Shown here piece after piece: positions 1 to 64,000 of a stretch of DNA of 64,000 nt. How positions within the stretch are numbered: the first letter of the stretch is position 1; every line of letters begins with the position of its first letter. A program made the translations under genes and the position numbers. This stretch comes from Zygnema circumcarinatum SAG 698-1b. Taxonomy: Eukaryota; Plantae; Zygnematophyceae. The notes beneath the pieces were generated by a model. The model did no database searches and was not told where the DNA came from. It worked only from the letters and a program-made list of their open reading frames with translations. The DNA is taken from NCBI GenBank assembly GCA_037447605.1, contig CM074804.1, positions 2,046,001-2,110,000 of the forward strand, in the 5' to 3' direction.

Positions 1-424
1 TCCAAAGCTTTACCACTTTCCACTCAGTCTGTGGATAAGCCTTCACTGCGACGTGTTGTGGGAGCAGTACTCTCAGACTGAGTACATGGTCTTTCGACCG
101 CAGCAAGCGCAAGGCATCGAATGCACATTGCACTAAGGCATCACTGCCCATGGCATTCAAGATAATGACATGCCATCCATTCATCAAGACAGCATTCGGA
201 AATGCGGTTGGAGTCACAAGCATAGCAGGTGGCAATGAATAATCAGCAGGGAATGCATCGCACACAAACAACAGATTCCCGCTGAAAACTCCCCCAATCA
301 CTTTAAGAATGTCATCCGCTTCCTTGAATATTAACATTCTTACACTAGTGATGTATGTGCCCACGCGCCGCCCATCGCCAAGCCCACCACAGAGACCCTC
401 AAGTTGCCAGCGGGGAGTCAAGCC
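1..424 (-). mobile_element. Open reading frame running off the left edge of the window, with weak resemblance to retroelement-associated N6-adenine DNA methyltransferase-like domains
   Basis: Manual translation gives ~141 stop-free codons (ATG at 337): ...RMLIFKEADDILKVIGGVFSGNLLFVCDAFPADYSLPPAMLVTPTAFPNAVLMNGWHVIILNAMGSDALVQCAFDALRLLRSKDHVLSLRVLLPQHVAVKAYPQTEWKVVKLW. It lies directly downstream of the gag remnant on the same strand. The family assignment rests on pattern recognition only. Confidence 0.3.
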
Positions 425-442
425 TCACCGCCCTTCCCCTTC

Positions 443-848
443 CTATCCTTCGAAAGATGGGCAAATATAAGACCTATGCCCCACTTTCCCCGCAACGGAA
501 CACTTGTTTTCCCAAGGCCAAGAAGCCTCCATCTCCTCGTGGGAGTGTTTTATGGCCGTTGGTGTCACGGTGAGAGGAAGGAAATTTCCTCTTGCCATTC
601 CCCTTAGGTCGGCCGCCTGGCGCACCAGTTTTGCGCGGCTGTTCGACCGTGTCCGCCCGCGGGGGACGGGAAGGCCCTGCACCATCTGTAGACCCAGCGT
701 CAGTTTGAATCGCAGCTGCAAACATCTGCTCATCATCCATAGGTCCCCAAGGTTCCAAGGTACGAGGATTCAGCCGAAGCTGCTTCCGAACGTACGGCTT
801 CAAGCCGTGACTGAACCGGAAGAAGAATTCTTCGGATCCAGGTGGGAA
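443..848 (-). pseudogene. Retrotransposon gag-like remnant with a frameshifted CCHC zinc knuckle
   Basis: F-x2-GLKPYVRKQLRL is gag-like. Two overlapping frames give KQVFRCGESG and KCSVAGKVGHRSYICP; a compensating -1/+1 indel restores C-FR-C-GKVG-H-RSYI-C (CX2CX4HX4C). Bounded by the N gap at 849-858. Confidence 0.55.
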
Positions 849-1060
849 NNNNNNNNNNCACTTACTTGTGTCACCGCCGCGACCAATCAGCGCCGCTCGT
901 TCGTACTCCGCGCACTCGCGGCGCACTCACCAAAGTCAGAGCACCGACATTACTAGATCTAAGAGCACTACGCCTAGCAGATCTCATGTTCTACAAACTG
1001 AGTACCACAACAAGTTAGTGTGTGCCATACAATGTCTAACTATCATACACTAACACTAAC

Positions 1061-1677
1061 AAATTCTCAAGTACAAGTCAAAAGCTTTCGGAGCTTTCAG
1101 AGATTGGCAGACTCAGATGGAGCGAGAGAGCGGTCAGAAACTGAAGACGCTGCGCTCGGACAACGGAGGGGAATTCAAGTCGAAGGAGTTCGGCGGGTAC
1201 TTGAAGGCTCGCGGAATAAGGCATGAATTTTCTGCTCCTTACTCCCCTCAAAGTAATGGAGCTGCTGAGAGGGTCAATAGGACGCTGGGGGACATGGCAC
1301 GGACCATGCTGATAGATTCCCCCTTCCCGGCATCCTTTTGGGGAGAGGCGGTGATGACCGCAACTTACCTTAGAAATAGATGCCCATCTTCTGTGCTTAA
1401 GGATCAGGTTCCTGAAGAGGTGTGGAGTGGGAGGAAACCCACGGTGTCCCACCTGAAGACCTTTGGAGCGCGCTACTGGTCGACAGTGCCGAAAGCGAGG
1501 CAGAAGAGAAAGTTCGACCCCCGAGCCGTGGAAGGGTACCTTCTCGGCTACAACATGGACAGTCGCACCTACCGGGTGTGGAACCCTCGAGCAAACGAAG
1601 TGCAGAGCTCGAGAGACGTTACGGTGGACGAGAAGGGGGCGGTGACTCGGCTCAGTGGGACCCGACCCCAAAGGTAG
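1061..1677 (+). mobile_element. Ty1/copia retrotransposon integrase fragment (rve core plus SH3-like C-terminal part)
   Basis: ILKYKSKAFGAFRDW...LKTLRSDNGGEF...GIRHEFSAPYSPQSNGAAERVNRTL...FWGEAVMTATYLRNRCPS...KFDPRAVEGYLLGY...YRVWNP...SRDVTVDE are classic copia motifs. A degenerate linker (RSTRVVRRPDHY) follows up to the gap at 2248. Confidence 0.93.
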
Positions 1678-3159
1678 GTTGGAAATTCTGTACGGGGATG
1701 TGGAGACCAGCGAAGGGCATGGGCGCCTCTCAGGTCCAAGCTTAGAGGAGATCAGCGCACTGGAGCGAGGGAGCTGAGCCGGAAGCAACGCCCGAACATG
1801 AAGCGGCCGTGGGAACACGAGGCCCGAGAAGCCGCGAGCGGGGGAGCCGCGACCGTGGCCGGAGCGGCACCACTACACCTCACCTGTCCGGCAAGAGAAA
1901 CTAAGCGAAACTGTACTTTACATGGGCAGATCTAAGGATTTGGAGACGGCTGAGAAAGAGGCTATGTTGTCGAGCATGCCTCCCGGGTTTGTCCCGGGGA
2001 TTTTCTTCAACACGAGGAGCCGGAGAGCGCAAGGACCTCGGAGGAGCACCCGTGTGGTGAGGAGGCCTGATCACTACAGGCCTTCGCAGACTAACCTAGT
2101 ACAGGAGGAGTGCTTGCGGACTCAGCGACTCTGGCGAGGGCAGGCTGCCCACTGTTTGCCTGATCACCGAACCGAGACCTTGCGGGGAAGCGCAGACGGG
2201 TCGATGGAGGAGGTGGCGAGCAGCGATGTCACGAAGACGCTAGCATCNNNNNNNNNNNNNNNNNNNNNNNNNNNNNNNNNNNNNNNNNNNNNNNNNNNNN
2301 NNNNNNNNNNNNNNNNNNNNNNNNNNNNNNNNNNNNNNNNNNNNNNNCCTCCAGCGGCTTCTCTCCCTCACGAGCTCCTCTATGCCGCGTAAGCCCAGCA
2401 TTCCCCTTGACCTCCCTCTCTGCTGAGCCCCTCTTCCACGATGACGCGCCTCCCCCGGATCGGGTCGCCCAGCTTCAGCTCCTGGCCCTCCGCTTCCAAA
2501 CCCTAGATTCCATGGCCTCCCACCACCTCGAGAGCAGCGGCGCCCGCGGTGACAACTCACCCGACTTTGGGGCCCGGTATGTGCCCTCCCGCCCCATCGG
2601 AGTGGCGCCCGCGTCAGCTCATTTGAGAAACAGGGAATCTACCGCCAAAAGCAGGCTCAGCGGGCTTTTCAGGTAGTTTGGGCCCCTTCATTTGTGTCGA
2701 TTAAGGTGGAGTCGGGATGGGCCATCATTTCGGAAGGCCTTGACTCTAGTGGGAACGCCCGGCGCTGGCGTTCACACTGGATCGACATTCGTGCCGCCAC
2801 GTCAGCGGTTCCTCCCCCCCGCGATGGCTGAGCGTTTGCGACCGACAGCGCGGTCTCCTCGTACCCCCCCCTGCCATGCCGACTCCTCATTGGTCCATTT
2901 CTAATTCCCGCCACTTTTTGCCGCTTCGCCAACATTGCGCCTGTCGGCCGTACCTTTCGATTTCGAATTTGTCTTACTCCCTCCTCCACCTCCGGTCCTG
3001 CCGATACTCCCCATTGCCGAATGTACGAGGAAGCTTCTCCACACGGCCACCGACTCGCCTCCCGTCCACGTCATCCTTGGCTCCTCCCCTGCCCTTTGTC
3101 TCTTCTTCCTTGCGCCCGCAGGGGCGTGCGCTTGTTCCCCCCCCGGCATGTGCTACAGA

Positions 3160-4130
3160 TGTAGCGTAACGGAGCTGCGTTCGACGGATCCGCGCCCGTT
3201 CAGTTGTACTTGACATGTTCATATTCAGTGTCACGGACCGGCCTGATCCAGGAATTGCCGACGGAAAATGCGAGACGGCGGCGCCATTTGTTGGCGGCCG
3301 GGGCGGCTTACACCATCAGCTAGGCGCCGGAAGCTTCCGCCAAGATACGCCCGGTGTCATCCCGATTGGCCTATCGAAGGCTCCCTTGCCCGATCAGTCA
3401 GGCCCTCGGTAGGCAGTTATGTCGAGGGAATTTGTCACTACTAAGGCTCTTGATCTTTTGTCAGTGTTAGGTAGATGGGATGTAAGTGATGCTTGTTTGT
3501 CTTTTAGTGCTGGGCTTAGTATTTGTATTTGCTGTGTGGTTTGTTGTCTTGTTCTTCTCTTCTTCCTCTTTAGTTCCAGCAACAGATGCTAAGTGTGAGA
3601 GAGAGTTCCATGCCATAGATAGGGGGAGAGAGTAAGAGTCTTCTTCTTGATAGCATTTAGACACGTCCCATTCATTGACTAGGCCAAGATTTGGGTGAGG
3701 AAGATCAGCACTTTCATTATAATAGTACATCCCGCGACCAACCTTATTTGGGGTATTTCAAAATACAACCTTTATCTAAATTGAGTCTGGTACCCTTTCT
3801 TTGTCAACATGCCAAGCTACCATCTTATTCATCCTGCCTTGCATCCCTCAATGACCAATGATAACTAGAGCCTAATTTAGAGACTGGTAGAGGGGAGAGG
3901 CCCCAAAGGAAGGGCTCTTTCGCCATGAGTCATTGCCCGGTGAGGAACATCTTGCCAGGATCCCCTACGTCTTCCGCTGCGCGGCGTACCTCTTGAATCC
4001 TCAGGATCCACGGCACCATCTTCGCGGCGGGCCAGGACCAACACAACCCCTTCATCGGTTTGACACGGGCCAGCGAGTAGCCGTACGGCTGCAACTAGCT
4101 CGGCGGTCTCCTTTTTAACCCCAACATCTT
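3160..4130 (+). mobile_element. ~970-bp LTR-like repeat (5' copy)
   Basis: Starts TGTAGCG and aligns by eye along its whole length with the reverse complement of 51135-52106. Its 3' part recurs at 6561-6744. It is followed by TCTTGGTATGAAGG, which resembles a degenerate tRNA-Met primer-binding site (TGGTATCAGAGC). Confidence 0.7.
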
Positions 4131-6550
4131 GGTATGAAGGTTTTGCAGATCCACGTACCTTGATACGTGAGGCTGCCGATCCTGTGACCCGTGTCACAGC
4201 CGCCATGGATGAAGAGCTGCAGCAAGAGGGACAACAGATCTTCATGAGTTTTCAGATGGAGACTTGGGACCTCAAGAAGAACAGGCGATCCGAAATCCAA
4301 GGACGGATTCAGACTCAGAGGAAGAAGCAGTCAGAGAAAGACTGAAGATGGGTATCACCGAAGAGAACCCTTATCCCAGTCTGGCTTACCTTGAGCAGAT
4401 CGAGTCGATTGAAGCGTTGCAGCGACTCCATCTAGGCAGTGATGGCCATAAACTTCGCTGGCAATATGCACGCCGGATGATCAAGCTTCGCGGCACGCCC
4501 ATTCGGCATCCGCGACGCCCGGATCGCGTGAAGAGAATCGCGGATTCGAACCTGAGGTCCCCGGCCCACCGAGCGAGAACCCGCGGGATCTCAATCCGGA
4601 TAACCTCGCGCGGGGGTCCCTTCAAACGCGGCCGGCCCGACCTTGATCCTCTGGCCGAGCAAGGGATTCCTCGAGAACACCCTCACCTGCGTTCACAACT
4701 TACCCGTCCGGCAGCCCAGGCGAAGCGGCGAGGGGGCAAGAGGCGGGACGATTGCAAGGGACCCTCCGACTTTAGCACCAACTGCGAGGAAGCACACGTG
4801 TGGTCGAGTTCCCGGCAAGATGGAAGAGATGATGACAAAGCCGGAAGTAGCCATGATTCACGAAAAGAGAGTAGGTGAGGGGATACCCGCGGGCATAAAT
4901 CACTAGAGGTTTTGCAGCCGGCGGAAGATCACGAGCTTTGGGCGGAGACATCTTGAGGAGAAGGCGTACATAAGCGGAACTAAGGAAGACAGTGGATCAA
5001 AGGCGGCCGCCCGGAGCCCCGGAAGGAGAAGCGGTCAGCTGGAAATTTTGTCCCGAGAAAAGCTGGCACAAAGCGGATATAGGTGACGGCGACCCAAGGG
5101 ACACATTCAAGCAAGCTTTTCGGACAACGCTGGATTTCAAGATCGATCCTTTGTGTTAGACCGACCCGGCTACATAGAGTGCTTTCTGATGATGATGGTA
5201 CGTCCCGAATTCAGCGGCGTTTAGATGCTGGCAAAATCTGATCGAGAACTTGCACGACTTTCGGGGATTCTCGGTGGTTTCCGCCAAGGCCATCGGCGGG
5301 GAAGGATCTCCACGGATCAGTGAGCTGTAGCGACAACCCACCCGGCCGGATACCCGGGGCATTGTTAGAAAGGCTGAGCAAATTGAAGGATCAAGAGGGC
5401 AACCGACATGCGACCCGCGTTACATAAATCTCTTTCTGTGGATCGACAGATGCGACTCTGTCGGCCCAGTTCGAAGACCACGAGAATCAGCGGTTGTATA
5501 GTCCTACGCTACATCTTACAGGAACAAGCCGTCTTTCTCCGCCATCCCTGCTCAGGACGTCCGGGCAGCCCCTGTGGTGCAGCCTCTGGCTATAGCCAAC
5601 GCGACCAAGCCCCTTCCCCTTTCCCCATACCCTCATGATCCTGCGCATCCCATTGAGCCGTCGGTGAATCCTCACATACCCGATGTTTCTCGTCCAGGAT
5701 ATCGGGGTCCTTACTCCGATCGAACACCCGAAGAGAAGCTGGCTAGAGCGATTTCGCCGTCCGGATGGCGAGAGGCGGGGAGGTTCCGGGGCGTTTGCCT
5801 TGCTGCGGCTTGAATCATAATCGGTACGCGTTGGCGGACCATGGACGCACTACGCGGATCCGCGGGACATGATGCGGGTATTATTGCATCGCCGAGGAGA
5901 CTTTCAATTAGAGAAGGCCGAAGGGGAAAGCGTTTGCGGGGACCTCCCTGCGAGATCACCTTCATGGACATGCTCAGGCTATTCACACTACCGAACTCGG
6001 CTCCCTTTTCGCTTGCCTCCACCCCTTCTTAATGCGTCAAGTAGATACATCACGCACCCCATGGAGTCCTTCGCTTGACAAGCATTAGGTAGAGGCCGAT
6101 CAAAACAAGCGCACTACCACGGTGCAGCGGCATTCACGGCCAGCAGTGCGAATCATATAAGTGCGAAGGGTGCTCAAGCCCGAGGTTGTAGGATTACAGC
6201 GTTGCCGCCTAGCAGCCAGGCTCACATCCAACCGATCCTCATGCTCGTCCACGCCCTTCCTCCACTACTTGATGTCAGCGGCGCTGACTCCCTCTATGCG
6301 GCTCCACCGGTCGCCACCCCTGTCCGGAGAACTTCAGTCCTCCCTCCTTCCACGGGTCATCCCTTGGGATCCATGCCTGAGGAGGAAACTGACGATCTCA
6401 ATGAGGAGGAGCCGACAGCGGCGCAGCCAGAGCCGACAGCACCGGCGACAGAAGAAATGCATGTCAACCCTCCCCATCGCCCTCGGGCAGCCCGTTTCTA
6501 CCCCCAAGCAGCCGATCGTCGACCACCCCCGACAGACGGCCTATCCCTGA
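4131..6550 (+). mobile_element. Degenerate internal region of an LTR retroelement (fragmented ORFs)
   Basis: Lies between two copies of the LTR family and contains only short broken ORFs. No intact RT or integrase motif was recognised. Confidence 0.35.
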
Positions 6551-6560
6551 NNNNNNNNNN

Positions 6561-6744
6561 CAGGATCCCTACGTCTTCCGCTGCGCGTACCTCTGAATCT
6601 CCCGGATCCTGGCTCTATGCTGCAGGCAGACCCACAGGACCAACACAACCCTTCATCAGTTTCAGCACGGACGCGCGAGTGGCCGTACAGCACCTGCAAC
6701 TAGCTCAGCAGTCTCCTTTTAACCCCACTTATCTTTGTGCTACA
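6561..6744 (+). mobile_element. 3' end of an LTR copy, truncated by the N gap at 6551-6560
   Basis: AGGATCCCTACGTCTTCCGCTGCGCG...CTGCAACTAGCTC...TTTTAACCCCACTTATCTTTGTGCTACA matches ~3955-4130 and the reverse complement of ~51135-51330. It ends in GCTACA, the inverse of the LTR start TGTAGC. Confidence 0.75.
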
Positions 6745-6806
6745 ACCGACTCTTCCCGCACGAGCCGCCGTAAGAGGCGCTCGCTCCTCTCCTCTTCTTA
6801 CTGGCT

Positions 6807-6990
6807 TCGATACGATACGATGCGATACGATACGTACGAAGAAACAGCAACTCTAACATAATACCGCCCGCCTATTGTTATCACGGACACCCTTATATCT
6901 TCGCTACCCAATATTTTCGCCCAATATTTGCCGAAACCATGGCGAAAATATTGGGGGGTTCTACTGTACCGTACTGTACCAAAGTCGTAC
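6807..6990. repeat. Dispersed MITE-related module (CGATA repeats + CTCTAACATAATACC + ATATTTTCGCCCAATATTTGCCGAAACCATGGCGAAAATATT)
   Basis: The same module occurs at ~49135-49250/49832-49870 and 50453-50720. Confidence 0.65.
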
Positions 6991-7573
6991 GGTATAGTAC
7001 GGAGAACGGCCCCGGGCGCTCTCCAGACTGGAGGGCAAACAGTCCGTACAAGGGACTTTTAGAGTTTTAGATTTCAAAATTAGCACGTTCTAATATCTGA
7101 GAGTTTTAGAGTTTAGAACACAATTATAATGGCCGTGCGACCATCGATATTGAACTGAGCCCGTCAGAGAGCTTACCGTACGTTCTTACAGCCTTATTGC
7201 CGTACATATGTTCTAAAAGTGTTTTATAAAACGGTCTGACTTTTAGAAGTTTTGATTGTGAGTTCTAATACACGACACCGTCGTCCTGCGTTCTCTTCCC
7301 TATTCCAGGTCCAGAAGGCGCGGCGGGCCGACGGGCAGTCGGTCGAATGCCAGCTGTGCCCTAACGCGGCCCGCGCGAAAGGCCGGGCAGGGCCAGGCAA
7401 AGTTTTCTGAGTTCTGGCAGAGGCAGAGGCAGAGGCCGAGGGCGGAACCCATTTCAAGTCTTATCTTGTGCCCGCACGCTACTCTCTGAGCTCGACAAGG
7501 GAGACAGACAGCCGACGCGTTGGAACGGGCATCGTCTCCGTCCCTTCTTCTTGCACTAGCTCCTCGCGAAAAA

Positions 7574-10500
7574 ATGACAGGGATTGAAGATTGCTGCGCT
7601 GTCTGCGCGGAGCCTCTGGAATGGGTGGCGTATGGTCTCTGCAATCACCGAGAAGTTTGCTCGACATGCATAGTGCGCCTGCGGTTTGTTTTGAAGGACA
7701 ACAAATGCTGCATCTGCAAGCAGGAATGTCCGGCTGTTTTTGTTACCAAGGTAACTTTTGCTTCCCGACGCAAATATGGACCACTTCTTACTTTTTTCAA
7801 ATGATTCAGCTGTTGTTAGATAGGATTCGTTGCTCTAGGTTCTGAACAATATATCAGTGTCATGTTTATTTCTATTTGGATATGGTCTCGTCTCCTCTCT
7901 GCGCGTGTACAAATTCGAGGCAGGCTCTGCATATAGCGGTCGTGTAATCATGTTACTGCCGTCTGCGGTATTTGCGAGAGCTATTCGACTGTTAAGTTCG
8001 TATGGAATGCCTCGGAGATTGGAGGTTTTCAGTGGTCATCATTGGGCTGTCGGCGCCCGTGCATCAGCGTCTGTATCATGATGTGGAAGAGAAATGGCAC
8101 AATTTCTTCGCATGAGTCAACTGGATGCATTACCTGCATAGCTTACAGACATACAATCTTTTTTTTTCCAAGCTAACTTACCTTTGTCACTGCAAATGGT
8201 TTTTAGAAACAAAAAAATAATTGTTTTTTTTTTAATTGTGGATTATCTTGTGTTCCAATTATCCAGGCTTTGGGTGATTATACGAAGCAAGCTGGTGACT
8301 TTTCCAAGCTGTCAACGCGACTGGTGCGAAAGGGAGAAGGTGACCTTTGGTATGATCCAGCAGTGGAAGCATATTTCGATGATAAGGACCACTTTAAGAC
8401 CATTCAAGCGATGAATCGCCTTTCATGCGTCATGTGTGATAAAATGGATCAGCAACAGCCACTGAGTTTGTCCAGAGGATTTGTGCCACGAGGCTTTACC
8501 TTTGGCAGTCTTGGTGCTCTGAAAAAGCACTATGATCTGGCGCACAAGCTCTCCATGTGTAGCTTGTGCCTCGAAGGCCGTAAGGTCAGTGCATCATCGG
8601 CCTTTAGCAAAATTTTGACGCATGCGACGGGGGACGGGGGACGGGGGAGGGGGAAGGGAATGGGTTGCACATGTGTGAAGTTAGCCCGTATCCTTTTCAA
8701 AAAATCCGCTTACAAGCAGTTTTTGGGGGCTATTTTAAGCTTTTTAATCCTTTTACAATATGAATAAGGACCTGCACTATTAGATTGCCTGCGTTGCTGA
8801 ACCTCATCAATCATGACTTATGTCCGAAAGTCAGTTTCACACCGGTAGTTGCGTTCCTGATTCTCAACCACATTGAACGCAACCACAAAATTCGTACTTA
8901 GAAAATTCGTACGTCGTACGCCATCTCCTTAGGAATTGCTCACTCCGGCTCATCAGCAGATGACTTTGCTGAAATATCCAAGCTAAGGGTCAATACAATT
9001 ATGATAATTATAGTCTTGTTTTAGTTCCTACTATATTTCCAGTTGGCCTTGAGGATATTGATACTGTGGACAGGTCATGCACCGATTCTGTAGAGACATG
9101 ACGGTTCATGAAGTCCCACTGTTTTCTATGTGTTCTGCAAACTGCTGCCTATGAAGCGGAGTATGAAGCAAGAATATCAAGTTTATCTTTGTTCACATGT
9201 GTAGTTAAAAATTAGAAAATGACAATGTGATTGTGACAATGTAATTTACTGCCAACAGGTCTTTGTGTCTGAGCAAAAATTATACCCCCCAGCACAACTG
9301 GAGAGGCATTCTGCCTCTGGAGATTCAGTGGTGGACGGGACAGATGAAGAAAGAGGTGGTTTCAAGGGCCATCCCTTATGCCAGTTTTGTCAGAAAAGAT
9401 TTTACGGAGATAATGAACTCTACCAGCACATGACACAGGAGCATTACACATGCTTTCTTTGCCAGAGGTAGGTCTCTCTCTCGCTCTCTCTCCCCCCATA
9501 TGTACCTGCCTTCCATCCGTAAATATCTGGCATGTTTAGTCCTTTCGATTCCGCTACGAATAGGATTTTTTGTCTTGGTCGCGGAGCCACCATCTTATCT
9601 ACGTTGCGTTGTTCTACTTCAATTCATTCCCGACAAACTGAGTAGATCACTTACATTCTTTTATCGTTCATGTTTCATGTCTTTGTGTCGTTCGTTAACT
9701 TTGAAGTTCGAGTGTGCGCTGCAGAGCTAGACCTGGGAGCTATGATTTCTTCCACAACTATAATGACTTAGAGGTATGACTGCAGCTTCACCTTTGATGT
9801 TTTCGCAGAACTTTCGATGGAGGCTTCAAGTTGGTGTCTGATTTTTTTTCTTGACAATCGCATCTTGTAAAGGTTAATGGCCTTGGAATGATCGGAGGTT
9901 GCTTAACCATGCCATTCTCCTACAAAATTTCGACCTGCCATTTTCGTGCAAGCACTTTTGCTGTCATAAGTGCATCGGGATAGGTTGGAAGCTTGTGATT
10001 TTGCAACCAGTCGCTTTGCTAAACGGATTGATTGGAAGTTATTCGTTCGTGGGTGATTTTTATTGGCATGTTGCAGACGCACTTTCGAGGAGAACATTTT
10101 CTTTGCGAAGATCAAGGATGCCTGGAGAGAAAATTTGTCGTATTTTCCTCGGAACAAGATTTGAAGGTCAGTGTACAGGAGTTTTTCTGGTAAGTATTGA
10201 TGTTTTGTAAAGCGTATGAAGTATGTGGCTTACTATTCTGTCACTTTGAGGGTTTCTTGTGACGAAATCGAGGCAGACCTCTGAGCGAGAGCAGAGACTG
10301 AATGGACTTTCGCCACCATGTTTTTGTGCGGTTGCCAGCGGCATAATGCGCAACATCATGGAGGAAACATGTCCCGAGCAGAACGAAACCGCGCATTACA
10401 AGTGAGTTTGTCAGTCATCACTCTTCTGATTCGCAAGGCAGTATTACTGTCCTGTCTGAAGTGCGCTAGTCTTATTGTTTTTCATTATGATCTCCTGGGT

Positions 10501-12211
10501 CTCCTTCGTCATGTGAGCTGCATTATAATTGTCAAAGAGTACTGGCTCATTTCCTTGTTGTCCTTGCTTGGTTTCCTTGCTGCAGATTCCTGCAACCCAA
10601 CTCTTTGACTTCTCTCGACGTCCCACTCAGGAGGGCAACAGCGCTGACAACAGCTCGCATCGACGAATTCCGAGAGGCCGACAACCAGGGGAACCAGGAG
10701 TTTTGGTTGTTCCTCAGTCAGAAAGGATGAATGCAACAATGAGAGCAAGTATTGAGAGTGCAGCTTTGGAAAACGCCATGCGGGAATCCGTTGCTTTGGC
10801 AGAGAGCACAGAGGCGCAGAGAGTTCGAGCAAATCGTTTGGAGGCAGAGAGATGGCGGCGGCAGAACGGTACTGCCAATTCTGACAGGCCATCGGCTGTC
10901 CCGCTCACCGAAGCTTTTCCCACTCTGCCGGGGCAGGATGGCCAGCAGTTGTCTGCAGCTCCCTCTGGCCAATATTTGAATAATAGACAGCCAGGGTCAA
11001 CATCACTCATAGAGGAATATTTTCCACCACTACCTGTGACCTCAAGGAATGCGAAAAAGCGAGCAAATCCGAAGGGGGTTACAAGCAGAACAAGCATGGC
11101 AAGTCTTTTGGGAGGTGGGCAATCTCTTGCTGCAGTGGGAAACACTAGTCTGAGATTGCAACCTGGACCCTCTTCCGGAATAAGTTTAGGAGGAGGTAGC
11201 GGCGCTGCTAAACCTTGGTCGGGAGTTGCAGGGCCGTCTTCAAGGCCAGTCCAGAATCTGCCTCATGTCAGTTCATCTCCTCTTCTTGGATCACCGGCAG
11301 GTGGTGGTGGGCCGCTGCCTGGCCGGGATGTAACTGGAAACAGCAGTTCAAGCGCTGGAGTCACAAATGGAATAGCTGCTGGACTTAGCATGGAGGAGCT
11401 AAAATCAGCAAACAAGGCGCTGATAGAGAAGATCAGGGAAGGGCTAGGGGGGAATGAGCAGCAGTTTGCAGATTTTAAGGATGCGTCTGGACGGTTTCGA
11501 CGGGGCGACCTTTCTTCGACATCATATTACTTGGAAATAGCGCGCTTAGGTTTGTCGTACGTGGTTCCTGAATTGGCACGTCTTTGTCCAGACCCTCAGA
11601 AGAGGGAGGAACTTCTTGCGGCTCATGCACAAGGAATTCTTACAAATGAACCTCCAAAATCTGCTGCGGCTGCCCATCCGGGGGGAAGCAGCGCTCTCGG
11701 CGGCTCTGTGGGCCCCTCGCGGACAGTGGCAGCCCAGCCTCCGCGCGATAGGAGTGCAGTAAGGAAGGGGAAGGTAGCCATGGATTCAGTTGCGTCAAGT
11801 AGTGCGAGAGCAAGGGGAAGTGTCCTCGACGTCAATGAGCTGTCTAATATGTCAAGTGATGGCTTTAGGAGGATAAGAATTGGCAAGGGAGCGGTGCTGG
11901 GCAACGAAAGCCGTCTACTTACCCCACTAGGGGCGAGCAGCTCCTCTTCCATCCACGAGTCAGCCTCAGCACCGGATCTTTTGGCGCAGCAATTTCAAGG
12001 GTTGTCCGTAGCACCCGTGTCCGGGCAACGGATAACCAATGCAGGAGGCCCCATGAATGACGACGTCTGGACTTGTCCAGTTTGCACCTTGAATAATACT
12101 GGCAACGATTGGTGTGCTGCATGTGAGTCCGGGAGACCTGGGACAGGTTTGCTGCGAGCTTCAGAGGATAGCGGATCACTTCGGTCAAGAGAAAGAAGAA
12201 GAAAAAGGTAG
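7574..12211 (+). CDS. ZNF598: ZNF598/Hel2-like RING E3 ubiquitin ligase (ribosome quality control); 7 exons, ~843 aa as read
   Basis: Exons 7574-7750, 8267-8584, 9259-9467, 9725-9773, 10077-10166, 10339-10401, 10586-12211, all GT-AG with consistent phases. Contains an N-terminal RING (CCAVCAEPLEWVAYGLCNHREVCSTCIVRLR...CCICK), C2H2 fingers (GHPLCQFCQKRFYGDNELYQHM; HFLCEDQGCLERKFVVF), a helical domain (ANKALIEKIR...VVPELARLCPDPQKREELL) and a RanBP2-type finger (WTCPVCTLNN...CAAC). Confidence 0.92.
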
Positions 12212-13482
12212 GGAAATTTCAGCGGGTGAAGCGCAGCCACGCGCTGTTCACTGCTGAGACTCCAGAACCGTCTTCTCCTAAGCCTTGGGAAAGCAGTGCG
12301 TCCGCAAGCAGTGGACCTACCCGAGGTGCTTGGATAAAATCTGGAGGCTGATGGCCATGGCTCAACGTGACGACCTTGTCTCTTCCGCTTGGGGATGGCC
12401 CAACTGATGCTTCCGGATGAGTATGGACAGTCATTTAGTATGTCGTATAGATTCAAGGCCACTCAACGAAGGCATTGTGAATGTTGTTCGCCTCACAATA
12501 ATGTTGAGGCGTTCAATCAATGTCACTTTGTATTCGCTTCACACGTTATTGATGAAGTAACCGCCCTTCTTGTTCCTCAGTTTGTCGTAAGCCTTTCTTC
12601 CTTGAGTCAACGTTTATAATCTTGTGGCATCTTTGCAGCTGGGTCTGCCGTGGTCCACGACTGCTCAGAGCAACGCCCTTCGTTCATTTTCCTCGGCTCC
12701 CCAATGCTTCACAGACGAGGTCATGACATGTCTCCGCCGGTGCACGGCACTTGAAGGGGCTGATCAGGACAACAAGTTTGTGGCAGCCGCCTTTTATGCT
12801 TGTCGTGTACTGAAACGCTCTGGGTTTGTGCAGCCAACCGAGGCATGCTGGAGGCTCAAGGTGTGTTGCAAGGTGTCAGACGTGCAAAAGCTCAGGTCAG
12901 CTCCATGATGACTGTGTGGTATTGTTGTGAGTCGCTCCCCAGCATTGAGTCGTCGGCAACCTAAACAAAGCAGTGACCTCGAAGCATCAATGACTTAGGG
13001 TCTGTACAGCATCAGCATGAAAGTGTTTGATAGGCTCTTTGTCAGGCTCCTTTTCATCGGAAACGGAGATGGAAAAAATCTAATATGTTTCGTTAACGTT
13101 CTATTACCAATTATGATACTTTGCGCGATGACTCGTGAAGCCTCTGCATACTTTAATGTTCTCCCTCTCTGTTCACAACTATTGCGAGCATATTTGCAGC
13201 CGTTTCCCCACAACTGCAAAATTAGCATCAGAAGTTCTGTAGTAGTGGCGTCGCTCCTGAAATTGATACGCAACAGTTGTTAGTCTACCTCAACTTTTGC
13301 GTTGATCTAGCATTAGCTCTACGATATCAGAGCATGGCTCTCAGCACGCTTCAGTAAGCTTGGTCTAGACAGGGTTTGCTGTTCCCGGTCGAGTTTTATG
13401 TTTGTTTGATATTGTTCAGTAACTAATGCTAGAATTGAACAGCCGACGACTTTGCTCATACAAAAGAGAGGAAAAAAAAAAC

Positions 13483-13567
13483 ATATATATATATATATAT
13501 GTTTTTATATTTATAATATATATGTTATTATGTTTTATGTTATTTTGTTTTATGTTATTTATATATG
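13483..13567. repeat. AT-rich microsatellite / low-complexity tract
   Basis: (AT)n followed by TATGTTTTATGTTAT repeats. Confidence 0.8.
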
Positions 13568-13870
13568 CGATTCTACCACGACGCACCTGCGCTCACCCAC
13601 CCACCCACCCGGAGGTGCACCACGCAAGGTAAGGGAGTAAGGTGCCATCAAATAAACTATAACACATTTAATGTGCTATTCGCAGTTTCACATAATAATG
13701 CACGAGACAACGACAAGCCCAGCCGCCAAGTGATGGGTGCATATCGGATGGGCCTTTTCGATACGATATATCGCTCACGCCACTGCGCGCACACGGCTCT
13801 GACTTCCGATCGCTTCGCGCACCCCTCGATGGCGCCCGGCCGTACGGCTCGATTTTGGGACATACGGACA

Positions 13871-13966
13871 TGCCACGTGGCAGTGGAGTTCTGCAAGCCA
13901 GACCTGCTGCGGCGCCTGCCAGCTGGCAAGATGGCCACGCGATGGGACCACCGCCGGCCACGTGGC
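13871..13966. promoter_or_regulatory. Two palindromic G-boxes in a GC-rich promoter-like region upstream of the AFG1-like gene
   Basis: TGCCACGTGGCA at 13871-13882 and GCCACGTGGC at 13957-13966. Function is inferred from the known bZIP/bHLH G-box motif. Confidence 0.45.
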
Positions 13967-15521
13967 AGGCCGTACGGGCTCCATCGCCCCTGCTGACATG
14001 GCGCGCTCTCCCGGTTCCCGGGGGCGCTGCGTCGGTCAGTGGCAAAACTGGCGGTAGATCTCCCCGCTTCGTGGTGGATCCTGGCCCGTTGATCCACCGC
14101 GGCCTCGTTGATCTCGCCAGTCTGCTGGGGAAGTCTGTGGCGGCGTCTCCTCGGTTCCTGCTCTCCCTCCCATTCTCTCTGGCCTGCCCAGCCGGGCTCA
14201 GTCTTGCCATGGCGCCCTGCTCGCCGCCTGCCCGCTGCGCGCGGCTGCCGTGAGCAGAGGGTGGTGCTTGCTTTCAGTGGCCGAGCGAGCTGCTGCGGAA
14301 CAGAGTGCGGCTCTGCTGGTCTGTCCTGCACTGCCTCGTGCTGTGGTGAGGCTCTCCGCCGCGCGCCTCGCTCTGAAAGGCGTCTTGCATCATTCATTAG
14401 TGGGATTCTGGCCTGGGTAAGCAGGGATTATTACTGGTGACTTGCAAGATGTGATTCGGACAGAGCTTTATCCAGCGTATGCGTGTTTCGTTCCTCTTTC
14501 CTTGAGTTTCTGGCGCGTTTTCTTGTAGCTTCACTTCTTTTGAAAAAGGCGGCCAAGCGACTTCTTTTGATGCCCGTCGCGAGCTTGACAGTGCTTGCAC
14601 TACTTTACAAGAAAGGCACTACGGTAGTGTTGCTCTTATAAAGAACTTGGTCGCGAAATTTCCAATGGCGGCTCTGTTAGGTTCCACTTCATATACCAGT
14701 TTCTTGAATCAGTACGTTATGTATTGCGAAAGCGGTTTGGTAACCTGTTCTTACGATAGTGCTTCTTCTGTTCGTGGAAGCAGGATTCCATAGTGCGCAT
14801 TGCCTTTCTCTGTAGCATCGCTATGTGTGCGGTTGCATTGCGGCATTCTGGCTGTCCTGATGAAGGCACCTTTAGCAGCCGGCGCCTTTTCCCTCCCTTT
14901 CAGTGGCCTTCTTCACGTTTAGTTCCCATGATTAGTCTTTGGTTTGAGCAGCGGAAGTTTTTCGCAGCCCTTCGCAGTTCTACCATTTTCTGGACGCGCT
15001 GGATTCAAAAACGAGCGAGGAACATTAGCACCTATTCTCGTAACTTATTGCTGTTAAATATAGTGAGAAAGAATCAGGAAACGCTTGATCAAATTTAGTC
15101 TTCGAACGATGAAATTGCTCCTCATTCGATAAGAATTTCTTACTCGGAAACTCTTTTGAGGGTTTTTATGTATTTGCCCGTTGATACTTTTTATTAAGAA
15201 CATTTTTCGTGGTTGTGAAATGAGTTCTTGGATTGCATTTGTGCAGCTTTTGTAGAACTTTTTTTCCCAAATGCCAGTAAGAATTCCTTCACGCACACTC
15301 GATGGGAATATGACCTCAGGGGGTAAAGGGAATGGCTTGGGCAGCTCACTTATCCTCCCGAGTCTTTGCGGATGCAGAGCTGCCAGCTTATGGAGTCTGT
15401 CGACCCTTTTCCTCATCTCTTCATCGTTCCTTCGCCTTCATATACAAGTATATAAATATATTTTGCAGAAGTTGTCCTCTGCCTTGCTGAGGCCATCTAA
15501 GTCGAGAACGGAGGCGAGCAA

Positions 15522-18500
15522 ATGACAGCGTCTGGCAAGGCGGCCATGGTCATGGCCAGCCGCTGCTGGCAGGTGCTGCAGCACCGCCGTGCCACCCTGC
15601 AGCACCTCTGCCACATGGTATCGGCTTCTCCTGCTACATGTGGAGGAGGAGAGTGGAGGCTTCAGGAGGGTGGAGCCTTTGCTGCTGAACGTGAGGACCG
15701 ACTTGGGGCCGGCTGTGACGAGGTAGACCATAGGAGACAGTGGATGGCTGCACATGTCCGGAGATATTCCACTGCAATTGCAGGTGGGTGGGGAGGTCTC
15801 ATCCCGTCCAACGTCAGAAAGTCCTTGAACTTAATAGTCCAGTTCAGTCCTTCCTTTTTTTCCCATTTAGAGCGTCCTGGGTTTTAGGTGCGCTTTTGTT
15901 TATATGATGGCCAACTCTGGCTGAATGGGATTTGTTTGTAACATTCCTGAGAGACTGTTTTCTTCTGCAAATAATGCGTGGAGCAGATGAAGGAATCCCT
16001 GACGAGCACGAAATATTCCGGTCTGGTCCGATGGCAGCCTATCAGAGGCACATTGCCGAGGGTACTCTGGTCGCAGGAGACGCGCATCAGGTGCTGCAGC
16101 ATGTGCATGCTCACGGCTCACTTTCAGAACTGCAAGCAAAAGTTTTCCCTTGGGCGTCCACCCCTGCTCTGCATACACATTCGTTGTATGCCCCTGGACG
16201 GACCTGAACAGGCCGTTAGAGCCGCTGTGCTTGTGACGTGGGTGCAGGAGATGGCGCTGGCGGCACTCCAGGCACTCTATGACGTGCTCATTGGCGCTGC
16301 AGCAGACGGACATTTCGCGCCCGCCAGGTGCTGCGCCACCCTGCCTGCTTTTGATAGGACCGTGGAGTCGGACAGGGCTGTTGGGTGTGGGGGCGGCCCT
16401 CACGCTGAAGCAACGCTCAGGGGAGGGATGGGAGATGTGGGGCAGGCAGCAGAATAGGAGCCTGTGGGCGCGATGGTTGCCGAAGCCGCAGGCTGCATCG
16501 GTGCGAGGGCTCTACCTGTGGGGGGGCGTGGGCACTGGCAAGACCATGCTGATGGACATGTTCTACCACGAGCTGTGAGGCTCCCTCCTGCCTTCCTGCC
16601 TTCTCCCTGCCACGCGCATTATGCGCAGATGTCCGTATCTCACATTTGGGCGCTGATGGAATGGCAGGCCTGCCTGGCTCCCGAAGAAACGAATCCACTT
16701 TCATGACTTCATGCTTACAGTGCAAGGACGGCTACAGGTGTTTCCCGATCCTTGGCCCACTTCCATCGGCAGGTTGTTGCAAGTAATTGTTCCGTGTCGG
16801 ATACTAGTACTTGTACTAGTCATCTGCAAGTTGATTAAATTCGTGGAGATTCTTCTTTAAGCAGCAGCTCCGTTTATGAGAACTTTGTAGTGGACCAGTC
16901 GTTTCCCTTCTCCTCGTCAAGGAAAACGTCAACTTTGCTCTGGTGGTTCTGCATGCCCGTGGGCTCATGAAAACCACCTGAGAGACAATTGAGGTGTGAT
17001 GTACGCAGATGCACAGGAGAGTAGCAGACCCGCTGGCTTCTGTGGCCGAAGAGCTGAGCGCAGAGGCAACAATTCTGTGCCTTGATGAATTCATGGTGAG
17101 GCCTACCTGCCCGCAAATGCTATCTACCTGCCTGAATGCGGCTAAAGACGGGATCCGAGTCGTCCCTCCTCCGTTGATGTCGAGGACTATGATGGGTTCA
17201 TAGGTGCTGACTCCTCTCTGGTGGATGTTCAGGTGACAGATGTTGCGGACGCAATGGTCCTTCACCGCCTCTTTGGACATCTGATGGCTAAAGGCGTGGT
17301 GAGAGCCATGCTGTCCTCTTGTTCACTTCTCTCTCCCAGCTCGCTTCGTGCTTTCCCTGCTGAGAGGTGCTCAGTGTCCTCATACGCACAAAAGGTTCGC
17401 TCCGTTTGTCAGTGTAAATCTGGACTTCGCTTGCGGGGATGCGTTCTTCCTCTGATTTAATTTGAGTTGACAGGTGCTAGTCTCAACCTCCAATCGGCCA
17501 CCAGATCGATTGTATGAAAACGGCCTGCAGCGTGACCTCTTTCTTCCATTCATCGCGATGCTAAAGGTGAGGGAAGGGTGTAGGCGTGCAGACTGCATTA
17601 TGTTCGCCCTGTTGAGGAGGCAGGATGCGGTCCCCTGGACTCTTGGCATAGGTCTTCAATGTGTTCCTGGGAGGTTGCTGAAAGTAGCGTATGCGTCGGT
17701 CTGCATTTTGAGTTCCATATTTTTATTGCGTAGTCTCCTATTGCGAAGTAGGGCTTGCTGTACACTTTACCGATGATTAACGCAGATTCCTCATATTATT
17801 TACATCGGTGAGTATCAAACATGGGGAAGTGTAGACATTGTCTTGACACATTCTGTATTTGCCATACTGCTCCTTCTGGGGTTCCTGCAGAGCCGTTGCG
17901 TCGTGCATGAAATTGGATCACCCACAGACTATCGCCGGCTGACTGCTGTGAGTACCAAGCTACAGAAGGGCTGGCCATTGTTACTGAGATTGCCTGACCC
18001 GTTGGACTTAACTTTTTTCAATGGAAGGTCTGGATTGGGATTGGCAGTTTCTGTTGAAGGATCTAGAGTCATTTCATCAACGGTGTCCACTGTACTTTGC
18101 AAAAGAGGCGCTGAAAGGTGGGTATTGCTCTGGTAATGCTCTGCTGTGGTGGGCTGCAGGTTCAGCGGGGCTTTTACTTCACAGGAGAGGACGCCTCAGG
18201 TTTACTGCGCGAGAAGTTTCACATGTTGACAGAGGGATTATCTGAGAAGGAGAAGTTTGTGGAGGTGGTTATGGGCCGCCGCCTGCATGTGAGACCGGAG
18301 CTCCTTTGGGATTGGGGAAGCGTACTGCCTATTTTCTGAGTGGATCAAGTTAAATGGGTGTTCTCGCTCTCACAATTTCCGGAGGTTACCCTGCAGGTTC
18401 CTTCCGCAGCTCAAGGCATCGCCTATTTTACCTTCTACGAACTTTGCGAGACACCGACTGGAGCAGCAGACTACATTGCACTTGCAAGTATGTCTCCGGG

Positions 18501-19751
18501 GTCTCAGAGCTGCAACTGGTCGCGACCTCTCTGTTGTTGCAAGAAATACAGGTCGTGAACAGGTGTCAGCTTCTGCAGGCTTGCTTCTCCTTCTTCTGGT
18601 GTCTTTTATTGTTATAACTTTGTAGGTCATTTAAACAGCTATGAATTCTATCACTTAACTGGTCTTTAGAAAAGCTTGCCTCTGGACTTTTGGCCTAAAG
18701 CCTTTCGTCCGCAAATCATTGTGGTACCTTTGCTAGCTTTTAACGAAAGAATTTATTTATTATGCGAACTGCCTGTGTGTGTAATGGGGACTCCGCGCAG
18801 AGCATTTCCACACAGTGGCGCTGGATGAAATACCAAAGTTTGGCTCCTCCAACATTTCCGCTGCACACCGCTTTGTAACCCTTGTGGATGTGAGTCGGCG
18901 TTCTCTGTTTTGTGGTCAGGAAAGCTCCAGTAAGCATGCTGTTAGGTAGTTCAAAGAATTCGCAGGTAATGTACCCATGCATTAATAAGTACTATTTTTT
19001 TCGAATGCCCTCATGCCCACAAATATCATATTATTCTTGAGCTTTTCTCTGTGATATTCAATAAACAGAACTTTGGCCACTCCCAGTTGGTTGCTTACGG
19101 AGTTTTGCTCTGAAGACGTTTGTGCAGGTTATGTATGAGCACAAGGTCCGCCTTATATGTGCAGCAGAAGCTCTTCCTGTAGAACTCTTTGAGAAGGTTG
19201 TGACAATCGCAGACGCGCCAAGAAGGACGTCGTCGAGATCTGGTCGTAGTGATGAGGTGGATCTGGCGGTCGACAATGAGCTGGGCTTCGCCAAGGAGCG
19301 CACCATCAGCCGGTGAGTGGCAGGGCGGATGCCAGGGTGTTGCAGGGCACTTTATGCTGACGTGGGGAGTCTCAGCTCTACTGTTGCATTCTCGACATGT
19401 GAGCATGTGGCAAAGGAACAGAGGAAACAGAGAACTGAGAAAAGAGAAAATAGAAAATAGGCTGCAGTCCAGAAGCTGGCGTTCTCACAGCGGAGTAATG
19501 GGTTCCCGAGCACAGAAGGTGGAGGGGTCCAGCAGATTAGACGTGCATGCAGGGATGTTTTGGCAAACGAGCGCAGGCGGGTTGGGGCAGAGCTGTGTGC
19601 AGGCGTGCTTGCAGTGCTGAAGCAGAGGGCGTGCAACGGGTGCAGGCTGACGGAGATGCAGAGTAGCGAATACGAGGAATATCACGCGGCCCATAGCCGG
19701 CGGGTGAATGACCTTGTTCAGGAGGAAGGTCCGTTTCTACAAGCGGTCTGA
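15522..19751 (+). CDS. AFG1L: AFG1/ZapE-like (LACE1/AFG1L) mitochondrial AAA+ ATPase, multi-exon
   Basis: Spliced exons give [22 protein letters not shown], Walker [30 protein letters not shown], Walker [91 protein letters not shown]. Stop at 19749-19751. Confidence 0.95.
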
Positions 19752-21321
19752 CAAGGCGACTATTTTTGTGGTGGCGTCAGCTATCTCATCCTCCTGTACG
19801 ACAGAATAGTACATGTCGGGATCGGTACTGTAGTAACAATCCGTACGTAATTGGGGTTAGGGAGTGGAAGCCTGAAAGGTCGTTCCGACGGTACGACATC
19901 GTACACATGCTGTGGTTGGAACTATTTACCATTTTACGACTGGAAAAAAAGGAAAAAAATGAAGGAAGGAAGTAAAGGATGTGGCATTGATTTCAGGATG
20001 GCGATGCCATCAAATGTACTATGGCTGCCGTTTTACAGTATATTCGAAGTACGTTGTACACTGTACTTCGAGTCGTACAGATGGATTGTGCAAGCAGGAT
20101 AGCTCGCGGTTTTAACCTTCCTGATATTTTGCCGCTTCGCACATAGTTCCTGCCGTACATAGGATTGTTTTAGTAACAGCTGGCTGAGAGGAAGGAAGAG
20201 ACACATACTTGAGGAGAATCAGAGTTCTCCTCGCGCCGTATACTCTTATCAACTGGCTCCGGCAGCATTAAAAAATCATTATTGTCAAAGGACCACTAAC
20301 ATGTGATGCCTTCTAGGATACAACTGAACGAGGGTTCCTCTTGGCCTTGTAGACCCCTACTTAGTGTACGTTTGGATGGCTATAAGTGATCCTACCGGTC
20401 GAAGAGGATGAAGTCGTCTGCTGTTCGCTGTTGCAGATTTAACTGGCCAGAGTCGCCCCGTGAGGGTGTCTGAGGATGTCTGCTGCGCCACAGGAAGTCG
20501 GTGTCACTTGTTGGAGGCTGGGACCGATGAAATGAGTGTTGTGGTTTCGGCATCACTCTGCCTCAGTAGCCTGCCAGGAAACACCGAGTTCCAACCTTGG
20601 GCGGACAGCGGCTGGAACGGCTCTTTAATCGCACCATGTCGTGCCTGTTGTCAGAGCTGGCTGTCAACTCACGTGATATGGCAATTGCTGTTACACCAGT
20701 CTCAGCGGCGAATGGTTTTTTTCGACTTCATTCTACAATACCGTATTCAGTTTGTGAAATCCGAAAGAGCTAGAAAATTGCACAGTGGCTTGGAAATTCT
20801 GGAGTTCCTTCAAAAACATGCTAATCTTGAAAATACAAGTCAACGCAATGTGGTGCATCCGAACGGCAGCCACAACATAGCGCATGGGCTCCATTTCCCG
20901 CAGGAGCTCTCGGCGGCAGGGGCACCTGCCACAGCCACCGAGCCGAGCTGGTTGACCTCTCCAGCTAAACACCAGTACCACTAGCAATAAATCGATATAA
21001 GGTTAAGAAAAGGTACAGCCGGCGGTACAGATGAAGCTCCACTCTGCCCAGGAGACTCCAATCCTACGCCTCCCCCCCACCCCCCACTCTGCTACGCTGC
21101 CTCCAGTGTCAATCAACCCATTCTTCCAGCGACGCCAGTGCCACCAGAAAACCCCACATGATTGGAAGGGCGTCACCAGGGTCGATAAAACCCACCACTT
21201 ACACTTTCCGATCAAGCAGGGGTCCAACCGAGGGTACAGTCAAATCCTAGTCATGTCATCCCCAACAAGCCATCCTCGCTTCCTGTACACAGGGGCCTCA
21301 CAATCATCATCATCATCATCA

Positions 21322-24300
21322 TCACGAAGCTCGCCACTCCTTGATGGTCATGTCAAGGCTGGACGACCAGAGCGCGCCATCCTCGGCAACGGCGAGCGCT
21401 ACTACCTCGTCGTCATGCTCCAAAAGGGTGAAGACACATTTTTCGTCGCTCCAGGCTCGGATGGTGCCGTCGTCGTGGCCCGACCAGAGGAGGCCCGTGG
21501 GACCCATCACCATGGCCCGCAACGAAATGTCAATGTGCGACTCTATGCTGAACTTGCAAGTCACATTGTCCCAGCCCTTGATGAGACCGCGCAACCCCGC
21601 TGACCAGAGGATGCCGTCGTGCCCTGCAGCCAGCGCCCTTACGGGACCCATTCCGGCATCGATCGACTTGACACAGCCCCTGCCCTGCCGCCAAGCTTTG
21701 ATGGTCCCATCCTGACTTCCGGACCATGTCAAGCCATCCACCCCCTTCGCCAGCGCTTCTACGCTCCCAGTGTGTACACGGAAAGTGGTAAGGCTTTGGC
21801 AGACAGCCATTCTTGGCTGATGACGCCACGTCTCTATGCTTGCACCATGCCCCGACCAGACAGTCCCATCCGAATCTGCCAGAAGAACAGAGATCTTTTC
21901 ATTGACACAACTAATTGCAACTTGTTCTAAGTTCAGTGCCTGCTCGTCCCAATGCCACTTTGTGATGTAACCTTTGTCGCAACCAGACCAGAGAGACCCA
22001 TCTGAGGCAGTGGCCAGTGCGCATATGCGGCCCCTGTGTTCAGTGTCTGCGGAGGCAGCCATGAGCTCTTGTCCGCGGCAGCCGCTGATCGCTGCCCCCC
22101 ACCCTGCCCAGAGCATGCCCTCCTGCGCCGCCACCATGCACATGGCCGCCTCCTCGGGGGGAGCGGCCCCATTAGCGTAATCGGCGCTAAACAACGACAT
22201 TTCTAGGGTGTGGATGCACACAGGCCGACCCGTTCGGCGAGAGCTGCAGTCATGCAAAACAGAGTTTTAAGTGACACACAGGAAAAAAAAGAATGCGCCT
22301 CTTGCCAATACGAGACTCGATTAGGCTTTCAAAACTCATCAGAGGAGACCCCAAATGCAAATGCAGAAATTACGGTATCACCGACATTCAACTTGTATGG
22401 AAAATCTGCGTGCTCGAGTAATGCGACGTAACTGTACGTTTGCATGAAATCGTATGACTAACCCTTAGGAGCATGAGAGGCTACAGAAAGATAAAGGCCA
22501 CGTGCCCATGTGACGGGTGGGGAGCCATGGCTGCTCAGGTTACATCAATATTTTGCCCCCCTCCCAACTCTTTAGCCAATCAATTCTCTAAATCACGAAA
22601 TTTGAGAAGACGCAAAACAAAAAAAAAAAAAGGGGGGGGTGCATCTGACAATCACCCCAAAGGCCTCTGACGCATGCAGTCGTCAATAGGAAGCAGGACT
22701 TCCTTTTGCAAAAGAAAGACAAATTTGCAAGAGTGTCCTTATCAGTCTGCCCAACTTACACGGATGATCGCTGCCCGCCGTGAGCCTTCACCTGCTCATT
22801 GGTCACAAAAGAGAGGGGGGAGGCAGACTGGGTCAGTGGCAACGCTGCACTGCCAGTGTTGCTTATGCTGATGGGTTATGTACTGACAGTTGTGCTGAGC
22901 ATTGGATTGAGAGACAGAGCTTCCCAGAAAAGAAATTTTGATTGAACTCCAGGGCCAACACAAATGCAAGGATTGCACATAAAGGTGGCATGGTGAGACT
23001 AAGGCTTAGTGTCCAAGACTTGATTCAGGTCACGTACAGAATAACATACACTATGCTATTAGAAACGAAACAAGTCAGTCAGCAAAGTCAGTTCAACCAT
23101 CTTAAACCTTTGGGCCATAGCTCTTTATCTCTAAGAGTGTGAGCACCATCATTCTCATGCACCAACTGTCTCCTCCTGAACATATGAAGCTGACTCTGAA
23201 GACCAGTCCAGGAAGTAGATCCGACCTCAGCAGCAATGGCCTGTTGGATGTACTTGAGCCAGCTCTGTGCCTCGTCGTCCTGCTCCGCTCCCATCTGCAG
23301 CAGCATCGCCCCTCCCCACCCATTCGTGCTGACTCAGCTGAGCCCCTGAATGCAGCTTGAAGCTGCCGTTTAAGGGTTGGTCCATGATAGTATCCACAGC
23401 TCTAAATTCAATTTCAGCAGTCAAATTTGCGCTTCCAACAAGCTCAATACATTCTATGTGCGCTTACCAGCAAAGGCCAATGGCTCTGCCCGTGAAGACT
23501 GAAGCAGTGCAGCTTCTGAATCCCTCATCAGGTTGAAATGTATGCAACAGAAGGGGATTAAGACAAAGCAATCTGTTAGAATTCAGCCAAAGTTGGAACA
23601 GCAACGCCTGCAGCAGCAGCAGCAGCAGCATGCTTGTGGCAGGCAGGGGCAGAACCTTGCCTTGCCGTTATAGGTCGCTGTGCCCTTCTCAACAATGCGG
23701 CTATAGCTGTTAAGAACGTACTCCTTCTCGGGCACCTGCTGACCAGCACAGTCCGGAGCCCATCATCATTCGTACAACAACGAGGGTAGTGCAAACGGGC
23801 AGCCTAAAGGACATAGTAACAGGCACTGCAATAAGGGGCAACAATGTCAATTGCAGGATGTTAGCGAATCCCAGCACTTGCACACACACGAGCCACCACC
23901 TGCGGCCCTGCACCCCCAGTGACTGGCAAGGCCGAACAGCTCCTGCTCTCATTCAAACGTCTTGCAGTCAGTGAGTCAGACAGCGCAGTGGCTTTGACCT
24001 AAAAATCTGCTTTTTATGCACCCGATTGGGCCACATGCTCACCCAATGCAAAACCAAAAGCGGGAGGCAATGGGCTCAAGCGAACACGCTTAGCTCAGAG
24101 CAGAAGGGAGATTCACTGCACCTCATTGCCAGCCACCATTGGCAGGCCCTTATAGCAGCCAAGTCTTGCAGGGTTGGAGTTGAGTGCGATGAATCTCTTC
24201 TCCCATAGCAGACTGAGACCAGAACGACGCGAGCGCAGCAGCCACCCCCACTTGCGCGCCCATAGGAGCCCCATGGTAGGGTCGACCATAGAAGGGCTCT

Positions 24301-26690
24301 CAGCCCTGCTTTCCCCCCATACCCAAACACTATGGCTCAGCTGCAGCTCCATATGTGAGAGCAGCAACGGGGGACCCTGCAGCATGCCCTGATGGCGCAT
24401 GTTTCAGTCTGGCAAGAACATCACCTACGGGAGACTTCATCTTCCAGACTATTTTCTCGCATCAAGTCGTGACGTCGCAGACTTTTCTACCTGGGCTAAA
24501 GAATGGAAGGAGCAATACGAAGGTTCCGAGTTACTATTGCTGACACTGCATGTAAGGAGGTGTCCGATGAGGTGCTTGAGTGAACAACGCGGCAAAAAGA
24601 GAATATGCAATAGGAAACAAATGCAAAATGACAGCGTACTGACAGAGTCTACTGGAACCAATTCCGAGTTGGAAAGTAAATGAAGATCAGCACATGTATA
24701 GGAAGTGGAGGCAGCAATGCAGGGCATGGGCTTACTTTGGGCTCGCGGCGGGTGGGCTCGACCAAGGAGACTCTGCCGCCGGCTTTATTGAAAGCGATTG
24801 CACGGCTCGATCCTCCTCCCCACCCAACACTTGGCCTTGTCCTTCCTCATCTCCTCCGTTTGCGGTGCTTCCAGATATCTGAGCTTCTACGGGACCCCTC
24901 CCCTGCCAAAGAAAGAAAGCATTGGTCGCTTAGGGGGACCTCTCTGAATTTCAGCGAAAAGGGGCGTAGGCAGCTTGAGGATGAACGATCACCAGAGGGA
25001 GGACAGGCGCGGGATGCATGGCATGCGGAAAGAAGAAAGCCAAAAGCACAGTAAATAAGGGGCTGAATAGGCAAGGGAAAGTAGCTGGAAAAAGTGCTCC
25101 TCTCCAGAACCCAGAGGTTTTCTTAGTGGGGGTCAACACTCTCTTTCACAAGTATGGAGAGGGAACAAAGTTTAATGTGTACCAGAGTCGGAGGAGGACG
25201 AGAAGCAGGAAATGCGCGAGCAACAATTGTTCTCGTGCCAAGGACTAGAGAGCAAAATGTCACAACGAATTCACAGTATTTGATAGCAAGATATGTTTAG
25301 AGAAAGGGTTGGAAGGAAGCATAGGGAGGTAAGAAAGCTATTGAAGCTCTATGCACAGGAAGGACACCGAGCAGTTAATCCAGCAAGTAGATTGTTAATC
25401 TACTGCATAAGGGCATGAGAAGCTAGGGCGAGATAATTGACAAAGAAACTGGAAGAGATTGCCCCCATAGGGAACTGAAACACCCCTGCTCCCTGCCAAC
25501 CCGCTGAACCCTTCCGGCTTTGTAGCTGAGCTCACCAAGCTGCTGCCACTCTTCTCTGGCAAAGAGGGCTCCCAGCTGCGCCTCTCCTCAATCGTGCCGA
25601 GAAGCTCCGGCCCGCCCTCTCCCTTCTGCAGATGGTCCGTCCGCCGCTGCCGGTCGACCTCGGCCTCGGCGTGCTGAGCTAACATGAACAGCACCGGGAC
25701 GACCTTATCTTCTAAATCTGGTCTCAACTCTCGCCTGCGTTCAACACACTGCAGTGCCAGTCTCACAACTATGCCTGCTTTATCCTTGGGCCAATTCCCT
25801 GCTGAAGGGTCCAACTTGCTAAGGATATGATCTGCTGCCTTATCCAAGCCCTGACGCCAACGACTGCCGGTCGACGCTTCCAGAACAGTGCGGAAGGCTA
25901 AGCTTACTTCCTCCAGATTGTCACTTGAATCAGCCAGCCTTGCTAAGAGGGCATTCAATACGTCCTGGGAATTTTGGCGTTGTGTACGCATTTCACAGTT
26001 CACAAGAAATGCATGAAGTTCAGCTATGTCAGGAATCCCAGTCATGATTTGCAGGATGACCAGGCCCAAGGCATAAACATCTGACTGCCTAGTCAGCTGC
26101 CCTGTCTCTTGTTGGTGAGGATCAATGTATCCAAATGTTCCACGAATATCGGACACCAAAGTGCACATGTTATTACCATACAACTTCGCAAGTCCCACAT
26201 CTGCCAGCTTGCAGGTATTGTGTCGGTCTAGAAGAACATTCTCTGGTTTCATATCCCGGTGCAGAATATGGCGGAGATGCATGTGAAGTAATCCAGCTGC
26301 CATTTCAGATGCGATGCGGAAACGATCATGCCACATAAGCGGAGGATATGACGAGCCCTTATTTTTTCGATTGAGATGATCGTGCAGACTGCCTCCCGAC
26401 ATGAACTCTGTCACGATGCACATGCGCTCTGCGCATATCCCAATCAGAAGGACAATGTTCGGATGCCGCAGGCGAGTCAGTGTTGACACTTCTCTCAGCA
26501 TGCTCGCTTCTTCACCCTCTAGCTCCTGCGGACGCAAATGCAGTCGCTTCACGGCAATCCTCGTCCCATACAAAAGCCCTTTATAGACGCTGCCGAATCC
26601 TCCCCCACCGATAAAATTACTCTGCGAAAATTTGTCGGTGGCTTTCTCGACTTGCTCAGCAGTGAGCTGCCACAAGTCGGAATTATCCAT
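21322..26690 (-). CDS. Predicted single gene: RLCK-IXb-type Ser/Thr kinase - linker - PH domain - 7x WD40 (~883 aa)
   Basis: Exons (minus strand) 26690-25536, 24902-24736, 24305-24122, 23735-23661, 23515-23468, 23294-23226, 22791-22760, 22243-21322; all phases match (0,2,0,0,0,0,2) and one donor is GC. Kinase: GGGGFGSVY, IAVKRL, HRDMKPENVLL, DVGLAK, GTFGYIDP, LDPSAGNWP...RPDL. PH: RKWGWLLRS...WEKRFIAL...LGCYK...KLHCFSL...LMGAEQDDEAQSWLKYIQQAI. WD40: e.g. HTGSVEALAKGVDGLTWSGSQDGTIKAW. The individual domains are high confidence; their joining into one transcript is moderate. Confidence 0.75.
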
Positions 26691-28148
26691 GACGAGCCAC
26701 TGGAGCTTCTTGAATTACTAGGCATATAGTCCTCACAAGATTAGAAGTAACATATCAATAGAGCCAGAATCCTTGTTGACGACCTGATATCTGAGGAATA
26801 GTGGGCAAGTTACTTGATTGATGGCCGCAGAGATTTCCTGCCAAAGGTAAGAGAACGTGACCCATAAAGTATTGCTCAATTTCAGCATTGCATGAACCAA
26901 TCACTGGCGAATCCTTTCGATAAGGCAACATAGGGCCAAAACATGTTCAAAATCTATTAACTTAAATAAACGACAAAAGATCGAGCATCATTGTGTAACT
27001 GGTGCGTGCAGCTTTACCTGCTTCCATGTACAGCTATCCAGTTTCTTGCGTCAATTCACTCCAATGTAGTATTAACCTATGTGTATGGTTCTCGTTCATG
27101 CGACGTTCTTCACTCATCGTATTTTCTCACCATATTCATTCAAAATCCAGAACGGGTCCTACTTCTCTACGCACAAGGGTACGCCCTTTCTCAATTTAAT
27201 GAACAACGGTCCAAGAAGATGACATTGAAAATAAGAACCCTTAATTTATTAAATTACTTTTATTAAAGTCCTCCGATGATAATGCAAAACACGTGCTGAA
27301 AAGAATGCAAACTAAGCGTGTAATCACCCTCCATCCTAAATATTTTTCCGTTTAACGTATTACTTGTTCAATTATGAAAATTATAGAATGATGACACTGG
27401 CAGTTTGCCTTGAGCAACAGGAAGGAAATTTGACTAGCTGTGAAAGGCGTCCTAATAGCTATTGCGTATGCATAGCCAACTGGAGCTCTCTGTGCTGTGG
27501 CATACCTGAAGTCAACTTCATCCACCTCCGCAAGTGCACAAGTTGATGTGAAGGTTCAAAAGGGCTACGCCAATAGCCCAGGCCTCATGAATTCGAATCT
27601 TCTTATTCAGTCTCCAATCGCATTGTGCAAGAAAGAAAATCGAGAGAAGTGCAGCTCTCCATCACCTCATTCCTTCAACCTTCTGCAGCAGCATGGCCAC
27701 CCTGCCCTGCCCTGCCCTGCCCCGCCCTGCCCCTGCCCTGCAGCACCGCCCCACAGCCTGCCCTCTCGCTTCCTGGAACGGCTCCAGAGCAGCAGCAGGG
27801 AGGGAAATTGCGCCCTCCGCCAAAGTCAAAGCTCTCAGCCGCAGCCGACGCACCTACCATATCGTATCATATCGTATCGACTATTCAAATATTATCGAAA
27901 TTGGTATATCGTATCGTCACGTCGACACACGATACATGCGCTCACCCACATTCCCATGCGAGGGCCAATATCGGCCGCCCGTGAGCACTGCCCGACACGA
28001 TACGATACTGGGCTGCGCCTGCGGACTGGAGGGCGAAGGGCCTAGCCATGGCGGTCGGGCTCAGGAGGACTCAGGCGTGAGGCGAGGCGAGGGGGGGGGA
28101 CTCGCCGACCTGCGTATTTTTGCGTGCATGAAGGGGGGCAAGGGCCGG

Positions 28149-29612
28149 ATGGCTCCTACAATGTTAATGTTCATGCAGCGGACACGGTAAGTGTGGGCTT
28201 TTATTTTTGGGGAGATCAATGCCACATCCTCCTCCTTTTTCAGGCTCGCTGTGCAGTCGCTGCATGGGACGACCGATAGCATTAGTTGTGCTACAGCGGA
28301 TCTCTGTGCGGGGCGCAGGGTGATCGGGGCGGCCGCTCGAAGCTATGGAAGTGCAGCTTCAACAGCTTCATATACCTCTGCAGCGGAGGATAAGCGCCCC
28401 TGGCTGCGACTGACTGGTGGATTGTTGCTGAGTGGAGCGCTGGGAGTAGCCCTGGCAAGCGCTGCAGATGACCTTCTCATATATCGGCAATGCAGTAGGT
28501 CTCATCGTGAACCCTGTAGAGTAACAATAACGATAGGAAGAAAGATCAGAAAATTGGTTTGTTCTAGGTTTTTGATAACCGCAGTAGCTTGTGTGGAGTT
28601 TATTTGTGCAGCATGCGCTGTGTAGTGGTGCTGCTCTGTGCAATTCAAGCCTTTCCGTTGAAGTAGTTGCGTCTCTCCACCTCTCTTCTTACTGAGGTTT
28701 GGCTGCTGTCACATACCGTAGTAACTTGCTAGTACCCTGTTTTTAGTATTAGGATTTTACTAATCCTTCTTTCTTAGCAATAGTGGGCAAGCGGTTTCTG
28801 CAGCCATCCTGGTCCTGGTCGAAGTCACGTTTTCACCTTTTCAGTCGAATTGTTCCCTTCACTATTTTTATATTCCTATGCCGTGAAAAATTGTCGATGG
28901 GATTTTTACACTATAAATTGCATGGTGTGTGCATAGATACCATGCTAACTACAAATGAATGTTTCAAGCTGCAGCGAGGCTAGGGAGAGAGCCCTGAAGA
29001 GCACAAACCTGCAAACAGCCCTTGGAGAGCCTCTGCGCGTGGGCCCGTGGTACACAGCCACCCTGGCCGTTGCGTCGAGCCGGAGATCCGTCTCTATTTC
29101 GCTGCCATTGGAGGGCAGCCGCGGCAGTGGCAGCTTGCACCTCAGAAGCCTGCGAGTGGGAGGTAAGTTCTACTCCTCGCTGCAGCTTGCCTAGCACTTG
29201 TTGGTACGGGAGGTCGCTGTTCCTACAAGATTGGTTTCATGGTGGCGGGAGACAGCATTCATCAATCGTGTGGGGTTCCAACCTTCGTAAGTTTTGTTTT
29301 TGTTTCTTTAAGCTACAAAGCATTCAAAAGTTATGATGTTCGTAAGATAGGTTCCATGGGCCACTGATGAAGAAGGGTTCTGCAGGTGGCGAGAACACTC
29401 TGGTATACAACACATTTGGAAGCGGGCAGTGGACATTGATGACCCTGGAGGCGGTTGTTGAGCACACCGACGCAGCAAGTGAGGGAGGGAAAGTGCAGGC
29501 TGGCCAGAAGCAGAGGCTAGATTTGATGCCTAAAGGCGAGTTACCGAAGCCAGGCGACCTAGGCAGGGGCGAGTGCGGGCCGTGCAGAACAGCTGACCTG
29601 TCTGTGGTTTAA
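28149..29612 (+). CDS. COA1: Plant-type Coa1-family (cytochrome c oxidase assembly) mitochondrial protein, ~235 aa
   Basis: Exons 28149-28186, 28244-28498, 28975-29162, 29386-29612 (708 nt). A TM segment is followed by LLIYRQCSSEARERALKSTNLQTALGEPLRVGPWYTATLAVASSRRSVSISLPLEGSRGSGSLHL, matching the plant Coa1-domain pattern. The start codon is uncertain (28128-28168). Confidence 0.75.
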
Positions 29613-30415
29613 TTTAAGAAGCAGTGCACTCAATAGAACAAGGCATTTGTGTTGGAGCACTTTCCAGCTTGTGAATAATCATGAATAGTGAATCGTGATC
29701 AGTCTTCACACACGTAGCCTGGATGAGTTTGGTGAATGATTGAAGCCTCGTTGCATATTGCTCTGCCTCGTTCATCAGACTGCGCCCTATCTTGAAGATT
29801 GCCAGCAAGGTCTGGAGTGCTTAACAAAAAAGAGAGTGCTACTATATTCAGAGCAAAACAACGCATGGACTCAGTTAGAACACCGCTGAAGCTAAAGATG
29901 AAAAGCTCGAAACTTCAAGTATCGTCGATGACTTGGTGAAAATGCAACTGTTCACATTAGAATTATCTTTGACTTCATTTCACGAGGAAGAGTATCAATG
30001 CGTTAATTGGGCGGGTCTCCTTCATCAACTCTTGTTTCTGGCAGTGGTCACGTGATGCCAAAAAAACCACCTTCCAGTCAATTGCACAACGTTACACACA
30101 TTGCTGTCCACTGGAAACTCTGAAGGCTTGATGGTTTCTGGCAAGCGTGCTGTCAGCAAAGGTGCAAATGTTTTGGAGCAAGCAAACACTTCATTCACTG
30201 ATCCCAATCAGAGAACGGTCTAGGTGAGGGTGAGGGTAGCCCTTAAAGTGGCCAATTTCTTTACAACTTGGTGACGGCCGGACTACATTCTCCTTGAAAG
30301 GCACTGCAGTCCCGTGCGACTAGAAAGAGTTACTTAGCAACTCCAGGCAAAATCAAACTGACAGAAGTAAATCGAGCTCGAAGGATGTATGAAAGAATGG
30401 CGCAAGGGGTACTGG

Positions 30416-31550
30416 TCAAGCCGCTTCAGGATCTCCACCAAGCTCTACCCGAAGGTTGTCATAGGGATATTCTCGAGGAGTCTGCAAGAAAAAAAGCGTC
30501 AACACATAGAAGATCAGCCATCCACACGACACCCCTGCCAGTCCTAGTCTTAGACATGAGGGCGCAAGTATATTTTGTCCAGGCAGTTGGGGTTTCGCTG
30601 TTAGCAAGCCAATGATTTGTCTTTTCTTGTTGTTCACAACATCAAAATGAATCACACTACTTGAGATGATTCAAAGTGCAGGCCAATTCATCACCCGCAC
30701 TGCGTGAGGGATTTTGCAAATGCAACCCTCCTCCCTCTCGTAAACAACCGATGGCTTGCTGCGATACATGCAAATAGTTTCAAATAGACTTCGCATTAGA
30801 CAAGCAGAAGGTCCATACTCAGCATAAATTAAGCAAAGCAATGCTCTGTGTCCAGAAAATGGTTTGGATAAGAGTACATACGAATGGCACTCGCGCTGCC
30901 TTGTTGTTCCATGCTGCCAGTAAGCCTAAAGCTACAAAAATTCCAAGCCCTCCGGCAAGCATGCCAAGACCCCCCAACTGCATATGCAACACGATACTTT
31001 GTCAAATTCTGATCCACTTGGACGGAAGAATCATTGGTGCTAAGTTTTCTCTTATAACTTCGGCGTAGATGAACGCATCCTATGGGTCAACATTATGCAA
31101 TCATGCGAACCGATGAAAACGAGGCCTTTCTCACTTAAGTTTTAGGGAGGGACACAGTAAGAAGTCCGGGCATGAAAGGACAGGTGATGCTGAAAGGTTT
31201 ACATCGCTGATATTTGGTAGAATGTGATCGATTGCCGGTTCTGGATTAGCAGTCCCGTCATCCCAAGTAAGCTCCTCGTTTTCAGGAAGCTGTATCCCAA
31301 GAGAAAAAAACACACGTCTGTTTAAATACGACGACAAAGCTCACCCTTGAAAATACAAACGAAAAGCATGGGGCGCAGTCCGCCCTCTGAGAGGAGAGGG
31401 GAAAAGGCTGACCGGTTTGGAGGGCGGCGGGAGGGTTCCCAGAGGCATGCCTACACCCGCGCGGCCCGCGGCAAGCATGTGCGCAGGAGGATGGCCCGCA
31501 AGACGCCGGCTCAAGCACGCGCCCAGAACGGTGCGCAAAGGACTCGCCAT
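30416..31550 (-). CDS. NDUFB8: NADH dehydrogenase (complex I) subunit B8/ASHI, 128 aa
   Basis: Exons 31550-31413, 31289-31203, 30977-30882, 30481-30416. LPENEELTWDDGTANPEPAID...LAGGLGIFVALGLLAAWNNKAARVPFTPREYPYDNLRVELGG is the plant NDUFB8 signature. Confidence 0.95.
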
Positions 31551-31601
31551 GGCCGCTCCGCTCCGCTCCACTCCGCTCTTTCTCTCCTCCCCTCGCCCTT
31601 G

Positions 31602-31692
31602 CCCTAACCCTAATCCCAACCCTAACCCTAACCCTAACCCTAACCCTAACCCTAACCCTAACCCTAACCCTAATCCTAATCCTAACCCTAAC
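31602..31692. repeat. Interstitial (CCCTAA)n telomere-type array, ~15 units, in the NDUFB8/NRPA1 divergent promoter
   Basis: Direct reading: CCCTAACCCTAATCCCAACCCTAA...CCTAACCCTAA, between the ATGs at 31550 (-) and 31967 (+). Confidence 0.95.
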
Positions 31693-31966
31693 TCTTTTCC
31701 CCCGCTCCAAACCGTACCAATATTCGTACGGTCCATACGGATTAGGGCTCGTACCGTACGGTGCTTCAATACTATACTGAACTGAACGGCGAGACAGGGC
31801 CTCCGCGGCGAAGCGGCGGCGCTCGAGGGCGAGAGAGGGAGGGAAGGGCGGAGGGCGGGGGAGGGAGCGGCTATGGCCGCGCCTGCGTGACTCTCGAGGA
31901 GGCGGCCGGCTGCACGACATAGAGAGGGAGGGAAGGGGCTGAAGCAGCAACGGAAGCAGAAACGCC

Positions 31967-32072
31967 ATGGCCGCTCGCGAGGAGGTACGTGGCGCGATGC
32001 TCGGGTAGAGGACGGGGCTCGCGCCAGCTGGGCAGGGGGGGCGGGGGGGGGGGGGGGGGGGGNNNNNNNNNN

Positions 32073-32112
<40 letters not shown>

Positions 32113-35100
32113 GCAGCCGCGTCTCAATTAAGGGCGGGGAGGGCGTGCAAGGTGCAGGTGACGGTGAAGGTGGTGGCGGGCGTGGCCTTTGGAGTGTTCC
32201 ACGCGGAGGAGGTCCGCGCTATCAGCGTGAAGCGCATCACCAGCCACATCATGTTTGATAATATGCAGAACCCCGTGCGAGGGGGGCTTTACGACCCCGC
32301 GCTGGGGCCCATGGACGTCAAGGATATGTGAGCGGATTCAGGATGTTGTGTAATTTTGGAACCACTTGCACATGAGTGGTTCTTGTTAGCTTATCTAAAG
32401 TATGAACGTGAATGGTGCTTTACAGAGATTTTTTTTTTTTCTGCGAAAGAGCAAAAACCAAAAGGACATTAGAGAAATTTAAGTAAACGAGGAAACTCTG
32501 CTAACGAAAGGCATGAGAATACGTGTCCGGGATGCAGTTGTGAGACCTGCCGGCTTTCATATGCTCACTGCCCCGGTCATTTCGGACACATTGACCTCGC
32601 GCTGCCGGTGTACAATCCGATGCTGTTCCCGGTTCTCTACAAGCTCTTGCGCTGTATTTGCCTCAGCTGTCACCGCTTCAAAATGGCTGCAGCGCAGGTC
32701 ATCCAAAAACAGCCCGCCTTTTGCCCCTCTGCCTCTTCTAGGATTGGGCCTCTCTGATCAAATTGCTGGAAGTAGTGTTTACTGAACTATTGCTGGCTCT
32801 TTCAGTCACTAACCATACTTGGTCTTACAAAAGGGCTCATGTTTTGTACCAGACACATTTAAGCTGACACTCAAGTAAGAATGAAACTAGGACGCGAGGC
32901 AAGTGTTATGACACGTGGGACTCCTGCCTGACGTAGTTTATTTATATTTTAGTCAGCCGAAGTAACTCTATAACGTTTCTCAAGGAAGGAAGTGCATAAT
33001 TCTCACTTTACACGGTACAAGGGGGCAAGGACTGGTGAAAACATGCCATGACACATGGTCACATGGTCACATGGTCTTAGTACCCATTGTATTCTTTTAT
33101 ATGTGTTGTTAAGGTTCCGTTTTGAGAACTTTATAACTCCATTTAGGAAACTTGGCCATTTCGCTTGTCTTGAGACCAGGTTCTTGCGACCTTGCGACCT
33201 GCCGTCTCTTCACTGCTCCATTTTTTCCTGAGTTTTGTTCGATAAAAACAGTCAAAGTAGTCTGTTAATCAAGCTTCTTTTGTTTGGTTTTATTTGAAAG
33301 GTAGATTCGATCCCCACTTTCAATGCCTGTTTCATGGATTTAACGTACGCTGTTGCTGATGCTACAGGTGGAATATCACAAGCGAAAGCTTCAGCTGGTG
33401 TTACAAGGAGCGCTTGTGGAGGCATTGGCAATTGCAGCACCCAAGGTGGCTCAAGAGGGCCGTGAAGCGAAGGAAGAAGAGGGCATAGACCTTGGACTTG
33501 ACTCGGAGGAAGAAATGCAAGTGCAAGAGCCGCTGGTGGTCCAAAAGGGCGAGACAAAGTTGACAACGCATGCGGTTGCAGCAGCTGCGAATGTTATTCG
33601 CGACTTTATTTCGAGCATGCCGAAAGAGAAATGTGGAAATTGTCAGGCACTGAATCCAAGTCTGCGTAGAGACGGACACGCCAAACTGTTCTTGGTGCGC
33701 CCGCCTGTGACCTTGGCGTGTAGGTTTCTGTGGAGGTGTTTGAATTATTGACTGCTCTGAGGCAGGGGTGTTTAAGTGACCTCTTGGATTTTCAATACTT
33801 GTGACGCAGATACCCCTGTCCGCCCGGAAGGAGGAGCGAAATGCTCGCCAAGGAGTACGGTTTCCGAATGTTTTATCAGAAGCAAGAGGTGACACAATCC
33901 TAACAGAAGAAAAGCAGACGGTTGTGGAGGTGGGGAAGAAGGATGACGGCACGGTCCAACATACATCCAACAGTTCGATTTTTGTGAGCGCAGCCGAGGT
34001 GAGCATCTTGCGCTTACAGTCAGCAGCTGTTGGAGGAATCGCATGCCTGACCAGAAATTAGGAAGTTCTGCTTCTTCGGACATGTTACCCAAACTCGTCA
34101 GTAGTGCTTCTTGAATTTGCTCTGTTTTTGCACACTAAAGCACAAAGTTTAACTGGCAGTATGAGCGTCCCCATTAACAGGATTGCATATGAACTTCTCA
34201 AAGGAGGGGGTTTTTGTTGTTATTGGTGTCACTGCTGCGAATTTGTCTGCTGGGCATCACCTATACTCCATCGTCTCATGAATCTTCAGTGTCTTTATTC
34301 AGCATGACACTTGGATTCTTGAGCATCACTGTCTGGTCCCATGCCTCGAACAGCTTAGTTTGAGTCTTTCGAGATTTTCCCACTGCAAGATAGGAAGGCC
34401 TTTATCTTCTTTCTGGTTGGCTGAAGGGTGCATGTCTTAACTGTGAGGCAGCTGATGTGAAGAGAGAGGCGGCAACAGGTGGAGGAGCACTTGAAGAGGT
34501 TGTGGACCAATGAAGGAGAGGTGTGCGACCTTGTGTGGGGAAACAAACTGGAGTCGCAGCAGTGGAGCGGCCATGCCGCCTTCTTTCTGCATGCGGTTCT
34601 AGTCACTCCCAATCGCTTCCGCCCGACTAACAAGCTCGGTGACAAGGTAAGCATCTACGGAGAGCACAGACATCCTGTAAAGTCTCATCGGGCAAATGAT
34701 CTATAACAAGGAGTAGAAGACTTATCAGAATAGCTTCAGACGCTCGCCTTTCATTTGGGAGAACAAATGTGGTTCATGGCAGGAGTGCGTGCTAGTAGCC
34801 ATAGACATCAACAATCCCATTTCGTTTAATTCAATCCGTGAGAGCTCTATTGAAGGATGAAGGCAAACAAACTGAGTTTTTACTTGACTTGGAAAGGATA
34901 CAGGACCCGATGCCGAGCCACAGGTTCTTCTGACAACTTATTCAGTTATTGTTTCGTCATATCCTAGATGTGTACCTCAGCTTAGTGTTGGTATACCGGC
35001 TGCCCGAATGTAGGTAGTCCTTACGGGGTTGTGAAGGCAGTATTCTTGATGGTAAAACCACCTCTCTGCAGGGGCCCTAGAAGCGTGAGGGCATGCTTCG

Positions 35101-38100
35101 GGAGTTGGATGTGTGGCGTGGGTTATCAACGTAGCACGATGGGAGAGGTGGGGCATGCAGATTTTTGACCATCCACAAAATCTTTTTCTAAACAAAATAA
35201 TTCAGTCCAACATGTACATTACTGAACTGGGCCGCGACCTTACTACCTCTCTGCGACGTACTACAAATGCGTGGCTGGCATTGCAGAATAACGTCAACTC
35301 TCTCCTTGACAGCAGCCTTGGTGAGTACCCATCAGTACCGCAGATGTTATTTTTGAGGGGGAAGTTTGTTTAATTTTCTCTGTTCGAAGTCAGGTCAATT
35401 TGACCTCTTTAATAATCATAAACTTTTGTGTCTTTAACTTCGAGTGAAGCTTCTGTAAAAATCAATTTGCCGAAACTTTCTGCGAAATCTCCCCTTTAAA
35501 CGCCAGATTTTGAGCATATGCCCCCCTTTCTTCAAGAAAATTTCTTTGCTAGCTTGTAGTCGTGCTTTTTAAAAACTATCAAGATGAGGAAAAAAATTTG
35601 CATGAACTTTGCTAAAGAACTCACGGCCGGCTCCCTATTGCTGTCTTGATGCCTCCCTCAGCAAGCACCATGCGTGAGGCAGCAAACTGCCCCAAGTTTC
35701 GTCACACTGCAATGGACTGTAGTGTTCTAAGACCACGTCGCCTATTTATTTCAAAGCAGCTGCAGGTAGCGGTGCGAAAAACGAGACGAATTTTGGGATC
35801 CGGCAACAGCTGGAGAAGAAGGAAGGGATATTCCGCATGAACATGATGGGGAAGCGTGTGAACTATGCGTGCCGTTCGGTCATTTCGCCAGACCCGTATA
35901 TTCAAGTTAACGAAATTGGAATTCCCCCCTATTTCGCTATGCGGCTGACTGTCCCTGTGGTGAGTCGTCTTCAGCCACCAGTCTCTTAGAGATTTTTTTC
36001 AATGCTTACAGGAAACGCGCTCGGTAATGTTGAAACATGTTGGCAAGAAGTGAACATGTCAAATTGATTTTCCCTCTAAGCTTCATTGTCAAGCGTGCCT
36101 AACCTAGAAAGTTCAATCGTTGTCGTCTTCAGTTGTCTGGAAAGAACCTTCACAGTCTTGACATGGAAGATTTTTATATTCCATACAAGAATGAAATGAA
36201 ACAAACAGTGGCTTTTTTTTCTTTATGAAAACCTGTACTGTCTCCTAGTATCGAAGCAAAAGCTTGACCATTTTCGAATTGCGTGCCTCATTCTGCTCAT
36301 TTCCATCGCTTGTGAATCTTCCTATCCTTCGCCACTCACTTGAATCCCCAAGCTTACGACACAGACAACCGCGTAAATCCCGAACACTCTGTTTGCAAAC
36401 TCATCCCCGAGCCCGAGCCCTGCTCTTGTGAATGAGTGGCCAGTCAGTCAGGCGACTCCTGAACCCTCAACCCCTGAACCCTCAATCCCTGAACCCTCAA
36501 CCCCTGAACCTTCAACCCCTGAACCCTCAACCCCTGAACCCTCAACCCCTGAACCCTCAACCCCTGAACCCTCAACCCCTGAACCCTCAATCCCTGAACC
36601 CTCAACCCCTGAACCCTCAACCCCTGCACCCTCAACCCCTGCACCCTCAACCCCTGAACCCTCAACCCCTGAACCCTCAACCCCTGAACCCTCAACCCCT
36701 GAACCCTCAATCCCTGAACCCTCAACCCCTGAACCCTCAACCCCTGAACCCTGAACCCCTGAACCCTCTTCCCCTGAACCCTCAACCCCTGAACCCTCAA
36801 CCCCTGAACCTTCAACCCCTGAACCCTCAACCCCTGAACCCTCAACCCCTGAACCCTCAACCCCTGAACCCTCTTCCCTGAACCCTCAACCCCTGAACCC
36901 TCAACCCCTGAACCCTGAACCCTGAACCCTGAACCCTGAACCCTCAACCCCTGAACCCTCAACCCCTGAACCCTCAATCCTGAACCCTCAACCCTAAACC
37001 CTCAACCCCTGCACCCTCAACCCCTGCACCCTCAACCCCTGAACCCTCAACCCCTGAACCCTCAACCCCAACCCTCCCTGAACCCTCAACCCCTGAACCC
37101 TCAACCCCTGCACCCTCAACCCCTGCACCCTCAACCCACCCTCAACCCCTGAACCCTCAACCCCCCCTCAACCCCTGAACCCTCAACCCCTGAACCCTCA
37201 ACCCCTGAACCCTCAACCTCTGAACCCTAACCTCTGAACCCTCAACCCCTGAACCCTCTGAACCCTCAACCCCTGAACCCTCAACCCCTGAACCCTCAAC
37301 CCCTGAACCCTCAACCCCTGAGCCCTCAACCCCTGAACCCTCAGCCCCACAGACCTCAACCCCTGAACCCCTGAACCCTCAATCCCTGAACCCTCAACCC
37401 CTGAACCCTCAACCCCTGCACCCTCAACCCCTGCACCCTCAACCCCTGCACCCTCAACCCCTGAACCCTCACCCCTGAACCCTCAACCCCCCCTGAACCC
37501 TCAATCCCTGAACCCTCAACCCCTGAACCCTCAACCCCTGCACCCTCAACCCCTGAACCCTCAACCCCTGCACCACCCCTGAACCCTCTGAACCCTCAAC
37601 CTCTGAACCCTAACCTCTGAACCCTCAACCCCTAACCTCTGAACCCTCAACCCCTGAACCCTCAACCCCTGAACCCTCAACCCCTGAACCCTCAACCCCT
37701 GAACCCTCAACCCCTGAACCCTCAACCCCTGAACCCTCTGAACCCTCTTCCTGAACCCTCAACCCCTGAACCCTCAACCCCTGAACCCTCAACCCCTGCA
37801 CCCTCAACCCCTGAACCCTCAACCCCTGAACCCTCAACCTCTGAACCCTAACCTCTGAACCCTCAACCCCTGAACCCTCAACCCCTGAACCCTCAACCCC
37901 TGAACCCTCAACCCCTGAACCCTCAACCCCTGAACCCTCAACCCCTGAACCCTCTTCCCCTGAACCCTCAACCCCTGAACCCTCAACCCCTGAACCCTCA
38001 ACCCCTGAACCCTCAACCCCTGAACCCTCAACCCCTGAACCCTCAACCCCTGCACCCTCAACCCCTGAACCCTCAACGCCTGAACCCTCAACCCCTGCAC

Positions 38101-41100
38101 CCTCAACCCCTGAACCCTCAACCCCTGAACCCTCAATCCCTGAACCCTCAACCCCTGAACCTTCAACCCCTGAACCCTCAACCCCTGAACCCTCAACCCC
38201 TGAACCCTCTTCCCCTGAACCCTCAACCCCTGAACCCTCAACCCCTGAACCTTCAACCCCTGAACCCTCAACCCCTGAACCCTCAACCCCTGAACCCTCA
38301 ACCCCTGAACCCTCTTCCCTGAACCCTCAACCCCTGAACCCTCAACCCCTGAACCCTCAACCCCTGAACCCTCAACCCCTGAACCCTCAACCCCTGAACC
38401 CTCAACCCCTGAACCCTCAATCCCTGAACCCTCAACCCCTGAACCCTCAACCCCTGCACCCTCAACCCCTGAACCCTCAACCCCTGAACCCTCAACCCCT
38501 GAACCCTCAACCCCTGAACCCTCAACCCCTGAACCCTCAACCCTGAACCCTCAATCCCTGAACCCTCAACCCCTGAACCTTCAACCCCTGAACCCTCAAC
38601 CCCTGAACCCTCAACCCCTGAACCCTCTTCCCTGAACCCTCAACCCCTGAACCCTCAACCCCTGAACCCTCAACCCCTGAACCCTCAACCCCTGAACCCT
38701 CAACCCCTGAACCCTCAACCCCTGAACCCTCAATCCCTGAACCCTCAACCCCTGAACCCTCAACCCCTGCACCCTCAACCCCTGCACCCTCAACCCCTGA
38801 ACCCTCACCCCTGAACCCTCAACCCCTGAACCCTCAATCCCTGAACCCTCAACCCCTGAACCCTCAACCCCTGCACCCTCAACCCCTGCACCCTCAACCC
38901 CTGAACCCTCAACCTCTGAACCCTAACCTCTGAACCCTCAACCCTGGAACCCTCAACCCCTGAACCCTCAACCCCTGAACCCTCAACCCCTGAACCTCAA
39001 CCCCTGAACCCTCAACCCCTGAACCTCAACCCCTGAACCCTCAACTCTGAACCTCAACCCCCTGAACTCCTCAACCCCTGAACCTCAACCCCTGAACCCT
39101 CAACCCCTGCACCCTCAACCCCTGAACCCTCAACCCCTGAACCCTCAACCCCTGAACCCTCAACCCCTGAACCCTCAATCCCTGAACCCTCAACCCCTGA
39201 ACCCTCAACCCCTGAACCCTCAACCCCTGAACCCTCAACCCCTGAACCCTCAACCCCTGAACCCTCAACCCCTGAACCCTAACCTCTGAACCCTAACCCC
39301 CGTGTGACAGGCGGTGACGAAGCACAACCGCGAGTGGCTGCGGCAGCTTGTCCTGGCCGGCAACGAGACCCATCCGGGCGCCGCTGCCGTCGAGGACGAG
39401 GACGGGCGCGTGGTGCGCCTAACCGGCCTCAGCGCCGCTAGGCGCCGCGCCCTGGCCAAGGCCCTCAGCTCCACGCCCGCCGCGCAGAAGGGGGGGGGGG
39501 CGCCCCGCCAACGGGGGGCAGCCAAAGTCGTGTACCGGCACATGGTAGACGGGGATCTGGTGCTGCTAAACCGGCAGGTGTGCTCGCGGCTGGTTCGGGC
39601 ACCATGGAAAGGGAAGGGGCGGAGTTTGGGATTGGGGGAGGCACTGCTTGAACGTTGGTTTTAGTTTTATTGGAAGGTTTTCGTGATTATTCAGTGGGTC
39701 AGTGTGGAGAGGTTCTGGAGTGGAAAGTGCTGTTAGATGAATTCAAGACCTGTCGGAATGACTCATGCCCTGTGAAGTTCAAGAAGTTCGTCTGGGAAGG
39801 GTTGAGTGGCAGCTCATGCAATGAAAGATTGGTACTAGTCTATTCGGTAGACTGACTCGAGTTTTTGCAATCGACAAGCGAGACAAGGCGACTACTGAGC
39901 ATGGAATGGCGGCACTTTGGGTTTTGCTTTGGGCCAGCCTACTTTGCACAAACCTGGCATCATGGGACATCGCGCAAAGATTTTGAAGGGAGAGAAGACG
40001 CTGCGCATGCATTACGCCAACTGCAAGTGCGCCTTCTGCCCTTAGCATGGCTCTGAGCTCAATGTCTTTGTTCCTACATCTTGGCCTTACTTCTGTGGGT
40101 AGAGTCAATTTGCAGATTTTGTGCGGGTTGGGTCCCTTATGGAAGATAGAGTTTTCTTTATTGAGATTTCAGTAGTGAGTTCAATAGTTCAGGTATCACC
40201 GATCCCACATGTAGTGCACTATCGCAAGCATTCAACAGACTTGACATACAATTCTTGCCCCGCCTGATTGTCGCTAGGCATTTCTGCGATTCATGGGGTT
40301 TGCCATATCGCGTCATAGTCCCTTTCAAGTGTGGCATGGCAGTGTGTACAATGCGGACTTCGATGGCGACGAAATGAATGTGCATTTTCCCCAGGACGCC
40401 ATTGGGCAGGCCGAGGCGATGGCCATAGTGAACGCGGACGAGCAGTACATCGTGCCCACAAGCGGAGCGCCCTGCAGGGGGCTCATTCAGGTGCTGCCAA
40501 CCCTCCGGTGAGGTGGAGGTACAGCTCAGAGATGCGATGCTAAATAGTCTAAAGAGGGTTGCAATGAAGAGTCTGCTGCTCTCCACCTTTTATGAGGCCA
40601 ACCATTTCATGCTCCATTTGCGGAATGAACAGCAGCAAGGAGCTCATTCGGCCTCAATCGTGCATTCAAAAACTTGGAGAGGTTTGGACGAGCCGGAAAG
40701 AGTAGGGAGAAGCTCATTGGCAAAGAAATGTCATGCAGGACCACATTGTGGCGGGGACACTTTTGACGATGGCGGGAACGGTGCTGACAAGAGAGGCGTA
40801 TCAGCAATTGCTTTATGCCTCATGCATTCCGCACGCGTTTCGGCAGCAGGGAACGACTGCAGCGGTGGTGGCTGGGCAGGAGCAGCCGTTCAAACTCATG
40901 CCACCCGCGATACTGAAGCCGCGCTGTCTATGGACCGGCAAGCAGGTGTGCCTCCCTTCCTCACGCCTCCTCTGTTTTGATTGCGAGTAGGCATTTGCAG
41001 AAGATGATGTAGAGGGATTTCGAGTGTAGTAATGGCCGGGAACATTGAGAACACGAAGTTTTCCTAGGTCCATCCTCTCCGTACAAGCCATGGCGTCACA

Positions 41101-44100
41101 GGCAAGCGGATGCGTGGCATAGTGAAGCGTCCTGTGTTGTGTGTGTAATGGCTGTGCAGGTGATCAGCACCGTTCTGCAGTGTGCCACGAGGGGGCAGTT
41201 CCCCATGGCCCTCGCGACCAATACCAAGGTGACAGGTCAGCACTGGGAGGACCTGCGGGAGGAGGACACCACAATGTTGGTACGCGAGAACGAGCTTCTC
41301 ACCGGAGTGATGGACAAGGCGCAGTTTGGCAAGTGGGGCATTGTGCACTCCTTCCATGAGCTCTATGGCAGCGCAGCGGCGGGCCAGCTACTCTCCACCC
41401 TCAGTCGACTCTTCACAGCCTTTCTGCAGGTACATTTTACGTCCTTTCTCTACCTGCCCAAACCACCCTTGAAAGCCGGCTTTTCTGCTGTCGAATGGGT
41501 TTGCCGCGCAAGAGCCGTCACTGAGGTTGACAACACATTTGGAACTTGCTTTTCCCTCTTCGTGATGTGCGATGTAAGGAGCGCAGATGCACGGCTTCAC
41601 CTGCGGTATCGACGATTTGCTACTGAAGCCAACTGCGGAGGATGTTCGTGCAACAATTTTAGAGCAAGCGGCTGATGTGGGCATGCGCGTACATGCTGCC
41701 TTCGTGGGGATTCCTGAGAAAGGTTAGCCGGTGCTCTCTAATGTCACTCACTTCTATAATGTTGCTTTGAATGGAAGCTGAGATAATCGTGACAGTCTTT
41801 ACCACATGCGTCATCCGAATTAAGAAAAGAGGACTTGGGTGAGAGGGAGCTTCCAATGGCACTGGTCCATCTATGGCCAGCTGCGAGAGAAGTTCCCTCA
41901 GATTGAATGGGGTGGTTAGAAGCTGTAACGTGCATTTTGCGCACTTGGCAGTTTATGCTTCACCTCTACAAAGGTAACCAGAGTTTTCATCCTCAACGAA
42001 TGAGAGGAAGCCTCAGGTGCAAGCTGTATATGCTATAAATTTATGTATGTAAACGAATTATTCTAACGTATAGCTCTCATTATTACGTTACTGACTACTC
42101 CAAAACTGTGTCGATTCTTCCCCTTCTTTCCCTTCTTCCCCTTCTTCCCCTTCTTCCCCTTCTTCCCCTCCTTCCCCTTCTTCCCCTTCTTCCCCTTCTT
42201 CCCCTTCTTCCCCTTCTTCCCCTTCTTCCCCTTCTTCCCCTTCTTCCCCTTCTTCCCCTTCTTCCCCTTCTTCCCCTTCTTCCCCTTCTTCCCCTTCTTC
42301 CCCTTCTTCCCCTTCTTCCCCTTCTTCCCCTTCTTCCCCTTCTTCCCCTTCTTCCCCTTCTTCCCCTTCTTCCCCTTCTTCCTCTTCTTCCCCTTCTTCC
42401 CCTTCTTCCCCTTCTTCCCCTTCTTCCCCCTCTTCCTCTTCGTACTTGAGGGATGTTCCAGGTGCAGACCCCAGCAGGGTGCGCGAGGAGGTGGCTCGCC
42501 AATTCCGGCAGCGCAAGGAGGCGGCGCGGGCACAGCTGGACGGTCGGATGACGAGCGCCCTCAGCCAGATCACGACACGTGTCACCAACAGCTGCCTGCC
42601 TGCGGGCCTCTTCAAACCGTTCCCCTACAACTGCATGGCTATGATGACGGTGACGGGCGCCAAAGGAAGTGGTGTACGTATGAGTGCTCCAACAAATCCG
42701 TGAATGAATTCATTGAATTCTTCATTCAATTCATTGAATTGAATTCTTCTCCATGAATGATTTTCGCACACATTTGAGGTGGTGGCTGGTGCGATAGCTA
42801 CTGTAATGCCATAGACTTTGGTTTTGTTTAGATTCGTGTTCGAGAGAACAGCGGCTTGAATCGACCTGCGAGGCAGCTATGGTGACAAAGGGCAGCCCTA
42901 TCGCATGCAGGTGAACTTCAACCAGATATCGGCACTGCTCGGACAGCAGGAACTGGAAGGAAAGCGTGTGCCCCGAATGGCGTCAGGAAAAACTCTTCCG
43001 TGCTTTGCTCCTTGGGACTTTTCTGCAAGGGCGGGAGGGTATATCAGCGACCGCTTTCTGACAGGGCTGCGTCCGCAGGAATACTACTTCCATTGCATGG
43101 CCGGTCGGGAAGGGTGAGTCTCGGCGCTTTCTTCATATTTCTTCAATATTGAATGTTTGCCAGGAGCCTTTCTTTGCTTTTGCTGGAAGTGATATCCGGC
43201 CTCTGTGTGCAGGCTGGTGGACACCACTGTGAAGACATCGCGCAGCGGGTATTTGCAGCGGTGTATGGTTAAGAATTTGGAGGGGCTCCGAGTGCACTAC
43301 GACTACACGGTGCGCGACTCGGATGCGACCGTTGTGCAGTTCCGCTATGGCTCGGATGCGCTGGACACTACGCGCATATCGTATTTGTCCAACTTCAACT
43401 TCATGCTGCAGGTCCTTTCTCACGCTGTTTGCCTCCACATTGCGTTTGCCCGTTCTGCGTGCTTCCAGTGGGGATGGATGTCTACTTGCACCCTGCTACG
43501 TGTGTGAGCCGATGGCCGTGTACCGTTTCAGGGTGAGGTCTAGTCACTCCAAATGTAGTTTGGAGAAGAGGGCTGTTTGGGAATAGAAACAGCTAAAGGA
43601 GAGCATACGGTATGAGCTTCTCCCATGATCCGAAGTATCAACTGCTCATTGTGGACCGTTGACAACGAACTGTCGACGGTCTCTAAAATGCCGTAATGTA
43701 TGATTAATAAACTAAAAGGTATTTAAATTTTTGAATGCCGGTTTAAGTTGCGATAGGTGCACATGTGGAAGAGGAGTATCGCCAGAGAGACACAAAGATT
43801 TGAAACCCAGGAGGGCTCTCCCCTCTTCTGGCAGCCTTCATCAACCAACTAGAGAGTTGGTTGTATCTCGAATAGGCATTGGCATGCTCTACTTTGCTTT
43901 GCGTGTGTATCACCGGGTCTTGCCCATTTTTAATCAAACTCTCGTTTGCGGAGTGTTGGGGAGCATCAGAATGAGGCGCAGCTGAACGAAGCACTGCCCG
44001 TAGCTGCAGCGCAAGCAGGGGGGCCCTTGAGCAGCAGTGAAGCAGCGGCATGTAGAAAGGCCATTCATCGCGAAGCAGGAGGGGGCAAAAAGAAGCGTTC

Positions 44101-46586
44101 CAATAGTGGAGGCGGTATGGAGGGGGCCATGACTGTACTCGACGAGTGCCTGCCGGGGGCCTGCTTAGGCTCTGTCTCAGAAGCGTATGAAGCGGATATG
44201 GTCAGATTTCTCAAAAACATAAAAAAGGAAAGACGGAGCAGCATGCGGCGTCTGATGGAGTTGAAGTATTTGCGCAGTTTGGCCGAACCGGGTGAGCCGG
44301 TGGGAGTGCTTGCGGCACAATCCATAGGGGAACCTTCCACGCAGATGACGTAAGTATGTGGCTTTAGCTGTTTCCCTTGGCTCGCCGAACCACATCGCAC
44401 TGCAACATGACGTAAAAGCGATGTTGAGTTTGCAGAGGTCTTCGCGGCTCATGTAATTTTTGTCTGGTCGCAGAAAGTAAGGTCGAACTGGTAACCGTGA
44501 TTGGCAGTACCTAAGCAAGTCCGATTCCTTGTCTTAGGTATTGCCCACACTTCATCAAGGAACTGCTTCGTTGCATGTTCCTTTGCGCAGGTTGAACACT
44601 TTTCACTTTGCAGGGCGAGGGGAGGCCAACGTGACCCTCGGTATTCCTCGACTGCGTGAAATCTTGATGACTGCTGCACGAGAAATAGCCACCCCTGTCA
44701 TGGAGTGTCCGCTGCTTCCTGGAAAGACCCGGTAAGGGCTGCAAACTCCTTATGCTAGTGATAGGGAGTGGTAGGCACACACGATGAGTCTTCTGATTTC
44801 CAACATTCTTCTGCCCGTGTGCAGGAAGGATGCAGAGCGTGTAGCAGGTCATCTCCGGAAGCTGACAATGGCAGAGCTCCTGGAGGGTATTAGAGTAGAG
44901 CAGAGCACTGTTATCGGGGAAGCAGGGCAGAACTTGCTCCGCTACTCCATTCGATTTAGCTTCTACGACTGCAGTAGATACCCATCAGAGCTGCAGCTGA
45001 CATTTAAGGAACTCGTCGACACCTTCAGAAACGTGTTCATGCCGCGTTTGCTGTTGGAGGTGAAGAGGATACAGGCCAAGGCTGACGGAGCTGCGAATGT
45101 AACGGTGGAAGTAGCGCCTCGAAGCGGAGCGGCGGCAGGGAGGGAGGGGGATGAAGACGAAGGAGAGCAGGAAAGGGCGGAGGAGATGAAGGATTCTCCT
45201 CCAGATTTTGATAAGGAGGAGGAGGATGAGGACGCGGGAGCTGAAGAGGAAGGCCATGACGCCGAGAAGCGCAGAGGTCAGGGAACAGATGAGCATGGGT
45301 ATGAGGAGGAGGATGAAGAAGAGAGGAAGTTGGCTGAGAATGTGCGGCGGGAGGCAGAGGTGCTTGATTGGGCGGGCTCTGGAGAAGATGCGGGAGATGA
45401 AGAAGACGAAGATAAAGCAGTGAACAGTAATCATGCTGATGGAAAGGAGTTTGATGACGATGAGGTACAGAGTGAGGTCGACGACACTCCGTTTCAGGGA
45501 AGAGAGGACGATGATGAGCTCTATCCGTTAGACAGGGGGCAGGAACCGAGTATTGATCCTAAGAGACAGAGTGGTTCTGCAAAGAAAGGAGTTGCAAAGA
45601 AAGGAGATTCAGGCATCAGAAAAAAGAATGATGCAAGCAAGGATGCAGGCGTCAAGAAGGGGGCACGGAAAAAATCAAAGGGCGTACAGTTGGAGGAGGT
45701 GGAGGTGGGTGAAAACTGGTGCCGGGCAAGTATCAGCATCCCGCTTGGTGGGTCGAGAATTTTGCTCCACGAAGTGAGTCCTGTCCCCTTCCTCAGTGTA
45801 CTGTTCTGTTCTGAGACAGGCCGGATCTCAGGGCATTCGCAGGGTTTCTCGCTTCCCTGGGCCTCCTAAGCCTTTCCTGCATGGCCATCTAAACAGGTGA
45901 AGGCTGTCACATAACAGGAAATCGCAAGAGGTGATGTCGAGCCCGCTTATGGCAGGATATGTCCTCTGTGCCGGGCAGGAAGGATCGTCCGCTGTTCATT
46001 CGTGTACAGAGTACTATTTGCGCTGATCGTCCGTTTCTGCTGCGTGCAGGTGGTGGAGAAGACGGCTGCCCTCGTGTTGGTGAGGTCGACTAGCGGCATT
46101 GATCGCTGCCTTGTTCTCGACGGAGAGGGCGCGGGAAAGCCCCCCCGGCTGCAGATAGAGGGCCTCAATATTGAGGGCCTTGCAGCGCTGGGGGACGGCG
46201 TCCTCGACCTCCGGCAGCTCACCACTAATCACATTTTTGCAGTCCTCAAATGGCTGGGGGTGGAGGCGGCGCGGGCCACTATTGTGGCGGAGGTGAGGAG
46301 GGTGTTCGGGATGTACGGCATCAACGTCGACCCACGGCATTTGAGCCTCATCGCCGACTTCATGACGCAAGAGGGGGGCTACCGGGCTTGCAATAGGATA
46401 GGCATAGAATCTAACTCCTCTCCCCTTCAGAAAATGAGCTTTGAGACGGCTATGCACTTCCTTGTGGGGGCCACTCTGCAGGGGCAGAAGGACTCCCTGC
46501 AGTCGCCCTCGTCGAGGATCATTGTTGGGAGGGTAGTGGAGATGGGGACCGGATCGTTTGACATCCTGCACAACATAAGCACGTAA
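31967..46586 (+). CDS. NRPA1: DNA-directed RNA polymerase I largest subunit (RPA1/A190), ~20 exons
   Basis: [76 protein letters not shown], catalytic [16 protein letters not shown] (~40346-40390), [60 protein letters not shown], Pol I acidic expander region, [19 protein letters not shown]. Stop at 46584-46586. Confidence 0.97.
32043..32111. repeat. Poly-G tract interrupted by a 10-N gap in NRPA1 intron 1
   Basis: G homopolymer on both sides of the N run; true length unknown. Confidence 0.85.
36458..39300. repeat. 2.8-kb intronic minisatellite, 15-bp unit GAACCCTCAACCCCT (~190 copies) with variants
   Basis: Direct reading. Variants include GCACCC, CAATCCC, CTCTTCCCC and AACCTCTGAACCCTAA. It lies between NRPA1 exons ending ...RLTVPV and starting AVTKHN (39311). 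Confidence 0.97.
42116..42440. repeat. (CCCCTTCTT)n polypyrimidine tandem repeat, ~36 copies, in an NRPA1 intron
   Basis: Direct reading; ends ~20 nt before the acceptor at ~42461. Confidence 0.95.
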
Positions 46587-47916
46587 CCGGAGAGCTCTAC
46601 TCCTGTCCGCAATATGCGAAAGCTTGGCAGAATTGCTTTGCTTTGTTGTGAGCTGATGGCAAATTATTTGCCTTTTTGGCGCCGCATTGTTTCTGAAGAA
46701 GTGCAACGAGAGCATCCGATGGACAGCAGCTGCAGCTGCATAGCCCCAAGTTCGCCCTGAAAAGGAGAGAGGGGCCTTGTGATAGGATGGACTCACAGGC
46801 AGCTTAGCCCATCCTCCCGAGCTTGCCCGCATGGCACTCACACTTACGCCACTGTCCGACACGGTTGACCGCTTGACGTTTGCGCGATGGAACTTTTGAA
46901 ACCTCCAATCCTCGCGGTTGAAGGGTGATGGATGGATCTCCGGATGGCGATCCTGCGGCTTCACGCCGAAAAGGAGCGAAGAAGCGAGGAGGCCAGCGCT
47001 GAAGGGCGACGGAAATGCGCTGTCGACGGAAATGCGCTGTCGATTAAAAGTAGCCAGGAGCGGAGGAGGAGAGGAGGCCTTCCTTCCTTCCAGGGCCGTG
47101 CGCGCATCTCCAAGGAGCGATCGATGGGCGCACGCACGCACTTGCGGAGGAAGGACGGCATCCAAACGGGCGTCGACGCACCCGCAAATCGCAACGTGCA
47201 TATGAATAAACTCGTCATGAAGCGCGCGCGTCTACAAAGTATAAGGGCGCAACACGTGGAGGGACATGATTGGTCGCGGCAACATATGACACTACTTTTT
47301 TGCTCGTTTCGTCACGTCACGGTCCCAAACAAACCCGTCCCGTCACGGTCCCAAACAAACCCGTCCCGTCACGTCAAATGTTGCCGCGGCCAATCATGTT
47401 GCTCCACGTGTTGCGCCCTTATACTTTATAAACGCGCGCGCTTCGTACATTCAAATCACCATCCGTACACCCAACGAAAAAAGGTCTGTATCTATTCTAC
47501 AAAATTATGAAACAGCATTTTTCGCTAAAAAATCCGGAAAATGATACAAGCGCCCCACTTTGTGGATATTCGCGCCCCCTTTCGGGAAAAAACTGTACTT
47601 TCATTTTGGCTAATCACGCCCCCCCCCTGGATCTTTCGGGAGGAGAGATCTTGTAGACAATCGGACCCCGCGCCTCGCGCGCAGGATCCGACCGTGCACT
47701 GACGTACGGCCCCGCGCATCGCGGCGCGGCCCGCGAGATGCGGTGAGCCTACGGAAACGTTGTCCTCACTTGACCCTTTTGGGTCAGAGGTTGCGACGTG
47801 GCAGTCTACCATTGGACAGCCCTGCTGCCGGTCCCCCATGCCGATACAGTGGACCCCGATAATATTTTCCACCTTGTACAGCGCGTCCCCAAGAAATTCG
47901 CCCCGATTTTGCCGAA

Positions 47917-48925
47917 GGAAAATTCTATTCTCACACCTTTTTTGTCTACACACAGGCCTCTTTTCGCCGGGCAGATTTTAAAATAGCACAAAAAAAGGAC
48001 ACACCTTTCACACCTTCTCACCTTTTTTTTTTTCACCATTTTTTTCCCACCTTTTTGAAATCGATACACACCTTTCTCCATCGGGCAGATTTTACCCCTT
48101 CTTGTTTTTTTCAAAGAAAAAAATATCGGCCTGCCCGAATCCACTCGGAGCAGAAGATCCGTCCGCCACGAGATCGTTCGCGGGTGGCCGTCCTTCACAC
48201 GAGCAGAAACTATACACCGTCGATTCTAGAGCAGATCACACCACGGCAGATCACCGTTCGATGGGCTCGGTTCCAGCGAATGGCACACGCCCACGTGTCC
48301 CACCCGAGCAGGCTCGAGGTCCGTACACAGCTCGTACGGTCGCAGCTTCGAGGAAAGTCTAAATTCCTTACATTGCGAGCTTGAACCAATCATCATCTGC
48401 CGCGTGCTCTTTTTAAACGTGGCAAACTGTGATTGGTACAGGCACAACTTTAATTATTACGTTTTTTGACTTTCCTCGAAGCTGCGGGCGTACGCCTTTT
48501 GTACGGTCCTTGGAGCCGGCTTGGGTGGGACTCGTGGGACAGAGGCCGGCTGCTGATCGAACGGTGATCTGCCTTGGTACGATCTGCGTAAATATCGACG
48601 GCGGAAAAGTATTGCACGTGTGAAGGACGGCCACCCGCGAACGATCTCGTGGCGGACGGATCTTCCGCTCCGAGCGGATTCGGGCAGGCAGATTTTTTTT
48701 TCTCTGAAAATAAAAGATAAGGAGTAAAATCTGCCCGACAGAAAAAGGTCTCACGGCGCTCGGCCGCTCAGGACTAGTAGCGTGTGTCGATTCCAAAAAG
48801 ATGTGAAAAAAAAGGTGAAAAAAAAAAAGGTGTGAAAGGTGTGCTCCTTTTTTGTCTATTTTAAAATCTGCCCAGCGAAAAGAGGTCTGTGTGTAGACAA
48901 AAAAGGTGTGAGAATAGAATTTTCC
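47917..48925. mobile_element. Nested 1009-bp foldback element with ~450-bp TIRs (GGAAAATTCTATTCTCACACC...) and 8-bp TSD
   Basis: The arms are near mirror images. TSD TTGCCGAA at 47909-47916 and 48926-48933. The uninterrupted target (CCCCGATTTTGCCGAAACCACC) is present in reverse at ~51085-51110. Confidence 0.9.
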
Positions 48926-49251
48926 TTGCCGAAACCACCTATTTGTACGGTAACTCAATGTTAACGTGTTAGGGGTGTTAACCTAACCTGACCTATTCTC
49001 CAATACAAAATCTGTTAATCGAAACGGATTTCAAACATGGGTCACGCTTTACGCTGTACGGTAAGTACGAATAAAATCCCTAAATCGTACGGTATATGTA
49101 CGGCACCAATAGGAGCTAGTGTATCTAAAGCACGGTACGATATGATACGATACGATATGTACGAACATACATGAACTCTAACATAATACCCGTCGCCTAT
49201 TGGTAACACGGACCTTATATTTGCAAATTGCAATATTTTCGCCCAGTATTT

Positions 49252-49831
49252 CACAGATCGGACCATTAGACAAACCAGTCGACTGGTTGGCAACCAGTGG
49301 TTGCGGACCGAAACAACCATTCGACTGGTTGCCAACCAGTGGATGCCACTGGTTCGCAACCAGTCGACTGGTTGCCAACCAGTGGCATCCACTGGTTCCA
49401 AACCATTCGACTGGTTGCCAACCAGTGGTTGCGGATCGAAACAACCATTCGACTGGTTGCCAACCAGTGGTTGCGGACCGAAACAACCATTCGACTGGTT
49501 GCCAACCAGTGGATGCCACTGGTTCACAACCAGTCGACTGGTTGCCAACCAGTGCCGCCGGATCGAAACAACCATTCGACTGGTTGCCAACCAGTGGCAT
49601 CCACTGGTTCACAACCAGTCGACTGGTTTGGAACCAGTGGATGCCACTGGTTGGCAACCAGTCGACTGGTTCGGAACCAGTGGATGCCACTGGTTGACAA
49701 CCAGTCGACTGGTTTGGAACCAGTGGATGCCACTGGTTGGCAACCAGTCGACTGGTTGCCGACCAGTAGATGTCCAACCATTGCCATCCAATGGTTGTCC
49801 AATGGTTGCCGATCCACTGGTCCGAACTGTG
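49252..49831. mobile_element. Nested 580-bp MITE (TIR CACAGWTCGGACCA, 8-bp TSD), hAT-like, filled with palindromic repeats
   Basis: TSD CAGTATTT at 49244-49251 and 49832-49839. The empty site TTTTCGCCCAATATTTGCCGAAACC is seen at ~6915-6940, with a near-identical version at ~50495-50520. The interior is an array of AACCAGTCGACTGGTT and AACCAGTGG-NNN-CCACTGGTT units. Confidence 0.85.
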
Positions 49832-50452
49832 CAGTATTTGCCGAAACCATGGCGAAAATATTATCGGGGTCCACTGTATCGGCATGGGGGACCGGCAGCA
49901 GGGCTGTCCAATGGTACACTGCCACGTAGCAACCTCTGACCCAAAAGGCTCAGTTAAGGACAACGTTTCCGTAGGCTCGCCGCATCTCGCGGGCCACGCC
50001 GCGATGCGCGGCGCCGTACGTCGGTGCACGGTCAGATCCTGCGCGCGAGGCGCGGGGTCCGATTGTCTACAAGATCTCTCCTCCCGAAAGATCCAAGGGG
50101 GGGGCGTGATTAGCCAAAATGAAAGTACAGTTTTTTCCTGAGAGGGGGCGCAGATATCCAAAAAGTGGGGCGCCTGTATCATTTTCCAAAAATCCTTTGT
50201 AAAAGCTGCCCGGCGAAAAAATGACTGTTTTCAGAAAAAAAAGGTGATTGTAATTAGTACTTTCCCATCGACCATCGCCTACGAAATTCCCGAATTCCTT
50301 ATACTAAAAGTCACTTTCTTTCGTGTACGAATTCCGGGTCGGGATCCGCGGCTCCGCCGAGCCCAGCCGTACCGAAATGCGTACCTAGCCAATGCTTAAT
50401 TCGCCCGATAGGCTTACGAAATTGATTTGGCGATGTTCAAGGTCTGACTCCC

Positions 50453-50652
50453 CCTATTGGTAACACGGACCTTATATTTGCAAATTCCAAGATTTTCGCC
50501 CAATATTTGCCAAAACTATGGCGAAAATATTAGGGGGGGTACAGTACTGTAGTACAATTACAGTGGGGGGTCCTCATATTTTCGCCATGGTATTGGCCAA
50601 AAAGGGGCGAAAATATTGATTTTGCAAATATGAGGTTCGTGTTACCAATAGG
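50453..50652. mobile_element. 200-bp imperfect hairpin / MITE-like element
   Basis: CCTATTGGTAACACGGACCTTATATTTGCAAA...TTTGCAAATATGAGGTTCGTGTTACCAATAGG; the internal GGCGAAAATATT motifs are also inverted. No TSD identified. Confidence 0.7.
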
Positions 50653-51134
50653 CTTTCGGTACCATGTTAGAGTTCATGTTTGTCCGTACATATCGTATCG
50701 TTAAATATTGTACCGTATCGTACCGTATCGCATACACATAGTTTTTCGCTCTTCGCGTTGTTCGTCTCATTGATGATGCTATAATTATCAATAGTGGAAG
50801 AGCACACCCATGATGAAATAAATGAGTGAGTTAATATTAGGCTGGGGGTTGACAGGCTTCCACGGTAATGAAACAAAACGGGTGCCTTGTGCGACTTGGA
50901 AGACGCTCAATACCAAAACACCTCTTAAAGTCAATATGCTTGCCGTGTAGATGGTTGATGTGGATGGTATGTGGAGCAGACGAGGAGAGGAGCGAGCGCC
51001 TCTTACAGCGGGAAGATTCTACGGATTCTACGATTTGTACGGATTGTACGGATTGTACGGCTAATATTGAGTTACCGTACAAAAAGGTGGTTTCGGCAAA
51101 ATCGGGGCGAATTTCTTGGGAGCGCACTGTACAG

Positions 51135-52106
51135 TGTAGCACAAGATAAGTGGAGTTATGAGGAGACTGCTGATCTAGCTGAAGGTGCTGTACGGCAACC
51201 AGTGCATCTGTCCTGAAACTAATGAAGGGTTGGATTGGGGCTGTGGGTCTGCCTGCAGTATAGAGCCAGGAACCGAGGGATTCAGAGGTACGCGCAGCGG
51301 AAGACGTAGGGATCCTGAAGATGTTCCCGCCGGCGGCCGGACTCGATACGCAAAGAGCCCTTCCCTGGGGGTTCTCTTCTTCTGTTCTCTCTTCAGCTAT
51401 TCTCTTTGCTAGGCTCCTAGTTATCATCGGTCATTGGGAGGAATGGAAGGCAGGATACAGCAAGTTTGGAGCTTGGCATAGAGGCAGCAAAGGGAAGATA
51501 GGAATCAGCTTAGAAAAAGGGTGTGTCTTGGAAACTTACCCCAGCCAGCGGTTGGTTGGGGATTCTCATTACAATATAAGTGTCTTCTCACTGAAATGCT
51601 TGTCTGGCTGAGCTGAATTGGATGTCTAAATGCTATTAGCAAGAAGACTCTCTCTCTCTCTTTCTCTCTCGTACTAGCATCTGTTGCTGGAGCTTGAGAG
51701 GAAGAAAAGAAGAACAAGACAACAAACCACACAGCAAATACAAATACTAAGCCCAGCACTAAAAGACAAACTAGCATCACTGACATCCCATCTATCTATC
51801 TCTGACAGTAAATCCTGAGTCTTAGTAGTGACAGTCTCTGATTGGCCAACTGCCCACTGAGTGGCCTGGCTGACTATGTGGAGCCTTATGATAGGTCAAG
51901 TAATAACTATCGGCGGCAATTTGCGGCGCTCCGAGTGCGCCTTGCTGGATGATGTGCTGTTCCGTGGGCCGCCAACACATGGTACTGCCTTCTCGCATCC
52001 TCCGTTGGCAGCTCCTGGATTCTGCTGATCCGTGATTCTGAAGAGGCATATATCAAGTACAACTGAACTGACGCGGATCCGTCGAGCGCAGCTCCACTAC
52101 GCTACA
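51135..52106 (-). mobile_element. Solo LTR (972 bp) of the family seen at 3160-4130
   Basis: Termini TGTAGC...GCTACA; 4-bp TSD ACAG at 51131-51134 and 52107-52110. The rejoined flanks reproduce the interior of the 47.5-kb foldback element. Confidence 0.85.
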
Positions 52107-52366
52107 ACAGGGTGGAAAATACGAGGACCCCCCACTGTACGGTATCCAAAGTGTACGGATATACAGCAAAAACACATGTAATACCATTGTCACTATACAT
52201 GTGAAACGACAAACGGGTCATTACGGATATAGTGACATAAATAGGTGGGAACCGACATGGTCACTATAACCCGAGTACACTGTACCATCTTGTCGCGTTG
52301 CCGGACGACCGACAAGTCCACGAACCTGCCAGCCTTCGGTTCATTCTGGTTCAGAAACTTCCAAAA

Positions 52367-52562
52367 ACGTCGACATCGCATGCATGCATGCATGCATGTC
52401 TGAGCCAACAATTTCCGTACAACGAATGCGATCCGCGCACCCCCGCCCCGCCGCCCGCCCAATCCCCGCACGTCCCCGCACATGCCGAGCGCCCCTCCCC
52501 CGCGTGTCCGTACGGCGCCCGCGGCGCGTCCCGACCGTGGCGCCACGTGGCGCCACGTGGCG
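52367..52562. promoter_or_regulatory. Candidate cis-element cluster upstream of the HMA gene: RY repeat, tandem G-boxes, ZDRE-like motif
   Basis: (GCAT)n/CATGCATG at 52378-52398, CGCCACGTGG x2 at 52541-52560, and ACGTCGACAT at 52367-52376 (one mismatch to RTGTCGACAY). Motif identity is seen directly; function is inferred. Confidence 0.4.
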
Positions 52563-52809
52563 CAGACCGCCCGCCACGCGCTCCGCGCACGCCCGCGCGT
52601 GCCCTCCGCCTCGCGGCCGTACGACCTTACAACCGTACGGTCGGCGGGCGGGGCCTGGAATCCCACGAGTCCGGCGGTTAAGGCTGCTGCTGGGGGCAAG
52701 ACTGGCTCAGGTCCTGGCTGAGAGAGAGGGGAGGGGGCCAGAGTGAGGGAGGTCGAGCGAGGGAGGGGAGGGAGAGGGAGGGAGAGGGAGGGAGAAGAAG
52801 GGAGCGAAG

Positions 52810-55800
52810 ATGGCGGCGGTGGCGGACCTGCTGCTGGGCGAAATTGACGCGTGCGGCTGCACGGAGCGCGGCGGGTCGGCGCTGCTGGCGCTGCAGGGGG
52901 GCCGCTTCACGTGCCTGGCCGTGCCGCCCGCCGCGCGGGAGGAGACGCTTTGCTTCGACTCTCACGCGCCGCCCTCGCCCGCCAGCCATGGCGCCGTGCA
53001 GGAGGAGAGCTGCTGCGCTAAGGAGTCCGTGCACGTTCATGCGCACGTGCACGTTGGCGAGGCCACCAAAGACGTGCTGCTGGAGCAGGTGAGCGCACCC
53101 TCGCAACCATACGCTGTCCGGCCTCGTTCTTACGTGGCAAATCACCCCGTATCGGCGCATTGTCTTGCAAGATTTCCTGCAGGAGGTTTCTTTTCACTCA
53201 AAGTTCATGTAAAGAAGTACTTGTGGTAGTTATGTGAATAATGGCATTATCGCGCCATGATCGCGTCAGTGCGTGATCGTGGGATGCTAGTATAGCGTCA
53301 ACTTGGCCCGAAGACAGGAGAGGCGAGGATTAAAAAACGAAGAAGAGAAGGGGAAAGAATGAGAAACCAAGAGGGAGAGATAAGAAAAAATAATTGGTCA
53401 AGAAAGGAGAGATGGAAGGTGAAAGAGAGTGGAAAGTAAAGCACCGAATGTGCGGCAGAAGCAGGGGGCTGACCTCCCTGTGTGGGCCTCCAGTGTGAGT
53501 CGTGCGAGGAGAGCGTCAACTGCATTCCGGCCATGGACTGCGCGGGCGCGAAGTCGGCGGAGAGAGAGGGCGGTGACCAGGTGGCGCATGGCGACCACTA
53601 CGACCGGCTGCTGCCCATGGCGGACGGCTCCTTCGCCATGCAGTGTGCGCACACCGGCTCCGACGGCCACACGCACTTCCACGAGCACGGCCGCCTGGTC
53701 AAGATTGGAGCCTCCCTCGGCGCTCTGCGCCGCAGACGGCCTCAGAATGTGGACCTCTTCGACTACCGGAGCTCCCCCGGCACCTATGCCGACCTGCCGC
53801 AGAAGGTGCCCCTACTCGCTTCCACGTCGGAGATCGCTGTGGAGCTGACGGAGCAAGGGAGGCGCAAGGCAGACGACGCTGTGCGCGTAAGCATTCGGGC
53901 GGGCGCGCTCGAGCAGACGGTGATGGACGTGATGGGCATCTGCTGCCCCAGCGAGGTGCCGCTAATCGAGCGCGTGCTCAAGCCGCTGCCCGGCGTGGTG
54001 GAGGTAACTGTCAACGTCACTGCGCGCACCACCACTGTCACTCACGACCCCGCGCTCACCAGCGACGTGCAGCTGGGTGCGTTCTCCTCTCAGTTCTCCA
54101 TTTTTTTTTTCTTTTTCTCTGCCGCCACTGTTCCTCTGTGATCGATCGTTCATTCCCAAACGGTCTCATTCGTTGTAAGCCTGCTTGACGGTAGTGGTTT
54201 CTCACTCGCACGGCTGCCTCTTGTGCGGTGCAGTGAAGGCGCTGAACGAGGCGAGTTTGGACGCATCCCTGCATCAGCGCGGGCATGTGAAGGAGCTGCA
54301 GCGTTTCCCCAATTGGTGGACTCTTGCCGCCGCGGGGTTTCTCATCATCTCGCTTTTCCACTACCTCTTCGGGCCGCTGCGCTTTGTGGCATTGGCGGCT
54401 GTGGCCGTGGCAGGGCCACCCATTGCGATCAAAGCTTATGGAGCCCTGCGACGTTTCGTCATCGACATCAACTTGCTCATGCTGCTGGCAGGTTAGCCTC
54501 GCAGCTCGTCTCCTACAACAGGAAATCACGTGGGGAAGGGAAAGCAGTGCTCCCAAAACATAATGAGAATCAGGGAGAAATCTTGGCGGTTGGCGTCTTC
54601 AAGGTTGCATGGTATAGTTAAGTGCCCACAGGGAAGAGAAGTGAACGTTAGGATGCTGGAGCTACAGTGTAAAGAAGCAAGTGGCCGGTTAGACATAAAT
54701 TTCTCAGAATTTTTGCTTTCGTTGAGAGTTCGCCGTCAGCTGCCACTTAAAGAACGATTTCGCTGCTGATTCGTGAAGCACTAAGCCGTCTGTGTGATGC
54801 GTGCATGGCAGTGATCGGAGCCATCGTGATCGGAGACTATGTGGAATCTGCTTCGGTTGTGGTGCTATTCTCGCTGGCAGGCTGGCTAGAGGCACGCTCC
54901 ACAGACAGGGTGAGCTGCTTGCATTCCGTTGCATTCCATTCCGATGATGAAGGGTGTAGTAGTCCCGGCCCACTCCGTCCCCCTTCACCAGCTCTGAGCT
55001 TTGAAGCTATGGCGGGGGGTGCAGGCTCGCAGGGCCATGGAGGCCGTGCTCTCCCTCTCCCCCGAGACGGCGGTGCTTGCGGGCAGCGGGGAGGTGGTAC
55101 ACGTGGAAGACGTAGAGATAGGCACTCTGCTCGCAGTTCGGCCGGGGGAGGCAGTCCCCATAGATGGGGTAGTGGATGGAGGGGACAGTTCAGTGGACGA
55201 GGCAAGTCTCACGGGGGAGTCTGTGCCTGTAAAGAAAAACATTGGAGACCAAGTGTGGGCAGGAACAATGAACACCACAGGTGAGGCTGCTCTCGCTCTC
55301 TCTCTACCTCTTTCTCCCGCTCGTTACTCTCTTACTCACACACTCTCTCTCGTCCGCATACAGTTTGTGTCTGATACACTGAGCTGCTACGTGTGAGCAC
55401 GCAGGTTTCCTCAGCATCCGCACTACTGCAAAGTCTGCAGATTCCGCAGTGGCACGCATGGTGCGACTGGTGGCGGATGCGCAGAAACATCGTTCTAAGA
55501 GCGAACAAACAGTGGAGACCTTTGCGAGGTATTATACGCCGACTGTGATAGTGGTGGTGGTATGCCTCATAGTCATCCCCTACGCCATGTCCCTCCACAA
55601 CGCAAAGGACTTCCTCTACCAGGCCTTGGTCTTGCTGGTCGCTGCCTGCCCCTGCGCTCTCGTCATCTCCACGCCGGTTGTTACCGTTTGCGGCATCACA
55701 CAAGCGGCACGAAACGGAGTGCTGGTCAAGGGGGGAGTGCACCTGGAGACACTTGCGAGGATGCGTGCTCTCGCATTTGACAAGACTGGGACTCTTACTG

Positions 55801-58112
55801 AAGGCATTTTTCGAGTGGCTCACCTGCTGCCACTAGACGACTCTGCAAGCATGAAGAGCATTCTTTATTGGTGAGTCTGCAGACACTGTTGGGCTGCAGA
55901 TGATGGGTGCACTGAGTAGTGGCTGGTGGCCATGGCTGATTCTGAAAGCTGAAAGAGTTGCACACTGATTCCCTTTTGGCCGCTCGCAGGATTGCCGCTG
56001 TGGAAGCTCAATCAAGTCATCCCATGGCTGATGCACTGGTGAAGTATGCGCGAATAAAGGGAGTGGAAATTTTGGAGGCTGTTGTGGAGGGCTATGAGAC
56101 GGTCCCTGGAGAAGGGGTCGCAGCAGTCGTAGACGGCCACCAGGTCCACATTGGAAATGGACGCATGGCAAAGAGATTGGGTTGGGAAACAGGTGAAAGC
56201 ACAGATGCCTCGAATGTTCCTCACTGCCAGCAGCATCGTTTTGTTTTCTAGAGATCTAGTCTAAACTGTGTCGGATTGTATGCTCTGCAGAAGTCAGCAG
56301 TTTTCATTTGGAAGCATTCACACTAAAACTGGTCGGAGGTGTGCCGCTATTGCAGCTGCGGATTCGGCCATATTGGCCCAGTGGGCGACGGAGGGCGGAA
56401 CTGTGGGGTGGGTGGGGGTAGACTCCACCCCTGTGGCTGTATACAGCGTTGCGGACCAACCCAGGAAGGAGGCGAGGGAGGCGGTGGCCCGGCTGCGGGC
56501 ACTCGGCCTTAAGGTCTGCATGCTGACGGGGGACAACTCCGGGGCAGCATTCGCCGTGCAGCAGCAGATAGGGGATTTGGAGGTGCGGGCGGAGCTTCTC
56601 CCCGAGGATAAGGTGTCGGCCATAGCTGCGCTGAAGGAGGAGCACAAGGTGGTGGGGATGGTGGGAGATGGGATCAACGATGCGCCGGCTCTGGCCATAG
56701 CGGATGTGGGGATGGCCATGGGAGTGGCAGGGACGGCTGTGGCAATGGAGACCGCGGATGTGGCCCTAATGACCAATGATCTGAGGCGCATTGCGGAAGT
56801 GGTGGCACTGGGCAGGAACTGCTGGTGGAAGGTGTTCCAAAACATAGCGCTCTCTGTTGTTACGAAAGGCATTGTCATTGGGTTTGCCGCAGCTAATCGC
56901 GCTCCATTGTGGGCAGCTGTGTTGGTGGATGTGGGAACTAGCCTCGTGGTGGTTGCCAACTCTCTGCGTATCCTGGATAGGACGAAAGACGAGAGGGCAC
57001 ACTCGAAGGCTTGCGTCAGTAATGTTATTCAAGCAGATATGAAGGGCAACTGCTGTTCCGAGAAGAAGGGCTGCTGCGCAGCGGATGATGACTGCTGCAG
57101 TGCAACAGCCCCCCTCCGCTCTGCGGACAGCTGCTGCTCCAAGGAGGATACCTGCTGTGCGCCAACTCCCCCCCTTTCTGCCGACAGCTGCTGCTCAAAG
57201 AAGGATACCTGCTGTGCACCAGCTCCCCCACCTCTCTCTGCGGACAGCTGCTGCTCGAAAGAGGATAGCTGCTGTGGGAAAGCTCCCGTCTCCAAGAAGG
57301 TGAAGGCTCATAGTCACAGTCTCAAGCACGGATCTTGCAGCAGTGACCATGGCCATGACCACAAGCATGATGATAAGCACGGGCACAAAATCGAGGACAG
57401 TCATGTGCACAACCATGGGGTTGCCTCTGGCCACAAGCATTCAGCGGGGCATGGCCATAAGCATGAGGAGAGTCATGCTCACAAGCACGAAGACAGCCTC
57501 GGCCATAAACATGGGGATAGCTGTGGTCACAAGCATGCAGAGGGGCATAGCCATAAGCAGGAGGAGAGTCATGGCCACAAACATGGGGTTGCCTCTGGCC
57601 ACAAGCATTCAGAGGGGCATGGCCATAAGCATGAGGATAGCCATGCTCACAAGCACGAAGTCAGCCTCGGCCATAATCATGGCGATAGCTGTGGCCACAA
57701 GCATGCTGCGGGACATAGCCATAAGCATGAGGACGTCCATGGCCACAAACATGGGGTTGTCTCTGGTCACACGCATGCTGGGGAGCAGAGCCATGTCCAC
57801 AAGCATGAGGCCAGCCATGGCCACAGGCACGAGCAAGAGCATGAGCATGAGCATGAGCATGAACTGGGGCATGAGCATGAGCATAAGCACAAGCACGAGC
57901 ACGAGCACGAGCACGAGCATGAGCATGAGCATGAGGACGAGCACGAGCACGAACACGAGCAGGATATTAAGAAAGAAAGCAAGTGTGCTGCATCATGCTG
58001 CGATGAAAGCTCAGAGGAGACCTGCTGCGGGGAGGAGAAAAGTGGATGCTGTGGAGAATCTTCCTTGAAAAAATCATATGTGAACTTGGATGAGGTCGAC
58101 TTTGAGGTGTAG
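52810..58112 (+). CDS. HMA2: P1B-2 type heavy-metal (Zn/Cd) transporting ATPase, HMA2/HMA4-like, 8 exons, ~1299 aa
   Basis: Exons 52810-53088, 53494-54076, 54234-54491, 54812-54909, 55025-55280, 55405-55870, 55990-56192, 56356-58112 (3900 nt). Motifs: MBD GICCPSE, A-domain SLTGES, TM ACPCALVISTP, DKTGT, SSHPMA, MLTGDN, MVGDGINDAPALA. C-terminal Cys-pair and His-rich tail. Confidence 0.95.
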
Positions 58113-58135
58113 GGGGACTGTTTTGCTGCAAATGC

Positions 58136-59656
58136 CAAAAGAATAATGACGCTATATTGGGATTGATTGGTCTGTAGTTGTTTCTTACGCAGCATGAAGC
58201 AACCGTAGAGTTGCTGAGTTTCATGTCCTTCAGTTGAAAGCACTGTTAGACTAACGTCGTACAGTAGCTAGCCATTGGAAGGTTGAGAAAGTAGAAAGGT
58301 CGATATACAGGTGTGGTTTGAACTTCGTCATGATTGGAAATTGGTGTAGTTCACTCCGTCTGCTAGCATGTATTATATGTTCACCAACTCGATATGTTTG
58401 TGTGCAAAGACAAGTTTTCAATTGTGAAAGTTTTGCATCACATGATTCCAATATTTGCTTGAAATTGTTGCTGCTAAGATGGGCGACCGCGGAATCGCAA
58501 AGCTAGGGTTGTCTGCCTCGTCTTGACCCTTGTTGTTTTACTTCACACAATGGTATTTGCAGCGTGCCGTCGTGTTAATAGTGAGTGCGAAAGTAAGAAA
58601 GCAGTGCTGTTTAGCCACAATACTCGTGAAGGTAGTGTGACAAATCAGAGCGAGATGGAATGGTCTACTATTGACACAATAGAGATAATGATGTGACATT
58701 CATCTCACGATGGTCTTATGATAAAAAGTGGAATGAGAATGAAAAATATCATGCGCACAGACAATATCGTCGTTATCTTCGAATCGACTGTTCCCTCCGC
58801 TTCCTACTGCTGTGCTGCGCTGCGAAACTTGCAGGAGAATCGAATGTGTACCAACAAGAGCGAGCACGAGGCACGAAACAATGGCCATGGCAAGTGCAAA
58901 GGGAAAAGCACGAGCGAGAACAAGCGGAAGAGGCTCAACTTCAACAAATCTTGACTCTTGCAGTGTCATGTAAACACTGGCATTAGGAAGCGGTGCTCTC
59001 CGCAGTGCTAGAACAGTCGACTCGTTGATAACGGCGATGTTGCCTGTGCGCATCACATTTCCATTCCCATGCCACCTATCATAAGACCATCGTGAGATCA
59101 ATGCGACATTATTATCTCTAATGTGTCAATAGTATACCCTTCCATCGACACCTCGCTCTGAATTGTCACTGTAGCTAAACAACACTTCTTTGTTCTTTTC
59201 GCACTCACTATCACGCGATAGCATGCTACAAATATCAGTGTGTGAGAATAAAATAACTCAAGCTTAGGACGAGGCACACAACCCTAGCTTTGCGATTCCG
59301 CAATTACATCTTGATCATCATCATTTATGTTGGAGTTATGTGATGCAAAACCTCTCTCAATTGAAAACTTGTAGTTGCACACATACATAGCGAGTTAGCG
59401 AAACATATAACATATGCCAGCATACGTTAAAGTTATCTCCAACAGTTTCCAATCATGACAGTTCAAATCACATTTGTACATCGAACTTCTTTGTACTTTT
59501 CTCAAACTTCCAATGGCTAGCTCTTATTGTAAGACGTTAGCCTAATAGTGCTTTCAACTGAAGGACATGAAACACATCAACTCTACGATTGTTTCATGCT
59601 GCGTAAAAAACAACTACAGACCAGTCAATCCCAATTTAGCCTCATTTATTCTTTTG
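58136..59656. repeat. 1.5-kb imperfect inverted repeat (arms ~58136-58809 and ~58981-59656, ~170-nt loop)
   Basis: Colinear reverse-complement matches along both arms, roughly 75-85% by eye, with indels (e.g. TTTCATGTCCTTCAGTTGAAAGCAC vs GTGCTTTCAACTGAAGGACATGAAA). The ORF track independently shows near-identical MLSTEGHET...FMLRKKQLQT peptides on opposite strands. Confidence 0.92.
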
Positions 59657-60051
59657 CGACTGAAGTCAGACGAGCCGAAAGCAGCCATGACATGAATTCA
59701 CACTGCCATCGAAATCATTCACGACAGGTGCTATGAACTCTGCAACTCAAGCCCAAAAGAGTGGACTAGTCCACGACCTAGAACACACAAAAAGGACCAT
59801 CGGCAAAATTCTCAACCAAACAAATATGACCCTTCATGAACCGCCTCCTCAAGGTGAACACACAACAACACAAACTCGAAACAATTCTCCCAAGCCGCCG
59901 CAGACGAACTCTCAATCAGACGGGAGCGTAAAGAGGAGCAACGAAGGGGTTTGTGATAAAACACGTTGAGAGAAAACCGCCACCCTTCCAGCATACTCCT
60001 TGATCCCCCCCCGCCCTCTGCTCTGCTTACGGCTTTGCCTTATCCGCTACC

Positions 60052-61111
60052 TTACGAGGCTGCCTTAGCTGCTGATTTCTCCTTCGACTTCTGAATCTTC
60101 AACACTTTCTTTACGATCTTCTGCTCCTCCACCAAGAATGCGCGCACAATGCTGCACCAACCAATTTATCCCAGCCCAACTCAGCTCCACTATTTGCTAC
60201 GCACAACAGTGAAAGCTCAGCCAGTCCTTTCGTGAGAAATGGACGATATGCAGAGCATGCCATTCCATAATTCATTTGGTATAAGTATAATATGGGAAGG
60301 CGCACGAGAAGGGAGCAGAGCAGCATGTCGCGTAACACCGCCAAATGCCTCGGTGCAGGTCTTTATACCATCTAAGGATCGTTCTCCTTGAACCATAATT
60401 CGCCCGCTAAACCTACAACCCAACTTAGGTTCGCTCAGTTACGTTCTCAAGAGAGTTAATGCAACTTACCGCTCTCGCACGGCTCCAGCAGACATGCTCC
60501 CTCCATAAGCACGATTCACTGTCTTCTGACGCCTCGACATGAGCTTCCGACTGTACTTGGCGGGCCGCAAGTGGGGAATCTGTCCGCCACAAAAAGAAAA
60601 AGGGGCCACGAATGAGCTTTCCAATGATTGTTTAAGGATTCAGTAATCTGTAGGGAGGAGAGTAAGAAAGGAACGAAACACTCCCTAATTTCTCCATTTG
60701 CCGAAGTTTCCACCACTGGCATATGCAAACAAAACCAGGCCACAGCCCAGATGAGGGCTCAAATTATGAAGAAGAAACGCACTCCCGGGAGGCGCACGCC
60801 TGTCTGCGAACAGCGAGGTCCCTTCGCCCGCTTAGCCGTGTACTGAAGGGTCAACTTGCCACCTGCATAGCCACGCGCAACCGATTATTGCTTCTCACAC
60901 CCGTCATGGCGGAAAAAAGCCTCCGTTCCTGCCTCACGTATTCACAGTCTCCGCTGAACGAGAGTGAAGCTCTTACCAACCCTAACCCTGCGAGCCAGGA
61001 AAGAGGGAGAGCAGGAGGAGAGCAGCACTCACCGGGCGTCTTGATGGCCCGCGTCTGGTTGGAGCGCGTGGCATAGCAGTGGCGCCGGCGGTACGTGAGG
61101 CGCTGCGCCAT
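60052..61111 (-). CDS. RPL34: 60S ribosomal protein eL34, 122 aa
   Basis: Exons 61111-61033, 60862-60783, 60579-60470, 60151-60052: [30 protein letters not shown]...IPHLRPAKY...[10 protein letters not shown]...[22 protein letters not shown]. Confidence 0.97.
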
Positions 61112-61428
61112 GGCTGCTGCTGCTGCTGCAGGCCGGCCCGCGCACGCACAGGAGGGAGGGAGCGAAAGAGACCCTCCTGCAGGCCGCCGCGCCCTCTATG
61201 CGCCGCCGTCCCGCCCAACGTCGCATATCCGCCGTCCGATCACCATCCGACGGCTCTTGAGCCGCCGTTTCATAGAACGGCGCCGTTAGGGCTCCCTCTG
61301 CCTTCGCTTCGCCATTGTGAGCAATGGTCGCTTCCTCCCTCGCTCGCAGCCATGGCCATGGCGATGGCAATGGCCGGCCCGGCCGGCGCTGCAGCGAGCG
61401 CGCTCTGCGGCTCCTCGCCGCGGCCGCC

Positions 61429-63960
61429 ATGGCCGCTGCACGGGGGGCTCGCGCTTTTATCACCGCCATGGATGGTGTCTCCCGAGACGAGGCTGCGGAA
61501 GGCGCGTGGAGGGAGAGCAGGGGAAGGGACCGTCCGGCAGGAAGCAGGAAGGTCGCCTTCAAGGCTTGCTTGCATGGCGGTACACACTCATGCCGGGACT
61601 CGTATGCAGTCAGTATGAATCTTCTTCGGGGGTCTGCTACAGTGTTACCAGATATCATTGAGTGTGTAATTTTTTGGCTTGGGATTCGTTCGCCTTCCCT
61701 GCGTTTACTCAGCGTATGGTACTCCTGATTGATCAAGTACAGGGCGTGGCTGGTCCTGTAGGTGAACCACTGGGCAGAGGAGCTCACTTCTACAGCATTT
61801 TGCTTTGAATGCTGCAGGAGTCCCGTGAATTCGTGAGACGCACTTCTGCTCAAGAAGCTCGCCGCGAACCCAATGTAAATTTCGCTCTCATCACTCTTGT
61901 AACCTGTTGGTTTCTCTTTAAGATGGATATGTCCAACGCAGAGTTTCTAAAGTACCAAAGGTTCGTTCGGTCTCTCTGCAAACTGAGTTGGGCAGCAGTT
62001 CTGAGCGTGCAGAATCGCTTGGCTGATTTGGAGGATGTTGGCAGCATTTCGGAGTTTCGGAAAGTCGCCAGCGGCGAGCCAGAGGTGTTACCGCGGAGTA
62101 CTTTATAACCTTCGTCATAGCTTCATTTGCAAATTCCCAGTTATCTTCCTCGTCAATTTCCCAATTTCTGCATCATAAAAGAACCTGCTTGATCTTTGTC
62201 CTTGAGGTGCACGAGTTGTTCGCATTCGGAAGAAGGGGCTCGGCCACTGCATCTCATGGTGCTTGGGAGGTAGGGGGCGGAATGGGGCAGGTGCCGCAAG
62301 TGCGCAGGGGCTTGGATGTACGTCGTCGGTCTGCTGATACAGACGGTATTGTCCCTTCTCATCCGCAATTTGTTGCACGCATAGCAGAGACTATATTGAT
62401 TTAATTAATCCTCAAAATCGTGTCCGATATTCTTTTGTTTTGGCTTACCTCGAATGTAAGGCGCTTGGGGATTTTATTAGTTGACAAACGTTACAAATGT
62501 GTAGAGCTTCACAACTTCTACAGCTCGAGTTTTAAGGCGTTTCGGTGATTGAGCTGACGTTTGTTTGCAGTTCAAATAGAAAGAAGTTATCAGGCGTTGC
62601 CAAAAGTTTTTGGAGTGGTTGTTTATTGTGGTTTTTTTTTCCTTTCTCTTCCTCTTCTGGGATGTTGCAGATACTGAGACGTTGCCTTACAGGGGCAGAA
62701 GTAGCTCGAATGCAACCAAGCGAGTCGCACCTCCCCGACTGTCATCTCCTTCTGAGGGCTCTTCTCCCAAAAGACGTCCTCCTGCTGACGGTTCTCCCGC
62801 CAATCCTTCCTGGAAAGCTCCTTCCGCAAGGACGTCATCTTCCGGTGGCTCCTCTGTGAGGCTGCCATGGGTGCCGGGGTCTTCCTCCTCCCTGTTGGGT
62901 GTAGCCCAGAGGAGGTTGAAGGCAGACAGCGGAGCAGAAGCGCGAAGTCTTCCAGGAGGGCCTCCACTACCTCCCTGGCTCTCCTCTCCGGAAAGCACGA
63001 CTGATTTCAGTGACGCTGTCACTTCCGCATCCCCGACTAGAGATTTGGAAGGATCTACAGTTCAGTCAGATTCAGATCACCTCCGGGAAACTGGCAGGCG
63101 TCATGCGAATGAATTTGACAATCGATTTCAGCGATTCCCTTCTAAAGCTCGTCCTTCTGGCCCTTCGCAGTTCTCCGGCCCTTCAAAAGATTCGTTCATG
63201 TTGGAGGAACCACGAATAGTGAGTCAGCCTGCCTCACAATCAGATTTGCTTCCGAAAGTGTTTCCTCCTCCTCGTAAGAAGAAGCCTCGTCCTCCTCCCT
63301 TGCCTGAGACGTTGGGTGACGCCGAGGTTGCCCCCATGGACATTCCGTTCGAGTTCAAGTATAGTTACACGGAGGAACCTGATGTGGCTCCTATAGGTTA
63401 TCGTGAACCGCAGTTTTCCCCATTCGGACCAAACACAATGTCTAGGCCTTGGACTGGTGGGCCACCTTTGAAAAAGAGTAAGAAAAATAAACTTCCCCGC
63501 CTCATTCTAGAGTTCGACTCGTTCACCCCCCCTCCCGGACCGAAGAAGGGAGTCAAGCCTGTAGAGGCCCCCGGTCCGTATTTGGAGGGCGTGGGGCCGC
63601 AGTATGTTCGTTCCAGGGAGGAAGTTTTGGGAGATCCGCTGACAGAGGAGGAGAAAGTAGCGTTGATTGAAGACTGCAACAAGGGCAATCGACAAGTCAA
63701 CCTCGGTATGCACAGCGATTTTGAACCCGACATGCAGCACAGGGGAGGTTCGCCAGGTGTCACCAAGCAAATGCACGAGCAGGCAAATGGTTTACTTGAT
63801 TGAAGTGTGCACTGCCCTGAGGATGGCTGCAGGACGAGACGGACTAATCCACAACATGCTGGACCTCATTCACTCTCACTGGAAACGACGCCGAGTGGCG
63901 AAAATTCGCTGCAAGGGTGTTCCCACTGTGGACATGGATAAAGTCTGCCGGGAATTGGAG
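61429..63960 (+). CDS. CAF1: CRM-domain protein, CRS2-associated factor 1 (plastid group II intron splicing); partial, continues beyond the window
   Basis: [12 protein letters not shown]...[15 protein letters not shown]...EFDSF...[14 protein letters not shown]...[14 protein letters not shown]...[48 protein letters not shown]. The 5' exons (start at 61324 or 61429; ~61819-61875, ~62017-62085, ~62207-62347) are tentative. Confidence 0.85.
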
Positions 63961-64000
63961 GTGTGCCTTCGGTCTTGCATGGCCCGCCTCTGTCCGTTGA

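Follow-up and report, generated by a model that had tools for sequence, protein, structure and literature searches.

A single spliced gene of Zygnema circumcarinatum joins a kinase of the U-box lineage to a probable PH domain and a WD40 propeller

We analysed a window of 64,000 nucleotides from Zygnema circumcarinatum SAG 698-1b (assembly GCA_037447605.1, contig CM074804.1, positions 2,046,001 to 2,110,000). A locus that appears at the level of open reading frames (ORFs) as a lone kinase and a lone WD40 protein is a single three-domain fusion, and its gene model is corrected here. We consider it likely that the gene makes one expressed, cytoplasmic Ser/Thr kinase of 883 aa that belongs to the U-box lineage and in which a PH-propeller unit replaces the E3 module for targeting and docking. 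The locus provides a transcript-verified replacement of an accessory module in the U-box kinase lineage, the functions of which are poorly understood even in Arabidopsis.

Results

One minus-strand gene with eight coding exons

Four public RNA runs from three studies supplied contigs, which were aligned to window positions 21050-27049. The gene comprises a non-coding leader exon and eight coding exons, as follows.

Leader exon, 3' end: 27506..27538 (-); non-coding, last ~30 nt placed
Leader (5' UTR) intron: 26838..27505 (-); GT..AG, 668 nt, donor GT at 27505-27504
Coding exon 1: 25536..26837 (-); 147 nt of leader, ATG at 26690, whole kinase and start of the linker, aa 1-385
Protein kinase domain, RD type: 25656..26627 (-); aa 22-345
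Intron 1: 24903-25535 (-); GT..AG, joint in four runs
Exon 2: 24736..24902 (-); Ser/Gly/Glu/Pro-rich linker, 22% identity to P0001
Intron 2: 24306-24735 (-); GT-AG, RNA joint
Exon 3: 24122..24305 (-); end of the linker and first part of the probable PH domain (GLLWARKWGWLLRSRRSG..LWEKRFIAL)
Intron 3: 23736-24121 (-); GT-AG, RNA joint
Exon 4: 23661..23735 (-); middle of the probable PH domain
Intron 4: 23516-23660 (-); GC..AG, RNA joint
Exon 5: 23468..23515 (-); probable PH domain
Intron 5: 23295-23467 (-); GT-AG, RNA joint
Exon 6: 23226..23294 (-); C-terminal helix of the probable PH domain with the signature Trp (SWLKYIQQAI)
Intron 6: 22792-23225 (-); GT-AG, RNA joint
Exon 7: 22760..22791 (-); 32 nt, start of the predicted propeller, immediately after the PH helix
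Intron 7: 22244-22759 (-); GT-AG, RNA joint
Exon 8, coding part: 21322..22243 (-); remainder of the predicted seven-bladed WD40 propeller, stop codon at 21322-21324

The spliced frame of 2,652 nt encodes 883 aa and has no internal stop. Seven spliced joints in the RNA contigs connect the kinase ORF through six small exons to the WD40 ORF; six of the seven coding-region introns are GT-AG, and the intron at 23516-23660 is GC-AG. RNA depth was about 50-300 over exons and 0-18 over introns. Record 4 of contig X1 (3,402 nt) spans the leader through exon 7, other contigs bridge exons 7 and 8, and contigs covered 25535-26840, and with it exon 1, in all four runs. A loose contig end at 26840 also recurred in every run, and its 30 letters have one match only, at 27509-27538. 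Exon 1 also contains in-frame stops ahead of the ATG at 26690. At the other end, the 3' UTR runs on past 21322 to about 21117 or further; the exon 8 contig includes this UTR and merges with the convergent neighbor in some runs. The neighboring genes are an AFG1-like ATPase and one ORF without a family assignment.

The first-pass annotation, made from the sequence alone, had proposed that eight exons with matching phases form one 883-aa protein. The open frame, its length, and the seven RNA joints bear this out, and the two junctions it had singled out, 25536/24902 and 24736/24305, are RNA joints at exactly those positions. That the scattered kinase, small, and WD40 ORFs belong to one gene also agrees with P0001, a colinear 941-aa protein encoded in another organism's transcriptome.

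The locus could also be read as two adjacent genes, a kinase whose ORF stops at 25395 and a separately promoted PH-WD40 gene, with the fusion a read-through product or assembly chimera. Read without splicing, the DNA does contain a kinase ORF of 431 aa that ends in a stop of its own (25395..26690(-); Pkinase E 3e-41) and a WD40 ORF (21322..22257(-)) that matches WD40/beta-propeller families. Moreover, some contigs keep intron 1, at a depth of 11-15 compared to 85-136, and the exon 8 contig was somewhat deeper than upstream exons in all four runs (X1: 283 versus 174). However, the stop at 25395-25397 falls within intron 1, all four runs have the 25536/24902 joint at full exon depth, flanked by 30-167 nt on either side, and the same low background is seen in all introns, as expected of pre-mRNA. 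The phases match to give the open 883-aa frame, and the P0001 contig encodes the same fusion as a single ORF. The two-gene reading is thus already largely refuted, and we give it almost no credence. An additional shorter transcript may cover exon 8.

A small family with the same architecture

P0001 is colinear with the 883-aa protein over its whole length at 60% identity. Since the spliced product matches an independent protein in this way over 883 residues, the single spliced gene is not a product of chance. By part, identity to P0001 was 77% for the kinase, 65% for the PH segment, 59% for the propeller, and 22% for the linker, a low-complexity, poorly conserved stretch of about 100 residues. 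The first 56 residues of P0001 were considered as an N-terminal extension and set aside; they have no counterpart in the window and resemble a translated 5' UTR. A third locus, L002, is unspliced and carries the kinase, the PH exons, and the WD40 part in the same order with the introns retained. Conservation across all three domains reads as ordinary purifying conservation.

Among the 150 best kinase relatives drawn from 1.84 billion representatives, none except P0001 had a matching propeller or PH segment, and no other protein with the PH-propeller module was found among the billions of sequences searched. Searches with the propeller ORF and with the C-terminal half of P0001 found no stand-alone PH-WD40 donor, no split annotation, and no public entry that represents the protein of this locus; the matches were limited to generic WD40 proteins (P0151, P0277, and P0278) and bacterial Reg_prop proteins. 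P0151 was tried as a second relative (E 9e-36) and rejected, as it combines a coiled coil with a canonical WD40 domain and has neither kinase nor PH. The three members found suggest a small, lineage-restricted family.

The kinase descends from kinases with a C-terminal U-box

The Pkinase match covers aa 22-245, and the C-lobe continues to about aa 345 with a family-specific insert of about 35-45 aa. All catalytic residues are kept, and the recognizable motifs include the G-loop, the beta3 Lys, the alphaC Glu, HRDMKPEN, DVG, and LDPSAGNWP...RPDL. APE is replaced by IDPH, with His in place of the Glu, a change that might affect the activation segment.

In the kinase phylogeny, the window kinase, P0001, and P0009 formed a clade (support 100/98) nested inside a Pkinase+U-box clade of 17 rows that holds all 11 U-box kinases (support 98/85). 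The tree sets the kinase apart from RLCK-VII, LRK10L, WAK, CRK, L-lectin, LRR-VIII, PERK, PTI1-like, and BAK1-like kinases. DVGLA is found in 10 of the 11 U-box kinases and in the window family; the LRK10L, WAK, CRK, L-lectin, LRR-VIII, BAK1-like, PERK, and PTI1-like rows have DFG, and the motif pattern located no DFG/DVG site in 12 RLCK-VII rows. LD..AG.W..RPDL is common to the U-box kinase clade and the window kinase and absent from the other groups. The nearest named matches were Closterium Pkinase+U-box proteins and PUB33/34-like proteins, and identity to U-box kinases was 37-41% over full-length kinase matches. Tree position and motifs together show that the kinase descends from plant kinases with a C-terminal U-box E3 domain (PUB-VI/RLCK-IXb type). 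The RLCK-IXb assignment of the first-pass annotation, which had relied on DVGL and the RPDL motif, is supported by this nesting and by both shared motifs; the IXb label derives from named PUB33/34-like and U-box-bearing relatives, in a tree that holds no Arabidopsis RLCK-IXa/IXb/XII-2 references.

A C-terminal U-box defines PUB-VI. Among Arabidopsis RLCK-IXb proteins, 9 of 20 carry one (10.64898/2026.02.10.704836). In contrast, no PF04564 match was found, tblastn with nine U-box kinases found the kinase alone in the window, and the introns and flanks hold no U-box or USP relics. The ORF begins 21 residues before the kinase domain, and no USP-like match or long alpha-helical region was found upstream of it. 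The earlier remark that neither U-box nor USP is visible therefore stands, at the level of both domain matches and relics. Since the U-box is missing and a PH+WD40 tail is present instead, no E3 ligase activity is expected.

The first-pass annotation had also suggested an immune module. Integrated-domain or decoy roles are seen for RLCK-XII-2 pseudokinases. In angiosperms, PUB-VI/RLCK-IXb proteins are targets of pathogen effectors (10.64898/2026.02.10.704836; PMC12803775), which would fit such a role here. Nonetheless, no NB-ARC, TIR, or LRR lies in or adjoining the gene, the kinase retains its catalytic residues, and conservation is of the ordinary purifying kind in all three domains. We regard an immune integrated-domain or decoy function as very improbable.

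A WD40 propeller preceded by a probable PH domain

The C-terminal part is confidently predicted to be a seven-bladed WD40 propeller. PF00400 scored 40.3 bits against a threshold of 27 (window 21325-22257(-)). The best-scoring Pfam family for the propeller ORF was Beta-prop_IP5PC_F (PF23754), which exceeded its gathering score of 27 in each of the three members (55, 37, and 41 bits). The AF2 model of the orthologue P0001 had 28 strands with pLDDT above 90, and its propeller superimposed on WDR5 with a TM score of 0.80 (rmsd 3.5 Å) and on G-beta with 0.76-0.83. The strand count and structural matches of the orthologue agree with the seven WD repeats counted earlier.

The segment between linker and propeller is probably a PH domain. 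It carries the signature residues (GWL-basic...W-basic-R-F-x-L at the start and the Trp in the C-terminal helix). As the PH segment of the window is split over four exons, the Pfam scan was run on P0001:440-640, where PF00169 scored 21.0 bits against a gathering threshold of 25.1 (E 4.9e-4) and matched profile positions 5-104 of 105. All 10 matches of a PDB profile search were PH domains, weak ones at E 0.085 or worse, and PEPP1/PLEKHA4 ranked first, with an end-to-end alignment; the language-model (Atlas) neighbors also all belonged to the PH clan. Two AlphaFold runs, on P0001:490-941 and on the segment alone with a 7-row alignment, gave pLDDT of 33-61, and the predicted folds showed only the helix and the final three strands. 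Thus, of the complete PH domain claimed earlier, the signature, the nearly full profile span, and the uniformly PH remote matches hold up, whereas the score stays below the Pfam threshold and the folds are of low confidence.

The same segment bears on how the protein might be targeted. Phosphoinositide binding is weak or absent in most PH domains, the match to PH is weak in sequence, and no spacer separates the PH helix from the first strand of the propeller; all three would suit a segment that binds no lipid and acts as a protein-interaction fold or structural cap, making the C-terminal half a pure protein-docking scaffold. Against this, basic residues in the beta1-beta2 region (RSRR...EKR), at the beta1 end and beta2 start, resemble those of lipid-binding PH domains, PEPP1/PLEKHA4 among them, and no other evident membrane anchor is present in the protein. 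We judge the lipid-independent scaffold rather unlikely.

Discussion

In the reading we favor, of a PH-propeller that substitutes for the E3 module, this unit would take over targeting and docking. The PH domain probably directs the fusion either to membranes that contain phosphoinositides or to a partner protein; PH-driven targeting is suggested by the basic beta1-beta2 residues together with the lack of an N-terminal Gly for myristoylation. The propeller probably binds a substrate or regulator, and the tethered kinase, predicted to be active, would phosphorylate what is recruited. More tentatively, and on balance doubtfully, an ancient kinase-E3 ligase may have exchanged its output for a rigid PH-propeller in a lineage-restricted family. 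The product would be a docking kinase gated by phosphoinositides, unmatched in land-plant models and convergently analogous to the PH-CNH targeting module of animal MRCK/citron. If true, this would exemplify how streptophyte signaling kinases are rewired by module swapping.

Among the closest known systems is PUB-VI/RLCK-IXb (Arabidopsis PUB32-35 and PUB50-53; Closterium Pkinase+U-box), in whose clade the window kinase is nested and with which it shares HRD(L/M)KP.N, DVGLA for DFG, and LD..AG.W...AL.C.E...RPDL. Unlike these proteins, it lacks the U-box, USP, and long N-terminal helical region and has the C-lobe insert (35-45 aa), His for the APE Glu, and the PH+WD40 tail. The sister group of the kinase consists of (RING/TRAF zinc finger)-kinase-Sel1 proteins from transcriptomes (P0279/P0100, P0115, and P0044; support 99/94), in which, as in the window family, another repeat module replaces the U-box; the Sel1-bearing P0100 and P0115 also have DPH in the place of APE. 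The sister group differs in its accessory domains, with Sel1 repeats and RING/TRAF fingers where the window family has PH and WD40. These related proteins argue for repeated exchange of accessory modules in the kinase lineage. The same kinase scaffold coupled to a U-box, Sel1 repeats, or a PH-propeller is a natural experiment that helps to separate the role of the kinase from that of its partner domain.

The first-pass annotation did not know this architecture from land plants. Literature searches for kinase-PH-WD40 found none, apart from the RING-kinase-WD40 family UPPER; the claim holds for the PH-bearing form but not for kinase-WD40 fusions at large, since UPPER/PhWD2 is a land-plant family reported from Marchantia and Selaginella upward (PMC10286513). 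The window protein might then be a divergent UPPER member that lost its RING rather than a U-box kinase with a new tail. In both, seven WD40 repeats follow a plant-lineage kinase (PMC10286513), the nearest look-alikes by features in the ESM Atlas were streptophyte Pkinase+WD40 clusters (0.93), and an N-terminal RING is present in the near-sister kinase P0044. However, the 150 best kinase relatives offer no propeller or PH match beyond P0001 and do not include UPPER, and the closest single-domain kinases have U-box, Sel1, and TRAF modules, not WD40. By its published description, UPPER differs in having an N-terminal RING while lacking a PH domain, and green algae are reported not to have it (PMC10286513); the window protein has no RING match and no room for one before the kinase. 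Descent from UPPER therefore seems highly unlikely, and a U-box-lineage kinase with a new tail is preferred.

Further afield, PkwA (bacterial) and MHCK-B (Dictyostelium) were among the structural matches of the propeller and follow, as do LRRK2 and VPS15, the logic of joining a catalytic kinase to a propeller that serves for docking. MRCK, ROCK, and citron have the order kinase-coiled coil-PH-CNH propeller, and in MRCK/citron the PH lies beside a propeller-like CNH, which directs the kinase to membranes and GTPases. As the kinases of all these proteins belong to unrelated families (AGC, alpha-kinase, ROCO, and bacterial STK), the likeness is one of architecture only and thus convergent. The propeller of plant inositol polyphosphate 5-phosphatases 12-15 (PF23754) has the DG.LWSG..DG.I..W repeat flavor in common with that of the window; the PF23754 matches here are partial and repeated along the profile, the phosphatase domain is absent, and these enzymes were not among the top structural neighbors of the propeller. 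Altogether, kinase-WD40 fusions are already well known and the components are ordinary; it is the PH-bearing arrangement that is rare and lineage-restricted.

Kinase and WD-repeat ORFs belong to one transcript

The first-pass annotation had joined a kinase ORF and a downstream WD-repeat ORF, from the sequence alone, into a single gene for an 883-aa kinase-PH-WD40 protein. We used four public RNA runs from three studies, all of one organism, and mapped their contigs on positions 21050-27049 of the window. All four runs carried seven splice joints at full exon depth; six of the seven introns are GT..AG and one is GC..AG. The gene features are listed below.

Features of the kinase-PH-WD40 gene
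27506 (3' end), minus: non-coding leader exon, mapped by a loose contig end
25395..26690, minus: kinase ORF, 431 aa (Pfam Pkinase, E 3.2e-41, aa 22-245)
24903-25535, minus: intron 1, RNA joint, GT..AG
24306-24735, minus: intron 2, RNA joint, GT..AG
23736-24121, minus: intron 3, RNA joint, GT..AG
23516-23660, minus: intron 4, between coding exons 4 and 5, non-canonical GC donor (GC..AG), spliced in 4/4 runs
23295-23467, minus: intron 5, RNA joint, GT..AG
22792-23225, minus: intron 6, RNA joint, GT..AG
22244-22759, minus: intron 7, RNA joint, GT..AG
21322..22257, minus: WD-repeat ORF, 311 aa, 3 kb downstream of the kinase ORF on the same strand

A single contig of 3,402 nt starts in the leader and continues through exons 1-7, and exons 7-8 are bridged by other contigs. 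Contig depth in the four runs was ~50-300 over exons and 0-18 over introns, with unspliced low-depth contigs spread evenly over all introns in a pre-mRNA-like manner. The joined exons make up 2,652 nt and encode 883 aa with zero stops, exactly the length predicted, and both junctions that had been proposed (25536/24902 and 24736/24305) are present in the RNA contigs. The gene is one transcript, and the observation of a kinase-PH-WD40 fusion is confirmed.

A loose contig end at 26840, common to all runs, maps to 27509-27538 and marks the leader exon; the leader intron is 668 nt. Since in-frame stops lie between its acceptor and the ATG at 26690, an N-terminal extension of the protein is ruled out. 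The spliced leader holds at least eight upstream ATGs (window 26691-26837 and 27506-27800, minus strand), and a 42-codon upstream ORF opens 35 nt upstream of the main ATG, overlapping the main ORF start in another frame; these features make translational control of the mRNA by its leader possible. One contig of X1, one of the four runs, reaches ~1.5 kb past the leader junction; this could mean that the 5' UTR is long or that the transcript of a divergent neighbour has been merged in.

Neighbouring features
28191-28625, plus: ORF of 144 aa, lying upstream of the leader exon; its start is rich in Ala/Ser and it includes a hydrophobic stretch
16279-18558 (ORFs; gene probably ~15500-20000), plus: AFG1-like ATPase gene, PF03969 on three ORF pieces
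31282-32127: assembly gap (run of N, read as X)

The upstream ORF had no Pfam match and may represent exon 1 of a gene transcribed divergently from the kinase gene. The AFG1-like ATPase gene is multi-exon, with Walker A GVGTGKT, and lies downstream in convergent orientation; in three runs its RNA contigs join those of the kinase gene beyond position 21050, so the two 3' ends are close, adjacent or overlapping. No NLR-type or other immune domain was found near the kinase-PH-WD40 gene. The assembly gap adjoins proline-codon runs and long dinucleotide microsatellites translating as (RV)n, (GL)n or (NP)n.

The architecture is conserved in two relatives

An exhaustive HMMER search with the kinase ORF against 1.84 billion cluster representatives returned a single close relative of full length, P0001; this 941-aa protein is encoded by one ORF on a Logan contig of 3.3 kb from run SRR8128903. 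It aligned end to end with the spliced 883-aa model at 60% identity; its first 56 residues resemble translated UTR, and the conserved protein start is MD(N/D)xDLW. Identity was 77% in the kinase core, 59% in a C-lobe insert, 76% in the C-lobe end, 22% in the linker, 65% in the PH segment and 59% in the propeller, indicating that the three domains are constrained and the intervening linker is not. A second relative, P0009, matched the window kinase at 52% identity in the HMMER search (50% by BLASTP). On its 4.9-kb contig (run SRR9302961) the same strand carries, further downstream, two PH exons and a WD40 ORF, and intron-like gaps occur at places comparable to those in the window gene. This brings the family to at least three members. 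Among the 150 best kinase relatives and the other proteins retrieved, no further one had a matching PH segment or propeller, nor did searches with the C-terminal half of P0001 or the window propeller ORF reveal any; the window gene's own product was absent from the protein collections searched.

The kinase domain descends from U-box kinases

The nearest named relatives of the window kinase were Pkinase+U-box proteins, both those of three Closterium strains and those named "U-box domain-containing protein 33-like" and "34". We placed 51 kinase domains, labeled by source name or Pfam architecture, in a maximum-likelihood tree with a Capsaspora kinase as root. P0001 and P0009 joined the window kinase in a clade (100/98), and the sister of that clade was a set of kinases with RING/TRAF zinc fingers and Sel1 repeats (99/94). 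This six-row group was nested inside the U-box kinases (98/85), separate from RLCK-VII/PBL, LRK10L, WAK, CRK, L-lectin, LRR-VIII, PERK, PTI1-like and BAK1-like kinases. The sister kinases P0279, P0100, P0115 and P0044, from other organisms and known only from transcriptome assemblies, have a (RING/Sina/TRAF zinc finger)-kinase-Sel1 architecture, which is another unusual U-box replacement in the same kinase lineage.

The motifs DVGL and LDP..GxWP...RPDL, previously taken as family markers, proved common to the family and the U-box kinase clade. DVGLA replaces DFG in 10/11 U-box kinases and in the window family, and occurs in none of the other kinase groups where the motif was located (RLCK-VII rows were unmatched by the pattern); the C-lobe motif LD..AG.W...AL.C.E...RPDL is present throughout the clade. 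Catalytic residues are all kept (G-loop, beta3 Lys, alphaC Glu, HRD-K-N and the Asp of DVG). His takes the place of the APE Glu (IDPH; window ~26169-26177, minus, aa 172-174 region) in all three family members and in the Sel1 relatives P0100 and P0115 (MDPH/IDPH), while the TRAF relative P0044 and U-box relatives retain DPE; this is a shared derived change. A private insert of ~35-45 residues before LD..AG.W (window ~25821-26024, minus, aa 223-290) also occurs in P0009, and the U-box, Sel1 and TRAF relatives lack it.

In U-box kinases the U-box follows the C-lobe motif by 35-45 residues, whereas the window protein has a Ser/Gly/Glu/Pro-rich linker there. Nine full-length U-box kinases searched by tblastn against the 64-kb window matched only the kinase, with no U-box or USP relic, in keeping with the absence of both modules noted at first pass. 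The PUB-VI/RLCK-IXb architecture is USP + helical + kinase + U-box, with a U-box in 9/20 Arabidopsis RLCK-IXb members (10.64898/2026.02.10.704836). Because its architecture differs, the window protein is a kinase-domain relative of that group and not an architectural member. The product is an intact RD kinase that descends from U-box kinases and lacks the E3 and USP modules.

A probable PH domain precedes a seven-bladed propeller

aa 450-566 (exons 3-6), minus: PH-like segment with a classic PH opening, GLLWARKWGWLL-RSRR-...-LWEKRFIAL

The segment ends in a Trp-containing helix, SWLKYIQQAI. In P0001, the Pfam PH match covers profile positions 5-104 of 105 but scores 21.0 bits (E 4.9e-4), below the cutoff of 25.1. 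A three-member profile searched against all PDB sequences gave 10 matches, all of them PH domains and all weak (E 0.085 to 3.4), the best being PEPP1/PLEKHA4 over 110 positions; ESM Atlas neighbours, taken as a lead only, were all of the PH clan (top score 0.86). The "complete PH domain" proposed earlier is probable, though sub-threshold in Pfam; pLDDT was 33-61 for the segment in two AlphaFold runs, too low to confirm its fold. From sequence features, the segment is very probably a PH domain, and the chance that it binds lipid is about even.

Pfam matches in the WD-repeat ORF were WD40, at 40.3 bits against a cutoff of 27, together with several propeller families, led by Beta-prop_IP5PC_F (55 bits). 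An AlphaFold model of residues 490-941 of the orthologue P0001 reached pLDDT >90 over ~300 residues and comprised 28 strands in seven four-stranded blades, which agrees with the seven WD repeats counted initially. The first strand directly continues from the PH helix. The model superposed on WDR5 (target-normalised TM 0.80, rmsd 3.5 A) and on G-beta, and matched generic Swiss-Prot WD40 propellers, including those of the kinase-WD40 proteins PkwA and MHCK-B. Altogether, the earlier structural reading is supported, with the PH part probable and sub-threshold.

Comparison with known kinase-WD40 and kinase-PH proteins

LRRK2, VPS15 and MHCK are textbook kinase-WD40 fusions. Such fusions are already widespread, and kinase-WD40 clusters in the ESM Atlas came from Streptophyta, fungi and cyanobacteria. 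None of the nearest kinase relatives of the window kinase carried WD40. UPPER/PhWD2 is a land-plant RING-kinase-WD40 family whose reported range runs from Marchantia and Selaginella up to angiosperms and excludes green algae (PMC10286513). Our literature searches, which covered UPPER/PhWD2 by its published description, turned up no RLK/Pelle-type kinase-PH-WD40 protein; the fusion is a candidate novelty. The window gene is a domain-swapped U-box-lineage kinase, with three sequences to date.

We propose that the protein works as a PH-targeted docking kinase, in which targeting and docking would fall to the PH-propeller unit: the PH domain would recognise a phosphoinositide of the membrane or a protein, a substrate or regulator would dock on the propeller, and the tethered kinase would be the output. 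The linker between kinase and PH is an unconserved flexible tether. N-myristoylation is impossible because the protein lacks an N-terminal Gly, leaving the PH domain as the sole candidate for membrane targeting. The arrangement follows a logic similar to that of MRCK/citron (kinase ... PH-CNH propeller); since the kinases are unrelated, the resemblance is convergent.
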